The position numbers were made by a program, and so were the translations under genes. Below the pieces are notes generated by a model that worked only from the letters and a program-made list of their open reading frames with translations, did not search any database and was not told where the DNA came from. Positions 1 through 64,000 of a stretch of 64,000 bases of DNA are shown here, piece by piece. Numbering within the stretch: the first letter of the stretch is position 1; every line of letters begins with the position of its first letter. The DNA is from Nitrospinaceae bacterium (GTDB taxonomy: Bacteria > Nitrospinota > Nitrospinia > Nitrospinales > Nitrospinaceae), in the NCBI GenBank assembly GCA_965237905.1, contig OZ250172.1, positions 2,208,001 through 2,272,000 on the forward strand, in the 5' to 3' direction.

Positions 1-526
1 CCGGCGCGGAATAACGGTAGCCGTCTTGTTTGCCGCGGATATTGGCCTTGGTTTTATCAGGTTTGTTGCCCCAGGGATAGTAACGGCCGTCGCTTCCCCG
101 TGCGGCCTTTTCCCACTCCGCCTCGGTGGGGAGCCGTTTCCCTATCGTTGCGCAGTAGTCTGCCGCTTCCTGCCAGGTCACACCCACCACCGGCTGGCTG
201 TTCTGATTGAACCGTTCGTTGTCCATGAACTTGGGAGCCGGCACACCGGTTTGCTCCATGTACAATCGGTATTGACCCACGGTCACTTCGGTGATGTCGA
301 TCTTGTAAGCCCGTAACTTAACGGTATGAGCCGGAGTTTCGTCGCGGTAATAGTCCAGGGACTCGGAGAAAAATGTGCTTGCCGCCCACTCGATATCTTT
401 TTCGGAGCTTCCCATGATGAATTCGCCGGGAGCGATGGTGATCATTTCCATGGTTTGGATGGGCGGCGTGGCCCCCAGTGGGAAGGGAACGATTAGAAGC
501 AGAAAAATCCCGATGGCTCCTTTCAT
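1..526 (-). CDS. Formylglycine-generating enzyme (FGE/SUMF1)-family protein, runs off left window edge
   Basis: Manual translation from ATG at 526: signal-like MKGAIGIFLLLIVP, then PGEFIMGS, IDITEVT, PVVGVTW, RLPTEAEWEKAARG, YPWGN motifs; absent from ORF track. Confidence 0.9.
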   Translation of the reverse strand, partial: MKGAIGIFLLLIVPFPLGATPPIQTMEMITIAPGEFIMGSSEKDIEWAASTFFSESLDYYRDETPAHTVKLRAYKIDITEVTVGQYRLYMEQTGVPAPKFMDNERFNQNSQPVVGVTWQEAADYCATIGKRLPTEAEWEKAARGSDGRYYPWGNKPDKTKANIRGKQDGYRYSAP

Positions 527-537
527 AAGGTTCCACC

Positions 538-1101
538 CTAGGTTGGGATCAGTCCCGATTTCCTGGCATATTCGAAAATATTTCCGGCTTCGATGATATC
601 GATGACTTCGCCCAGGGAATTCAGGGAATAGGTTTTGTTCTGCGTCTCGTTGGTGAGGGTATAGGCTTCCAGATCGATGGCGATCTCGTCTCCGGTTTCA
701 ATTTCTTTCGCCAATTTTTGCTTCGCTTCCAGTGGGATGAAGAATCCGCCATCAATGGAGTTGCGATAAAAGATGCGGGCATAGCTTTCGGCCACCACCG
801 CCTGGACACCGGCGATTTCCATGCAGGCGGGGGCGTGTTCGCGCGAGGAGCCGCACCCGAAATTGGACCCGCCGATCACGATTTTGAATTGGGACTGATA
901 TTGTCCTTCCTCCACAAACGGAATCTTTCCCTTCGGCAGGCCGGAGCCTTCCGTGGGGACGCCGGACAACGCGAATTTTCCGTAGTTCTTGCTTTCTTCC
1001 GGATCGCTCAAACTGTAGACCAGATGCTCGGCGGGAATGATCTGGTCGGTATCGATGTTGTTGCCCAATACAAAGGCGCGTCCTTGGATCTTCTTTTTCA
1101 T
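538..1101 (-). CDS. leuD: 3-isopropylmalate dehydratase small subunit
   Basis: NIDTDQIIP and NFGCGSSREHA motifs; downstream of large subunit. Confidence 0.9.
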   Translation of the reverse strand: MKKKIQGRAFVLGNNIDTDQIIPAEHLVYSLSDPEESKNYGKFALSGVPTEGSGLPKGKIPFVEEGQYQSQFKIVIGGSNFGCGSSREHAPACMEIAGVQAVVAESYARIFYRNSIDGGFFIPLEAKQKLAKEIETGDEIAIDLEAYTLTNETQNKTYSLNSLGEVIDIIEAGNIFEYARKSGLIPT

Positions 1102-1137
1102 AAATCAATGTTCCCTTCAAAAAAACTTTGATGAGGA

Positions 1138-2445
1138 TTATACACGGGCGGCAATAAATTCCCGCGGATCGGTCACGTACCCGGTCAGCGCCGATGCCGC
1201 GGCGGTGTAGGGCGACGCGAGGTAAACGGATGACTGCTTCGATCCCATGCGTCCCGGAAAATTCCGGTTGGTGGTGGAGATCACTACTTCCGTACCGTGG
1301 GTCCGGCCGAACGTGTCTTTGGGTCCGCCGAGACAGGCGGCGCAGGACGGCTCGCCGATGCGCGCGCCAGCATCTTCAAAAATCTGCGCCAGCGTTTTGC
1401 CGTCGATGGTTTCCTTGTGCAAGTCTTGTTCAACGTCGACGGTGGCGGGTACGATGTAGGTATCGATCTTCACCTTTTCGCCGTTCAATATTTCAGCGGC
1501 GGCGATGAAGTCGGTGATCTTGCCGCCGGTACACGAGCCGATATACGCCCGGTCCAGCTTGACGTCCGAACATTCGCGGGCCAGCGCACGGTTGTCCGGT
1601 GAATGTGGCTGGGCCACTATTGGCTCCAACTCGTCGGCCTTGTAAGTTTTATTGAAACAGTATTTGGCGTCCGCGTCGGAATGATGGACCGTGCCCTGTT
1701 TGTCGGTGCGGCCCTTCAGGTAGTCGAAGGTGACGTTGTCCGCTTCGATCACGGCGTTTTTGCCTCCCGCTTCGATGGCCATGTTGCACAGGGTCATGCG
1801 TTCTTCCATGGAGAATTGGTACACCGCGTCGCCCGCCCATTCCATGGTGCGGTAGGTGGCGCCGTCGCACCCGATGTCGCCGATCACGTGCAGAAGAATA
1901 TCCTTCGCCATGATGTAGGGCGGAAAGGTGCCGGTCCACTCGAAGCGCATGGTTTCGGGAATCTTCACCCACAGTTTGCCGGTGCCGAGGATGAACGCGG
2001 CGTCGGTGTTGCCGATGCCGGTGGAGAACATGCCGAACGCGCCGGAGGTGCAGGTATGCGAATCGGTACCGAACAGGACTTCGCCGGGGCGGTTATGACC
2101 CTCCTGCGCCAGGGCGATATGACAAACGCCCTTGTAATTCTCGGTTCCGACATCATAATAATAAGGAAGCTTTTGCTCCTTCGCGAATTCGCGAATGATA
2201 TCGATGTTGCGGTTGGCGTGGGGATCGGCGGTGAAAATATAATGATCGGGGATGATCACGACCTTTTCCGGATCCCAGACCTTGGCGTTTTGGCCAAATT
2301 GTTTTTTGAAGATGCCGATGGTGCCCGGCCCGCAGACGTCGTGGGTCATCAATACGTCGACATCGACCCAGACGTTGTCGCCGGGAGCGACGGATGTTTT
2401 ACCGGCGTGGTTTGCCAGGATTTTTTCGGTAATGGTCATTCCCAT
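1138..2445 (-). CDS. leuC: 3-isopropylmalate dehydratase large subunit
   Basis: GTDSHTCT, IGSCTGG, CAACLG, STTNRNFPGRMG aconitase-family motifs; GGAG before ATG at 2445. Confidence 0.9.
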   Translation of the reverse strand: MGMTITEKILANHAGKTSVAPGDNVWVDVDVLMTHDVCGPGTIGIFKKQFGQNAKVWDPEKVVIIPDHYIFTADPHANRNIDIIREFAKEQKLPYYYDVGTENYKGVCHIALAQEGHNRPGEVLFGTDSHTCTSGAFGMFSTGIGNTDAAFILGTGKLWVKIPETMRFEWTGTFPPYIMAKDILLHVIGDIGCDGATYRTMEWAGDAVYQFSMEERMTLCNMAIEAGGKNAVIEADNVTFDYLKGRTDKQGTVHHSDADAKYCFNKTYKADELEPIVAQPHSPDNRALARECSDVKLDRAYIGSCTGGKITDFIAAAEILNGEKVKIDTYIVPATVDVEQDLHKETIDGKTLAQIFEDAGARIGEPSCAACLGGPKDTFGRTHGTEVVISTTNRNFPGRMGSKQSSVYLASPYTAAASALTGYVTDPREFIAARV

Positions 2446-2708
2446 ATACAATCTCCGTAGGGAGGGGGTTGCGATTCAGTTTTCGAGGCGGTCAGACGAA
2501 AAGTCCTCAAGTGTAATACTAAATTAACATTTTAAGGTTTCCGTGCGAACAAAAAATTAAAAAAAGTGGATTATATCGCTAAATCGGCCGGTTTCCACAC
2601 GGAATTGAGTCCAGAGATAGCTTCCCACCCGTGAGTGGCCGTTATAATATTGAAACGAATCCGCGATTAAGGTAGGTTGAATCCCTTTAAACTATTGAAT
2701 TTAATCCA

Positions 2709-4169
2709 ATGATATCTGGCAACGAACCCGAAAAGGATGATTCTAATAAAGTAGTCTTTGACCGCCGCCCCCTGTGGATCGTGGTCTTCGACCGCATGCG
2801 GCGGGGCATCGTGGTGACGGTACTCCTGATCGGCTTTTTCATCCTGCTGGGCCGGGAAGCGCCGGAGGGACTATCTGTCGAGGGCTACAAGGTATTGTGC
2901 CTGTTTTTCCTGTGCGTCTGCCTGTGGTCGAGCAACGTGATTCCCCTGTCTGCGACCAGCCTGTTGGTAATCGGTGCGGTGCCGCTGATGGGTATCATGG
3001 ATGCCTCCCAGGTGTATTCCTTTTTCGGCAACCGGGCGGTGTTTTTCATTCTGGGAGCGTTTGTGCTTTCGGGGTCGATGATCGCCTGTGGATTGAGCGG
3101 GCGGATGTCCTTATGGGTTATCGAAAAATGGGGCCATCGGCCGCGCACGCTGATGACGTCCATCTATTTTTTCGGAGCGGTCAGTTCCTGTTTCATGTCC
3201 GAGCATGCCGTGGCGGCCATGTTGTTTCCCATTGTCACGGAAATCGTCTCCGCCCTGAAACTTCCGCAAGGTAAGTCCGCTTTTGCCAAGTCACTGTATT
3301 TTGCTCTGGCGTGGGGATGCATCATCGGTGGCGCCACCACGGTGCTGGGTGGAGGACGAGTGCCTCTGGCGGTCGAGATGTTGGAACAGGGAACTCAAAG
3401 TACGCTCGGGATTCTGCAATACACCCAGCTCACCTTTCCGATGATCGTGCTTTTGCTGGGGTGCGGATGGGCTCTGCTCAATTTATTGTTTAAGCCCGAA
3501 ATCGAGAACGTAAAACCCGCCCTGGAAAATCTACATGCAAAATCTCTGGCTCAGGGAAAAGTGACCTATCAGGAAATGGGCGTCGGCGCGGTGATGGGCC
3601 TGACTTTGGTTTTCTGGTTCGGTTTCGGCGAACAGTTGGGGATCGCCAACATCTCCATCATGGCAATCGTGCTGTTGTTTGCCCTGAACCTGATTACCTG
3701 GAAAACGGTGGAGCCGCATGTGAACTGGGCGATTATTCTCATGTATGGCGGGGCGATCTGCCTCGGGCAGGTGATGGCTTCTTCCGGCGCGGCGCTATGG
3801 CTGGCACAGAAAGCGTTTCAGGGATCGATCGCCACACCGACGGGATTTCTGTTGACGGTGGCGGTACTGTCCACCTTGTTCACCACGTTTATGAGTAATT
3901 CAGCGGTGATCGCTATTTTATTACCACCGGCCTTGAGCTTATGCCCCGATTACGGAATATCCCCGGTGGTGGCGACGATGACGGTGATTTTACCCAGTAA
4001 CTTTGCCTTTATACTGCCGATTGCCACACCCGCTTCCGCCTTGGCCTTCGCATCCCGTCACATTTCGCTTCGGGAAATGATATTTTCAGGAACTCTGCTC
4101 AGCCTGTTGGGTATGATCTGTTTTCTGATTTTGCTATTTGTATTCTGGCCCTGGATGGGATTTCAATAG
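2709..4169 (+). CDS. DASS/SLC13-family sodium:anion symporter
   Basis: Many TM segments; FMSEHA, FMSNSA and FILPIATP motifs. Confidence 0.85.
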   Translation: MISGNEPEKDDSNKVVFDRRPLWIVVFDRMRRGIVVTVLLIGFFILLGREAPEGLSVEGYKVLCLFFLCVCLWSSNVIPLSATSLLVIGAVPLMGIMDASQVYSFFGNRAVFFILGAFVLSGSMIACGLSGRMSLWVIEKWGHRPRTLMTSIYFFGAVSSCFMSEHAVAAMLFPIVTEIVSALKLPQGKSAFAKSLYFALAWGCIIGGATTVLGGGRVPLAVEMLEQGTQSTLGILQYTQLTFPMIVLLLGCGWALLNLLFKPEIENVKPALENLHAKSLAQGKVTYQEMGVGAVMGLTLVFWFGFGEQLGIANISIMAIVLLFALNLITWKTVEPHVNWAIILMYGGAICLGQVMASSGAALWLAQKAFQGSIATPTGFLLTVAVLSTLFTTFMSNSAVIAILLPPALSLCPDYGISPVVATMTVILPSNFAFILPIATPASALAFASRHISLREMIFSGTLLSLLGMICFLILLFVFWPWMGFQ

Positions 4170-4179
4170 GTAAGTGATG

Positions 4180-4331
4180 AAAAGAAAAGGCTGGAAGGCA
4201 GGCCCGAGAAGGGCCGGGAGGGTTGGCCCAACTCGGAAAAAAAGTGCGTGACTTCCTTTTTTCGCTAACCTGCCAACAAAAAAGCCTCATTCTGAGAGAA
4301 AAGAGATAACCCACGGTCCGTGAGTTACATC
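4180..4331 (-). ncRNA. Candidate structured sRNA
   Basis: Downstream of sigma54 motif; nested stems GGCAGG/CCTGCC, GAAAAAAG/CTTTTTT, CCGAG/CTCGG, GGGCC/GGCCC; U-rich 3' end. Confidence 0.4.
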
Positions 4332-4342
4332 TATAAAATAAA

Positions 4343-4358
4343 AGCAAGAGACATGCCA
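4343..4358 (-). promoter_or_regulatory. sigma54 -24/-12 promoter
   Basis: Minus strand TGGCATGTCTCTTGCT = GG-N10-GC consensus. Confidence 0.6.
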
Positions 4359-4559
4359 AATTCGGCGGATCTGTTTTGATTGGGCAATCCCTTGTTTCTT
4401 AAGGCGTTATAGAAGTTAAGGCGTAAACGGTTTTTGCAGCGGAGTCTGATTTTTCTTTCACAATTACGTTTTTGAAACAGTGGATTTTTAAATGTGTAAC
4501 AAATATGCAACATACCTATAAGCCATCGACCGGGTACCCGGCTTAAAAATGGAGCAACG

Positions 4560-4901
4560 ATGACCGATTCAGTTCAACAGATAAATCCTGTGCAACTCAA
4601 GGAACGGCTGGATTCCGGACAGGTGGGGCTGCTGTTGGATGTCCGGGAGGATTGGGAACATTCCATGGCGGCGATCGCGGATTCGACCCATATCCCGCTG
4701 GCCGAGTTGGTGGATCGCCTTCAGGAGCTGGCTTTTGAGGATGACATTGTGGTGTATTGTCATTTTGGCCAGCGCTCCTATCAGGCGGGCCTGTTGTTGA
4801 AGGAAGCCGGATTTAAAAATGTGACCAACCTGGCGGGGGGCATCGATGCCTGGTCGCAGTTGGTGGACCCCTCCATCCGCAGGTATCGCGCATCCTTTTA
4901 A
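4560..4901 (+). CDS. Single-domain rhodanese-like protein
   Basis: LLDVREDWE, VVYCHFGQRS, NLAGGIDAW. Confidence 0.9.
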   Translation: MTDSVQQINPVQLKERLDSGQVGLLLDVREDWEHSMAAIADSTHIPLAELVDRLQELAFEDDIVVYCHFGQRSYQAGLLLKEAGFKNVTNLAGGIDAWSQLVDPSIRRYRASF

Positions 4902-4932
4902 TGATCGGGTCAGGCAGAGTGCTATGGAGATA

Positions 4933-5175
4933 ATGAATAAGCTGGGAATCGAGGTGATGAACTCTCCTCGCGCAATACGAGACGAGCTGTTGCAGGGCAC
5001 CGGGGCGGTGATGGCGGCGGGGTGTTCCATTTTCGTGGAATCCAGCAATGTGAAAGATAAAGAGATCGTGGTGTTCCGGTCGCCTGGAAAAGATGTTTCA
5101 GCAGAACGCAAAGCGTTCGACATCGAACACTTCGATCAGGCCTGGAAACAGTTTGATGAATGGCGGTCTTCCTGA
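4933..5175 (+). CDS. Small hypothetical protein
   Basis: GGAG before ATG; follows rhodanese gene on same strand. Confidence 0.65.
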   Translation: MNKLGIEVMNSPRAIRDELLQGTGAVMAAGCSIFVESSNVKDKEIVVFRSPGKDVSAERKAFDIEHFDQAWKQFDEWRSS

Positions 5176-5245
5176 CGGTTTCCCCACCTAAGTATTTCTC
5201 TTGTAATCAATTGTTGATTCGGCCACCAGGTCTTATACTGAATTC

Positions 5246-6580
5246 ATGACCGAAAACGCCTTGCAAGAAACAGAATTTCCGAAAACCCGCATACAGGATA
5301 TTAAAGAGCATTTCGTTTTTCGACCCAGTTGGGGTTGGGCCTTCGCTTTTTCCTTTTTGATCCTCGCTTTAAAGAATGATCTCGCCGATGTCTTTTACCC
5401 TCTGTTGTACAATGAGGACGGAAGAAATATTTTCGGTCTTTTTTATAATGATCATTCCATTAAGAATATTTTTACCAGCTACTCAAGTTATTATCAGGTA
5501 TTGCCCAGGTTGGCGGGGTATATGCTTCATTTTTTACCGGTTACCTGGATCCCTTCCTTGTACAGTCTGTTTGCGCTTTCATTCAGCGCGTTGGCTTATT
5601 CGCTGTTTTTTCCTTTATTAAACCGTCTGTTTCGTTCTCCTTGGTTTGCTCTTTATTCGGTTCTTATTCTTACTGCCTTGCCCCTGGCCAGTCATAAGCT
5701 GGTCGGAACTCTGATGTTCCAGGTCTGGAATGGCGTTATCATTTTAGGTGTCGTTACTTTTTTGCCGATCCCTAAAAATTTTTTAGGGAAAGCCTTTTAT
5801 CTTTTTGCCACTAATATCCTGATTTGGAGTCACCCCTATTGCATCCTGATATTACCGGTTTATTTATACAAACTTGCGTTTCAGAAAAACAATCGATGGG
5901 TATATGGTCTTTTTATCCTTTCGATATTTGTTTATTTTGGATTAACAATCAGCCACCACCCTCTGAATTGGGATTCTCTGCGGTATTTCCCGTCCAACCT
6001 GCTCGGCCGCGTGGTCACCGAAACCGTGGTGGGTCCCCTGAACCGGACTTGGCTCCAATATCTGGAAAGTTCTCTGATTTTTGGTTTTCTAATGATTGCG
6101 TTTGTAGGTTGCATGGTCGGATTTTCCTGGAAGAAAATGGAAAGGAAAGAGAAATGGTTCTATGCAATTTCGGCTTATTTTATTTTGACGAGTTTAGCGG
6201 TTGCCCTGCTGGGCCGGGAGCTCGGTAATTATTACCACCTGATCAACGGCAGTCCCCGGTATACCTATCTTCCCCGCATCACTTTTTTAATGATGTTGAT
6301 GGCCGCTTTGTTTCGCCTGTACCAACTCTCCAGTGTTTTCCGGAAAACCCATTGGGCGCTGGCGGCGTTGGTGTTAACTATCAACACCAATGGTAATGTT
6401 CTCTACAAAACCGATTTGAAAGTGGGTCAGCGGGTTCGCGATTACGTGGCTTATCTGGATCAGAACCAGCTGGATTGCGAGCCGGGAGAGGAACGATGGT
6501 TTACTCTGCACCGGGGAGGTTGGCAAAATCCGGGAACCCCGCCCGATTGGAGCATTCCCGCCAACCTCTGTCGGCATTAA
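5246..6580 (+). CDS. Polytopic membrane protein, possible GT-C-type glycosyltransferase
   Basis: About 10 hydrophobic segments, LYNEDG acidic loop after first TM, late PRY motif; AT-richer than flanks. Confidence 0.55.
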   Translation: MTENALQETEFPKTRIQDIKEHFVFRPSWGWAFAFSFLILALKNDLADVFYPLLYNEDGRNIFGLFYNDHSIKNIFTSYSSYYQVLPRLAGYMLHFLPVTWIPSLYSLFALSFSALAYSLFFPLLNRLFRSPWFALYSVLILTALPLASHKLVGTLMFQVWNGVIILGVVTFLPIPKNFLGKAFYLFATNILIWSHPYCILILPVYLYKLAFQKNNRWVYGLFILSIFVYFGLTISHHPLNWDSLRYFPSNLLGRVVTETVVGPLNRTWLQYLESSLIFGFLMIAFVGCMVGFSWKKMERKEKWFYAISAYFILTSLAVALLGRELGNYYHLINGSPRYTYLPRITFLMMLMAALFRLYQLSSVFRKTHWALAALVLTINTNGNVLYKTDLKVGQRVRDYVAYLDQNQLDCEPGEERWFTLHRGGWQNPGTPPDWSIPANLCRH

Positions 6581-6591
6581 CTTTTTTGGGT

Positions 6592-8064
6592 TTATTCCTG
6601 TGCAGACAATTTTTCTTCCGCGATCTGGCGCATGAGGTCGATAGGGGCGATTTTGCCGGTCCATAATTCGAACTGTCCTGCCGCCTGGTTGACGAACAAC
6701 TCCACGCCGGAGACGGTAGCGCATCCGGCCGCCTCAGCATCTTTGAGGAGGCGGGTTTCCATCGGGTTGTACACGGAATCGAACACCACCATGCCGGGTT
6801 TCAGCAGGCGTGCGGGGAAGGGGGCGTCGTTCGTATTCGGAGCCATGCCGACCGGCGAGCAATTGATGACGATATCCACTGCCACCTGATCCACATCGCG
6901 GATGCTGATGAGTTTACCTTTCAATTGATCCGCCAGCTCCTGCGCTTTTTCCTTATTGCGGTTGTAGGTGAGGGTGAGGTGCGCACCCTCGTCCGCCACA
7001 CTCTGGCCGATGGCTTTTGCGGTACCGCCCGCGCCGATGATCAAAACATTTTTGTCCTTGAGCGGCCCGTGCGGTTCAAGAGCCTTCAGTGCCCCCGAGT
7101 AATCCGTGTTGTAACCGGCCCATCCGTTGCTGTCCGGCACCACGGTATTGACGGCGCCGATGCGCTCGGCGGCGGAATCGATTCGGCTGAGGGATTTCAT
7201 GATGGTTTCCTTGTGCGGCATGGTCACGCTCAACCCGCCCAGATACGGTTCAAACGCGCTGAAGAATCGCTTCACGTTTTGCACCAGAAGCGGCACGTAC
7301 ACATGCGGCAGTCCAGTGTCCTGAAACGCTTTGTTGTGGATCAGGTAACCCATGCTCTTCGACACCGGGTCGCCGATGACGCCATACACTTTGGATTCCG
7401 GTTTCAGATCGTTGACGCGGTAAATATGTCTCAAAGTTTTTGCAGGGATTTGTCCCGGTGCGCTTTCCTTGCCTGTTTCCAGCGACCCGAACGTAAGCCA
7501 TCCACCCTGTTGAACAGTCAGGATGCGGCTGACCTCTCCCTTCTCGCCCATGCAGAAGGCGATCATTTGTTTTCCATCTTTTTTGGCGCGCGCCAGCAAA
7601 CGAAACAGGAGCAGGTTGTCGTTGATGTCGGTCGCGTAGGTGATGATCTTCAAAATATCAGCCGGCAACTGGCTCATTAGATCGTACAGGGGATTGAGAT
7701 CGTCCGGTGTGCGCGTGAAGTCGTGGTGCGAGAGGATAACCTTCACCTTCCCCTTGTTTTCGAGAATGGATTTGAGAAGCGGTCCGGGCGTGGAGGTTTC
7801 GATGTCGATATAATCCACCCCAAAATCGATCGCCTTGCGCAATAGGTCGACGCGTTCTTCCTCCGGTCCTGCGAACTGACCCCCATCCATCTTGCATCGG
7901 TTGGTGACAATGCAGGGCTTACCCGCTTCCTTCAGCAACAACGGCAGGTCGAAGTTCTCGATCAGGTCCAGGCGCAGTTCGATAATATCGGCCAGCTTCT
8001 GGCAGGCGTCGAGGTCTTTGCGGGCGCGGTCCATCGTGGGACCGACAATGGGAACACAGATCAT
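6592..8064 (-). CDS. aroDE: Bifunctional type I 3-dehydroquinate dehydratase / shikimate dehydrogenase
   Basis: IELRLD, SHHDF, SAPGQ (AroD); SVTMPHK, GAVNT, NTD, GAGG (AroE). Confidence 0.93.
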   Translation of the reverse strand: MICVPIVGPTMDRARKDLDACQKLADIIELRLDLIENFDLPLLLKEAGKPCIVTNRCKMDGGQFAGPEEERVDLLRKAIDFGVDYIDIETSTPGPLLKSILENKGKVKVILSHHDFTRTPDDLNPLYDLMSQLPADILKIITYATDINDNLLLFRLLARAKKDGKQMIAFCMGEKGEVSRILTVQQGGWLTFGSLETGKESAPGQIPAKTLRHIYRVNDLKPESKVYGVIGDPVSKSMGYLIHNKAFQDTGLPHVYVPLLVQNVKRFFSAFEPYLGGLSVTMPHKETIMKSLSRIDSAAERIGAVNTVVPDSNGWAGYNTDYSGALKALEPHGPLKDKNVLIIGAGGTAKAIGQSVADEGAHLTLTYNRNKEKAQELADQLKGKLISIRDVDQVAVDIVINCSPVGMAPNTNDAPFPARLLKPGMVVFDSVYNPMETRLLKDAEAAGCATVSGVELFVNQAAGQFELWTGKIAPIDLMRQIAEEKLSAQE

Positions 8065-8071
8065 AATATAT

Positions 8072-8180
8072 TCCCCTCCTTTTCAAGGAGGGGTTAGGGG
8101 TGGTTAATATCAACCCCTCCCAGCCTCCCCTTGGTAAGGGGAGGGGTTTAGGGTGTCACCCTGAGCGTGTCAAAGAGGGA
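8072..8180. repeat. Cluster of palindromic miniature repeats
   Basis: CCCCTCCTT-N3-AAGGAGGGG-type hairpins plus a GTCACCCTGAGC unit; both recur elsewhere in the window. Confidence 0.75.
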
Positions 8181-8238
8181 CCAGAAGGGTTAGTGATGAG
8201 CGACCCGGATTATGCCTCATGCAGGAAAGAAAATCCAC

Positions 8239-8518
8239 TCCTGCCCGGAGGGGGAACTGACTGACAGTTGTCGGCAACCGAGAATCCCTGAGCGCGTTTC
8301 AAGGGTTTTAATTTACGTGTGGAGGTATTTCGCGGGTAATATAAATCCTGGTCTGCGAAGAAAACTTTTCAATCGCGCCAATCTGCCTGGGCCAGTTGGG
8401 TCCAGCGGCACGCTGGGCGGAGTACCTCCGCCGGTAATATGGAAAACATGGAAATGCGCTCAAGGATTAATGTTGGCAGTGAACGCTCCAGCCAATTGGG
8501 TCCAGCGTTACGCTGGGC
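8239..8518 (+). repeat. Dispersed composite element with two TGGGTCCAGCG-NN-ACGCTGG hairpins
   Basis: TCCTGCCCGGAGGGGGAA identical to 54885-54902; hairpin units at 8391-8418 and 8491-8518. Confidence 0.7.
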
Positions 8519-8534
8519 TCTGGCATCATGCCGG

Positions 8535-8978
8535 TTAGCCTTCCTGCGAGAACCGGGAGGATTTGCCGCCGGACTCGCCGTAGCCTTTTAGACCTTGTTT
8601 GCGTTCCTGGAAGACTTTCATTTGCTCAGCGGTTTCTTCTTTTTTATCTTTGAGGATTTTCGCGCAGGCGTCCTCTATCGCTATCAATTCCTCCAGAGTC
8701 TGCGCCGCTTCATCCTTCAACGCCTGGCCTTTTTGGATCATCAGTTTCCGATCCGGGTCGGACATGTTTTTAAGGACCGGTTGCATTTCTTCATCCAACG
8801 CTTGCAGGGTTTGCAGGAGTGGGTTTTTATCCTGCACGGCTTTCAAGAGGTCCGGGTCGTTTTTCTCATCGATCGCTTTTTGCTGTCGTCGCGCCACCGC
8901 CAACAGTTGGACGTAACAGTCCTTCTGCTTTTTCAAGCATTCAATCATACGGTTGATCGCGGACGGGGTTTGCGGCAT
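8535..8978 (-). CDS. FlgN/FliT-like flagellar export chaperone
   Basis: Helical coiled-coil pattern (YVQLLAVARRQQKAI), C-terminal GYG; 1-nt overlap with FliD-like gene. Confidence 0.55.
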   Translation of the reverse strand: MPQTPSAINRMIECLKKQKDCYVQLLAVARRQQKAIDEKNDPDLLKAVQDKNPLLQTLQALDEEMQPVLKNMSDPDRKLMIQKGQALKDEAAQTLEELIAIEDACAKILKDKKEETAEQMKVFQERKQGLKGYGESGGKSSRFSQEG

Positions 8979-10801
8979 CAGGCTATGGCGATGAGGTTGC
9001 GTGTGCTGGTTTCCAGCAATAATTTTTCAAACGCGCGTTGAAAGGATTCTTCCGCTCCGGTATCCAGTTCCGACAAGGCTTCGAGGCGCGCCGATTTAAA
9101 ATCGAGGCGGCCCACGTCCTCGTTCAAGAGTGATTCCAGCTGGGCTTGCAGGCGCGGTAGAATTCCGGTTTCGGTATCGTTGAACAATTTCAGCACGTTG
9201 TCCGGTTGCGATTCCAGCGCCAGGGTCAGCGCCGGAACATTCACACTGATTGTATCATCGCTTTCGGTTTTAATCCCCACCGAAGACAGTTTTTTGAACA
9301 ATTCACTGCCGCGGTTGGCAAACAGCGCCCCCAGTCCGTCGCGGATGGCCTGCGCGGTTCGAGTGATTCCCAATTCCGTGGTTGAAAATTTGTCGGTGTT
9401 TACACTGTTGAGTCCCAACGACGGCGGCAGACTGTTGAAAGGGTCGACCGCTTCCCGGCTGGCATCACGGCTTTCGTTGGTGCGGATGCCCGTTTGTGAA
9501 TTTTCCGTCAATTCCTCGCGAACCGATTGCAGTTCGAAGTCGTTCGCGAAGGTTTTGGCAAACGCCAGGGAATCGTTGAGAGCGGTGATTGCGTCGTTGA
9601 GCCGCAGGAACAACGATTGAATCTGATTGACCGCGGCGCTGGCGTCGGTTTCCACAGTGACGCGAACGGTTTCGCCTATGCCACTCCGGACCTCCAGTGT
9701 GATTCCCTCAAAAATATCCGAGAAAATATTGGTGGCGCTGGTAAAAGTTTCGCTGTCGATGGTGATTTCCGCATCGTTCCCGCTGACTACCAGATTGGTG
9801 CCGGAGGCGTTTATCTGCACTTCATTTTGGATCAACTCCCCGTTGGCGTCCAGTTCGAGAAACCCCAGATTGAACAGCACGGCGTCGGGGTCGCTCAAGG
9901 TGATGGCGGAGTTGTCGCCGGTCTGGCTGGTGAGCAACAGGCGGTTGTCTTGAATGGTGGCGGTGACCTGATGGTCCTGCGTGCCGCCGTCCAGGCGTTC
10001 GTTGCCGTTCACGTCCTCCGCCGGGTCCAGCACGCCGTTGCCGTTCTGGTCTTCGATGATGAAAATGCCGGAACCGTATTGACTGCCGCTTACCTGGATG
10101 GTTTCGATGATGCCGTTGCCGTTGACGTCCTCCGCTTCGTCGAGCACGCCGTTGCCGTTGACGTCTTCGCCCCGGTTGATCTTGTTCTGGATGTCTGCCA
10201 GGGTGTCGGTGGCGATGACGGTGATTTCCACGCCGTTGATGCGGAAACTGCCGCTCAACCCCAGCGCGCCAGTGCCCTGTACGTCGGAGGCCAGCACACT
10301 GCGCGAGGCGACGGCGTTAAGGGTGACTTCAAATTTCGCTTCCCCGGCAGTACTGTCTGCAAAAACGCGGAGCGCGCCGGAGTCGGACGATTTGGCGGTC
10401 AATAAATTGAACGCGTTGCCGAGACGCAATTCTTCCACCTTGTCCAACAGCGCCTGCAGGCGGATTTGGAGGTTGCCGATGTCGTCGGTTTGCCGGCTGG
10501 TGAGGCGCGATGCACCGACTTCGTCGACGATCGGGAAATGGCTGAGCTGAAACCGGTCGGTCACAAAACGCCCGGCGGCGTTGACGCGGAATGCCGAGAG
10601 CGTGCCTCTCAGGTCGTCCACCTGCGGCACGCGGTTGGAGACGAACACAAAGGAGTCGAACAGCAAATCGGCGGGCGTCGGGCGGTCCGCGCCGAACTGG
10701 TTGATCTGCGCACGGAAATCGTTCAGCGTGATGCCATCCAGCCTGTCGGATTTCGGGAACAGCGGCGGAATGAGATTGCTTGAGATGCCAAACGTCGTCA
10801 T
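8978..10801 (-). CDS. fliD: Flagellar filament cap FliD-like protein with DxNGNG repeat insert
   Basis: TDTLADIQNKIN, RLLLTSQTG, DAEITID..TNIF..GITL, LSSVGI..LF C-terminal FliD pattern. Confidence 0.7.
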   Translation of the reverse strand: MTTFGISSNLIPPLFPKSDRLDGITLNDFRAQINQFGADRPTPADLLFDSFVFVSNRVPQVDDLRGTLSAFRVNAAGRFVTDRFQLSHFPIVDEVGASRLTSRQTDDIGNLQIRLQALLDKVEELRLGNAFNLLTAKSSDSGALRVFADSTAGEAKFEVTLNAVASRSVLASDVQGTGALGLSGSFRINGVEITVIATDTLADIQNKINRGEDVNGNGVLDEAEDVNGNGIIETIQVSGSQYGSGIFIIEDQNGNGVLDPAEDVNGNERLDGGTQDHQVTATIQDNRLLLTSQTGDNSAITLSDPDAVLFNLGFLELDANGELIQNEVQINASGTNLVVSGNDAEITIDSETFTSATNIFSDIFEGITLEVRSGIGETVRVTVETDASAAVNQIQSLFLRLNDAITALNDSLAFAKTFANDFELQSVREELTENSQTGIRTNESRDASREAVDPFNSLPPSLGLNSVNTDKFSTTELGITRTAQAIRDGLGALFANRGSELFKKLSSVGIKTESDDTISVNVPALTLALESQPDNVLKLFNDTETGILPRLQAQLESLLNEDVGRLDFKSARLEALSELDTGAEESFQRAFEKLLLETSTRNLIAIA

Positions 10802-10820
10802 GTGGGTCTCCGGGTTTTCA

Positions 10821-12578
10821 TTAGATGAACCGGTCGATGTTTTGGCCCCGTTCCGTCAGTAAGAATTCCGGAGTGCGCGGTTCCGGCGGTGCGGCGCGTT
10901 CCTCTTCGGGCCGCGTCACCCCTTCGGTTGTTTCCTGTTCTCTCAGATCGTTGAGGAGTTCCGCACTGACGGCTTCCAGGTTTTCAAATACGGCTGGCGG
11001 TGGCGGTGCGTTGTTTTGGACTTCGGTGACCGGCCCACCGGCGGCTTCGGTGACTTCCTCCGGAGATTCGATACGGTTATTGAACTCCTGCAAAAAATTC
11101 CGCAATTCACGATTGCTCCGGAGAGCGGGGTCGGTGCCCAGATTGTTGCGGCGCAAAGCCTGCGGATTTTCATTGAGTACCTCCACGTTACCCGGTACCG
11201 GTGGCGCTACCGGCACAGCGTTCTCGAATGCGGGAGGAGAAACGTTGAGCGGAGCCTGATCCACGGCAGGAATATCTTCTTCCCGTGCTTCCAGTTCCAG
11301 ATTGCGAACAAACGGTTCATCCGGGTCCAGCTCGGGAAAGGCCGGGGGTTGCACGGCCTGGGTTTCCTGATCCTCCTCGAGAACCTGCCTGCTGTCGATC
11401 AGGGATGAGACCGCAGTTCCAGGGGCTACGGGACCGGGATTGTCGGCCGGATCGCGTTGCGCAACACGCAGATCGGGAAGCACGGGACTGAAATCAGTAT
11501 CCTGTGCGTTTGCCGTCACTTCAGCCGTTGCCGGCGCCACGTTCACCCCAAGCGGCGCGGCGGGAGGAGGCACTATTTCTGCCTGCGGTTCGGATGTACC
11601 GGGTCTGGGAATGGCGCCCGCTTCTTCCAACACTTGATCCACGGTAGCCAGAGAAATAAAGCTATTTTCATTGCCTGCCGTTTCCAGGTCCAGGCTCAAA
11701 GCCCGGCCTTCGCCGAAATTCCGGGTTTCCTGAATATTGGGTCCGGGCGGATCCTCCCCAACGTTGGGAGGTGTGAGAACATTCACCCGTCCTTCCGTGC
11801 GAGGTACAGGAGTATTTCCTCGAAGTCCCACGGTGTTTTCTGCCGGTGCGTCTTCCGCAGGTTCTGGAATGGCCCCATCGTCAGTTCCAACAGAGAACGG
11901 ACCGCGGGGCGGTAGAGCCACGGGAACAAATCGGTTTTCGTTGCGGGGTGCCGCTTGGTTATCCTGCTCCAGTTCGATCTCGGCCACGGGCGGCGCTTCC
12001 GGGGCCGCTATCGGAACGGGTGGCGGTTCCGACGCAATACTGTTTTCGATTCTCGCTGTCGTTTGCTCACGCGTTTCACGTTCCGCATTTTGGACGAGCG
12101 GGATCGCAGGATTGAGTCCCGGCGCATTCGGCGGTTCCGCCGGGTTCCGGTCCGGGAGGGTGGCTGCCTCGTTCGAGGCGCGATTTTCTTCCAACCTGTT
12201 GGCAAAATTTTGCAGAGTCGATATCGCCGGAGTTTCGATGACTGTCCGGTCGGGAGTCCCGATCTCGCGGCGTTGCGTTTCCAAATTCAGGAGATTGGGG
12301 GTGGCAGGATTCACCACATTTTCCCCCGGTATGAGGTCTATCGGTAACGGGACGGTTTCTTCCAGCGGTTGGACAGGCACGATGACCCGCGCGTTGGCTG
12401 AAATGGTGACGCGGTCGATGCCGTTGGCGAGGGAGCCGGGGATCGGTGCTTCATCTTCGATCCGGTTCTCGACCGGGCGGGTTTCCTCCTCTTCTTCCCG
12501 ATCGGGAGGATCCAACGCATCCGGCCTCAGCAGAACCAGCGGATTGATCGGCGGAAATTGTTCTTCAAGATGCGGCAT
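10821..12578 (-). CDS. Pro/Glu/Asn-rich, probably disordered protein in flagellar operon
   Basis: 585-aa low-complexity ORF; DRVTIS near N-terminus, RGQNIDRFI C-terminus. Confidence 0.7.
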   Translation of the reverse strand: MPHLEEQFPPINPLVLLRPDALDPPDREEEEETRPVENRIEDEAPIPGSLANGIDRVTISANARVIVPVQPLEETVPLPIDLIPGENVVNPATPNLLNLETQRREIGTPDRTVIETPAISTLQNFANRLEENRASNEAATLPDRNPAEPPNAPGLNPAIPLVQNAERETREQTTARIENSIASEPPPVPIAAPEAPPVAEIELEQDNQAAPRNENRFVPVALPPRGPFSVGTDDGAIPEPAEDAPAENTVGLRGNTPVPRTEGRVNVLTPPNVGEDPPGPNIQETRNFGEGRALSLDLETAGNENSFISLATVDQVLEEAGAIPRPGTSEPQAEIVPPPAAPLGVNVAPATAEVTANAQDTDFSPVLPDLRVAQRDPADNPGPVAPGTAVSSLIDSRQVLEEDQETQAVQPPAFPELDPDEPFVRNLELEAREEDIPAVDQAPLNVSPPAFENAVPVAPPVPGNVEVLNENPQALRRNNLGTDPALRSNRELRNFLQEFNNRIESPEEVTEAAGGPVTEVQNNAPPPPAVFENLEAVSAELLNDLREQETTEGVTRPEEERAAPPEPRTPEFLLTERGQNIDRFI

Positions 12579-12686
12579 AAATTTTTCCGTTTTAGCTTAC
12601 CCGTTCGCTTGCCGGGTTATTGCCTCAATTAGGAAGTTGTATTGAGAGCGCCCGAGATCCGTCGAACAATAAATTTAAAAAAACGT

Positions 12687-12713
12687 TAAAGTCTGTCCCT
12701 TTTCCGCCGATAA
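12687..12713 (+). promoter_or_regulatory. sigma28 (FliA) promoter
   Basis: TAAA-N15-GCCGATAA, exact consensus. Confidence 0.7.
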
Positions 12714-12849
12714 CCTGCAAGAGTTGGATGCGCTCCTTTAAAGTCGGCGGAATCAAAAATTTTAAAAGCCCGAAAACAAAGGCTTTTAAAGAGGGCCGAA
12801 GCGCCGGGGAAAGCGGCTTCCGACTCAGGGAACAGCATTCCTGATATCC

Positions 12850-12876
12850 TTATCGGCCGCATTTCCTGAGACTTAA
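12850..12876 (-). promoter_or_regulatory. sigma28 (FliA) promoter facing the fliD-like operon
   Basis: Minus strand TTAA-N15-GCCGATAA. Confidence 0.7.
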
Positions 12877-12943
12877 GTGTTTTTTTGAGGTTTTTTGTGA
12901 TTTTTAAGCTATTGAAATTAAAGGGATAGTTGAGGTCGGAATT

Positions 12944-13050
12944 AACCTCCCCTGTATCCCCTCCTTGAAAAGGAGGGGAAATGTGTAGCACTTGGAGTCT
13001 GTCGCAGTGTGACACCGTGTCGCCTTTCGACAAGCTCAGGGTGACACGGC
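12944..13050. repeat. Palindromic miniature repeats
   Basis: AACCTCCCCTGTATCCCCTCCTTGAAAAGGAGGGGA and TTCGACAAGCTCAGGGTGACAC. Confidence 0.75.
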
Positions 13051-13187
13051 TATGTAAATTTCTCGCCGCCGTTAGGCGGGGAGCGAGCCTGGGAAAGTTG
13101 GCCTTGACCCTCCCCCCGCGAAATGATAGAAAAAAGGCCTTCTACAGCACGTTTAACCACAGCCCAACCGTTTTTGGAGATACTGAA

Positions 13188-13388
13188 ATGGAAGTGAATA
13201 CCATCAAGTTGGAAATCCGCAAGCACCACGTCACCCCGGGGATCAACGTCCTGGACCTGGTGATCGACGCCAACGGCGAGAAGATTATCAAGCAGACTCA
13301 GCATAAAGATACCGATATGGCCTACAAGAAATTCGTCGAGGATATCATCAAAGTGGCCCAGGAATTGGCCAACGCCCGGATCGAATAA
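13188..13388 (+). CDS. Small hypothetical protein (66 aa)
   Basis: GGAGA RBS before ATG (MEVNTIKLE); host-like codon usage. Confidence 0.7.
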   Translation: MEVNTIKLEIRKHHVTPGINVLDLVIDANGEKIIKQTQHKDTDMAYKKFVEDIIKVAQELANARIE

Positions 13389-13472
13389 TTTCCACTCGGG
13401 TTTTCCATATTTTTAATCGGGGAAAATGACTGGCGGGTAGGGCAGACCAGGTGCCGGGGCCAAATAAAACAA

Positions 13473-13556
13473 TCTCCTCTCCCCTCATGGTGAGAGGATT
13501 AAGGTGAGGGGTGGAGTTGTCATAACCTCCACTGTATCCCCTCCTTTATAAGGAGG
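13473..13556 (+). repeat. 84-bp composite repeat, copy 1
   Basis: 78/84 identical to 14946-15029 by manual alignment. Confidence 0.9.
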
Positions 13557-13582
13557 GAAAAAGTTGGCACCGGCGCTTCGCC

Positions 13583-13605
13583 GGCCAGCGTGACGCTGGA
13601 CCCAA
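13583..13605 (-). repeat. TGGGTCCAGCG hairpin repeat copy
   Basis: Reverse complement TTGGGTCCAGCGTCACGCTGGCC. Confidence 0.75.
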
Positions 13606-13729
13606 CCGGGCAAGGCCCGGAGCTGATTTCCAATTGCGCCCCACCATTATTGTCAGCAATCAGCAATCAGCGGTCAGCAAGTTTCCCCTCCCCGTCAGGG
13701 GAGTCAGCAAATTCGCCAGCCGCGCAGGC

Positions 13730-14779
<1,050 letters not shown>

Positions 14780-14812
14780 ATTTCAATACTTTACAACAAC
14801 TTAGGTCAGCAT

Positions 14813-14848
14813 GTCAAATTTTTGTCGAAAATATGTCGGATTTTTTGC
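14813..14848. promoter_or_regulatory. Three overlapping GTC-N8 boxes at 11-bp period (FleQ-box-like)
   Basis: GTCAAATTTTTGTC / GTCGAAAATATGTC / GTCGGATTTTTTGC directly upstream of activator gene. Confidence 0.35.
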
Positions 14849-14874
14849 CAGGCCACGCCTGGGGGAAATTTAAA

Positions 14875-15085
14875 ACCTCTCCCTTTATGAAAGCCTGTCC
14901 TGAGCCTGTCGAAGGAAAGGGGGCCAGGATACAGAATTCTAAAAGTCTCCTCTCCTCTCATGGGGAGAGGATTAAGGTGAGGGGTGGAGTTGTCACAACC
15001 TCCCCTGTATCCCCTCCTTGGTAAGGAGGTGGTTTGCTCCCCCTTGTTTGAAAGCCTGTCCTGAGCTTGTCGAAGGAAAGGGGGA
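14875..15085. repeat. Nested miniature repeat cluster including copy 2 of the 84-bp repeat (14946-15029)
   Basis: Two GAAAGCCTGTCCTGAGCYTGTCGAAGGAAAGGGGG units flank the 84-bp repeat. Confidence 0.85.
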
Positions 15086-15116
15086 CGGAGGGCAGTTATG
15101 GGTGTATACTAAAAAG

Positions 15117-15347
15117 ATGAAAGAAGTTAAGACAAAGTGCGATATGTGTGATCGCTTGTTTCAGTTCGGACCCGGCCGGTATAAGGGGAAGTATATTGAA
15201 CACTATGCAATGATCCTCTGCAATTCCTGCTTTAAAACCAATTGGGAGGGCTTTCCCCCCGGACTTGAGGCTCAATTCGTTGCGCATATGAAGAGCAAAG
15301 ATATTGCGTTACCCGAACGCAATAAACAAGGATGGTTCCCCCGTTAG
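15117..15347 (+). CDS. Small protein with two CxxC motifs, putative Zn-binding
   Basis: CDMC...CNSC; 76 aa. Confidence 0.6.
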   Translation: MKEVKTKCDMCDRLFQFGPGRYKGKYIEHYAMILCNSCFKTNWEGFPPGLEAQFVAHMKSKDIALPERNKQGWFPR

Positions 15348-15662
15348 ACGGATTTACTCCCCCCCTCCATCAGAAAACAACCCTCTCAGATAGCCGTTAT
15401 TGCCCGTTCTCTACCTCCCCCTTGTAAAGGGGGATGGGGGATTCCTCCTTTTGCTTTTATGAATATGCAGGGGGCTTTGGGGGGGGGGCGGAGGAGGGGT
15501 TTAGGAGTCAAAGAATGTGCAAGTCATTTTATTTCAAGACATTTGCTGGTAGTAATAAATTGGTTCGACTATAAAATAATAGTCTTGTGATTAAATTAAA
15601 ATCTTGACCAGTGTTTTATTTTTAGGATAATTAGGCTTCCCATGATCCCAAGAGGTATTTCC

Positions 15663-16277
15663 ATGAGTAGTGCTTTTGACTACAACAATGACAAACTAAA
15701 AATCCCGGGCCAATTTTTGGACGTTGGGAAGATTACCGTTATGTTTATGGATATTGTTGGGGTAAGTAAAAATGACAACCAGAAAATGAGAAATGCCTTT
15801 AGAACACTTCAGAATGCTCTTTCGGATATTTTGGTAAAAGTTAAATGGGACACTGAAGGTAGCGAAAATGGGGCCATTTTGATTCCGACGGGGGATGGCT
15901 ACGCCATAGGATTTGAACCAAACTTTGTTGATGATGAAGAGGCATTAAGATTCTCTCAAGAAATTTCGATTAGAATGAAAGAGGAAACTTTTCCTTTAAG
16001 GATAGGCATTAATAAAGGCCCATGCTTTGTCCATCTTGATTTAAATAAAAAAATAAATTTATGTGGTTGGGGAATAGTTGATGCCGAAAGGACAATGAGT
16101 TTAGGGGAACAAAACCACATTCTTTGTGAGGAAAGTTTTGCTAAACCAATCAAGGATAACCGTGCAAATTCAAAACTTATCAAACTAAAAAAATACTCCG
16201 TAAAACATGGTCGCGAATTAACCATATATAATTATTTTTCCAAAGATGAATTTGGAAACCATGACAAGCCGGAATGA
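15663..16277 (+). CDS. Stand-alone class III nucleotide cyclase-family protein
   Basis: VMFMDIVG, PTGDG, LRIGINKG, AER, ILC, VKHG; GAGGT RBS. Confidence 0.85.
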   Translation: MSSAFDYNNDKLKIPGQFLDVGKITVMFMDIVGVSKNDNQKMRNAFRTLQNALSDILVKVKWDTEGSENGAILIPTGDGYAIGFEPNFVDDEEALRFSQEISIRMKEETFPLRIGINKGPCFVHLDLNKKINLCGWGIVDAERTMSLGEQNHILCEESFAKPIKDNRANSKLIKLKKYSVKHGRELTIYNYFSKDEFGNHDKPE

Positions 16278-16281
16278 ATTT

Positions 16282-16827
16282 ATGACTAAGATGCCTTTAT
16301 CAAAAGACCAAAAATATTCATCCAAAGAAAACCATTATAGGGCAAAATTTGCCTGGAACCTTTATCTAGATATCAAATCCGCAATAAACAGTTTGCGTGG
16401 AAGGTTTGTTACTAGGGATAAGGCAGACAGGTTATTCAAGAAATTTATTACCTTAGAGGATTCAGATAAATTTTTTATTGTTAATAGTTTATCTAAGGTT
16501 GACAATGATGTTTCACGCGCTTTTCTTGAAACGGTTTTAATTTCAGATTTTAATGACGTAGTTAGACATGAGGCGGCTTTTTCTCTGGGTTGGGTAGGAG
16601 ATGAAATATCAAAAAACGTTCTAAAATCTGCAATTATTGATGATGAGAGTGTTTTGGTTCGGCATGAAGCTGTTATGGCTCTTTCTGAAATCGGATCGGA
16701 AGAGGACATTGACTTTGTAGAAGAAATTCTAACCTCTGAAGAAAATAAAGAAGTGATTCTGTCCTGCCATATAACACTTAAAAGATTAGATGATCGTATA
16801 AAAAAGTTACTCCCGCCTATTTCTTGA
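16282..16827 (+). CDS. HEAT-repeat protein with two VRHEA motifs (DOHH/PBS-lyase-like)
   Basis: DVVRHEAAFSLG and VLVRHEAVMALSEIG; ATG 4 nt after cyclase stop (start uncertain). Confidence 0.8.
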   Translation: MTKMPLSKDQKYSSKENHYRAKFAWNLYLDIKSAINSLRGRFVTRDKADRLFKKFITLEDSDKFFIVNSLSKVDNDVSRAFLETVLISDFNDVVRHEAAFSLGWVGDEISKNVLKSAIIDDESVLVRHEAVMALSEIGSEEDIDFVEEILTSEENKEVILSCHITLKRLDDRIKKLLPPIS

Positions 16828-16862
16828 CCCATAATATTTCCCTGGAGGCGAGGGTTTTTGGG

Positions 16863-17252
16863 TTAAATTAAACGCTCCCACAAAAACTCAAGTAAAACGT
16901 AATAGGCACAAACTATGGCTATTATTTTCCCCCAGAAAAAAATATTTGCTGGCCAATTTATTTGACGAGGCGGGTAAATTTCTTCTTCTTCACTTACTCC
17001 CGCGTCTCTCAATCTTTCCTTATAAATACCCCAGATCGCCGTTGGAACAATGCAATGAAGCAAATCTAAACTTAACCCCACGACAAGGAGGCCCCCTGCC
17101 CAATACAAATCAGGAGAGATGGTTAAGGTCCCGTTGATTTCGGTTCGAAAAACCCAGATCAAGGCAATCCCAGCAAAACCCAAATTTCTTACAACATCAC
17201 TGGTTTTTTTTGAATAATTGTAATATTCATCTTGAATTTCTTTGAATTTCAT
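16863..17252 (-). CDS. Small membrane protein (about 3 TM)
   Basis: Three hydrophobic segments; ATGA overlap with upstream gene. Confidence 0.8.
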   Translation of the reverse strand: MKFKEIQDEYYNYSKKTSDVVRNLGFAGIALIWVFRTEINGTLTISPDLYWAGGLLVVGLSLDLLHCIVPTAIWGIYKERLRDAGVSEEEEIYPPRQINWPANIFFWGKIIAIVCAYYVLLEFLWERLI

Positions 17253-17500
17253 CGTTTTTTACGGCTCGGTTTTGGTCCGGTACTATTTGTGCCTTTTCGA
17301 TTTACATTATCTCTTTTCGACGAATCAGGATTATCGCGGACATATTTTCTATTATTTATCTTTACTACATGCGCCCCCGGGTGCTTGCCTTCTTCCACTT
17401 CTTTGACAACTTGAGTACGGGGGACATTTTTTCTGGGTCCGATTTTGTAGGTTTCATTACGACCACCCGGTCCATCGTTGTTCCCTCTTATCTTAGTCAT
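17249..17500 (-). CDS. Small basic DUF3892-like protein
   Basis: YVRDNPDSSKRDNVN resembles DUF3892 YLRxxPD..NL motif; GGGAGG RBS. Confidence 0.6.
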   Translation of the reverse strand: MTKIRGNNDGPGGRNETYKIGPRKNVPRTQVVKEVEEGKHPGAHVVKINNRKYVRDNPDSSKRDNVNRKGTNSTGPKPSRKKR

Positions 17501-17817
17501 TGTTTACCTCCCACAAATGGCTGCTGTTAGATGGAATTTCTCAGCTTTTGTCAATCTACCTCATTTGAGTTTAAAAAACCAGAGACCAAAGGCCTACCAG
17601 TGTGGACCTAACAGCCTTCTCTTTTATTTTCCAATACAAAAATCGTTGAAGATCTGGTCGAGGAGGTCGTCAAGAACCAAGGGAACAGGGAAAAAGGAAC
17701 AGGGGGAAGGCAAACCCTATTCATCCAAGACAGCAAGAGGAGGAATCCCCCTGACCCCCTTTACAAGGGGGAACTTCAGAACTATCCTTGAGTTATGCGA
17801 ACAATTAGGAGGGAGAG

Positions 17818-18033
17818 ATGCGATATTTTGTAATTCTATGGGTAGTGGGATTGCTGGCGGGGTGCGCCGCGCCCCAGACTGTTATGCTTGAACATCCCAC
17901 TACTGGCAAGATTGTTCAATGCGGCCCTTTTGAGACGCTTATGGAGGAATCTCAATGTCTTGGTGATTTCGAGTCAAAGGGATATAAAAGAATCTGGCAA
18001 GAGCCACTCATAAAACCTGCCAATAGTTATTAA
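17818..18033 (+). CDS. Small lipoprotein
   Basis: Lipobox LAGC; GGAGG RBS; two further Cys. Confidence 0.7.
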   Translation: MRYFVILWVVGLLAGCAAPQTVMLEHPTTGKIVQCGPFETLMEESQCLGDFESKGYKRIWQEPLIKPANSY

Positions 18034-18617
18034 ACTAAAGCGGCCCCTTCATATTCAGGTTCAGTTGTCGCAAAGTATCGATAACCCCCGGTTAAGGTTA
18101 TGGTTGGACTAACCTTAACACCAAAACCGGCCATAAACTGGTAAGCGAAAACAGTTGCGCTATCATCTACAAATGGTGAAAACGGAACACCAGAAACAGA
18201 AAAGTCCGTATTGACATGGGCCACCCCGATTCCTCCGCCTAAATAAGGTACCAAAGAGAAGTTTGGTGTATGAAAATCATAATATCCATTTACCATGAAA
18301 CTTAAAGCTGAAATTTCACCATCGGCGTTTGTCACAACGCCTGGTAGCGAGGATTCATCAACATCATTGCTACGGTATGCAATTTCACCCTCTGCTCTGA
18401 TATTGCCATAATCATATCCTATCGCCCCGGCAATATTGAATCCCGGATCATAACTGGTTTCAAAAGCACTCCCGGGAATACTTGGGTATTCATCATCAGA
18501 ATCCATTAAAAAACTTACTCCCGCAAGCCCCGACACATACATTCCCTTATCTGCGGCCTGAGCAGATGTCGTGATAAAAGCCAAAGCAAAGACAGCCATC
18601 ACAAGTAATCGTTTCAT
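18030..18617 (-). pseudogene. Outer-membrane beta-barrel protein, apparently lacking last strand
   Basis: Signal peptide, GYDY, RAEGE, MVNGYYDF, PYLGGGIG, FAYQ, GYRYF; ends EGAALV without terminal aromatic strand. Confidence 0.55.
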
Positions 18618-18814
18618 TACCTCCCCTCCTATTAATGCAGTAAATTTAGATAAAAGGAAGCTTACAAAAGCCACCACTCTACAAGGGTAAATCTAAACAA
18701 GAATATACTACATTTTTGGCCGGTACGGTTAATCGCATTCCTGCTCGTTCATGCAACACAAACATTGGCCCTTCGCTGGTCCCTTAAATGCACCAGCCTT
18801 GCGCTGTGGTTGTA

Positions 18815-19249
18815 TCAGCGTCTTTTTGGAATCATCTTAAATTTAAAAAATGGAGCTTCCTTGAAAAAGTTGGCACTGCCGGGGACCGCCGCCGCGCGTC
18901 CAGCCGCAGAATCTTCCCGTTTTTTGAGGTCCGCTTGCTGTTCCGAGTATTTATCCCAAAGATACTTTTTAACATCATTCGGGGTGGGACCCAAAGCCTC
19001 CTTTTCCGCCCGCTTCAATTTTTGACGTGCTCGGATTTCCAAAACCGGATCGATCGCATCATCCGCAGAGGCCTCATCGACAATGCTGTTCAGAATCACT
19101 ATGATTTCCTCCCGCATTGCCAGTCGCTCCTTGAGGATGGTCTCGTAGGGCTCCAATACCTCAGGATCGGGTGCGGAATCACACCCCACTCCGGCCAAAA
19201 GTGCCAGTCCCAGGATGCCGCAGGCTAAGTATGTCGGATAACCTTTCAT
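18815..19249 (-). CDS. Hypothetical lipoprotein
   Basis: Signal peptide ending LAGVGC; helical body. Confidence 0.65.
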   Translation of the reverse strand: MKGYPTYLACGILGLALLAGVGCDSAPDPEVLEPYETILKERLAMREEIIVILNSIVDEASADDAIDPVLEIRARQKLKRAEKEALGPTPNDVKKYLWDKYSEQQADLKKREDSAAGRAAAVPGSANFFKEAPFFKFKMIPKRR

Positions 19250-19357
19250 ATTTTAATTATCAGGAAGGGTAGAGTACTTGTCTACTGTTTTACGAAGATT
19301 TTGAAGGAATCCATCCCTGAAAGTTTCCCGCGGCACCAAATCCCCCCGGCCCCCCAA

Positions 19358-19386
19358 AGCCCCCTAGCCCCCTTCGGAGAAGGGGG
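19358..19386 (+). repeat. Hairpin repeat downstream of mnmE
   Basis: GCCCCCTTCGGAGAAGGGGG also at 20825-20844. Confidence 0.8.
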
Positions 19387-19393
19387 GACAAAA

Positions 19394-20770
19394 TCACTTA
19401 CCAATACAGAAATCGACAAAGATCTGGTCGAGGAGGTCGTCGACGAAGGTTTTGCCGAGGATGCCGCCGAGGTGCTCGAGGGCGATGTTGAGGTCGACGG
19501 CGATGAGGTCTTCAGACCGGTCTTCCTGCAGGGATTGCGACACGCGCCCCAGCGCTTCCTGCGCCAGCGCCAGCGCCTGCCGGTGTCGTTCGCGTGTGAT
19601 CACCACCGCTTCGCCCGACGTTCTTCCCCCCAGCGCGGACTGATACAGGGCATCTTTTAAGGCGTCCATTCCATCCCCCGTCGTCGCCGACAGCGCCAGG
19701 AGGGCGGGGCCCTCAGCCAGCTTTTCCAGATCGGCGCCATCCAGTTTCTGCGGCAGATCGCTTTTGTTGAGGAGGACGAGTTTCTTTTTATCGGCCACTT
19801 CTTTAATCAGCATGGCGTCGTTGGTGTCGAGTGCCTGCGATCCGTCGAAGATCACCAGCGCGAGATCCGCCTGCGCCAGCGCGTGCCTTGTGCGCTCGAT
19901 GCCGTGCTCTTCGATTGTGCCCGGCTGGTGGCGGAGTCCGGCGGTATCGACAATCGTAATGTGGATGTCCCGGATGCGCACGCGTTCTTCGAGTGTGTCG
20001 CGCGTGGTGCCGGGGTGGGGGGTGACGATGGCGCGGTCTTCCTGCAACAGCGCGTTGAGCAGTGACGATTTGCCGACATTCGGTTTGCCGACCAGCGCGA
20101 CCCTTAAGCCTTCGCGGTAAATCCTGCCCTGGCGGTAGGAGTCGACCAGCTTTTTGATTTCCGCGTGTGTCCCCTGGATATTTTTATCGAGTTGTTGTTT
20201 CTGGGTGAACTCGAGTCCTTCTTCCGGGAAGTCGATCGCCGCCTCCAACTGCGCGAGGACCTGCACCAGCGCATCGTACAGTGCGTTGAGTTTGTCCGAG
20301 AGTTGGCCCTTGAGTTGGGCGAGGGCGGACGCCAGGGCTTTGTCCGACGCGGCGTGAATGACGTCGGCCACCGCTTCCGCCTGCGACAGGTCGAGCCTGC
20401 CATTGAGAAACGCGCGGCGTGTGAACTCGCCGGGTTCGGCGGCACGCGCTCCCTGGTCGAGCACGAGTTGCAAAATTTTCGAGGAGACATAGGTGCCGCC
20501 GTGGCCGTGAATTTCGATCACGTCTTCGCCGGTATAACTGTGCGGCGCGCGGAAGCGGATCAGCAGAACCTCGTCGACTGCCTGGCCGTTGGCGGGGTCG
20601 ATCAGGTTGCCGTAAACCACCCTCTGCGGTTCGAGGTCGGTTACCTTACCTCCGCCTTGCGGTTGGAACAGGGCCGAGGCGATGGGCACGGCTTCGGGGC
20701 CGCTGATGCGGATGATGTTGATGCCGCCTTCACCGATGGGTGTGGCAATGGCGGCGACTGTATCGTTCAT
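19394..20770 (-). CDS. mnmE: tRNA modification GTPase MnmE
   Basis: AAIATP, PHSYTGED, GKPNVGKSS, GTTRD, FCIGK. Confidence 0.97.
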   Translation of the reverse strand: MNDTVAAIATPIGEGGINIIRISGPEAVPIASALFQPQGGGKVTDLEPQRVVYGNLIDPANGQAVDEVLLIRFRAPHSYTGEDVIEIHGHGGTYVSSKILQLVLDQGARAAEPGEFTRRAFLNGRLDLSQAEAVADVIHAASDKALASALAQLKGQLSDKLNALYDALVQVLAQLEAAIDFPEEGLEFTQKQQLDKNIQGTHAEIKKLVDSYRQGRIYREGLRVALVGKPNVGKSSLLNALLQEDRAIVTPHPGTTRDTLEERVRIRDIHITIVDTAGLRHQPGTIEEHGIERTRHALAQADLALVIFDGSQALDTNDAMLIKEVADKKKLVLLNKSDLPQKLDGADLEKLAEGPALLALSATTGDGMDALKDALYQSALGGRTSGEAVVITRERHRQALALAQEALGRVSQSLQEDRSEDLIAVDLNIALEHLGGILGKTFVDDLLDQIFVDFCIGK

Positions 20771-20815
20771 AATGAAGATAACCGATTTTTATTTATACAA
20801 AAGGCAGAAGGAATA

Positions 20816-20905
20816 AGCCCCCCGGCCCCCTTCGGAGAAGGGGGAGGCGGAGGACCTCCGCTGGTAATATACAACCTAGATCCTTCGCTCACGCTCAGGA
20901 TGACA
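20816..20905. repeat. Miniature repeats between yidC and mnmE
   Basis: CCCCCTTCGGAGAAGGGGG and AGATCCTTCGCTCACGCTCAGGATGAC. Confidence 0.75.
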
Positions 20906-20974
20906 ATAAGGGAATTGCGCCCAGTGATTATTGTGTGCGAGCAACTGTCAGCCAGTTCCCCGTCCCGGTAGGGA

Positions 20975-22663
20975 CTAGTCTTTTGCTACATGGTAGATAT
21001 AGTATTGCTGGGCGATGGTCAACAGGTTGTTGACGGTCCAGTAGATGACCAGTCCGGAGGGGAAGGTGATGAACAGAAAGGTGAAGATGATGGGCATGAA
21101 CATGAAAATCTTCTGCTGCATCGGGTCGGCGGTGGAGGGCGTCATTTTCTGTTGCAGGAACATGGTGGCGCCCATCAGCACGGGGGTGACGTAATAGGGG
21201 TCCTGTGCGGAGAGGTCCTGAATCCACAGCATGAACGGCGCGCCGCGCAGTTCGATGGAAAAGAACAGGGCGTGATAGAGCGAGATGAAGACCGGAATCT
21301 GCAACAGCATGGGCAGACAGCCGCCGAGCGGGTTGACCTTGTATTTTTTGTAGAGGCCCATCATCTCCTCGTTGATTTTCTGCCGGTCGCCCTTGTGCCG
21401 CTCCTGAATGACTTTGATGTACGGTGCGATTTTCTGCATGCCCTTCATCGACTTGAAGCTTTTGTGCGTCAGCGGGAACAGAATCATTTTGATGACGATG
21501 GTGAGGCAGATAATGGCCCAGCCGTAGTTGCCGATGATCCCGTAAAAAAAGCTGAGGGCTTTCAGCATGGGTTTCACCAGGAAGGCGAACTTGTTGCCCA
21601 GCCAGCCGTAGTCGATCAGGCGGAACAGTTTGTGGCCAGAGTTCTCCAGCGTTTCCAGATTTTTGGTGCCGACGTACAGCAAATGCGTGGCCGAGGCGGA
21701 CGATTGCACCGACTCGAAATTGAGCCCGACGTAAACCTGGTCTTCGCTCTTTTTGACGACCCGGGCAGACTTGATGCCTTTATCGGGAATCAGTGCCGCG
21801 GCGAAATATTTGTTCTGGAACGAAGTCCATTCAATGTCCCCGCGATAAGTGATGGATGATTTCTCCATATCCTCGGGCCGGGTTTCCTCCCGTTCGTTGT
21901 TCGCGAACGTGGTGGGTCCGTTGAACGAGATGAAGTCGGCCTTCATTTCCACCGCTCCGCCCAGGCCGGGTCCCCAGAGGACGGAGTACTGCAGGTTTTC
22001 CGCGATCATGTTGGGGGCTTTGATTTGGGTGTCTACGGAAATCAAGGCGTTGTCCCATTCGAAATGAAAGGTGCGCGTTACCTCGAAACCGGAGGGGTGT
22101 TGCAAATGGAACACCAGGTCGGATGAGGGATTAAACTCGTTGATTTCGATGAATTGTTTTGACGGTTGAAAATGACCGTTCGCCAGCACCTGATTGACCG
22201 TCGCGTGCTCTGTCTCCAGAGTCAGCGGGTATTTGGCGCCTGGAACCTGCGGGATCAGGTCGATGGGTCCGTCTCCCTCGAGATTGGTGTATTGGTGCAT
22301 TTCGACATGTTTGAGCACGCCGCCACGGCTGGAAAAGATCAACGTGGTTTGGCCTTTGGTGACGTTCACCAGAATTTCTGCATGCGTTTCCGGAACCTGT
22401 GTAGAGGGCGCGGATTGTTGCGACTCGGGCACCGTTGGCTCGGTTTCACCCGAGGGCAGAGATTGGGACGGTAGCGGTTGTGACGGCAGAGCAGGGACTT
22501 CCGGAGTGCCGGGTAACGGGGCACTTTTTGGCCCTTGCGCGGGTTGCTCGATCTCGCCGGTTGCTTCCTGTGGCGGTGGCGGCGAAATTTTTGACAGAAA
22601 CACTCCCCAAAAAATGAAGACCACCAGTGACAGCCCGAAAGCGATCATCGCTCTATTTTCCAA
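20975..22663 (-). CDS. yidC: Membrane protein insertase YidC
   Basis: NPLGGCLPMLLQIP, WIQDLS..DPYY, PSGLVIYW. Confidence 0.96.
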   Translation of the reverse strand: MENRAMIAFGLSLVVFIFWGVFLSKISPPPPQEATGEIEQPAQGPKSAPLPGTPEVPALPSQPLPSQSLPSGETEPTVPESQQSAPSTQVPETHAEILVNVTKGQTTLIFSSRGGVLKHVEMHQYTNLEGDGPIDLIPQVPGAKYPLTLETEHATVNQVLANGHFQPSKQFIEINEFNPSSDLVFHLQHPSGFEVTRTFHFEWDNALISVDTQIKAPNMIAENLQYSVLWGPGLGGAVEMKADFISFNGPTTFANNEREETRPEDMEKSSITYRGDIEWTSFQNKYFAAALIPDKGIKSARVVKKSEDQVYVGLNFESVQSSASATHLLYVGTKNLETLENSGHKLFRLIDYGWLGNKFAFLVKPMLKALSFFYGIIGNYGWAIICLTIVIKMILFPLTHKSFKSMKGMQKIAPYIKVIQERHKGDRQKINEEMMGLYKKYKVNPLGGCLPMLLQIPVFISLYHALFFSIELRGAPFMLWIQDLSAQDPYYVTPVLMGATMFLQQKMTPSTADPMQQKIFMFMPIIFTFLFITFPSGLVIYWTVNNLLTIAQQYYIYHVAKD

Positions 22664-22680
22664 CGTTCAATCTCCTGTCA

Positions 22681-22893
22681 TTATTTGAGCGGATCGTGTC
22701 CCCCTTCATGCCAGGGGTGGCATTTCATCAGCCGGGCCACAATCAACCCTGCGGCTTTGAACAGCGAAAACCGTTCCAGGGCCTGGCAGGAATATTCCGA
22801 GCAGGAGGGATGAAAGCGGCATGCGGGCATCAGCATGGGCGAAATCCATCTTTGATAAAAGCGAATCGCTAATTTAAAAATCCGGTTCAACAT
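22681..22893 (-). CDS. yidD: Membrane protein insertion efficiency factor
   Basis: YQRWISP, CRFHPSCSEY, KCHPWHEGGHDP. Confidence 0.95.
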   Translation of the reverse strand: MLNRIFKLAIRFYQRWISPMLMPACRFHPSCSEYSCQALERFSLFKAAGLIVARLMKCHPWHEGGHDPLK

Positions 22894-22948
22894 GGTTCAA
22901 CTATTCTTGAGGGAAACAATGAGGTGATAACGGGTTTCAAGGATTACT

Positions 22949-23293
22949 TTATTGCGCGGCCTGAAGTGTTTGTGTCAGTTTTTGTTCCAGGAGGGCATAA
23001 GGCAGGTTGACCAGTTTTCTCGCGGAGACCACCACGATATCCATGTCTTGTCCCCCCAGGTTTTTATGGCGCCGGAAGATTTCCCTGATTTTCCGTTTAG
23101 CCCGGTTCCGGTCCACCGCATTGCCGATTTTTCGTGAAGCGATGATTCCTAACCGTTTCCGGCCTAATGGGTTGGGGAGAAAAAACAAAGTGCAGGTGCG
23201 ATCCACCGTTTTTTTCCGGCCCTGGGTCATTACCTTTTTGAAATCGGAGCGGGCCAGCAACCGTTCATCCTTGGTAAACGACTGGTTCACCAT
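22949..23293 (-). CDS. rnpA: Ribonuclease P protein component
   Basis: RLG..SRKIGNAVDRNRAKR; synteny. Confidence 0.95.
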   Translation of the reverse strand: MVNQSFTKDERLLARSDFKKVMTQGRKKTVDRTCTLFFLPNPLGRKRLGIIASRKIGNAVDRNRAKRKIREIFRRHKNLGGQDMDIVVVSARKLVNLPYALLEQKLTQTLQAAQ

Positions 23294-23296
23294 GAC

Positions 23297-23431
23297 TCAG
23301 ACCGCCAGCCGTTTGCGTCCTTTTCGCCGTCGGTTGGCCAATACCCGGCGCCCTCCTACAGTGGCACTACGGGCGCGGAACCCATGGGTCCGTTTTCTGC
23401 GTAAATTTTTGGGTTGATACGTTCGTTTCAT
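23297..23431 (-). CDS. rpmH: 50S ribosomal protein L34
   Basis: Manual translation [44 protein letters not shown]. Confidence 0.97.
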
Positions 23432-23760
23432 ACAATGCCCCAGACCGCAATTAGCTATAACTAATTGATTTCAAAAGAGTTAATTGATTTTAGGAAAATG
23501 GTGCAGGAAATCAGCATCGATTATTTCATCCGGCCTGACGCTTGTCAAGGGAAGTTTTCTGGCGTGCTCAGAGAGGCAGTCGTCCTTTGCGGCTTTTCCG
23601 TAGGAAATGAATTACTAATCGTATTTTCAGACAGTTCCACAAATATTTCTATTTACATCAAGGGTGAATTTGCTATCATAAGTTTATCCTAATTGTTTAA
23701 AAAAAAAGGCCTAAGTGGAGTTTTCACTGTCGCCGACCCATTTGAAGAAGGAGCTTGGTT

Positions 23761-24834
23761 ATGGCTCGTTGGAACACAATCCCTGGATACACCTTAATGG
23801 CTTTAACAGGCTTGATCCTGTCCGGAAATCCGGTTTTCGCGGAATCGTCTGAGAAACAAATATATCAAGTGGCGCAAAACGTACCCGGACTGGATACTCT
23901 CGATGAGGGGAAAGGAACCCTGGGCGGGGAAGAAGAGAAACCGTTCATAGAGACTTCAGAAGAAGGCAAGAAAAGATTCAAAAGGACCGAAGGTATTCAA
24001 GCCAAAGAGGTGCTTTCAACGACTGGAGATCTGGGGGACGATGCCAAAACATTGATTCCTTATTCCCAGTTTTTCACCGCGGGATATGTGGGAGAGGAAA
24101 TGGATCCGGTAGGCGGTATTTTAGGCGTCCGGGCGACAAGATCCTACGGGGGCTTGATTTCCATTGATGCCATGACGGTGACGGACTTTATTTACATGGA
24201 TATTGGGCAGGAAGATGATGTTGAGGTGGGAGACCGCTTCATTGTGTATTCACAGTACTACGAAATCCTCCATCCTCTGCAAACCTTTCTCGTCACCTTT
24301 GAAAGGGAAATTGATTTGCTGGACGGCCCCTACGAGGGCGATTTCTATTATAATACGTTTGCTCCCCAGACTGATGTAGTTGGGAGTCAAATCCTGGTCA
24401 AAGGAGTGATCCGGGTCACAGAGACGGCGAGCATTACTTCCAAAGCGGTTGTTGAGCAGGCCTTTAATCCGATCCACGTTGATGACCTCATCGTCCCCTT
24501 TCCTGAAAGGCGTCCCCCCATGATAGCCCTGAATTATATTCCTCCGAAAAAGGATATCCAGGGATATATTCTCGGTAACCGTGGCAACAATCTGATGTTC
24601 ACCATGAATGATGTGGTGTTTCTCGATCAGGGGGAAGAAGATGGGGTGGATGTGGGAGATCGTTTCGAGATTTATGCGTATCCTCTGACCATCGATGAAG
24701 ATGAAGATGATATCAATCCTGAAGTTATCGGTGAAATCGCTGTTATTTCCCTTCAGGAAGATACAGCCACGGGGGTCATTCTGAATGTTACCGAACCGAT
24801 CATCCCGGGTCACAAGGTCCGAAGCAAACGCTGA
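23761..24834 (+). CDS. Secreted acidic protein with two FlgT-C-like beta domains
   Basis: Signal peptide; repeated YMDIGQEDDVEVGDRF / FLDQGEEDGVDVGDRF. Confidence 0.6.
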   Translation: MARWNTIPGYTLMALTGLILSGNPVFAESSEKQIYQVAQNVPGLDTLDEGKGTLGGEEEKPFIETSEEGKKRFKRTEGIQAKEVLSTTGDLGDDAKTLIPYSQFFTAGYVGEEMDPVGGILGVRATRSYGGLISIDAMTVTDFIYMDIGQEDDVEVGDRFIVYSQYYEILHPLQTFLVTFEREIDLLDGPYEGDFYYNTFAPQTDVVGSQILVKGVIRVTETASITSKAVVEQAFNPIHVDDLIVPFPERRPPMIALNYIPPKKDIQGYILGNRGNNLMFTMNDVVFLDQGEEDGVDVGDRFEIYAYPLTIDEDEDDINPEVIGEIAVISLQEDTATGVILNVTEPIIPGHKVRSKR

Positions 24835-24838
24835 AGAC

Positions 24839-26047
24839 TCAGGTCGTGATTTTCAGAAACCGTTTTTTCCCCACCTTGATCAGGTATTCCTGATCTCCGT
24901 TCAGGGTCAGGTTTTCATCAGTGACCTTTTCCCCATCGACCGATACGGCGCCTTGCTTGATCATGCGTTTGGCATCCGAGGTGCTGGGGCAGACCTTGGC
25001 ATCGGATAGCACTTTTCCAATCCAGCGCGGTTCCGCTCCCCAGGTTTTCAGTGTGGGAATATCCTTGGGGATGTTTTTATCCTTGAATACATTCTCAAAT
25101 TCCTGGGTGGCTTGTTCTGCGGCTTCTTCGGAATGGTAACGTGCCACCAACTCCTTACCCAGTTGCACCTTAACATGCTTCGGATTCATCCCTCCATTCA
25201 CAGTTTTATCTTGAAGTGTCTTTAAATCGCTCGCCGCGATATCGCTCAACAATTCAAAATAACGCCACATGAGATCGTCAGAGATCGACATGATTTTCCC
25301 GAACATTTCTCCCGGCGGGTCCATCACGCCGATACTGTTGCCCAGGCTTTTGCTCATTTTCTGAACGCCATCCGTTCCTTCCAGCAAGGGCATGGTGATG
25401 ATGTTCTGCGGCTCGATCTTGTAGGCTCGTTGCAGATCCCTTCCCACCAGCAGATTGAATTTTTGATCGGTACCTCCCAATTCCACCTCCGATTTCATGG
25501 CCACCGAATCGTATCCCTGAATCAACGGATACAACAGTTCGTGAATAGAGACGGGTTGATTGTTGGCCAGGCGTTTTTGAAAATCGTCGCGTTCGATCAT
25601 GCGGGCGACGGTGTATCGAGCGGCGAGATTGATCATGTCTGTCGAGGAGAACTTGTTCATCCACTCACTGTTGAACATGACAGTGGTTTTGTTTTTATCG
25701 AGGATTTTATACACCTGCTCCAGATAGGTTTGGGCATTGACCTTGACTTCTTCCGGCGTCAGGCTTTTGCGGGTTTCGGATTTGCCGGTCGGGTCGCCGA
25801 TCATCCCCGTGAAATCGCCAATCAGAAACACCACTTCGTGGCCCAGCTCCTGGAACTGTTTCATCTTTTGCAGAAGCACCGTATGGCCGAGGTGCAGATC
25901 TGGAGCCGTGGGATCGAAGCCGGCCTTGACTCGCAGGGGCTTGCCTGTTTTAATGGATTTCTCCAAAGCGCGGGCCAGGTCTTTTTCGTCTATAATTTCC
26001 GACGTGCCGCGTTTGATGATTTTAAGTTGTTCTTGGACGGAGGCCAT
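24839..26047 (-). CDS. tyrS: Tyrosine--tRNA ligase
   Basis: [19 protein letters not shown]-terminal S4 domain. Confidence 0.97.
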
Positions 26048-26175
26048 GGCTTCGTGGGAAAGGATGGTCACTAAAAGGGGAAAGCTATCATACCCCCTTG
26101 CAAACTGCAATCGGTTTGGGAAGAAAGACCGTCAAGCGGTTTGCCGGCTTTTATCATTCACTCAATGAGTTCATC

Positions 26176-26541
26176 ATGTCAGAATCCCAACCTCTATCCG
26201 CGCGCCTGAAAAAATACCATCAGGCCGCCATCGGTTTTGTGTTGTTGAACGTAGCCTATCTGATTCTGAGTTATTGGAAGGTGCCTTCCTTTGATATTAC
26301 TCCTGCCAAGGCCGCAGGATATCTGGTTTTTTTGGTGATTTTTATCGGGGGGTTGTCCGTTTTTATATACCGGGGTTCCCGGAAGCTGGTGTTGGTGTTA
26401 GCGGCGTTTTATGCCGGGCGTATTCTGTTTTCTTCGTATACGCTTGTAATGGGAACGGCGTTTCCACTGGTTCCCTATGTGTTACCCACAACCCTTATCA
26501 GTTTTTATCTGTTTGGGCGGGCGCTCTGGAACTGGCCTTGA
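26176..26541 (+). CDS. Small 4-TM membrane protein
   Basis: Four hydrophobic segments; directly upstream of hutH. Confidence 0.7.
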   Translation: MSESQPLSARLKKYHQAAIGFVLLNVAYLILSYWKVPSFDITPAKAAGYLVFLVIFIGGLSVFIYRGSRKLVLVLAAFYAGRILFSSYTLVMGTAFPLVPYVLPTTLISFYLFGRALWNWP

Positions 26542-26569
26542 ACTGTTTAACGACTCTGGATAACTTGCG

Positions 26570-28096
26570 ATGAAGCCTTTGGTATTGAACGGCGACCAAC
26601 TGACTTTGGATGACGCGGTCTCCGCCTTACGCGGCGGGGCCTCCGTCAAAATATCGTCTGAGGCTAAACAAAGGGTGAAGGCGGCGCGGTTGCATATCGA
26701 TGCGGCCGTCCGCGAGAAAAAGGTGATCTATGGCATCACCACCGGGTTCGGCGCGTTCAGTGATGTGACTATTTCCCGCGCCCAGGGAAAACAGCTTCAA
26801 AAAAATATTCTCATGAGCCATGCCGCAGGTGTGGGGAATCCTTTAGCAGATGATATGGTTCGCTGTGCTTTGCTGTTGATGATCAACAGTAAAGCCAAGG
26901 GGCATTCCGGCCTGCGTCCTAAAACCCTGGACACATTAATCGGGTTATTCAATAAAAAGGTGGTTCCTGTCGTTCCGGAACAGGGATCGGTGGGGGCCAG
27001 TGGCGACCTCGCGCCTTTGGCACACCTGTCGTTGGTGCTGATCGGACGGGGCCAGGCGCGTTACCAGGGTCGGACGCTTTCGGGAGCGCAGGCGCTCAAA
27101 CGCGCCGGCATCGCTCCCGTCGAGTTGGCGGAAGGGGAGGGCCTGGCCCTCATCAACGGGACTCAGGTCATGACAGCCATCGGCGTACTCAACTTGCACC
27201 GGGCCATCCAATTGGCCAAGGTCCTGGACATCGCCGCTTCGATGAGTCTCGAAGTATTACTGGGAAGCAACAAGCAATTCCACAAACGCATTCATCACCT
27301 ACGACCGCATCCGGGGCAGATCGATTCCGCCGCCAACATGCGGCGCATCACCGATGGCAGTGAGATTATTTCTTCACACAAGGATTGCGGGCGCGTGCAG
27401 GATGCCTATTCCCTACGGTGCGTGCCGCAGGTGCATGGCGCCAGCCGCGATACTTTGGCTCACGTCAAGCGGGTTGTCGAAACGGAAATGAATTCCGCCA
27501 CCGAAAATCCACTGGTGTTTCCCAACGGGCAGGTGATGTCCGGCGGAAACTTTCACGGCCAGCCGGTGGCGCTGGTGATGGATTTTCTGGCCATTGCGCT
27601 GGCGGAATTTGCCAGTATTTCCGAAAGGCGCGTGGAACGGATGGTCAATCCCATGCTGAGCGGACTGCCATCATTCCTGATTGAGGAAGGCGGAGTGAAC
27701 TCCGGCTTCATGATCGTCCAATACACCGCCGCGGCGTTGGTGTCGGAAAACAAGGTGCTGGCACATCCGGCTTCCGTCGATTCGATCCCGACGTCCGCCA
27801 ACAAGGAAGATCATGTGAGCATGGGGACGATTGCCGCACGCAAGGCGGGTCAGGTGTTGGAGAATGTCAAGCAGGTGGCGGCCATCGAATTGTTGTGCGC
27901 GGCACAGGCGTTGGATTTGTTCACCAACCTGAAGCCGGGAAAAGGATCGCTCGCTGCTTACAAAGTGATCCGCCGCCACATCAAACATATGAAGCGCGAT
28001 CGGGAGCTGGCGCCGGATATTGCAACCGTCGCCGCCCTCATTGATAATGATGAAATATTAAAGGCCGTCGAAAAAACCTCCGGACCTCTCTTGTAA
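26570..28096 (+). CDS. hutH: Histidine ammonia-lyase
   Basis: GSVGASGDL (MIO), YGITTGFG, LMSHAAG, QDAYSLRC, GGNFHG. Confidence 0.93.
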   Translation: MKPLVLNGDQLTLDDAVSALRGGASVKISSEAKQRVKAARLHIDAAVREKKVIYGITTGFGAFSDVTISRAQGKQLQKNILMSHAAGVGNPLADDMVRCALLLMINSKAKGHSGLRPKTLDTLIGLFNKKVVPVVPEQGSVGASGDLAPLAHLSLVLIGRGQARYQGRTLSGAQALKRAGIAPVELAEGEGLALINGTQVMTAIGVLNLHRAIQLAKVLDIAASMSLEVLLGSNKQFHKRIHHLRPHPGQIDSAANMRRITDGSEIISSHKDCGRVQDAYSLRCVPQVHGASRDTLAHVKRVVETEMNSATENPLVFPNGQVMSGGNFHGQPVALVMDFLAIALAEFASISERRVERMVNPMLSGLPSFLIEEGGVNSGFMIVQYTAAALVSENKVLAHPASVDSIPTSANKEDHVSMGTIAARKAGQVLENVKQVAAIELLCAAQALDLFTNLKPGKGSLAAYKVIRRHIKHMKRDRELAPDIATVAALIDNDEILKAVEKTSGPLL

Positions 28097-28128
28097 TCAA
28101 CCTTATTTTTGAGCCATCCTATCAATCA

Positions 28129-29247
28129 ATGAATTCTCCAATTTTTACAGATGATAAGGAACGTCTGCCTTTGCTGTCGGACGTCGGCCGTGCCTGGCAG
28201 GGGTTGGACCGTTCTTCCTCACCGGAGATGAGTGTCCGTCTGCGGGAGTTGTTGGAACATCTCAATACGCGTTTAGGGTTTGTAGCGACCGATGAGGGGA
28301 AACGTCACCAGGCCTCGTTTAACCTGATGCTCCGGTACGCGTATCCCGAGCTGATGATCGATCTGGCGGACCGGGTGTATGTCCAGCACGAACGCCCAAT
28401 GGTATTTTTGAATCAGGATCATATCAAAATGAACCGCAACGCCGATCCCGATCCGCCTCAGCCTTCAAAAGCTATTGAAGATTTCGGCCCGGACATGGAA
28501 GCCGAATTCCGAGAGCTGGCCGAGACGCTCAAAAATGGCAAGACGTTGCGGGAGGACCCGGTGGTGGTTCGCATGCTGGCGGAGAGTTACAGTTATTATA
28601 TGGCGTTAACCCAAAACTTTCCGTGGGAAGATCCGCTCAAGGACCAGATTCCGCCGGGCACCGCGCCGGTTCTGGATGTGGCGACGGGGTTAACGGGCTT
28701 CAGCCTCATACATGACTGGCCCGCGTCGCATCCCCTTCTGGTGCTGGCCGACAGCATGCCGTTCATCGTGGAGGGACTCACTCATTTTAAGAATCTGCTG
28801 GAAAGGCGGAATGTGGAAATCCTCCAAGCGGAATTTCCAGAGAGTCCCGGTGTTTCTTATAAGTTTGGGACCATTCACATCAGTAAGTTCCTGCACCATC
28901 TGCAAAGAGACGAACGTCAACAGTTTTTGCGCTGGGCGCAAAACCAGTTGACGTCCGGCGGGCAGTTGTCCATCATCGACACCGATCTTGAGAACCGGAT
29001 CTTGAGCGAAGCCGACGATCTGGATTACTCCAACAAACTGATACCGGGGTATCTCGAAACGTTGGTGAAAATAGAAGACCGGTTTTGTCACAACCTGGTG
29101 GATGATATTCGTGAAATGGGCTATACCGTCCGCAATTTTGATTTTCACGAGTACCACGACGAGACTGACGCCTACAGCCATTATCCCGGCGACGACCTGC
29201 CGATCAAATTCCTTGGCTTCGAAATCCTCGCGCAGAAAAACTTATGA
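28129..29247 (+). CDS. Putative class I SAM-dependent methyltransferase with N-terminal extension
   Basis: VLDVATGLTG, FLHHL, LTSGGQLSIID. Confidence 0.65.
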   Translation: MNSPIFTDDKERLPLLSDVGRAWQGLDRSSSPEMSVRLRELLEHLNTRLGFVATDEGKRHQASFNLMLRYAYPELMIDLADRVYVQHERPMVFLNQDHIKMNRNADPDPPQPSKAIEDFGPDMEAEFRELAETLKNGKTLREDPVVVRMLAESYSYYMALTQNFPWEDPLKDQIPPGTAPVLDVATGLTGFSLIHDWPASHPLLVLADSMPFIVEGLTHFKNLLERRNVEILQAEFPESPGVSYKFGTIHISKFLHHLQRDERQQFLRWAQNQLTSGGQLSIIDTDLENRILSEADDLDYSNKLIPGYLETLVKIEDRFCHNLVDDIREMGYTVRNFDFHEYHDETDAYSHYPGDDLPIKFLGFEILAQKNL

Positions 29248-29326
29248 TAAAAAACTTCCTGTAACCCTGGGCCGGTCGAAGGGAAGGAAATAAAAATTAA
29301 GGGACGTGTTCCTATCACAATTCATT

Positions 29327-30385
29327 CTATGTTTTTGGCTTCCATTCGTCGGCCAGTTTCTTAGCCTTGACGACTTGGGCAGGAGTCATTTTCTTCCCAA
29401 TAATATCTCGACTGCGAATGGCTTCTTCATAACCTTCCTTATGCTTTTGTGAGTTGGGGGTAGATAAGATGTACCACATATAAGCCAGAACATAATCTTG
29501 CGGAACCCCCTTGCCATCCGCATACATTTCTCCCAAGTTGTATTGGGCTGAGTACTCCCCCCTCTCCGCTGCTTTACGAAACCACTTGATCGCCTCGGCA
29601 TAATCCCGCGGGACGCCTGAACCTTTGCGATACATAAATCCAAGGTTGGTTTGAGCAAAAACATCTCCCTGGTCTGCGGCTTTGCGGTACCACGAAATCG
29701 CTTCTGCATAATCCTGCGGAAGGCCCGCTTCCCCAAGCTTATACATTTCTCCCAAGTTGTTTTGGGATTGGGCGTTTCCCTGCTCCGCAGCTTGTCGGTA
29801 TAGTTTTTCAGCTTTAACATAATCCTGTGGCACGCCTTCGCCATTGAGATACCTATTCCCAAGATTGACCTGACCAGCGACATTTCCCTGCTCTGCTGCT
29901 TTACGAAACCACTTGATCGCCTCAACATAATTCCTCGGGACGCCCTTGCCATTCGCATACATCAATCCAAGGGAATTCTGACTGTCGGCATTTCCCTGCT
30001 CCGCTGCTTTACGAAACCACTTGACCGTCTCGGCATAATTTTGTGGGACACCATTGCCTTGGGAATACAGAAATCCAAGGTTTGTCTGGGCATAAGCATT
30101 TCCCTGCTCTGCTGCCTTGCGGTACCATTTTGCCGCCTCCGTGTAATCCTGAGGGACACCGCTGCCTCCCACGTACATTACCCCAAGGTAGGTTTGGGCA
30201 TTAGAATCTCCCTGTTTGGCAAGAGGTTCAAGTTTTTCAAGAGCCTTCTTATAGTCGCCTGCTTGAAACGCTGCTGCTCCTTCATTATATGGATCAGCCT
30301 TGGAGCAGGCTTGAGTTCCTAACAGAAGGCTAAGAATCAGTAGGTGCTGAGAGCAAATAATGGCGATCTTCGGGTAGGATTTCAT
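29327..30385 (-). CDS. Sel1-repeat protein, probable lipoprotein
   Basis: About 7 36-aa repeats AQxNLGxMYxxGxGVPQDYxEAxKWFRKAAEQG. Confidence 0.92.
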   Translation of the reverse strand: MKSYPKIAIICSQHLLILSLLLGTQACSKADPYNEGAAAFQAGDYKKALEKLEPLAKQGDSNAQTYLGVMYVGGSGVPQDYTEAAKWYRKAAEQGNAYAQTNLGFLYSQGNGVPQNYAETVKWFRKAAEQGNADSQNSLGLMYANGKGVPRNYVEAIKWFRKAAEQGNVAGQVNLGNRYLNGEGVPQDYVKAEKLYRQAAEQGNAQSQNNLGEMYKLGEAGLPQDYAEAISWYRKAADQGDVFAQTNLGFMYRKGSGVPRDYAEAIKWFRKAAERGEYSAQYNLGEMYADGKGVPQDYVLAYMWYILSTPNSQKHKEGYEEAIRSRDIIGKKMTPAQVVKAKKLADEWKPKT

Positions 30386-30600
30386 ACGTAACAATCTCTT
30401 TTTGAACAGGATGGCCTAATATATATCGGTTGGCCTGTGCAGTCAAATTTCAGATGTATACCACTTTTGGGATTCATTTTTCCCGGCACCGGAGAATTTA
30501 CAGAGAAGGGAGAAAGGAGGCAAGAAACCCAGAGAGTTAATAAAGTATTCCGATTTTTGCGACACCGGTACCCCTCTGGATAATTTGAGGGGTGGCACTC

Positions 30601-30978
30601 TTATTTTCTGTTGTGGGACTTTAGTGATTTTTGGATGGTTTTCCATTCGGGGCCGATGGCTTTAAGGGCTTTGGTTTCCATGGTGCGGTAGAGATCCAGC
30701 AGATCCCGGCCTTCGACGGTCAGTTGCGCGCCGCCTCCGCCTTTCCCGCCTTTAACCCGTGCCACCAGCGGATGTTTGAAGCAGTGGTTCATGGTATCGA
30801 CCAGGTCCCACGCCCGGCGGTAGCTGAGTCCCAGCTCGCGTGCTCCGGCGGAGATGGACCCGGTGCGCTCGATAGCCTCCAGCAGGTCCACTTTACCTGG
30901 GCCCAGGGCGATATCTTTTCCGGCCTTGATGCGGATACGGGGACGGCAGGTGAATTTGGGTTGTTTGGATCCAGCCAA
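30601..30978 (-). CDS. ModE-like winged-helix protein (no molybdate-binding domain)
   Basis: LGPGKVDLLEAI..TGSIS..ARELGLSYRRAW, GGKGGGGAQLT; TTG start inferred. Confidence 0.85.
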   Translation of the reverse strand: MAGSKQPKFTCRPRIRIKAGKDIALGPGKVDLLEAIERTGSISAGARELGLSYRRAWDLVDTMNHCFKHPLVARVKGGKGGGGAQLTVEGRDLLDLYRTMETKALKAIGPEWKTIQKSLKSHNRK

Positions 30979-30988
30979 GGAGCTCTCT

Positions 30989-31855
30989 TTACTTTTTGGG
31001 AGGGGGCAGGCGGGTGATGCCCACCACATTCGGAATCGGCCAGGCCAGGGAATTGGCGTCGGTTTCACTGGCTCCGGTCGAATAACTGCCCACGAATTCC
31101 AGTTCGTTTTTTCCTGAGTGAATAAACATCTGGGCTTCGGAACCGCCTTCCACATACATGGCTCGTTTCAATTGGATAGGCAGTTTCAGTAGATTGTCGA
31201 TCAGGTCGTGCGTGCTGAATGGGGAGCGCACATGGATAAACAGAATGTCTCCTTTTTGATTCATCCCGATGGCCGCAGTGCTCCATTTTTTATCCTGCTG
31301 TTCCCAGACGTTTTTACCGTTGCAGGAAATCATGCGGATGCTTTGGATCAACGTGTGGTACAGCTTCCGTAATTGGTCCACGCTCTGGCAATCCCGGTCC
31401 AGAATTTGGGTGCGTGACAGAGACTTCTTTTTGGGATCAAAGACCAGCAATGCGCGATCTTTGGAGTACCAGGGGTTGTTGACGTGGCCGAAGGTTTTCA
31501 TCAGGGAGACGCTGGTGAGTTTGTCGGCCTGGTACATGCTGGCGTTGATGGCCGCAACCATTCCGTTTTTCCGGGCCCACTGTTTGGCCGACAGGCGTTT
31601 GCCCCCGGGCGATGCCGAGGCATTCAGGAGCCGGAATTGAAACCGATTGGGGTCGATCTTCAATATTCGGATCAGATTGTCGCCTACGGGGGATTTATCA
31701 GGCGAAATAAAGGCCCCAAATTCCAGCCCTGGTTCCAATTGAATCCACGGTTTCTGTTTCGATTTGTTTTGGGCGGCGGGGTCTTGGGAAAGGAGCCCGA
31801 GGCCTGCCAGAGCCGCTACAATAAGGGCCAGGCAGGTGAAGATTCTTTGAGTCAT
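30989..31855 (-). CDS. Phosphodiester glycosidase (NAGPA/DUF2233)-like exported protein
   Basis: Signal peptide, AAINASMY, STAAIG, AMYVEGG, IPNVVG. Confidence 0.7.
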   Translation of the reverse strand: MTQRIFTCLALIVAALAGLGLLSQDPAAQNKSKQKPWIQLEPGLEFGAFISPDKSPVGDNLIRILKIDPNRFQFRLLNASASPGGKRLSAKQWARKNGMVAAINASMYQADKLTSVSLMKTFGHVNNPWYSKDRALLVFDPKKKSLSRTQILDRDCQSVDQLRKLYHTLIQSIRMISCNGKNVWEQQDKKWSTAAIGMNQKGDILFIHVRSPFSTHDLIDNLLKLPIQLKRAMYVEGGSEAQMFIHSGKNELEFVGSYSTGASETDANSLAWPIPNVVGITRLPPPKK

Positions 31856-32110
31856 GGGTTCGCCTTTTAAAATCTTAAGGGTGATTTCAGCCAACAAGAC
31901 AACGGGAGCTCCAAGATGGCCAAGCTCAAGACTTCAGGGCTGATTATATCAGGAATTCGATGCAGATCAGGCGTAAATTCATGAATTCGTTTATGTTGTT
32001 TTTCGCTCCAGTAGGGGAAGGAAAGTGCCAAACATGGTGAAATTGTGCAACCACCGGTTGATTACGGTAAGAATTTGTTTATAATAGATTAACTTTAAAT
32101 GTATCATTGA

Positions 32111-32125
32111 ATAATGATTCATTAT
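32111..32125. promoter_or_regulatory. Fur-family-like palindromic operator
   Basis: ATAATGA-T-TCATTAT perfect 7-1-7 repeat downstream of TTGATT-N16-TATAAT (32058-32085). Confidence 0.45.
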
Positions 32126-32206
32126 GAGAAGTCTTTTGCTAATTTAAGATCCTGACTTCGGAATTTTACATTCTCTGATATTAAATCCTAAGAAAAAGGT
32201 GTATAC

Positions 32207-32680
32207 ATGAGCTTATTGGTGCGATTTGGGTCTGTTTTTTTGATGGTTCTGCTGGTAGGATGTGCCTCTCAGGGTGGAGGCGATGACGCGGCTTCCAAGA
32301 AAGCAGAGGGTTCCGGTGGCGAAGTCCAGATGAAATCCATGGATATGGGTGTGACCATCACCAAACCGGCAGCAATGGCCGACGTGGCCAGTCCCGTCGA
32401 AATTTGTATGGAAACCAAGGGCTATACCGTTGAGCCTGCTAAAAATGGCGTCAACGCAGGGAAAGGGCACCATCACTTGATTATCGATGCGGACCTGCCC
32501 GATCTCAGTCAACCGGTACCCAAAGATGCACAGCACATCCATATGGGTGACGGGTCCAGTTGCAAAACAATTGAATTAGCCAAGGGGAAGATGTATACCA
32601 TTAAGGCTCTATTTGCCAAAGGCAACCACGTTCCTTACGATCCCCCGGTTACCGATTCCGTAGTTGTTTTTGTAAAGTAA
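32207..32680 (+). CDS. DUF4399-domain lipoprotein
   Basis: Lipobox LVGC; GHHHLIID, HIHMGDG. Confidence 0.85.
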   Translation: MSLLVRFGSVFLMVLLVGCASQGGGDDAASKKAEGSGGEVQMKSMDMGVTITKPAAMADVASPVEICMETKGYTVEPAKNGVNAGKGHHHLIIDADLPDLSQPVPKDAQHIHMGDGSSCKTIELAKGKMYTIKALFAKGNHVPYDPPVTDSVVVFVK

Positions 32681-32704
32681 AAATAAATCAAATGGGAGAT
32701 GGCC

Positions 32705-32872
32705 ATGAACATTTTGTGTAGAGTTTTAGCAGTATTCTTTATTTTGATCCTCGTTGGTTGTGAAACGACAGGCGGCGGTGGTGGGGCACCCAGTGTCTCA
32801 AGTAGCGGCGGGATGACTGACGAACAACTCGTAAAAATGGGTATCAAAGAGACGTACCAACATAGACAGTAA
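32705..32872 (+). CDS. Small lipoprotein (55 aa)
   Basis: Manual translation MNILCRVLAVFFILILVGCETTGGGGG...; GGAG RBS; absent from ORF track. Confidence 0.7.
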   Translation: MNILCRVLAVFFILILVGCETTGGGGGAPSVSSSGGMTDEQLVKMGIKETYQHRQ

Positions 32873-32890
32873 TCTTGTTTGATTCAAGAC

Positions 32891-32921
32891 GCGCGGGCCT
32901 GAAAAGGTCCGCGTTTTTTTT
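32891..32921 (+). terminator. Intrinsic terminator
   Basis: GCGCGGGCCT-GAAA-AGGTCCGCGT then T-run. Confidence 0.8.
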
Positions 32922-32934
32922 GCCTGAAACCGGC

Positions 32935-33636
32935 TTACCGGGAATCGGACAGGGTCAGGAATTCCGATAGGCTTTCCAGGATGATGTCCGCGCCGGGAAA
33001 ATCAATGTTTTGATTGAGGCGGTTTCTGACAATGATGCAGGCCATGCCTGCCTCACGGGCGGCGGTGAGGCCCTTCAACGCGTCTTCCACCACCACGCAT
33101 TGTGCCGCCGGCAGGTCCAGTTCCCGTGCCGCCTCCAGGAAAATATCGGGAGAGGGTTTTTCCGGCCGGGGCGGGTCTTTGCCTAGAATGGTTTGAATCA
33201 GCGAATCCGCATTTTCGTTTTTGAGAATGGCGCGGATGTCGTGAGCCCACGAACCGGAAGCGATCGCCACCTTGAACCGGCCATTTAATTTCTGGATAAA
33301 TTGTTTGGCTTCGGGAAACAACTTGATGTCTCCGCTCTGGCAGAACCGGGAGTAGATTTCGAATTTCTGTTGCCGCATCTCTTCCGGCTTTACGTCCAGC
33401 TTTAAGTTGTAGCGCTCTATCTCTCCCTGAATGCCCTTGCCTTTGGAGGTGAACTCCACCCAGTACTCATCCGGATCGATGCTGTGCCCATACCGTTCAA
33501 AAACTTCGTTGTAGGCGCGGTAATGGAACGGCTCTGAATCGGCGATCAAGCCGTCGAAATCGAGAATGACGCCTGCGCGCTGGTCCAGCAGTGCCTTCAA
33601 TTTGTGACTTCTTTCCGGGGAACCGGTTTCGCTCAT
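32935..33636 (-). CDS. HAD-family phosphatase
   Basis: DFDGLIADSE, KPSPDIF, VVEDALKG. Confidence 0.9.
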   Translation of the reverse strand: MSETGSPERSHKLKALLDQRAGVILDFDGLIADSEPFHYRAYNEVFERYGHSIDPDEYWVEFTSKGKGIQGEIERYNLKLDVKPEEMRQQKFEIYSRFCQSGDIKLFPEAKQFIQKLNGRFKVAIASGSWAHDIRAILKNENADSLIQTILGKDPPRPEKPSPDIFLEAARELDLPAAQCVVVEDALKGLTAAREAGMACIIVRNRLNQNIDFPGADIILESLSEFLTLSDSR

Positions 33637-33664
33637 AATGGTGAGAAGGGATAAAGGAATTGAT

Positions 33665-34357
33665 TCAACGATAAACAGAATCTCCGAGGCGGTCATTGCG
33701 CACCTTCCACCAGCTGGTATCTTTGCTGTCCCAGGACCAGTAGATCCATTGTGCCTTGCCGCGTAAATTTTTCAGGTCCAAAACTCCCCACATCCGGCTG
33801 TCATGACTGTTTTCGCGGTTGTCTCCCATGACAAATATATGTTCTTCCGGGATGCGCAGAGGAGCCATGTTGTCCCTGGGGACCAGTGAAGACGGGGGTT
33901 CCGAGTGATGCGCATAGGGTTCTTTTAGCAATTTGTCGTTGATATAGACCCTTTGATTGATCACCTGAATGGTTTCACCCGGCAGGCCGACCACCCGCTT
34001 GATAAAATCTTTGTCCGGTTCCATGGGAAATTTGAAAACGACAATATTTCCACGTTCCGGAACGCTGGAAAAAAAATGATAGTCCGGAAACAGTTGGATA
34101 CTGGTAAACGGGATTTCGTTGGGAACATGGATGCTGTAGCTGAATTTGGAAACCAAAAGATGGTCCCCTATCAGCAAGGTTGGCTCCATCGACCCTGACG
34201 GAATTTTGAACGCCTGAATGATGAAGGTCCGAATCAGCAAGGCCAGGATCAGTGCAATGATCAGCGCTTCCGCGTATTCCCGGACAACGGTTTTCTGCGG
34301 TTTCCCGGCCTTCAGTACTTCTGCCGATTCTTCAGTATTTTCAGGTTTATTTGACAT
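33665..34357 (-). CDS. lepB: Signal peptidase I
   Basis: [28 protein letters not shown]. Confidence 0.95.
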
Positions 34358-36149
34358 CCGTTCTCAGTACCGCCAGAAATGCTTCCTGCGGAATTTCCAC
34401 TTTGCCGATGAGTTTCATTTTCTTTTTGCCGGCTTTTTGTTTCTCCAGCAATTTTCGTTTTCGGGTGATGTCACCGCCGTAGCATTTGGCCAGCACGTTT
34501 TTACGGAGGGCTTTGACGGCCTCCTTGGCGATGACTTTACCGCCGACCGAGGCCTGGATGGCCACCTCGAACATTTGCCGGGGAATTTGCTCCTTGAGTT
34601 TTTTAACCAGCTCCCGACCCCGATGGTACGCTTTGTCTTTGTGAGAGATCATCGAAAGCGCGTCCACCAGCTCCCCATTGAACAGGATGTCCAACTTTAC
34701 CAGATTTGATTCCCGAAAATCTATAAAATCATAATCGAACGAAGCGTATCCTTTGGTCGAGGACTTGAGCTGGTCGTAAAAATCGAGAACGATTTCACTG
34801 AACGGCATATCGTATTGCAGGAGCACGGTTTTGGGGGTCAGGTATTCCATTTTGGTTTGAATGCCGCGGCGGTCACGCGTGAGGGACATGATGGTGCCCA
34901 CATATTCCTCCGGTACGATGATGGTTCCCGTCACGTACGGTTCCTCAATCCGGTCGGCCCGCGTTTGTCTGATCAGGTTCACCGGGTTGTCGATCATTTC
35001 CTCTTTCCCGTTTTCGTGAATCAGCCGGTAGATAACGGTGGGTGCCGTGGTTAAGAGTTCCACCCGGTATTCCCGCTCCAGCCGTTCGCGCACAATCTCC
35101 ATATGCAGGAGTCCCAGAAATCCGCAACGGAACCCGAATCCCAGCGCCGCCGAGGTTTCCGGTTCGTAAGTGAACGAGGAGTCGTTCAACCGGAGTTTCT
35201 TGAGCGCGTCGCGGAGCGGTTCGTAGTGGTCGCCCTGAATGGGATAGAGACCACTGAACACCATGGGTTTGACCTCCTTGTACCCTGTCAGCGGTTTTTC
35301 GCACGGACGGCCCACTTCGGTGATGGTATCGCCGATATGGGTCTGGTCGAGTTGCTTGATGCCGGCGATGATGTATCCCACCTCGCCCGCGCTCAATTGT
35401 TTGACCCGGCAGGGGGCGGGGGTAAAAGTGCCCAGCTCCTCCACCTCGAACTGATTGCCCGTCGCTATCATCCGTATGTTCATGCCCTCTGTGATCGTGC
35501 CATCCATCACCCGGGTCAGGGTGATCACGCCCCGGTAGGAGTCGTACCAGGAATCGAACAGCAGGCTTTTAACAGGATCTTTGGTCTTGCCCGATGGTGG
35601 AGGAATCAGGCGAACCACCGCTTCCAGGATTTCTTTGATGCCAATGCCCTCCTTGGCGCTGGCCAGAATCGCGTCCGACGAATCGATCTGCAAAACGTCC
35701 TCCAGTTGCTCCATCACCGCTTCCGGATTGGCGCTGGGCAGGTCGATTTTGTTGATGACGGGAAGGATATACAGATTGTGTTGCATCGCCAGGTTGACGT
35801 TGGCGATGGTTTGCGCCTGAATGCCCTGCGAAGCGTCGACCACCAATAGAACGCCCTCGCAGGCCGCCAGGCTCCGCGACACTTCGTAGGTGAAATCGAC
35901 ATGGCCGGGGGTATCGATCATGTTGAAGATGTAATTCTCTCCGTCATCCGCCTTATAGTGGAGGCGCACGGTCTGTGCCTTGATGGTGATGCCGCGCTCG
36001 CGTTCCAGGTCCATGCTGTCCAGAACCTGCTCCTTCATCTCTCTTTCCTGCAGGCCGCCGGTTTCGAGAATCAGTTTGTCCGCCAGCGTGGACTTGCCGT
36101 GGTCGATGTGGGCGATGATGGAAAAATTGCGTATGTTTTTTAATGGCAT
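34347..36149 (-). CDS. lepA: Elongation factor 4
   Basis: [36 protein letters not shown]. Confidence 0.98.
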
Positions 36150-36257
36150 GAAAATTTCGTGTTGGTCTTCAAATCAATGATAAGTCGTTTCAATCCGCGA
36201 AAGGACTGGGTTGATGGGAGGCGGGAGTCAGCCGGAAAGGCCCGCCGGAAACCGGGC

Positions 36258-37319
36258 CTACGTGGTGCCGGCATCCACCTGGGGAATCGATATCCCCGGG
36301 GACGATTTCCGTGAGGAAGTTTTAACGGTCCATTGCGTGGTTTGCCGTCGAGCCAATGGCAGGGGGTAGAGATCGGACAAACGGTGTAGATAGGCCTGCC
36401 AATCATTAAACCGGAGTTTGATTGCTTCGTAATCCTCGGCATTGTCGATATCCAACGCGGCTCCGGGAAGCGGGGATTCCAATCCCATGAATCGCGTGTC
36501 CATAATATTAGAGATGCATTCCTCCAGTCCCTGTTTGGGAACCCATGACCGGAAAACCCGCACCAGGGGTTTGAGGTTCATCCATGAAAAAAACAGGCCC
36601 AGCAGTAATCCGATGTAATACCGGTAGCGGCTCTTCTTGTCTTTGCCGATGAGTTTCCACCCGAAGAGTATCACGTTTTTAAAATTGCGCTGGTACCGGT
36701 AGTGGTACATCTGTTGTACATAATGACGGTTTCCTATTCGGATGGGTTTGACCAGATGCAAATTGTTGATCCGGTACCGACGTTCTTTAAGATGAAGATA
36801 CGCCATTTCGACTCCCGGTTTCCCCGGTTCTGGATAAAAGGCCCGGAGGTTTTCTTCCGGAGTCAAACCCAACAGCAGGTCATTATTTTTCAGGTCGCTG
36901 TTTTGAACGAAATAATCAATTTCGTGCGACGTGATCAATGGTGAATCGCAGGGAACCACCAGAACCGCCCGGTCCCGGTAGGGAGAATTCTCCAGTTTGT
37001 TTTCTGGCACCTCTTCCGGCAGGGTGTGCAGAAAGCTGTGCCAGACATTCTCATAGAGATTCCGCTTTTGTTCCAGAACGTGGATGGGTTTTGGGCTGAC
37101 CCTGTTGATGCCGTCTGCGTCCAGGTGTCTCAAAAGGGCGTCGCGCGGGCCTGTGATGGTGATGCTGCGGACGGACTCCGCCCCCTGCAATGCTTCAATC
37201 ACATAGCTGATCACACATTTTCCCTCGATCGGCAGGAAGGCTTTGTGCTGATGGTACACCTTGTAGCTGTCTTTGCCCTCCCCAGCGACCAATAGGGCAT
37301 CGTATTGTTTGAATTCCAT
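36258..37319 (-). CDS. MobA-like NTP transferase family protein
   Basis: ALLVAG..KAFLPIEGK, PCDSP, LDIDNAEDY. Confidence 0.7.
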   Translation of the reverse strand: MEFKQYDALLVAGEGKDSYKVYHQHKAFLPIEGKCVISYVIEALQGAESVRSITITGPRDALLRHLDADGINRVSPKPIHVLEQKRNLYENVWHSFLHTLPEEVPENKLENSPYRDRAVLVVPCDSPLITSHEIDYFVQNSDLKNNDLLLGLTPEENLRAFYPEPGKPGVEMAYLHLKERRYRINNLHLVKPIRIGNRHYVQQMYHYRYQRNFKNVILFGWKLIGKDKKSRYRYYIGLLLGLFFSWMNLKPLVRVFRSWVPKQGLEECISNIMDTRFMGLESPLPGAALDIDNAEDYEAIKLRFNDWQAYLHRLSDLYPLPLARRQTTQWTVKTSSRKSSPGISIPQVDAGTT

Positions 37320-37538
37320 GGCCACGCCCCTGCTGGATTCTGTCCTGAATAACACTCAATTATATAATATTAAAACCGGAAATAATTATCAAAATGCGAA
37401 ATTGGGCCATTCTCTTAAAAGGCCTATAAATCAAGGCGGTTTTTTTGCCGGAGAGCGATTTTGGGCCTTGATCTCCCTCGGGAATTTGATTATACACAGT
37501 ATTCATCTTTAACCGCTCCACCGGGAACCCTTCATTTC

Positions 37539-38657
37539 ATGTCTGCCAACACACCGTTAAAAACCACGCCGCTTTTTGAAATCCACAAAAAACTGAACGG
37601 GAAGATAGTGCCCTTTGCCGGGTGGAATATGCCCATCCAGTATGCCGGGGTGATCGAGGAACATCGGACCGTGCGCGAAGGGGTGGGGGTGTTCGATGTC
37701 AGCCATATGGGGGAACTGGACATCCGAGGCCGCGAGGCCAAACCGTTTCTCCAGAAATTACTGACCAACGATATGGACAAGCTGGATAATGGCGGCATCC
37801 TGTATTCGCTGATGTGCTATGAGAATGGGGGCGTGGTGGATGATTTGCTGGTGCACCGGTTCGAGCAGGATCATTATTTCCTGTGCGTCAACGCCTCCAA
37901 TACGGACAAGGATTTTGAGTGGGCCCGTGGACTGGCCGGAGAATTTGACGTGCAGGTGGATAACATCAGCGACCGCACCGCCCAGCTGGCGATTCAGGGT
38001 CCGCGTGCCGAGTCCCTGCTTCAGAAGCTGACCGATATTTCGCTGGGCGATCTGGCTTACTATCGTTTTCAGAAGGGCTGGGTGAGTGACGAAGAAGCCA
38101 TCATCGCCCGCACCGGTTATACCGGCGAGGATGGGTTTGAAATTTATATGGATGCGAGTTCAGCGGTTCCGGTGTTCGAATCCTTGTTGGAGACGGGTAA
38201 GGAATTTGATCTGCAACCGATCGGCTTGGGCGCGCGCGATACCCTGCGCCTGGAAATGGGCTACCCGCTTTACGGACAGGAGATCGATGCCGACCATTCA
38301 CCTCTGGAAGCGGGCTTGGGTTGGGTCATCAAACTCAAGAAAACCGACGCCTTTGTGGGGCAGAAACCTCTTATGAATCAAAAGGATAAAGGGTTGTCGC
38401 AAAAGCTGGTCGGGGTCAAATTGGTGGACCGTGGCGTGCCCCGTTCCCATTACCCGGTGTTGAATGACGGAACCTCAGTGGGCGAGGTGACTAGCGGTAC
38501 ATTTTCACCGACCTTGAATACCGGAGTAGCCTTGTGTAATGTACCCACGGAATTATCAAAACCCGGCACGCGGCTGGACATCGCCATCCGCAACTCGACG
38601 GTTGCGGGAGAGGTGACGTCCCTGCCTTTCGTTCCCAGCCGGGTGAAAAAGAAATAA
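37539..38657 (+). CDS. gcvT: Glycine cleavage T protein
   Basis: FDVSHMG, RTGYTGEDGFE, GLGARDTLRLE. Confidence 0.96.
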   Translation: MSANTPLKTTPLFEIHKKLNGKIVPFAGWNMPIQYAGVIEEHRTVREGVGVFDVSHMGELDIRGREAKPFLQKLLTNDMDKLDNGGILYSLMCYENGGVVDDLLVHRFEQDHYFLCVNASNTDKDFEWARGLAGEFDVQVDNISDRTAQLAIQGPRAESLLQKLTDISLGDLAYYRFQKGWVSDEEAIIARTGYTGEDGFEIYMDASSAVPVFESLLETGKEFDLQPIGLGARDTLRLEMGYPLYGQEIDADHSPLEAGLGWVIKLKKTDAFVGQKPLMNQKDKGLSQKLVGVKLVDRGVPRSHYPVLNDGTSVGEVTSGTFSPTLNTGVALCNVPTELSKPGTRLDIAIRNSTVAGEVTSLPFVPSRVKKK

Positions 38658-38741
38658 AACCCCTGAACCCCGGATGCTTCGAAATGCCGGGGTTCGGATT
38701 ATATTTTTCCATCGAACGAGAACAATAATAAGGAGGAAAGG

Positions 38742-39131
38742 ATGGAGGTCCCGAAAGATTTTCGGTATACACGTGAACATGAATGGCTGAAAGTGGATGG
38801 GGCCAAAGGAGTGGTCGGTATTACCCATTTCGCTCAGGACCAGTTGGGCGACGTGGTATTCGTCGAGGTGCCCGCTGTGGGAACGGAGTTGGCCGCGGAG
38901 AATACCTTTGGGGTGGTGGAGTCGGTCAAAACCGTATCCGATTTGTATTCCCCGGTCGCCGGCAAGGTAGTCGCCGTCAACAAAGACCTGGAAGCCAACC
39001 CTGAACTGGTCAACAAGGATCCCTACGGCAAAGGCTGGATGATCGAAATAGAACTGTCCGATTCCGGTGAGTCTGAGGGCTTGCTTTCGGCGGCAGATTA
39101 CGAAGCCTTCATCAAGGAACAGCAGGGATAA
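38742..39131 (+). CDS. gcvH: Glycine cleavage H protein
   Basis: HEW, AQDQLGD, VESVKTVSD lipoyl site. Confidence 0.96.
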   Translation: MEVPKDFRYTREHEWLKVDGAKGVVGITHFAQDQLGDVVFVEVPAVGTELAAENTFGVVESVKTVSDLYSPVAGKVVAVNKDLEANPELVNKDPYGKGWMIEIELSDSGESEGLLSAADYEAFIKEQQG

Positions 39132-39156
39132 TTTGCATCCCGCATCCAACTGACTC

Positions 39157-40500
39157 ATGCGCTATATCCCGCACACGGAAACCGATATTCGGGAAATGCT
39201 CTCGGCCATCGGCATCAAGGAGATAGGGGAGCTGTTCCACAGCATCCCGGAGGCGTTGCGTCTGGAGGCTCCTCTGGACCTGCCCCCTGCACTTCCCGAG
39301 GCGGACCTCACACAAGCCCTGAACCAACTGGCGAGCCGGAATGTGAACCTTGAAGAATGCTCCGTGTTTCTCGGTGCGGGGGCGTACCGGCATTTCACGC
39401 CGTCAGTCGTGAATCACCTCATTCTGCGCGGCGAGTTTCTGACCAGCTACACGCCTTATCAACCGGAAGTCAGCCAGGGCACCTTGCAGGCCATTTTCGA
39501 GTTTCAAAGCTTCGTCTCCATGCTCACCGGCATGGAGATCGCCAACGCATCGATTTATGACGGTGCGTCTTCATTGGCGGAAGCGGTGCTCATGGCGCAC
39601 CGCGTCAACAACCGCAACGAGGTGTTGATGGCCCGCACCGTCCATCCCGAATACCGGCAGGTGGTGGAGACGTATACGCGGGGCATCGATTTCAAAATTA
39701 CCGAAGTGCCGTATCAGGAAAACGGCCAGACGGATCTTGATTTTATCAAACAGCACGTAACCGATGACATCAGTTCGGTGGTGATCCAGTCGCCTAATTT
39801 TTTCGGCATCGTGGAACAGTACGCCGAGTTGGGAGAATTTCTGAAGGAAAAGGAAACCCTGTTGATCGTCGTGGTGGCGGAGGCGACGTCTCTTGGCATT
39901 TTGAAACCGCCCGGCGAACGGGGAGCAGACATCGTCGCCGGAGAAGGGCAGGGTTGGGGATTGCCGGTATCCTATGGCGGACCCCATGTCGGATTTTTCG
40001 CAACCAAGGAACCGTTTTTCAGACAGATTCCGGGGCGCATTGTGGGCGAGACGGTCGACCGCGCCGGCCAACGTTCCTACGCGCTGACCCTGGCGACACG
40101 CGAACAGCACATCCGCCGCGAAAAGGCGACGTCCAACATTTGTACCAATCAGGGCCTATGCGCGTTGGCGGCGACGATTTGGCTGGCGGCAATGGGCAAG
40201 CAGGGAGTGCGCGATGTCGCGCTCCAGAACCTGAAGACCGCCGACGCGCTCAAGAATAAACTACAACATCTAAAGGGCTTTGGCCTGCGGTTCCTGTCCG
40301 ATACCTATAATGAATTCGTGTTGGAATGCCCCGGACCGGCGCCGGAACTTCATGCCAAACTGTTGGAAGCTAATATCGTCGCCGGTTTGCCCTTGGGACA
40401 TTTTTACCCTGAGCTGGGTAATTGTCTACTCCTCTGCGCCACCGAAATGAACTCTCTGGAGAGCCTTGACCACTTCGCCGACCAACTGGGTTCCTTGTAA
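39157..40500 (+). CDS. gcvPA: Glycine dehydrogenase subunit 1
   Basis: YTPYQPEVSQG, REQHIRREKATSNICTNQ; 447 aa. Confidence 0.95.
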   Translation: MRYIPHTETDIREMLSAIGIKEIGELFHSIPEALRLEAPLDLPPALPEADLTQALNQLASRNVNLEECSVFLGAGAYRHFTPSVVNHLILRGEFLTSYTPYQPEVSQGTLQAIFEFQSFVSMLTGMEIANASIYDGASSLAEAVLMAHRVNNRNEVLMARTVHPEYRQVVETYTRGIDFKITEVPYQENGQTDLDFIKQHVTDDISSVVIQSPNFFGIVEQYAELGEFLKEKETLLIVVVAEATSLGILKPPGERGADIVAGEGQGWGLPVSYGGPHVGFFATKEPFFRQIPGRIVGETVDRAGQRSYALTLATREQHIRREKATSNICTNQGLCALAATIWLAAMGKQGVRDVALQNLKTADALKNKLQHLKGFGLRFLSDTYNEFVLECPGPAPELHAKLLEANIVAGLPLGHFYPELGNCLLLCATEMNSLESLDHFADQLGSL

Positions 40501-40717
40501 ATCTAAAACAGATCGAGAGGAATCTGGACCGGAGCCCTCCCCACCGACGGGTTTGGTAGGACCGCCATCTTCAATGAAATTGAAAAACTTTCGGGGAAAA
40601 GAGGGTTTTTTGATGTACAAACCGTAAATTTCGATTATCATTTAAAGGATCGACCACGTCCCAGTGGTATTCGATCCGGTCATTTAAGACCTTAACCGTG
40701 TAAAGGAGATCATACGC

Positions 40718-41038
40718 ATGGCAGCCTCGAATGGAAACAAACCACCCACCAAGTCAGAAGTATTTAATCACATCGCCTCGGAAACAGGATTAACCCGCAA
40801 AGAAGTCGGCGCCGTATTCGAATCTCTTGGAGGGATGATTAGCAAATCGCTCTCGTCGCGCGGTCCCGGCCTGTTCAACGTAGTGGGAATGATGAAAATC
40901 AAAGTGGTCAAGAAACCGGCTACCAAAGAGAGAAAAGGCATCAATCCTTTTACCGGCGAAGAAGCCATCTTCAAGGCAAAGCCCGCCCGCAAGGTAGTCA
41001 AGGTTCAGCCGCTGAAAGCCCTGAAAGACATGGTGTGA
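40718..41038 (+). CDS. HU-family DNA-binding protein
   Basis: KPATKERKGINPFTGE..FKAKPA. Confidence 0.9.
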   Translation: MAASNGNKPPTKSEVFNHIASETGLTRKEVGAVFESLGGMISKSLSSRGPGLFNVVGMMKIKVVKKPATKERKGINPFTGEEAIFKAKPARKVVKVQPLKALKDMV

Positions 41039-41078
41039 CCGTACCCCGTTACACCGCAGCACCCCAACAAAAATTACA

Positions 41079-41116
41079 CAGCAGGCTCAAGGTGATTTAT
41101 CGCCTTGAGCTTGTTG
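41079..41116. terminator. Hairpin between convergent genes
   Basis: CAGCAGGCTCAAGGTGA-TTTA-TCGCCTTGAGCTTGTTG. Confidence 0.65.
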
Positions 41117-41183
41117 TATAATCTCTCCTCTTTATTCTTGTTGTTGCCAGTACCCATTCTGTTAAAAAAAATTTCTGCGGAAC

Positions 41184-42557
41184 TTATTTGATTTTGCCTG
41201 TCAGTTCTTCGGCAGGGTAGGTGAGGATTTCGGACAGAGTCGGATGGTAATGCGGCATGGTGAGCAGGTCTTTCACAGTTCCTTTATAGTACATGACAGC
41301 AATCAATTGATGAATCAGCTCGCCCCCTTCGGGGCCGGTGATATGGCCTCCGAGGATTTCTCCGCTTTTGGGATGGCACAGCAATTTCACATGACCGTGC
41401 GTTTCCCCCAAGCATAACGATTTACCATGATCGTCGAACGGGTACGACGCGGCAAGATAATCGATTTTTTTCTTCGCGCAATCTTTTTCAGTGAGTCCGA
41501 CGCTCGCCACCTGCGGGTCGGTGAACACGACGTTGGTGGTGAGCCGTTCGTCGACCTCCCGCGGAGTTTGATCCAGATGCGTTGCGTTCCAAGCCGCAAC
41601 TTCGCCCTGCTGGATGGCGATGTGCACCACCTCGTGCAGGCCGTTGACGTCCCCCACCGCAAAGATGTGCGGCTGGCTGGTCCGCATGGCGCAATCGACG
41701 CCGATGCCCCACTCGCCCATCTCCACTCCCGCCGCGTCAAGGTTCAGCCCGTTGGTATTCGGACGGCGTCCCAGCGCATCCAGGATACACGCGGCGGACA
41801 CCGATTTCTCCTTCCCCTCGTGCATGAAACGGACGGTTTTATGATTTCCTTCGGCTGACACCTGTTGCAACTGTGTGCCGGTATAAACGGTCATGCCCTC
41901 CTCACGGAACCGCGCTTCGACGGGCCGCGCCAGATCTTCATCAGTGAACGACAGGATGTGTCGGCTTCGCTGGATGAGCGTCACCCGCGTGCCGATGCGT
42001 TGATAAAATTGCGCCAGCTCAACCGCGACCGGCCCGGCGCCCAGCACGATCATCGACTCCGGCCACTCTTTCAACTCCAGCACGTCGTCGCTGGTTAGAT
42101 ACCCCGTTTCCTCCAGGCCGGGAACGGGAACTTGATCAATGACCGATCCGGTGGCGATGATGAACGATTTGGCGGACAGCCGTTGTCCTCCGGCTTCGAT
42201 TTCATTGGGCGATACGAAGGCGGCTTTGTCTTGTATCAAGGTGAAGCGTGGATTTTTGAGTTGCCCGATACGGTAGTCCGCAAATTCGCGGATGAGCTTG
42301 TTTTTGCGATCGATGATGGCGGCCAGATCGGCTTGGACACCCGTTGCGGACAGTCCGAACTCCCCGGCTCGTTGCATGAGGGCCATGATGTCTGACGAGC
42401 GCAAAATGGTTTTGGTGGGCATGCACCCACGCAGGATGCACAGTCCGCCGAGCGGACCGGGATCGACGATTGCCACTTTCGCGCCTGCCGATTGCGCCGT
42501 ATCTGCCGCCGCGTAACCGCCGGAGCCGCCGCCGATGACGATGACATCGTAGTCCAT
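41184..42557 (-). CDS. Dihydrolipoyl dehydrogenase-family flavin disulfide oxidoreductase
   Basis: GGGSGG, CILRGCMP, HPTLSE. Confidence 0.85.
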   Translation of the reverse strand: MDYDVIVIGGGSGGYAAADTAQSAGAKVAIVDPGPLGGLCILRGCMPTKTILRSSDIMALMQRAGEFGLSATGVQADLAAIIDRKNKLIREFADYRIGQLKNPRFTLIQDKAAFVSPNEIEAGGQRLSAKSFIIATGSVIDQVPVPGLEETGYLTSDDVLELKEWPESMIVLGAGPVAVELAQFYQRIGTRVTLIQRSRHILSFTDEDLARPVEARFREEGMTVYTGTQLQQVSAEGNHKTVRFMHEGKEKSVSAACILDALGRRPNTNGLNLDAAGVEMGEWGIGVDCAMRTSQPHIFAVGDVNGLHEVVHIAIQQGEVAAWNATHLDQTPREVDERLTTNVVFTDPQVASVGLTEKDCAKKKIDYLAASYPFDDHGKSLCLGETHGHVKLLCHPKSGEILGGHITGPEGGELIHQLIAVMYYKGTVKDLLTMPHYHPTLSEILTYPAEELTGKIK

Positions 42558-42596
42558 GAAATGGGTCTGGGTGAAGAGTTAGTGGGGTCCGGCGCG

Positions 42597-43121
42597 TTAC
42601 TCGAAATCTTCCGGCGACAGGTTGAACTCTTTATAGCATTCCGTGAGCAAGCTACCCGCCGTTTCCACCATGTGCAGCTCTCCCTGTTCTTCGAACAGTT
42701 TTTTGGCGATGCGCAGGTGGTGGACGGCTTCTTTCCCTTGCTTGACGGAATAATGCACCGTTGCCAGGTTGCTGTGGGCTCGGGCGAAGTTGGGGTTGAT
42801 CTTGAGCGCCTCTTGGTAATGCTTGACCGAGTCCTCGATCATGTTCAGCAAGTTGCAAATAAACGCCAGACTGTAATGGGCCATGACGTCGTTCGGTTTC
42901 AGTTCCACTGCTTTTTGGTAGCAGGGCAGGGCCTTGGCGTTTTGCTGGAGTTTGCCGTACCGGCTTGCCAGGTTGAACCAGGCCCGGAAGTGTTCGGGGT
43001 CCAAAACCACGGATTGTTCATAAGCGGCGATGGCGCCTTCGTTGTCCCCAGCGCGGCCCAGCGTCACTCCCTTTTGGAACCAGCCCTCGGCGCTTTGGGG
43101 CGTTGTCGACTCGGTAGTCAT
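42597..43121 (-). CDS. TPR protein
   Basis: 34-aa repeats such as YQKAVELKP, YQEALKINP. Confidence 0.85.
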   Translation of the reverse strand: MTTESTTPQSAEGWFQKGVTLGRAGDNEGAIAAYEQSVVLDPEHFRAWFNLASRYGKLQQNAKALPCYQKAVELKPNDVMAHYSLAFICNLLNMIEDSVKHYQEALKINPNFARAHSNLATVHYSVKQGKEAVHHLRIAKKLFEEQGELHMVETAGSLLTECYKEFNLSPEDFE

Positions 43122-43345
43122 CGGGTCATCCTTCTATGAAAAAGATTCAAAAGTTCAAAAAAATGTGTTTTGAGAATGGCCATATGCTACCCAGTTCAAA
43201 GGCCAATTGCAACCTCCGAGGGCCATAATCCGCTCTGTCGGACCGGAAAATACGGGAGACCCCTTGACCCCGGACGAAAAATGATTTTAAATGACGACCT
43301 TCAAAGAAAAACCGTTAAACCTGTATTATTGAGGAATTGAATACG

Positions 43346-43621
43346 ATGGCTGTTATCGAACCGGGGTCTGAGGAGGAACAAACGCTTTTGGCCCGATGGA
43401 TCCGGCGGGGCCGGGATTTGGTGGTTGGCACGTCCGCCATGGGGGAATCCTATCTGGATCCCAAGATCAAGCGCGAAGAAGAGGTGCAGAAGCTGACCGA
43501 GGACTATGTGAAATTCGACCACGAGGTGGCGGAACAATTGCCTCATTTGAAGGGCCGGTTCCGATGGGATCTGGAAAAATATTTCCGCGATCATTTCGGC
43601 CCTTACCTTCCCATAGAATGA
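43346..43621 (+). CDS. Hypothetical protein
   Basis: GAGGA RBS; ends 16 nt before Rieske-like gene. Confidence 0.7.
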   Translation: MAVIEPGSEEEQTLLARWIRRGRDLVVGTSAMGESYLDPKIKREEEVQKLTEDYVKFDHEVAEQLPHLKGRFRWDLEKYFRDHFGPYLPIE

Positions 43622-43637
43622 ATTCCCAGAAACCGAG

Positions 43638-43961
43638 ATGTCTGAAGTCCACATATTAGACTTGGCCGATGCTCCGGAGGAGGGGCAGGGTAAACGGGTC
43701 GAGTTCAATCACCCTTTTACCGAATTTCCTTATGCCCTGGGGGTGTATTTCGCCAAAGGCCGCTATTTAGTGGTCACCGATACCTGCAAGAAATGCAATT
43801 CCAGCCTTGCGCAAGGGAAATTGAACGGCATGTACGCTCTGTGCGCCCGGGAACAGCATGCCTGGCATATCAAAACCGGCCTCTTCAAATTCGACCGCAC
43901 CCAGTCGATTCCCACATACCGCGTTATCGTCAAGGACGAAGGCTTGTATATCGAGATATAA
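43638..43961 (+). CDS. Rieske/NirD-fold small protein with atypical ligands
   Basis: DTCKKC..SL..G.L.G...CAREQHAW..KTG, PTYRV pattern. Confidence 0.65.
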   Translation: MSEVHILDLADAPEEGQGKRVEFNHPFTEFPYALGVYFAKGRYLVVTDTCKKCNSSLAQGKLNGMYALCAREQHAWHIKTGLFKFDRTQSIPTYRVIVKDEGLYIEI

Positions 43962-43984
43962 TTACCTTGGATAAAGGTGATCCT

Positions 43985-45166
43985 ATGGCAATGCGATATT
44001 TATATTTTCTTTTATTTCTTGCGCTGGGCTTGGCGCTGTTGGTGTCAGCCGGTTGTTTTCGTGGATCCTCTGCTTCCGAGGAAACGCGATCCCGCATTGA
44101 ACAGAAGGCCGAAACTGCGAAGGGGTTGATCCGGCAAAGGGCGCAGTCCGGGGAAGATGTCAGCGGGGTTCTGGCAACCCTGGAGGCCGCTGGCGGCCGT
44201 TTTGAAAAGGGAGATGTGATGAGGGGCGAGGCCCTTTTGGATCAGGCCCTCGCGACGCTTCAATCCGGGAAGAGCGCCCCGCACGAGTTCAGCGAACCGG
44301 CGACCGATCTCTACAATGATCCGCAACCGGTTAAGGTTCTCGGTTATGACGCGTCGAAGGGTATTATGGAGCCCTTCATCACCCGTGACGGGCAGTATCT
44401 TTTGTTCAACAATGGAAACGCGGCCCACAACACCGATGGTACAAAGGGCGAGCCCGACCTCCATCACGCCCAACGGATCAACGATCATACCTTCCGGTAC
44501 CTGGGAGAAATCCGGGGAGCCAATTCGAGCATGGTCGATGGCGCTCCTTCGCTCGATCAAAACAACCGATTGTTTTTCATTTCCCCGCGCGCCTATCAAG
44601 AAAAGCGCTCAACGATTCATACGGGAATCTTTAAAAATGGAGAAGCAACAAACGTGGGTCTTGTGAACGGGGATATCTCTCCCAACAAACCCGGCTGGCT
44701 CAATATGGACGCCGAGATCAGCGCCGACGGCAAGACGTTGGTTTACACCGTGAATCAGTGGAATACGGATTTCAATGTCCCCAAGACATCGGATCTGCAG
44801 GCGGCGCAATGGGTCGGAGGCCGGTTCGAACGAATGAACGATTCCGACGCCATTTTTCGCAACATCAATACCGAAGAGCTGGAGTATGCGCCCTCACTCT
44901 CCGCAGACCAACTCACACTTTCGTTCACACGCGCCAGGATTAACATCAAGGATGGGAAACTACGGGGGATGGTCAGCCGCATTCTAATAGCGAGCCGGCA
45001 TTCCACCGAGGAGCCATTCCGCAAACCCCGGTGGATCAAGGCGATCACCGGAGTGGTCGAGGGCTCGACCATCACGCCGGACGAGAAAGTCCTCTATTAC
45101 CACAAAAAGGAAGGGGGTACCTTCCGCCTTTATAAGGTCAAACGCAGGGCCCGTCGAAGCAAGTAG
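43985..45166 (+). CDS. Lipoprotein with TolB/PD40-like beta-propeller
   Basis: VSAGC lipobox; PFITRDG, ISADG, PSLSAD, ITPDE repeats. Confidence 0.7.
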   Translation: MAMRYLYFLLFLALGLALLVSAGCFRGSSASEETRSRIEQKAETAKGLIRQRAQSGEDVSGVLATLEAAGGRFEKGDVMRGEALLDQALATLQSGKSAPHEFSEPATDLYNDPQPVKVLGYDASKGIMEPFITRDGQYLLFNNGNAAHNTDGTKGEPDLHHAQRINDHTFRYLGEIRGANSSMVDGAPSLDQNNRLFFISPRAYQEKRSTIHTGIFKNGEATNVGLVNGDISPNKPGWLNMDAEISADGKTLVYTVNQWNTDFNVPKTSDLQAAQWVGGRFERMNDSDAIFRNINTEELEYAPSLSADQLTLSFTRARINIKDGKLRGMVSRILIASRHSTEEPFRKPRWIKAITGVVEGSTITPDEKVLYYHKKEGGTFRLYKVKRRARRSK

Positions 45167-45187
45167 GCGGTATTTGGAAGAGAGCGC

Positions 45188-45463
45188 TTATTCCCACGTC
45201 TCCAAAACTAGAGCATTGCCTTCCGCATCGTAGATCTTTTTACCTCTGAGGCAGATTTCAACCAATTTGAGAGCCAGTTCTTTGGTTTGGCTTCCACTAT
45301 CTCCATAAATGTTGAAATCTTTACCCAGCAATTCCGGAGATTCGATACGGCAATAAAAATTCCTGTTCTCAAAGGTGGCAAACGGGCCCTCGATCTTCAC
45401 GCTGAAGGGGCGCCGTTGTCCCTGTTCATCAATAAACGCTGTTACATAATAAGGGTTGTTCAT
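45188..45463 (-). CDS. Small hypothetical protein
   Basis: GGAG RBS before MNNPYY. Confidence 0.6.
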   Translation of the reverse strand: MNNPYYVTAFIDEQGQRRPFSVKIEGPFATFENRNFYCRIESPELLGKDFNIYGDSGSQTKELALKLVEICLRGKKIYDAEGNALVLETWE

Positions 45464-45602
45464 TTCTTCTCCCCGAAGATATATGAAACGATTGATCAAA
45501 TTTACTATTACATAAACAGTATTTGTCATGCAATAGTCACAGATAATGGTTCGGGCATCAAGTTTAAAACCCGTTCAATACCTGTCTATCATCGCAACAA
45601 GT

Positions 45603-45722
45603 TGTGGATAATTTGTTGAAACAATGTGGAAACTTTGTGGAAAAATTCGGTTAAATCATTGTAGGGAAAATGAATTGAAATCCTGATGATTGAAGACAGA
45701 TTTTATTCACGACTGTGGAAAA
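45603..45722. promoter_or_regulatory. DnaA-box cluster
   Basis: TGTGGATAA, TGTTGAAAC, TGTGGAAAC, TGTGGAAAA at 11-bp period; inverted pair TTATTCACG/TGTGGAAAA at 45703-45722. Confidence 0.7.
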
Positions 45723-45849
45723 CTTTTTGAATTTTTTTTGGGAGGTTTATGGAATGATGTCAGAATGGACCTGCTTAAGGAGGGTCGCGTTAGATTCGCG
45801 ATCGGTCAGGGTCAGCAGTCGGGTACCTGCTTACAGTTTGTGACACAGG

Positions 45850-47289
45850 TTACCGCCGCCACGCGTGAAACTTTTGGATGAAATTCAGCAGGCCTGTGGG
45901 CGCATGATTTTTTTTCCAGATGCCGGCGGCGTATTTGTTGGCTTCCGCCATCGTCGGATAAATGTGGATGGTTCCCAGAATCTGGTTCAGTCCGAGGCCG
46001 TGCTTCATGGCCAGCACGTATTCGGTGATCAAATCCCCGGCGTGGTAGCCGACAATGGTGACCCCCAGAATCTTGTCCTTGCCGGGCGGTGTCAATACTT
46101 TCACATAGCCTGTGTCCTCGCTATCGGCGATGGCGCGGTCGAGGTCGTCAATACCATACGTCGCCACGTCATAAGGGATGCCCTGTTCCTTCGCCTCTTT
46201 TTCGTTGAGGCCGACGCGCGCCACTTCCGGATCGGTGAACGTGGCCCAGGGAATGACCCTGTAATCCACCTTGAATTTCTTGAAGGGGCTGAACAACGCG
46301 TTGACCGCGCAGTACCAGGCCTGATGCGCGGCGGTGTGGGTGAACTGGAACGGACCCGCCACGTCGCCGCAGGCGTAAATATTTTTGTGCGTGGTGGTTC
46401 GCAGATATTGATCGACCTCCACCGTGCCGCGCGGTCCCAGTTTCACGCCGATGTCTTCCAGACCGAAGCCTTTGGCGTTGGCGGCGCGGCCGACCGCGAC
46501 CAACAATTGATCGAATTCTACCCGGTCGGTCCCGCCTTCTTTTTCCACCAGCATATAATTCTTACCGTCCTGCACCACCACTTCCTTGCATTTGGAATTG
46601 ACGCGCACGTCGACGCCATCGGCGAGAAATTTCTGGCGCACCATGCGGCTCGCTTCCTCGTCTTCGCGGATCAGAATGTCGGGGAGCATTTCCACGAGGG
46701 TCACTTCGCTCCCCAACCGTGCGAAACATTGCGCCAGTTCACACCCGATAGGTCCGCCGCCCATCACCATCAGTTTCTTCGGTAACTTGCTCAGGTTCCA
46801 GATCGTGTCCGTCGTCAGGTAGTCCACCTGATCGAGGCCGGGAATCGGGGGTACTGCCGGCCGCGCGCCGGTGGCAATGATGATGTTTTTCGTGGTTAGC
46901 GTTTTGCCATTCACCTCGACCTCGTGCGGGGAGAGGATCTTCGCGGAGCCGGTGAAGCAGTCCACACCCAGCTTCGTGTAACGCTCAATGCTGTCGTGCG
47001 GCTCCACTTTTTTGATGACGTTGTGCACGCGCTCCATGATGTCGGGAAACTCGAAATCCACCTGCGCTGATTTCAGCCCGAAGTCCTGCGACCGTTTGAT
47101 GTAAGAGAGAATTTTAGCCGAGCGAATGAGCGCTTTGCTGGGCACGCACCCGGTGTTCAGGCAGTCGCCGCCCATCAGGTGTTTTTCGATCAGTGCGACC
47201 TTGGCCTTGACGACCGAACCGATATAAGCCGACACCAGTCCTGCCGAGCCCGCGCCGATCACGATAATGTTGTAATCTTTCTTCGCCAT
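45850..47289 (-). CDS. MerA/Lpd-like flavin disulfide oxidoreductase (no C-terminal Cys pair)
   Basis: GAGSAG, GGDCLNTGCVPSK, HIYPTMAE. Confidence 0.85.
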   Translation of the reverse strand: MAKKDYNIIVIGAGSAGLVSAYIGSVVKAKVALIEKHLMGGDCLNTGCVPSKALIRSAKILSYIKRSQDFGLKSAQVDFEFPDIMERVHNVIKKVEPHDSIERYTKLGVDCFTGSAKILSPHEVEVNGKTLTTKNIIIATGARPAVPPIPGLDQVDYLTTDTIWNLSKLPKKLMVMGGGPIGCELAQCFARLGSEVTLVEMLPDILIREDEEASRMVRQKFLADGVDVRVNSKCKEVVVQDGKNYMLVEKEGGTDRVEFDQLLVAVGRAANAKGFGLEDIGVKLGPRGTVEVDQYLRTTTHKNIYACGDVAGPFQFTHTAAHQAWYCAVNALFSPFKKFKVDYRVIPWATFTDPEVARVGLNEKEAKEQGIPYDVATYGIDDLDRAIADSEDTGYVKVLTPPGKDKILGVTIVGYHAGDLITEYVLAMKHGLGLNQILGTIHIYPTMAEANKYAAGIWKKNHAPTGLLNFIQKFHAWRR

Positions 47290-47435
47290 AGAAATAGATG
47301 AACCGGAACAAATGGATAATCAAACATCGCCTTATTAGTCGTTATTCTACCCCAATCCTTACACTGCCGGAACAGGAAGGATGGAAAAGTAGAAGTTAGC
47401 GGCCCGCGTCAGCGTGCCGCAATCTGCCCCTACGG

Positions 47436-48173
47436 CTAGTAGGTGATTTCGCCGCCGGAGATGCGGTGCGGGGTTTTGCCTAAATCAAGCGGGTGGTCTG
47501 TGCCGGGGAGGATGGTGCCGTCGGGAGAGTACGGACCGATCTTACTCCAGGTGCCGTACTGCAGTTCGCTCACATATTCGATCTTCACAATCGCTTTGGG
47601 ATTTTTGTAGCCGTATTTGAAAGGCACGATGACACGCAGGGGAAACCCGTGTTCATCGGACAAGGGGGCGCCGTTCATTTGAGTGACCCCAAGAGTGTGG
47701 GGATGGTTCAGGTCTTCGAGTGACAGGTGTTCGGTATAAACGTCGCCACAGTGGAAGACCACACCGGTGGCCTCCGGTTTCGGCGGACAGAGTTTCATCA
47801 ATTCGGAAAAACGGAAGCCGGTCCATTCCGCCTTGGCGGACCAGCACTCGACGCACTTCAGCCGCGAGGTTTGCGTGATCGGCTCCAGGTTTTTGAGTTG
47901 ATCCAGCGTGAAGGTTTTCGGATTCTCGCACAGGCCGCCGACCTCCAGCGTCCAGTCTTCGGCTTTAATGCGTCTCAGGGGTTTCCAGTAATTGATATAG
48001 AACTGTTTGAATTTGCCCACACGGGTTTTGCCGACGAAGTCGGTTCCCGTAAAATAATCCGGCTCGGCCCGTGCGGAACCCGGTCGGCTCCACCAGCCCT
48101 GCACGAATGCCGCGCAGAATGCGAACGTGCGGACCAGAAACGATCGTCGGCTTAATCCGTCGAATGGACGCAT
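47436..48173 (-). CDS. Tat-exported molybdopterin oxidoreductase, sulfite oxidase/MsrP family
   Basis: SRRSFL Tat motif, CVECWS, HGFPLR, KYGYK. Confidence 0.85.
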   Translation of the reverse strand: MRPFDGLSRRSFLVRTFAFCAAFVQGWWSRPGSARAEPDYFTGTDFVGKTRVGKFKQFYINYWKPLRRIKAEDWTLEVGGLCENPKTFTLDQLKNLEPITQTSRLKCVECWSAKAEWTGFRFSELMKLCPPKPEATGVVFHCGDVYTEHLSLEDLNHPHTLGVTQMNGAPLSDEHGFPLRVIVPFKYGYKNPKAIVKIEYVSELQYGTWSKIGPYSPDGTILPGTDHPLDLGKTPHRISGGEITY

Positions 48174-48808
48174 CGGAATCCCAGAAAGCTGAGCCGTTCC
48201 CCCGGAGGGATGGTGGCTTTTTCGAAGGCCTTGCTATATTCGAAATCGAGGTGCTTGTTCCACAACCCGCCACGAATGATTCTCAATTGGCCCTGGGCGT
48301 CGGCGGTCCATTCCCAGACCGACCCCGCCATGTCGTGAATACCGTAGGCGGAGACATCCTGCTTATTGGACGCTACATTTTTTTTGACGACTCCGGAGTA
48401 AAACGGATGCGGACGTTTTCTAGGTTTGCGGTCGCCCCAGGGGTAGATGAAGCCACTCTCTCCCCGCGCCGCTTTTTCCCATTCCGGCTCGGTGGGCAAT
48501 CGGCCTCCAATTTTTTCACAATATTCTTTGGCCTGGTACCAGGTGACTTTCGTCATCGGATGTTGGGCCGCGCCTTTGCGGAAACGGTAGTTGGGAAACT
48601 GCTCCTTGAATTCCTCATTGGTGACCTCGCTCTGGTCGATCAGGAAAGACTTGAGGAATAGGCGCCGTTCCGGTCCGTGGGGAGGTTGTTTCCCCTGGCC
48701 CATAGTGAACGGTCCTTCCGGTATCATCACCATCGATGAGGCAGATGCGATAGCGGGCGTACCGAGCGACACGATGATAATCCAGCTGGCAAGACGATGT
48801 AAGTTCAT
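48152..48808 (-). CDS. FGE/SUMF1-family exported protein
   Basis: GPFTMG, RLPTEPEWEKAARG, DMAGSVWEW, GFRC. Confidence 0.9.
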   Translation of the reverse strand: MNLHRLASWIIIVSLGTPAIASASSMVMIPEGPFTMGQGKQPPHGPERRLFLKSFLIDQSEVTNEEFKEQFPNYRFRKGAAQHPMTKVTWYQAKEYCEKIGGRLPTEPEWEKAARGESGFIYPWGDRKPRKRPHPFYSGVVKKNVASNKQDVSAYGIHDMAGSVWEWTADAQGQLRIIRGGLWNKHLDFEYSKAFEKATIPPGERLSFLGFRCVHSTD

Positions 48809-48844
48809 ACTTAAAGTCTACCAAGGACGCGGGCACCGATTCAA
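48794..48844 (+). repeat. Direct repeat, left boundary of AT-rich island
   Basis: ACGATGTAAGTTCATACTTAAAGTCTACCAAG..CGCGGGCACCGATTCAA repeated at 50614-50665. Confidence 0.9.
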
Positions 48845-49164
48845 CACATTCTAAAGAAAGGACTGATAAGCAGGCATTTAAAAGAGGAAAAATAAGAGGC
48901 GATTAACGAGGCTTTGTTGGTTTCGTTTTTAAAGGGATGATAGTGTTTTAGATTGGGTTTGTCGGCAAAGGGGATTCCCTGTTCGCTGTCCGCACCGCAC
49001 AATTGTATTAACACGTTTCTTAAATTGCTAATGCTTTCGTTTTTTGCCAATATATTCGATTAGGTTTTTTACTTCGAACAAGCACATTTGACGGGGCGGA
49101 TACGGCGCCACAAACAGATAAGAAAACAAAACTCAATTTAAGCAAGTGATAAGAGGTTCCGAAG

Positions 49165-50010
49165 TTAACACCACAATTGCTTTGTGATAGGGAACTTTTC
49201 GTAGCAATATTCATAAACATCTTTGTAGAACGATTTGACTTCACTTTCTAATTCATCATCTTGTTCAGTTTTATTTCTTGTTTTATTGACTCTAACTGCT
49301 CCATATTCCGCTTTTACTTGAACTTGGCAGAAATCTGGCAATCTCTCTATTTCTTCAGCGTTAAACAAATTCTCGTAAATTCCTACATAAACACCACTTT
49401 CGCCAAAAACACTGAGGGCTCGCTCAATTGTAATGTGATAATTAGTTCTGAATTTACAATGCTCAGATGCGTAGTATTGCCTCAAAGCATTAAAAAAGTT
49501 TTTCTCACCACTCTCTATTCCCTCATTGTAATTACCCCTATCCAAGTTAAATCTGACTGCACTCTTAACCCTATTTAAAGGATTTCGAATCAGAATTACC
49601 GCCTTACAATCAACTTCCCTATTTTGAAATTGACTATGAATAAATTTCAAACGTTTTTCACTCAAACCGCTGTATGAAGGGGTTATATCAGCCGAAACGG
49701 AAACACCGTCTACAAACAAGGAGTCAAAATAATCGAAGTAAAAATTTTCTTCTGTCTGCATTCGATGTCTAAGAAGTATTGCTTTGTTTGCAAATAACTT
49801 CTCTTTTAGTGGAACTTTTCCTATTAAATTGCGTCTGAGCGGAGGTAAATCTAACCCATCCCCAATATGGTATTCCTTAGCAAATCCGCCATCGTAGTTT
49901 TTATGTTGCCTCAGATATTCAGACAACCAAGTTGTACCACATTTTTGACAACCCAAACCTAACAAAAATTTCTTCTGAGACACCATATTTTTCATCCGAA
50001 AATCAATCAT
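49165..50010 (-). CDS. Sulfotransferase-family protein
   Basis: GCQKCGTTWL (5'-PSB), KEYH, DITPSY, IRNPLNRVKS (3'-PB); AT-rich. Confidence 0.85.
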   Translation of the reverse strand: MIDFRMKNMVSQKKFLLGLGCQKCGTTWLSEYLRQHKNYDGGFAKEYHIGDGLDLPPLRRNLIGKVPLKEKLFANKAILLRHRMQTEENFYFDYFDSLFVDGVSVSADITPSYSGLSEKRLKFIHSQFQNREVDCKAVILIRNPLNRVKSAVRFNLDRGNYNEGIESGEKNFFNALRQYYASEHCKFRTNYHITIERALSVFGESGVYVGIYENLFNAEEIERLPDFCQVQVKAEYGAVRVNKTRNKTEQDDELESEVKSFYKDVYEYCYEKFPITKQLWC

Positions 50011-50459
50011 TTACCGAAAATGTAAGTCGTAAACCCACCATTGTAAACTACAGAAACACGCCTTTCAATACATTGGCTATAGCGTCCATCGCTGTCTTTT
50101 TCTTTCGACTGACAGCAACAGAATAGACTCTTCGTTGCATTTTGCTCTATGCGGAAAAGCACGTAGTTCGTTTCTTCGCCGCTGTGCTCATACTTCACAA
50201 GCGTGTTGATGCCCAAGTTAGCGGCTTTCTCGTCTTAAGTCTTAATAGGTAGTTAAGAACTGATTATGGGTCTTTTCCTGGCGTGGGGAAGAGCTACTTA
50301 TTTGAAAAGTTATGAGCTACTCGGTTTTTCCCAGCACGACTGATATTAAATAAATGACTCGGTTGAATGGTAATCAATTCGGCTTTTACAGAACTCGCAC
50401 CCTTGCCCTTTTCATTTCCCCATCAACGAATAAATATAAAAAACGAAATAGGAAAACTT

Positions 50460-50575
50460 CACCCAAGAATTTCCAATAAACTCTTTATTTCCTCGCCTCC
50501 AAGTTCTCTTACATGCTCAAGAACACCCATCGAGACTACAACATCGAAAGTATCGTCTGGGTAAGGCAAGTTGAC
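50460..50575 (-). pseudogene. Fragment of class I SAM methyltransferase
   Basis: Manual translation NLPYPDDTFDVVVSMGVLEHVRELGGEEIKSLLEILG*, no start codon. Confidence 0.6.
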
Positions 50576-50613
50576 GGGGTGCCGAGTAACACCATAAGAA
50601 TCAAGCCGATAAT

Positions 50614-50665
50614 ACGATGTAAGTTCATACTTAAAAGTCTACCAAGAGCGCGGGCACCGATTCAA
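50614..50665 (+). repeat. Direct repeat, right boundary of AT-rich island
   Basis: Near-identical to 48794-48844. Confidence 0.9.
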
Positions 50666-50831
50666 TAGTATACTATAAATGATTGATAAATAGGCTTTAA
50701 GAGGGGGTTGAACGGGAGGTCCCGGGCAAAGCAGGTGGTATTTATAAAAACAATCACTTATAATGTAATTTAAGTAACTTGAGTTTCTCATACATTCGGG
50801 GAACCTGTTTGGGACTTTCGGGTAATTCGCC

Positions 50832-51149
50832 ATGATCCAGCGATCAGAAAAATCCTACGGCACCGCGGTCAGTTTTGCGGGTGTGTTCGGTCTCTTGGGA
50901 ATCCAGCATTTCTATCTGGGCCGATATCTGCTGGGATTTTTCGATTTGGGTTTATCGGTCGGCGCCTTCGCATTTATTTTCCTGGGCGGATCTACCGAAG
51001 CCATCATAGTTGGAATGATTTTATTTTTGATCGATTTAGTGCATTCGATTTACGTGTTGGTAAAACTCTTGGCCGGAGAATACGAGGATGGAGAAGGCCG
51101 GTTGGTGATGTACCCCGGCCAGAAAATCCGTCCCGAAAATGTTATTTAA
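50832..51149 (+). CDS. TM2-domain protein
   Basis: GLLGIQHFYLG, DGEGR. Confidence 0.85.
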   Translation: MIQRSEKSYGTAVSFAGVFGLLGIQHFYLGRYLLGFFDLGLSVGAFAFIFLGGSTEAIIVGMILFLIDLVHSIYVLVKLLAGEYEDGEGRLVMYPGQKIRPENVI

Positions 51150-51167
51150 TTTCAATAGGAGGAGAAT

Positions 51168-51434
51168 ATGAATCAGGTAGCTACTGAACATCCATCAGGA
51201 ACCATGTCTCAGCAGGGGCAAATCAGTGACAAAGGGTACGTGCCCGCCATTTTGATTTGTTTTTTTCTCGGTGGAATCGGCGTCCATCGTTTCTGGGTAG
51301 GGAAAATCGGTACCGGAATTCTACAGTTGTTGACTCTCGGCGGTCTCGGAATCTGGACTCTGGTCGATTTTATAATGATCGTCTGTGGCAAATTCACCGA
51401 TAAACAAGGACGCCTCATCAAGTCTCAGGGTTAA
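51168..51434 (+). CDS. TM2-domain protein
   Basis: FLGGIGVHRFWVGK..TLGGLGIW.LVD. Confidence 0.9.
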   Translation: MNQVATEHPSGTMSQQGQISDKGYVPAILICFFLGGIGVHRFWVGKIGTGILQLLTLGGLGIWTLVDFIMIVCGKFTDKQGRLIKSQG

Positions 51435-51495
51435 CCCACCCGCATAAAGATTGCTCCAAACAGCGGCACTGTTTCTCCGGAAACGTGCCGCTGTT

Positions 51496-53052
51496 TTATT
51501 CCCACTCGATGGTGCCGGGGGGTTTGGAGCTGATGTCATAAACGACGCGGTTGACGCCTTTGACTTCGTTGATGATGCGGTTGGAAATTTTACCCAGGAG
51601 TTCGTAGGGAAGGGGCACCCAGTCGGCGGTCATGCCGTCGGTGCTGTTCACCGCGCGCAGGGCGACGACGTTTTCATAGGTCCGCGCGTCGCCCATCACG
51701 CCCACCGTTTTGACCGGCAAGAGTACTCCGAACGATTGCCAGATTTTTTTGTACAGTCCCGCCGCTTTGATTTCATCCAGAATAATCTTATCCGCCTCCT
51801 GCACGATGGTGATCCGCTCCGGCGTTACGTTGTCGATGATACGGATGGCCAGTCCCGGTCCGGGAAACGGTTGGCGGGAGATGATCTCGTCAGGCATGCC
51901 CATCTCGCGTCCCAGCGCGCGCACTTCGTCTTTGAACAACTCGCGCAGAGGTTCCACCAGTTCCATTTTCATGTTCTCCGGCAAGCCGCCGACGTTGTGG
52001 TGCGACTTGATCACCGCCGACGGACCTTTGAAGGAGACCGACTCGATCACGTCCGGGTACAGTGTGCCCTGCGCGAGGAACTTGAAGTCGCCCGCTTTCT
52101 TGGCTTCCTCCTCGAAGACGTGAATGAACGTGTTGCCGATGATCTTGCGTTTTTCTTCCGGATCGGTCACGCCCTTCAGCTTTTTCAGAAACCTCTGCGA
52201 TGCGTCGACGACCTTCAGGTTCATGTGAAAATGTTCGCGGAAGGTTTCTTCCACCTTGGTACGCTCCCCGGAGCGCAACAGCCCGTTGTCAACGAAGATA
52301 CAGATCAGCCTGTTGCCGATCGCCTTGTGCAGTAGCACGGCGACGACGGAAGAATCGACCCCGCCGCTCAGCCCTAACAGCACCTTGCCTTTTCCTACCT
52401 GGTCCTGAATACCTTTGATCGCATAATCGGCGAACGATTCCACTTTCCACAGCGGTTTGCATTTGCAGATATTAAAAAGAAAGTTCCGGATTATTTTGAT
52501 GCCTTCCTGGGTGTGGACCACCTCCGGGTGAAACTGCAGGCCGTAAATTTTGTCGATGTTGTTCTCCATGGCCGCTACCGGGGAGTTGTCGGTAAATGCC
52601 GTGGTCTGGAACCCTTTCGGCAATTTGGAGATACGGTCGCCATGGCTCATCCACACCACCGATTTGCTGTGGATATCTTTGAAGAGGTGGGAGAACGCTT
52701 TGACCATCAACTCGGCCCGGCCGAACTCACGTTCCTTTGCGGGATCGACCTCGCCCTCCAACAGGCGGGTGATCAACTGCATGCCGTAGCAGATGCCGAG
52801 TACCGGTACTCCCATCTTGAACAGTTTGGGGTCGACCAGCGGCGAGTCGTCTTCCATCACGCTGGCAGGTCCGCCCGACAAGATGATACCTTTCGGATTG
52901 AACGCCTCGATGGTTGAGAAATCGACCGTGCAAGGATGGATTTCGCAATACACCTCGCATTCGCGCACCTTGCGGGCGATGTTCTGTGTGTACTGCGATC
53001 CGAAATCGAGGATCAGGACTTTTTGCTCGTGGATGTCGTTGGTTTTGCTCAT
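51496..53052 (-). CDS. guaA: GMP synthase
   Basis: [37 protein letters not shown]. Confidence 0.98.
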
Positions 53053-53090
53053 ATAAGATATATTTTTCTTCTCAATAAATATTTACGGAA

Positions 53091-53157
53091 CCGTGTCACC
53101 CTGAGCTTGTCGAAGGGCGGCACGGTGTCATACTTCGACAGGCTCAGCATGACACCG
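53091..53157. repeat. Inverted pair of GTCACCCTGAGCTTGTCGAAG-type repeats
   Basis: GTGTCACCCTGAGCTTGTCGAAG ... CTTCGACAGGCTCAGCATGACAC. Confidence 0.85.
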
Positions 53158-53309
53158 AATTATTAAAATAAAAAAACCAACCGGACCGTTGGTTTGAAGC
53201 TGACAACTTATTACTTTTGCACTCTAGATGTTCCGCCAATGAACATCATGGCGAAAGATTTTTTCAATCGCGCCCTCAAGCCTCGGCGTATTGGCCCTGC
53301 GCCGAGCAG

Positions 53310-54773
53310 TTATTCAATATTGTAATTGGGGGCTTCCTTGGTGACGATCACGTCGTGCACGTGGCTTTCCCGCAGGCCGGACGGCGTGATCTTGATAAAC
53401 GTGGACTGGGTGCGCAACTCCTGAATATCTTTGCATCCGCAATATCCCATGCCGGCCCTCAGCCCGCCCAGCAGTTGGTGGACGGTGAACTCCACCGATC
53501 CCCGGTAGGGGATGCGCGCTTCGACACCTTCCGGCACCAGCTTGCTTTCGTTGAGCCCCCGTTCCTGGAAGTAGCGGTCGCTACTACCGTCGGACATCGC
53601 CGCGATCGATCCCATGCCGCGGTACTCTTTGTAACTTCGCCCCTGATACAGAATTTTTTCTCCCGGGCTCTCCTCGGTTCCGGCGAACAGGGACCCGATC
53701 ATCACGCTCGATGCTCCGGCGGCGATGGCTTTGGTGATGTCTCCCGAATGACGGATACCGCCGTCGGAGATGATAGGAATGTCTTTCGCTTCCGCCACCT
53801 CGACGCATTTTTTAACAGCGGTGATCTGCGGCACGCCGACGCCCGTCACCACGCGGGTGGTGCAGATTGATCCCGGCCCGATACCCACCTTTACCGCGTC
53901 CGCCCCGGCTTTGATCAATGCTTCGGTGCCCTCCACGGTGGCGACGTTACCGCCGATGAGTTGCAGTTTCGGAAATGTCTTTTTGATGGCCTCAATCGTC
54001 TTCAGCACCTTGTCCGAATGTCCGTGGGCGCTGTCGATCACCAGCACGTCGAGGCCTACCTCGGCCATTTCGCCGATGTGTTCCATATAGTCGGACGAAA
54101 CACCCAAGGCCGCACCCACCAGCAGACGGCCTTTGTCATCCTTCGCGGAGTTCGGGTACTCGGTCGATTTCAAAATATCTTTGAGGGTGAGTAAACCCTT
54201 CAGGTTGCCTTTGGCATCGACCACGGGCAATTTTTCGATGCGGTGATCGTGCAGAAGTTTTTTGGATTGGTCCAGCGAGAGGCCTTCTTTGATGGTGACC
54301 AGTTTGTCCTTGGTCATCAGGGTGGACAGTTTTTTGCTGTGCTGGGTTTCGAAACGGATATCCCGGTTGGTGAGAATGCCCACCAGTTTTTTGCTCTGTG
54401 TGATGGGGATACCGGTGATGCTGTATTTGTCCATGATCTCGAGCGCTTCGCCCAGCGTTTGGTCCGGTCCCAGAGTGATGGGGTCGTCGATGACCACGCT
54501 GACGGCGCGCTTGACGCGATCGATCATCTTGCGTTGCTGGTTGGGCGCCAAGTTGCGGTGGATGATACCGATACCGCCCTCCTGCGCCAGAGCGATCGCC
54601 ATGCTGGCCTCGGTGACCGTGTCCATCGGCGCGCTCAACAGCGGGCAGTTCAATTTGATTTTCTGGGTCAGACGGGTGCTCAGATCGACATCTGCGGGAA
54701 GCACCTTGGAGTAGGCCGGCAGGAGCAATACATCGTCAAATGTGAGGTAGGTTTCCGGTTCTTTCGTTGCCAT
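53310..54773 (-). CDS. guaB: IMP dehydrogenase
   Basis: [29 protein letters not shown] pair. Confidence 0.98.
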
Positions 54774-54884
54774 TTGTGTGTGGGAAGGGGGGCGAATCCG
54801 GTACAAAAGGTCCGCACCTGTTCACAAAAAGTAATTCTATCACGCCTCCCTGTCCGATTTCACATTATTTTTCTCTTACCCGTT

Positions 54885-54979
54885 TCCTGCCCGGAGGGGG
54901 AATATGCTGACCGTTTCCTCCGAGAGAATGTCACTGGGCGCAAATCGTAGGGCAAACTGGGTCCAGCGTTACGCTGGCC
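54885..54979 (+). repeat. Dispersed composite element copy
   Basis: TCCTGCCCGGAGGGGGAA ... TGGGTCCAGCGTTACGCTGG, matching 8239-8518. Confidence 0.7.
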
Positions 54980-55012
54980 CCTCAGGGCAGGAGTGTGTTA
55001 ACCTGATTATCT

Positions 55013-56458
55013 ATGAAACTTAAATCTCTATTCCAAATTTTGGTCGTAGGAATGGCGTTGTGCTGGGCCAGCGGGGCCTACGCGGTGCCGATTACGGATA
55101 CCGATGATTGGTCCGGTACCTATTACAAGGGTAACAAAATCGGTTTCAATCATGGCCGGGTCGAGGTGCGGCCGGGCAACATCGATGTCCATACCAAAAT
55201 GTATTTCCGGCTGAAATCGGGCAAGCAGGACCAATCGACGATATTAACCCAGGACACCACGCTGACTCCGGATTTGCGCTTGAAACATTTCGTCCTGCTC
55301 CAGGAAATCATGGGCAAACGGCAGGAGGTAGTGGGACGGGTCGAAGGCTCCAAGCTGATTGTGGAAGTCAGCGGCCGCGGGTTCCATAGAGAACAGTCGA
55401 TCGACTTCCCCCCGGGTATTCACCCCTCGGCCACCGTTTGGCTGACTATCATGAAAAACGGGCTTGAGGTCGGCAAGAAAGGCAAGCTCAAGCTGTTCCT
55501 CGAAGCGTTTCGGATGGTTATGCCCATGACCTATGAGATTTTGAGAAAAGAGACGATCCAATTTGACGGCAAGAAGGTAGAGACCTTCGTCGTTCAGCAG
55601 AAATTTTCCGGAATGACCACTACGCTGTGGGCCAATGCCCAGGGCCATGTGCTTCGGGAACTGTCGCTCAATGATTTCGAGTCGATCAAGGAGACGAAAG
55701 AAGTAGCGATCCGCATGGACGACCAGCCGATGTCGGTCAGCAGTTTCATCACGCTCAGCCTGGTTAAAATCAAAAAACCCATCACCTCATCGGATAATAA
55801 GGGAAGGCTGAAACTGAAACTTTCCAATGTGCACGGACCCAAGTCCATTCCGCAGGACCATCGGCAGAAGGTCCTCAAAACCGAAAAAAAAGGGGAGGAG
55901 TCCTACACCACCACCCTGCTGATCGAGCGGGAGCCGAGGGCGCCGGTCAAACTGGTGTCTCTGCCGGTCCCCACGAGCCGGTATAGGGATTACTTGAAGG
56001 ACGCACCTGAAATCCAGGTCCAGCATCCTATGATCCAAACCCTGGCACAGGATCTGGTGGCGGGGCAGAAGGATGCCTGGCAAGCCGCCAAGCTCATCAG
56101 CACCTGGGTCTATGACAACCTCGACAAAGTGCTGGTGGATTCCTTCACTGCGCTGGATGCCCTGCACGACCGGCGCGGCGAATGCCAGTCCCACACCAAC
56201 CTGTTCACCGCGCTGGCGCGGGCGGCAGGCATTCCCACCAAGGTCGTCAATGGATTGGTGTACTCCCAGGAGTTCAAAGGATTCCTCTACCATGCCTGGC
56301 CGGAAGTCTGGGTCGGCGAATGGCGGGCGCTGGACCCCACCCTGGGCCAGCATCATGTGGACGCCACCCACATCAAGCTCTCCGAAGGCAATTACGCCGG
56401 GGCGCTGAAGCTGATGGAATTCATCGGCCAGGTTAATATTGAGCTGTTAGAGCAGTAG
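55013..56458 (+). CDS. Exported transglutaminase-like domain protein
   Basis: GECQSH, ALARAAGIP, HAWPEV, LDPT (Cys-His-Asp triad). Confidence 0.88.
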   Translation: MKLKSLFQILVVGMALCWASGAYAVPITDTDDWSGTYYKGNKIGFNHGRVEVRPGNIDVHTKMYFRLKSGKQDQSTILTQDTTLTPDLRLKHFVLLQEIMGKRQEVVGRVEGSKLIVEVSGRGFHREQSIDFPPGIHPSATVWLTIMKNGLEVGKKGKLKLFLEAFRMVMPMTYEILRKETIQFDGKKVETFVVQQKFSGMTTTLWANAQGHVLRELSLNDFESIKETKEVAIRMDDQPMSVSSFITLSLVKIKKPITSSDNKGRLKLKLSNVHGPKSIPQDHRQKVLKTEKKGEESYTTTLLIEREPRAPVKLVSLPVPTSRYRDYLKDAPEIQVQHPMIQTLAQDLVAGQKDAWQAAKLISTWVYDNLDKVLVDSFTALDALHDRRGECQSHTNLFTALARAAGIPTKVVNGLVYSQEFKGFLYHAWPEVWVGEWRALDPTLGQHHVDATHIKLSEGNYAGALKLMEFIGQVNIELLEQ

Positions 56459-56787
56459 CATCCCTCCCGCAATCCCTTGCATTTTATACGAAAACCGACC
56501 ACCCAAAATTTATCCACAGGCTTCCAATGTCTAAATGAGGTGGTTTAAAAGGGCTATAGGCTGGTTATCCTCATTTCATGGGAGAATAAACGGTAGGCAT
56601 GCTTTTCAAGCTTATTTGATATGCTGAAAGCGCTCGACACCCCCGGAAAACCCTGTTATCTCTGTGAATTACGCACCTTCCACAGCTGCTTTAATTTTCC
56701 CTATCTATCAGATTTAAAAGGAGCTATAACGTAACTACCTAAATTCAAAGGGATTTAAAACACGCCACATTGAGTAGACGGTTTTTG

Positions 56788-56818
56788 AGTTGACACCCCA
56801 ATATATAGTGATATGTTT
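56788..56818 (+). promoter_or_regulatory. sigma70 promoter with NrdR box as spacer, copy 1
   Basis: TTGACA-CCCCAATATATAGTGA-TATGTT. Confidence 0.75.
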
Positions 56819-56848
56819 GATATTCGGCTTACTAGCGTCGCCAAAAAA

Positions 56849-56985
56849 AATCCCTATAGAGTTTGGTACTTTGGAGGGTACGGACTCTATAGGGATTGAG
56901 TTGGCACATCCTATTTATCTTGGTTTGACAGAAGGACAGCCCACTGCCTTTTACAAAATTTGTTGGTCCTCTGTCAAATTTTTTT
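56849..56985 (+). ncRNA. Candidate structured leader or sRNA ending in terminator-like hairpin
   Basis: 14-bp stem 56849-56862/56884-56897; stem 56924-56932/56970-56978 followed by T7. Confidence 0.4.
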
Positions 56986-57011
56986 AAAATTATTTGTTAA
57001 ACGGAGGGTTT

Positions 57012-57221
57012 ATGTACAGGCAGGTAACTACTGTAAAAGTTAGAACGATTTGTGATGGTTGTTGGAATGAAAATATTAATAATTTTGAACCCTCAGGTAT
57101 TCCTGGAGAAATCCGCTGTTCTTGTGGAACTATAAATTATCGAGATGTTTTTCCAGAATTTACGTCCACTGACGGAGTTTTATATTTTAAGATTATCAAT
57201 TCTGTGTACATTCAAAATTAA
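57012..57221 (+). CDS. Small Cys-containing protein (CxxC...CxC), 69 aa
   Basis: GGAGG RBS; CDGC and CSCG. Confidence 0.55.
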   Translation: MYRQVTTVKVRTICDGCWNENINNFEPSGIPGEIRCSCGTINYRDVFPEFTSTDGVLYFKIINSVYIQN

Positions 57222-57272
57222 TACTTTGCAATTGTTTAAAATGTTGATTGTTGGGAATTGGAGCAACAGGTA

Positions 57273-57288
57273 GCCCCATATGTTGTGG
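57273..57288. promoter_or_regulatory. NrdR-like box
   Basis: GCCCCATATGTTGTGG vs consensus acaCwAtATaTwGtgt. Confidence 0.45.
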
Positions 57289-57639
57289 TGCTATATTTAA
57301 TTTCCCTATATGATTTTTTAGATTTTTAATATATTGAAAAATTGATAGTTCCAATTTTTAAAAAACTTTCCACAGTTTACTAAGGCAGAAATTAAGGGAA
57401 TTAGCCCCCTTCCTAACTTTTCCCTCTGTTTTTTATTTGGTAAATCATAAAGAGAAACTTACCAAGCCCAACTTAGGCTCTCCATCAATATAACCCCTTC
57501 TCAAACCCCAAGAAACCAAGTTAATAATTAATTAATTTAGATTTTTACCTATTTCTAGCTTTAAGTAAAAAAGAGCTAAATTTATAAACCCTTATGGCTA
57601 AAAGGGTTGAAAAGTCGACGCAATTTATGGGTAAATTTC

Positions 57640-57695
57640 AGTTGACACCACAATATATAGTGGTATGTTTATCAACAAGATACCAAGTTTGGTAT
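57640..57695 (+). promoter_or_regulatory. nrdJ promoter with tandem NrdR boxes
   Basis: TTGACA-CCACAATATATAGTGG-TATGTT; second degenerate box ATACCAAGTTTGGTAT starting 32 bp later. Confidence 0.85.
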
Positions 57696-57754
57696 TGACA
57701 TAGGCTTTATGCTGGAACTGCGTAAGCAGTTCCAGCATAAAGCCTATGTCAATA
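57693..57754. repeat. Perfect 29-bp inverted repeat with GTAA loop
   Basis: TATTGACATAGGCTTTATGCTGGAACTGC-GTAA-reverse complement. Confidence 0.95.
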
Positions 57755-57895
57755 AAATGTGACTGAACTGAATTCAATTAGCTCTAGATCTTTAATAAGC
57801 ATAAAGTTACGACATTAAAAGTATAAAAAAATTCCTCGATAGGGAAACTATCGAGGAATTAGAAACTTTATTTAAGCTACTTTTTGGAGAGATTC

Positions 57896-60800
57896 ATGCA
57901 TATTCACCGCGCTTTTACCCAGGGTTTAGACGATGCCTACAGTGGCCTCACTTTTGAAGAACGGACCTCGAGAATTATCAACGCCGACGGTTCGGTAGTT
58001 TCTGAGATCGATAATGTAGGTGTGCCCAGTATGTGGTCACAGATGGCGGTGGACATCATGGCCCAGAAATATTTCCGCAAAGCCGGTGTTCCGGCACGCA
58101 CCAAAAAGCGATATGAAGCGGGTGTTCCCGAATGGCTGTGTCCTTCCGAAGCGGATATCGAAGCTCTTTCCCAACTGCCCGAAGGGGAACGGTTTGGAAG
58201 CGAGACTGATTCGCGCCAAGTGTTTCGCCGGCTGGCCGGGTGCTGGACCTACTGGGGATGGAAGAGCGGATGCTTCAGCAATGAAGATGCCGCCCGCGCT
58301 TATTATGACGATATGCGTTACATGTTGGCCCACCAGTATGCCGCGCCCAATTCCCCGCAGTGGTTCAACACCGGATTGAACTGGGCTTACGGAGTTGAAG
58401 GACCGGCGCAGGGCCATTACTTCACCAATCCGGAAACCGGCCTGCCCGAAAAATCGAAAACCGCCTACGAACGGCCGCAACCGCATGCCTGCTTCATTCT
58501 TTCCGTCAGCGATGACTTGGTGAACGAAGGCGGCATCATGGACCTGTGGCAACAGGAAGCGCGTCTATTCAAATACGGGTCCGGTACTGGCACCAATTTT
58601 TCGAAACTGCGCGGAGCGGGAGAATCCTTGTCCGGCGGTGGCCAATCGTCCGGCCTGATGAGTTTTCTGAAGATCGGTGACCGCGCGGCAGGCGCCATCA
58701 AATCCGGCGGCACCACACGCCGCGCCGCCAAGATGGTTACCCTCGACATCGACCACCCCGATATCGAAGAGTTCATCGAATGGAAAGTTAAGGAAGAGCG
58801 CAAAGTCGCCGCACTGGCGGTGGGGAGCAAGTTGTGCCGCAAGCATCTCAAGAACGTTTTGCAGTCCTGCTGGGACTGGAATGACGAAGAGAACCGGTTC
58901 AACATTCACTCCAATAAGAAACTGCGCAAGGCAGTGCGGGCAGCGGTGCGCGATTTCATTCCGGAAAACTATCTGTACCGCATCATCCAGTTGGGGACGC
59001 AGGGCGTGCGCGACGTCGAGTTCGAGGAATACGACACCAATTGGACCTCGGAAGCCTACCAGACGGTATCGGGCCAGAACTCCAACAACTCGGTGCGCCT
59101 GACCAACGATTTTTTGAAGGCGGTCGAAAACGACAGGACGTGGGACCTCACCTCCCGCACCAGCGGCAAAGCGGTTAAAACCGTAAAAGCCCGCGATTTG
59201 TGGGAGAAGGTCAACGAATCGTCCTGGGCCTCTGCAGATCCCGGCGTGCAGTTCGACACCACGGTCAACGAGTGGCATACCTGTCCGGAAGGCGGCCGCA
59301 TCAACGCGTCCAATCCCTGCTCGGAATACATGTTTTTGGACGACACCGCGTGCAACCTCGCTTCGATCAACCTGATCCAGTTTTATAACGAGGAGAGCGG
59401 ACAATTCGACGTGCCCCGGTTCATCGAAGCCTGCCGGTTGTGGACGCTGACGCTTGAAATTTCCGTGGCCATGGCGCAGTTTCCGAACAAGGCCATCGCG
59501 CAGAAAAGTTATGAGTACCGCACTCTGGGTCTCGGTTACGCTAACCTCGGAACCCTGCTGATGGTTCAGGGGATTGCTTACGATTCGAAAGAAGCGCTGG
59601 CCATCACCGGTGCGATCACGGCATTGATGACGGGTACCTCGTACGCCATGTCCGCCGAAATGGCGGCCGAGCTGGGGCCGTTCTCACGGTACGAGGCCAA
59701 CAAGAAACACATGTTGCGGGTGATCCGTAACCATCGCCGCGCCGCTTACAACTGCGATTCCTACGAGTACGAAGGCCTCACCACCTTCCCGCAGGGCATC
59801 GACGCCGCGTATTGTCCCGAATATCTCCGGACCGCGGCGGTAGAGTCGTGGGACCGCGCTCTGGAGTTGGGTGTTCGTCACGGCTACCGCAATGCACAGA
59901 CCACCTGTATCGCCCCGACCGGCACCATCGGCTTGTTGATGGATTGCGACACCACAGGCATCGAGCCCGACTTCGCACTGGTCAAGTATAAGAAACTGGC
60001 AGGTGGGGGTTACTTTAAGATCATCAACCAATCGGTGCCCATGGCGCTGAGGAAGCTGGGATATCTGGAACCGGAGATCAATGATATCGTCAGCTATTGC
60101 GTGGGTTCGGGTAGTCTCGCCATGTCCCCGATCATCAACCACGAATCGTTGAGGTCCAAAGGCTTTACCGACGAGGTGCTGGAGAAGGTAGAAAAAGAAT
60201 TACCGAAAGCGTTCGACATAACGTTTGCCTTCAACAGACATGTTATCGGGGAGACCTTCTGCAAGGAGACTCTAGGCATCAAAGAAGAGTTGTTGGACGA
60301 TTTCAGATTCAACATGCTCAAGTATTTGGGATTCTCCGATGACGACATCTGCATGGCCAACGACGCGGTGTGCGGCACCATGACTATTGAAGGCGCGCCG
60401 CACTTGGATGAAAAACATTACCCGATCTTCGACTGCGCCAACAAGTGCGGCAAGTACGGCAAGCGGTTTATCCGTCACGAAGCGCATATTCATAAAATGG
60501 CCGCCGCCCAGCCGTTTATTTCCGGCGCGATCTCCAAGACCATCAACATGCCCAACAGCTCCTCGGTCAAGGAGGTGGAAACCGCTCACATGCAATCGTG
60601 GAAATTGATGCTCAAAGGAACGGCGGTTTATCGCGATGGGTCCAAACTCAGCCAGCCGCTCAACAGTGTGGCGGCAGACGACTTCAAGCTGTCCACGCTG
60701 GAGGATGAAGAGGAAAAAACGCCTCTCAAGGTGGCGGAGGAAATGGTGCAACAGGTCATGAAGCGCCATACCCTGCCTCACCGCCGGAAAGGCTACACGC

Positions 60801-61537
60801 AAAAAGCGGTGGTTGGCGGACACAAGGTGTATCTGCGCACAGGTGAATACCACGACGGCACGTTGGGTGAAATTTTCATCGACATGCACAAGGAAGGCGC
60901 GGCCTACAGAAGTTTGATGAACTGCTTCGCCATCGCCATTTCCCTCGGCCTGCAACACGGCGTGCCGCTTGAAGAATTTGTCGATGCGTTCGTCTTTACC
61001 CGGTTCGAGCCCAACGGCATCGTGACCGGCAATGACCGAATTTCCATGTCGACTTCGACGATTGATTATATTTTCCGGGAGCTTGCCATCAATTACCTGG
61101 GTCGGAACGATCTGGCCCAGGTAACTCCTGAAGACCTGCGCTCCGACGCACTTCAGAAAAACGAAGAGATGTCGCCAGGAGATCAAAAAGGACAGGAAGC
61201 AGGAGACGAGGGCAAGATCATAGAGCTGGACTTGGGAGTCGAAGAAGAACCGACGGACTCGCCGACCGAAACATCAGAGCCTCATCCGGTTGACGGGAAT
61301 GGCAACGGTCATGGAAAATCCAACGGTGGATCCAATGGAGGCACCAACGGCGGTATGGCCGTTCAGGCCCTGGGAACCGTGGTTCTCACCAACCGCAGTA
61401 CGAAAAACGGCTCCGCGTTAGCCAAGTTGAAAGGTTACGAAGGTGACCCGTGCGGTGAGTGCGGTCAACTCACCCTGGTCCGAAACGGCACCTGCTTGAA
61501 ATGTTTGTCCTGCGGTGCAACGTCCGGGTGTTCATAA
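57896..61537 (+). CDS. nrdJ: Vitamin B12-dependent (class II) ribonucleotide reductase
   Basis: [35 protein letters not shown]-terminal TSCPD-like region and CxxC..CxxC. Confidence 0.96.
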
Positions 61538-61574
61538 GTTAATCCCCTCCGAATCGTCCGGAGCATCGTGGCTT

Positions 61575-61625
61575 AAGGGCCAGATCCTTATTTACCCTGC
61601 CAAAGTAAGGATCTGGCCTTTTCTT
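61575..61625. terminator. Hairpin terminator between convergent genes
   Basis: GGCCAGATCCTTA...TAAGGATCTGGCC then TTTT. Confidence 0.7.
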
Positions 61626-61639
61626 ATTTGAAACCCGCT

Positions 61640-62617
61640 TCAGTCCTGAAGCGGGTTTTCTGTTTGGAAATCAGTTTCGGGATTGACCGATTTGGCGCAA
61701 CGGAAACCGAAGGTCGGATTGTTGATGTTGGGATCGGCCAGGTTGCGGTAAGAAATGGTGGCCATCTCCGGCGGACTCCTCCAGCCACCTCCTTTAGCCA
61801 GATACAGAGAATTGCTTTGCAATCCCGGTTGGGATTCCGCAAGCGATGAAAGCATCACCGGTGTGCTCACCCATTCCCACACATTGCCGATCATATCCAA
61901 CGCCCCGAACGGGCTGGCACCCTTTGGCAAGGAGCCGGGCGGTGCGGCATTCACGAACCCGTCTTGATCTCCCTGGATATTTCCGAATCCCTCCAAGGGT
62001 TGATCTCCCCAGGGCAATAAATGCTCCGAGGTTCCGCGGGCGGCCGCTTCCCATTCGTTTTCCGTCGGCAGACGTTTTCCTGCCCATTGGCAATACCGTT
62101 GGGCATTGAACCAGTTGACCGCCATAGCCGGACACTGCGGACATGCCTCGCCGCCGGTGTAGAGTGTTTCATCGTAGTCCGGGTTGAATTGCTTGTATTG
62201 CGCCACCGTGATTTCTGCCCGGTCGATCAAAAACTCCGGCACGGTTTTGTGTTCGAGTCGCCGGTTTTGCCCCACTTGAAATGAGGACACATTTTCCGAG
62301 GGAACCCAGTAAGACCCGGACGGAACCCGGACCAGTATCGATTGATCCTTGTGATGGATCACAGTCGGCAGGCGGAATGTTCTGGGAATTTTCGAAGTGG
62401 GTGCGGGTCTGATCGTGGGCCGGGTATATTGAACCGTCGCTTTTGGCTTGGATTGTTTGGGAGTGGGTGCAGGGACGGTTTTGCCTGGCTGATGTTTGGT
62501 TTCAGGAAATAGGGTTCCGTGTTGGGTCCGCTGGTGAGAACGGGTCCGCTTATCGGAGGAAGTCGCACAGCCTGAAACAAAAAGCACCGTCAACAACAGG
62601 ATACCTGCAAACTTCAC
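61640..62617 (-). CDS. FGE/SUMF1-family lipoprotein
   Basis: VSGC lipobox; RLPTENEWEAAARG, DMIGNVWEW, FGFRC. Confidence 0.9.
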   Translation of the reverse strand: MKFAGILLLTVLFVSGCATSSDKRTRSHQRTQHGTLFPETKHQPGKTVPAPTPKQSKPKATVQYTRPTIRPAPTSKIPRTFRLPTVIHHKDQSILVRVPSGSYWVPSENVSSFQVGQNRRLEHKTVPEFLIDRAEITVAQYKQFNPDYDETLYTGGEACPQCPAMAVNWFNAQRYCQWAGKRLPTENEWEAAARGTSEHLLPWGDQPLEGFGNIQGDQDGFVNAAPPGSLPKGASPFGALDMIGNVWEWVSTPVMLSSLAESQPGLQSNSLYLAKGGGWRSPPEMATISYRNLADPNINNPTFGFRCAKSVNPETDFQTENPLQD

Positions 62618-63036
62618 TGCGTTTCTGCCTCCTCTTTCATGTATTGATCCATCTTCTTTTTCAAACGGCGGTAGATGGCGTATTCCCTATCCGCTTTTTT
62701 CTTTTGACCCATCTGTTCGTAAGTGTAGCCCAGACTGTAATGGGCATCTACAAAGGTCGGGTCGAGACGCAGAGCGGTTTGGAATGCCTTTTCAGCCAAG
62801 TCATATTTTTTCCGGTAATTGTGAATTCCTCCCAGCCCATAGTACCCGTTCGGGTTTTTGGGATTTTTGTCGATGGCATTTTGAAACGCCTGTTCCGCGC
62901 CCTCATAATCTTGTGATTCGATATGGGACAGTCCTTCCTTGTAATAATCGTCGCTGTTTTTGTCCGAGCATTGCGGTAAAATCAAAGCCAGTACACTGAG
63001 CAGGCACAGGGTTAAAAGAGTTCGGATGGAGGGCAC
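62614..63036 (-). CDS. Exported TPR protein
   Basis: Signal peptide plus about 3 TPRs; 4-nt overlap with FGE gene. Confidence 0.85.
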   Translation of the reverse strand: MPSIRTLLTLCLLSVLALILPQCSDKNSDDYYKEGLSHIESQDYEGAEQAFQNAIDKNPKNPNGYYGLGGIHNYRKKYDLAEKAFQTALRLDPTFVDAHYSLGYTYEQMGQKKKADREYAIYRRLKKKMDQYMKEEAETQ

Positions 63037-63174
63037 GAGAGGCCTTTTTTATAGGGTTTGGCGGAAAATAGGTCGTCAGTGAGACTATTAAAAATGATAA
63101 CACCATTAAAGGGTTTCTGCCAGAACAACCCCTCCCGGATATTCAAACCGATTGGATAAGGGACCATTGCGCTC

Positions 63175-64000
63175 ATGGAAATCAACTTCTATTGGATAGC
63201 CTTCGCCGTCGGGACGTTTTTGCTTTGCGTGCTCGCAGTGTTGATCGTCAAAGGCTATGGGATATTGCAGGTGCGGTGGTTGAACATCTCCCGTTTGCGC
63301 AACCTTCAGCAACGGGCATCCGCCACCTCCGATCCGATCGAACGTGCCTCCCTAAATGCGATCACGGCACGTTGCGAAGCCCTGCGCGGTCGCTGGGTGC
63401 TCGGCGAACCGGATTTAGCCTTGATCGAAAATACGCGGTGCCTGGTCCGGGAGATCGCGGAACTTCATTATCCCCAATCCGACCAACCCCTCGCCGAAGC
63501 CCGGATCGAAAAAATTCTGAACGCCTTTCTTGAAATGAAAACGCACATCCTGCAGTTGACCCGCCTGCGAGGCATTCGGGAATGGACCCGGTTTCGACTG
63601 CGCCACCTGGTATGGTTGTCGGAAGCGTGGGCGCGTAAGACCCAATGGGAGCAAACCCCCACCGTCAAGACCGTGCGCCGTTTCAAACTGATTCCAATCG
63701 TTAAGTGGATTTACACGGCCCTGCGTTCGCTGGATCTGGTTTTCTGGTCCTTGAAAATGACGGTGTTCTTTTTATACGACATCGTGTTTAAAGTTTTTCT
63801 CATCCGGTGGTATTTGCTGGTGGGAGAAACCGCCATTCGGGTTTACAGTGACCGGGAAAAGGATGAAGAGATTTCTCCGGAAGAACTGCTGGAAGATATG
63901 GATGCCCTGCCGGATCAAAAGGAATTTCAGGAAACCGGGTTGACAGGAGAGGTTAAAGAGCGAGTCGATGCCTCGCGTAACGCCCTTTTGTTTCATCTGG
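63175..64000 (+). CDS. Membrane-anchored hypothetical protein, runs off right edge
   Basis: Manual translation from ATG 63175 (MEINFYWIAFAVG...) stays open to window end. Confidence 0.75.
   Translation, partial: MEINFYWIAFAVGTFLLCVLAVLIVKGYGILQVRWLNISRLRNLQQRASATSDPIERASLNAITARCEALRGRWVLGEPDLALIENTRCLVREIAELHYPQSDQPLAEARIEKILNAFLEMKTHILQLTRLRGIREWTRFRLRHLVWLSEAWARKTQWEQTPTVKTVRRFKLIPIVKWIYTALRSLDLVFWSLKMTVFFLYDIVFKVFLIRWYLLVGETAIRVYSDREKDEEISPEELLEDMDALPDQKEFQETGLTGEVKERVDASRNALLFHL

Follow-up and report, generated by a model that had tools for sequence, protein, structure and literature searches.

The locus described here raises the question of what a stand-alone class III nucleotidyl cyclase does together with a small HEAT protein encoded directly behind it. 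The first-pass annotation of the window (the whole stretch of 64,000 nucleotides that was analysed) had proposed a new signalling or anti-phage system, in which a homodimer of the HEAT protein would rebuild a di-iron site and act as sensor or effector for an unusual cyclic nucleotide. The features of the window are collected in Table 1.

Table 1. Positions in the window of the cyclase-HEAT pair and of the features around it.
Feature	Position	Strand	Remarks
Variable cargo slot	15018..19249		between sigma-54 regulator (13730-14779) and mnmE (19394-20770)
Sigma-70-like promoter match, 10/12	15604..15631	+	just 5' of cyclase; weak
Class III nucleotidyl cyclase, stand-alone, 204 aa	15663..16277	+	from ORF, Pfam, fold and residues
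Half-DOHH HEAT protein, 181 aa (P0028)	16282..16827	+	called product; open frame from 16246; homodimeric di-iron hydroxylase predicted
Convergent 129-aa membrane protein, common unnamed family	16863..17252	-	probably outside the system

A purine-rich, ribosome-binding-like tract lies 8 nt 5' of the cyclase start; the promoter match has to be regarded as weak, because the number of such matches in the region is at the chance level. The cyclase was matched weakly by Pfam PF00211 (E 1.3e-8), and the top structural matches of its AlphaFold2 model (pLDDT 92.6) were class III cyclases (Foldseek E 6e-10), the best VIA match being 3et6 (Z 19.4, rmsd 2.4, 171 residues aligned); the modelled fold is that of the cyclase homology domain. 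According to the alignment to RhoGC and the family rows, the metal ligands D30 and D78 and the transition-state Arg, R143, are retained and are invariant or near-invariant in the family. The same alignment places I74 at the Lys/Glu site and N132 at the Asp/Cys site, and V139 stands in place of the transition-state Asn. Both statements made earlier about this protein were thus confirmed, namely that it is a stand-alone class III cyclase with the two metal Asp residues and the Arg, and that its Ile/Asn base sites with Val for the Asn carry neither the canonical adenylate (Lys/Asp) nor the canonical guanylate (Glu/Cys) signature. A 3',5'-cyclic nucleotide is predicted as the product; the odd base-site residues alone are no proof of an odd one.

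The HEAT product starts 4 nt past the cyclase stop and carries His-Glu at residues 96 and 128, in two Arg-His-Glu motifs, in agreement with the first description of a protein with two His-Glu motifs directly downstream; both motifs are invariant in 19/19 HEAT partners. The family profile of these 19 partners aligns to each half of human DOHH, which is also its best non-designed match in the PDB (E 4e-34), and the proposed half-DOHH nature of the protein was thereby borne out. DOHH hydroxylates C2 of an aminobutyl group, and its four His-Glu motifs provide six ligands to the iron (PMC9117371); one chain of the HEAT protein has two such motifs. Two half-size chains would supply the four motifs and the six iron ligands of DOHH, and the simplest reading of the sequence is that a homodimer would rebuild a DOHH-like di-iron site. 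The likeness to eukaryotic DOHH (PDB 4D4Z) and to its archaeal half-size homologues lies in the His-Glu pair, the spacing and the closing Cys helix, which match each DOHH half. Among database entries the HEAT protein is closest to half-size proteins from archaea, many of which are labelled deoxyhypusine monooxygenase, and in a quick tree long branches separate the HEAT partner from the archaeal half-DOHH proteins. Unlike DOHH, the HEAT protein is one half only, evolves faster, belongs to a bacterial host without eIF5A and is linked with a cyclase instead of DHS.

Related loci were collected by scans, which gave 43 loci, or 32 after merging 11 duplicates. Two weak matches (L034, L044) and four loci with a contig end at most 75 nt from the cyclase (L003, L006, L012, L042) were set aside. 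Among the 26 informative loci the partner was HEAT in 12, a radical SAM/SPASM protein in 11, both in none and neither in 3. The HEAT gene lies downstream of the cyclase in 9 loci (clipped by the contig end in one of them), upstream in 2 and is fused to it in 1; with L030 and P0162 two HEAT-cyclase fusions are known, both with HEAT N-terminal to the cyclase. The two genes therefore co-occur elsewhere, a point on which the first proposal depended, since HEAT is adjacent or fused in 12/26 informative loci, to which P0162 is added as the second fusion. Gaps between cyclase and partner genes range from -4 to 74 nt. The pairwise distances of cyclase and partner are correlated with r 0.76 in 10 HEAT pairs and in 11 radical-SAM pairs (permutation p 2e-4); this correlation reflects joint descent, not contact, and is expected of any co-transferred pair. 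Chance adjacency of cyclase and HEAT was considered and rejected, being countered by the presence of one partner in 23/26 loci, the fusions and the co-divergence. Cyclase and HEAT form a conserved, sporadically distributed two-gene module.

Genome samples gave the same picture. The HEAT profile had matches in 1/120 and 2/401 genomes and the radical-SAM profile in 1/401, and with the exception of one extra HEAT match (L151), which belongs to a different HE-HEAT subfamily, these were the cyclase-linked copies; neither partner was found without a cyclase by profile searches of the samples of 120 and 401 genomes. The phylum samples contained cyclase matches in 1/401 and 3/401 genomes, of which the two new ones were outgroup types of 702 and 734 aa, so that no new family member was added. 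The extra match, L151 (genome G635 of the Acidobacteriota sample), is a stand-alone 166-aa HE-HEAT protein on a short contig; its 3-kb locus contains no cyclase, and it is possibly a binning stray. HE-HEAT-like matches in six viral contigs (L057-L062), near terminase- or portal-like genes, were rejected; they fall in no plus-strand ORF of at least 60 aa and are probably an antisense artefact. The partner-less loci are L016/17, truncated by a transposase, L032/43, which are broken, and L019, where a membrane protein comes next. At this last locus (L019:733-4549) no oxidising partner lies downstream of the cyclase, and the genes that come next encode a multi-pass membrane protein of 411 aa, an S-adenosylmethionine decarboxylase and a DUF3326 protein; the polyamine enzyme may be there by chance.

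In the 11 loci with the other partner, the place of HEAT is taken by a gene for a radical SAM/SPASM protein of about 360 aa, similar to AF0577/TIGR04084. These partners score best against TIGR04084, with 140-206 bits, which is below the curated cut-off of 225 in 6/6 tested, and they keep the CxxxCxxC, the GGEP, the SPASM cysteines and the archaeal C-terminal Glu-x-Ile-Pro tail. In a quick tree with 6 generic SPASM outgroups they group with archaeal TIGR04084 members (SH-aLRT 97). Thus TIGR04084 is the best family over the full length of the partner, with a common tail and within one clade; compared with it the partner is a bacterial offshoot, operonic with a cyclase, whereas the named true members are archaeal.

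The two partners were compared with the respiratory genes of their hosts. COX1 (heme-copper oxidase) was present in 3/3 named HEAT hosts and in 0/4 named radical-SAM hosts, these 7 genomes belonging to nested clades, and bd was present in 2/4 of the radical-SAM hosts. COX1 was not found in the window's own genome, which is of the HEAT type, and cytochrome bd is represented there by no more than a partial, bd-like match. The L042 genome, with a cyclase of the radical-SAM clade and the partner beyond the contig end, has a divergent COX1-family match. It is a familiar situation that a di-iron oxygenase carries out an oxidation with O2 and a radical SAM enzyme carries out the same one without it, AcsF/BchE being an example. 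We infer that the HEAT and radical-SAM partners would catalyse the same reaction, the former with O2 and the latter without it. Since the swap fits this pattern of analogues, it is more likely that the HEAT protein is an oxidising enzyme and not a receptor of a cyclic nucleotide.

The nearest sequence relatives of the cyclase are large multidomain class III cyclases of the PTGDG type (about 1,400 clusters at E<=1e-10), which are possibly the 'immune clade 1' of 10.64898/2026.08.12.744502. A scan of this outgroup (n=62) found at least 23 kinase fusions, 5 with NB-ARC/NACHT/iSTAND, and TPR fusions too. A quick tree built from 202 domains separated the 111 multidomain relatives from a clade of 91 (SH-aLRT 100) made up of the partnered cyclases and their kin. 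The base sites are L/I in 91% and N in 94% of the 111 outgroup rows, so hydrophobic/Asn base sites are no mark of this system; what had been reported on the non-canonical sites is right as to the residues but does not hold as a feature special to the pair. The clade is set apart by an insertion ahead of beta-2, in which W62 and N69 are invariant and are accompanied by an adjoining acidic residue; it occurs in 87/91 ingroup and 1/111 outgroup cyclases. The PTGDG-type cyclases, which share the base sites, are without this W...N insertion and the N-terminal extension, and keep the transition-state Asn. A single Lys of the cyclase, K181, comes close to being invariant, and the outgroup without partners conserves it to the same degree. 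Within the clade the transition-state Asn is found in 0/11 HEAT-paired cyclases spanning the site, where V or I is present, and in 11/11 radical-SAM-paired ones. Because this residue co-varies with the type of partner, the HEAT-type and radical-SAM-type cyclases may differ in product.

A defence role of the cyclase family is likely. Two operons, L018:1715-4052 and L022:652-2996, contain cyclase, radical SAM and PycTM (PADLOC E 1e-17 to 1e-19 for PycTM), a convergent TIR gene stands beside L015/L039, and a cyclase-TIR fusion (P0164) and a SEFIR-cyclase fusion (P0166) fall within the clade of the W62 loop. Recognised effectors (PycTM, TIR) were thus beside 4/11 radical-SAM loci and 0/12 HEAT loci. 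In the window there is neither a PycTM nor a CNBD-TIR effector, and PycTM was not found in the window's own genome. From the 23 partner-bearing loci 5 were too short; mobile or defence neighbours were found in 14 of the 18 with usable flanks and none in 4/18, as a raw count without a background rate. The neighbour types were transposase, integrase, recombinase, portal, restriction, Avs, HipA, PIN, ABC-three-component and effector. The module as a whole probably serves anti-phage defence, and the copy in the window may do so too. In L021, L023 and L040, close relatives of L018/L022, the PycTM gene is missing.

The comparison with Pycsar/Pucsar shows likeness in the stand-alone class III cyclase, the altered base pocket and, at 2 related loci, PycTM as a third gene. 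PycC structures (8jsz, 7r65, 8jsf) match the window cyclase model with Z 14-17; purine cyclases match equally well or better. Residues 1-18 of the cyclase are coil in the AlphaFold2 monomer model; the hallmark of PycC is an N-terminal helix (PMC11224242). The PADLOC check that had been suggested gave no match for the window cyclase at E<=0.1, PycC models included, and the latter gave none for six relatives at 1e-5; NCBIfam had no match to the window cyclase either. Unlike in Pycsar, an oxidising partner is nearly obligate, and few loci have an effector. The module would, judged by its genes, be a cNMP-cyclase conflict system that resembles Pycsar in outline yet falls outside it. It also resembles the ancillary enzymes of type II/IV CBASS (Cap2/Cap3, Cap9-11) in that modifying enzymes derived from housekeeping ones stand beside an immune cyclase; CBASS differs in its CD-NTase fold and in using conjugation chemistry, not oxidation. 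The cyclase was absent from the plasmid and phage record collections and viral contigs searched, and a BFVD search with it returned generic cyclases only. The radical-SAM partner was likewise not found in the plasmid/phage record collections, and its viral matches were generic only, mostly with 21-28% identity.

The first-pass annotation had not recognised the pairing as described, and a full-text literature search agreed, finding no account of the cyclase-HEAT pairing or of TIGR04084 function. No description of the pairing was found in passages of Kaur et al. 2020 (PMC7159879), Hou et al. 2024 (PMC11224242) and two defence preprints (one of them 10.64898/2025.12.03.692087). The Pucsar preprint (10.64898/2026.08.12.744502) gives five subclades, with E2/JAB, WYL, caspase and luciferase-like neighbours; its main text has no HEAT or radical SAM partners, and its Table S1 or Figure 1 could contain these loci.

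Both partners appear to come from archaeal families that are tied, or can be tied, to hypusination. Hypusine has been reported in Sulfolobus acidocaldarius and in anaerobic Crenarchaea, and deoxyhypusine in halophiles and methanogens (PMC5178350). Among 14 control genomes, 4 of them archaeal, TIGR04084 was found in S. acidocaldarius only and not in H. volcanii, M. jannaschii or M. acetivorans (P0422, P0431). The accounts in PMC5178350 and PMC6105217 know no archaeal DOHH, and PMC7909649 describes Entamoeba (E. histolytica) as being without DOHH. TIGR04084 is therefore a candidate for the missing O2-independent deoxyhypusine hydroxylase, but only as a lead, since there is 1 positive in 4 archaea and no radical SAM protein is among the 31 proteins co-purifying with S. 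solfataricus aIF5A in Table 2 of PMC6105217. DHS was present in none of the loci and in 2/5 hosts, the window's own genome included, and was missing in 3/5. A bacterial pathway of EF-P hypusination was rejected, as a link to DHS was lacking.

Our tentative reading, which is possible but not to be pressed, is that the module consists of a cyclase and an oxidising partner that acts on an aminobutyl group or polyamine and thereby gates the cyclase, probably in defence. Observed in its favour are the fold, the motifs, the linkage, the fusion, the co-divergence and the replacement of HEAT by radical SAM in anaerobe-type hosts. The half-DOHH HEAT protein would likely dimerise to an O2-using di-iron hydroxylase, and the HEAT or radical-SAM partner would hydroxylate a C-H of a 4-aminobutyl group; such a substrate is suggested because HEAT is a half-DOHH and the archaeal family of the radical-SAM partner tracks reported hypusine. 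The substrate would most plausibly be a polyamine (of the spermidine, homospermidine or putrescine type) or a polyamine-bearing product, which is favoured over oxidation of the cyclase since the loci lack DHS, only 2/5 hosts have it, and K181 is generic. The cyclase might read or use the aminobutyl group through the aromatic-plus-acidic W62 loop, so that its output would be tied to the state of hydroxylation. Where PycTM or TIR is encoded, the cyclic nucleotide would then open that effector; copies without an effector, the window pair among them, would depend on a host or remote receptor or would act as an NTP drain.

The target of the oxidation could instead be the cyclase protein, the partner being a maturase or regulator that oxidises it, for example in the W62...N69 loop, as an on/off switch comparable with type II/IV CBASS or enzymatic antitoxins. 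DOHH and most SPASM enzymes do act on proteins or peptides (PMC9117371; NCBIfam matches), Cap2/Cap3 conjugate the CBASS cyclase (10.64898/2025.12.03.692087), the invariant loop is confined to the partnered clade, and the effector is missing at most loci, as in a two-gene unit of the toxin-antitoxin kind. However, the loop could be structural, the equal conservation of K181 in the unpartnered outgroup leaves no system-specific target residue of the DOHH type, and recruitment from two hypusine-linked families would go unexplained, so we consider this account doubtful. Tailoring of the nucleotide itself, NTP or cNMP, to a modified cNMP that evades phage nucleases or sponges, or is antiviral in its own right as in the case of viperin, would suit the logic of a two-enzyme operon with fusions, the unusual base pocket, the co-variation of the transition-state residue with the partner and the PycTM gene downstream in L018/L022. 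It is nevertheless unlikely, as DOHH and TIGR04084 have no known action on nucleotides, the base-site residues also occur in unpartnered cyclases, and viperin identity of the radical-SAM partner was rejected at 64 bits against a cut-off of 180, compared with 140-206 bits to TIGR04084.

The role first proposed for the HEAT dimer, that of sensor or effector, would require it to bind the cyclic nucleotide or to report O2 or iron to the cyclase without turnover. In its favour, no other effector is present at the HEAT loci, both fusions place HEAT N-terminal to the cyclase like a sensory domain, and di-iron and Fe-S centres can both sense O2. Against it, domain searches found no nucleotide-binding domain in the HEAT protein, its slot is held in 11 loci by an unrelated radical SAM/SPASM enzyme whose retained CxxxCxxC, GGEP, SPASM cysteines and archaeal tail speak for catalysis, and the recognised effectors are separate PycTM or TIR genes; this part of the first proposal was not supported, and we regard such a role as improbable. 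It is also very unlikely that the HEAT-type module has no part in defence signalling, with a weak or inactive cyclase in a small metabolic or decaying cargo unit. All HEAT-paired cyclases spanning the transition-state site (n=11) have V or I there, HEAT loci lack effectors, the window cyclase has no PADLOC or NCBIfam match, and 4/18 flanked loci are without mobile or defence neighbours, all of which would suit that account. Yet both Asp, the Arg and the Lys are near-invariant across 40-75% identity, and loss of the Asn need not abolish activity, Rv1900c being an established cyclase without it (PMC4886424). The sporadic spread and the long branches towards the archaeal half-DOHH proteins also speak against it.

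Should the gating by oxidation hold, an oxidative step, O2-dependent and O2-independent, would be added to cyclic-nucleotide immunity, possibly with a new signal or a new gating of the cyclase. The wider claim, which we hold to be rather unlikely, is that of a new class of nucleotide-signalling immunity with a cyclase gated by hydroxylation of a polyamine-type aminobutyl group, served by a homodimeric half-DOHH in aerobes and by a TIGR04084-like radical SAM enzyme in anaerobes, both taken from archaeal hypusination. In that case the O2-independent deoxyhypusine hydroxylase that has long been sought in Crenarchaeota and anaerobic protists would be TIGR04084, with half-DOHH as its counterpart in aerobic archaea. 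Defence aside, the swap makes the question of the missing archaeal hypusine hydroxylase directly testable, with TIGR04084 as a named candidate.

The pair has a GC content of 35.1%, compared with 50.5% for the genome, which places it in the lowest 0.2% of windows of the same size, so the description as an AT-rich island was correct. Different genes fill the cargo slot in the congeners examined, and neither the cyclase nor the HEAT gene was detected in 119 other genomes of the phylum. The convergent membrane protein was rejected as cognate effector, since none of the related loci has a homologue; its nearest named Atlas cluster is PycTM (0.78), which is a lead only. A small Cys-rich protein with two CxxC (15018-15347, + strand) is also present in the congener G008, where umuDC-like genes are next to it. 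Short intergenic repeats at 14850-15100, 15400-15500 and 17700-17800 flank the cargo genes of the slot and have 9-15 further copies in the genome. Further stretches of low GC content in the window are found at 49001-50000 (0.36) and 57001-58000 (0.34).
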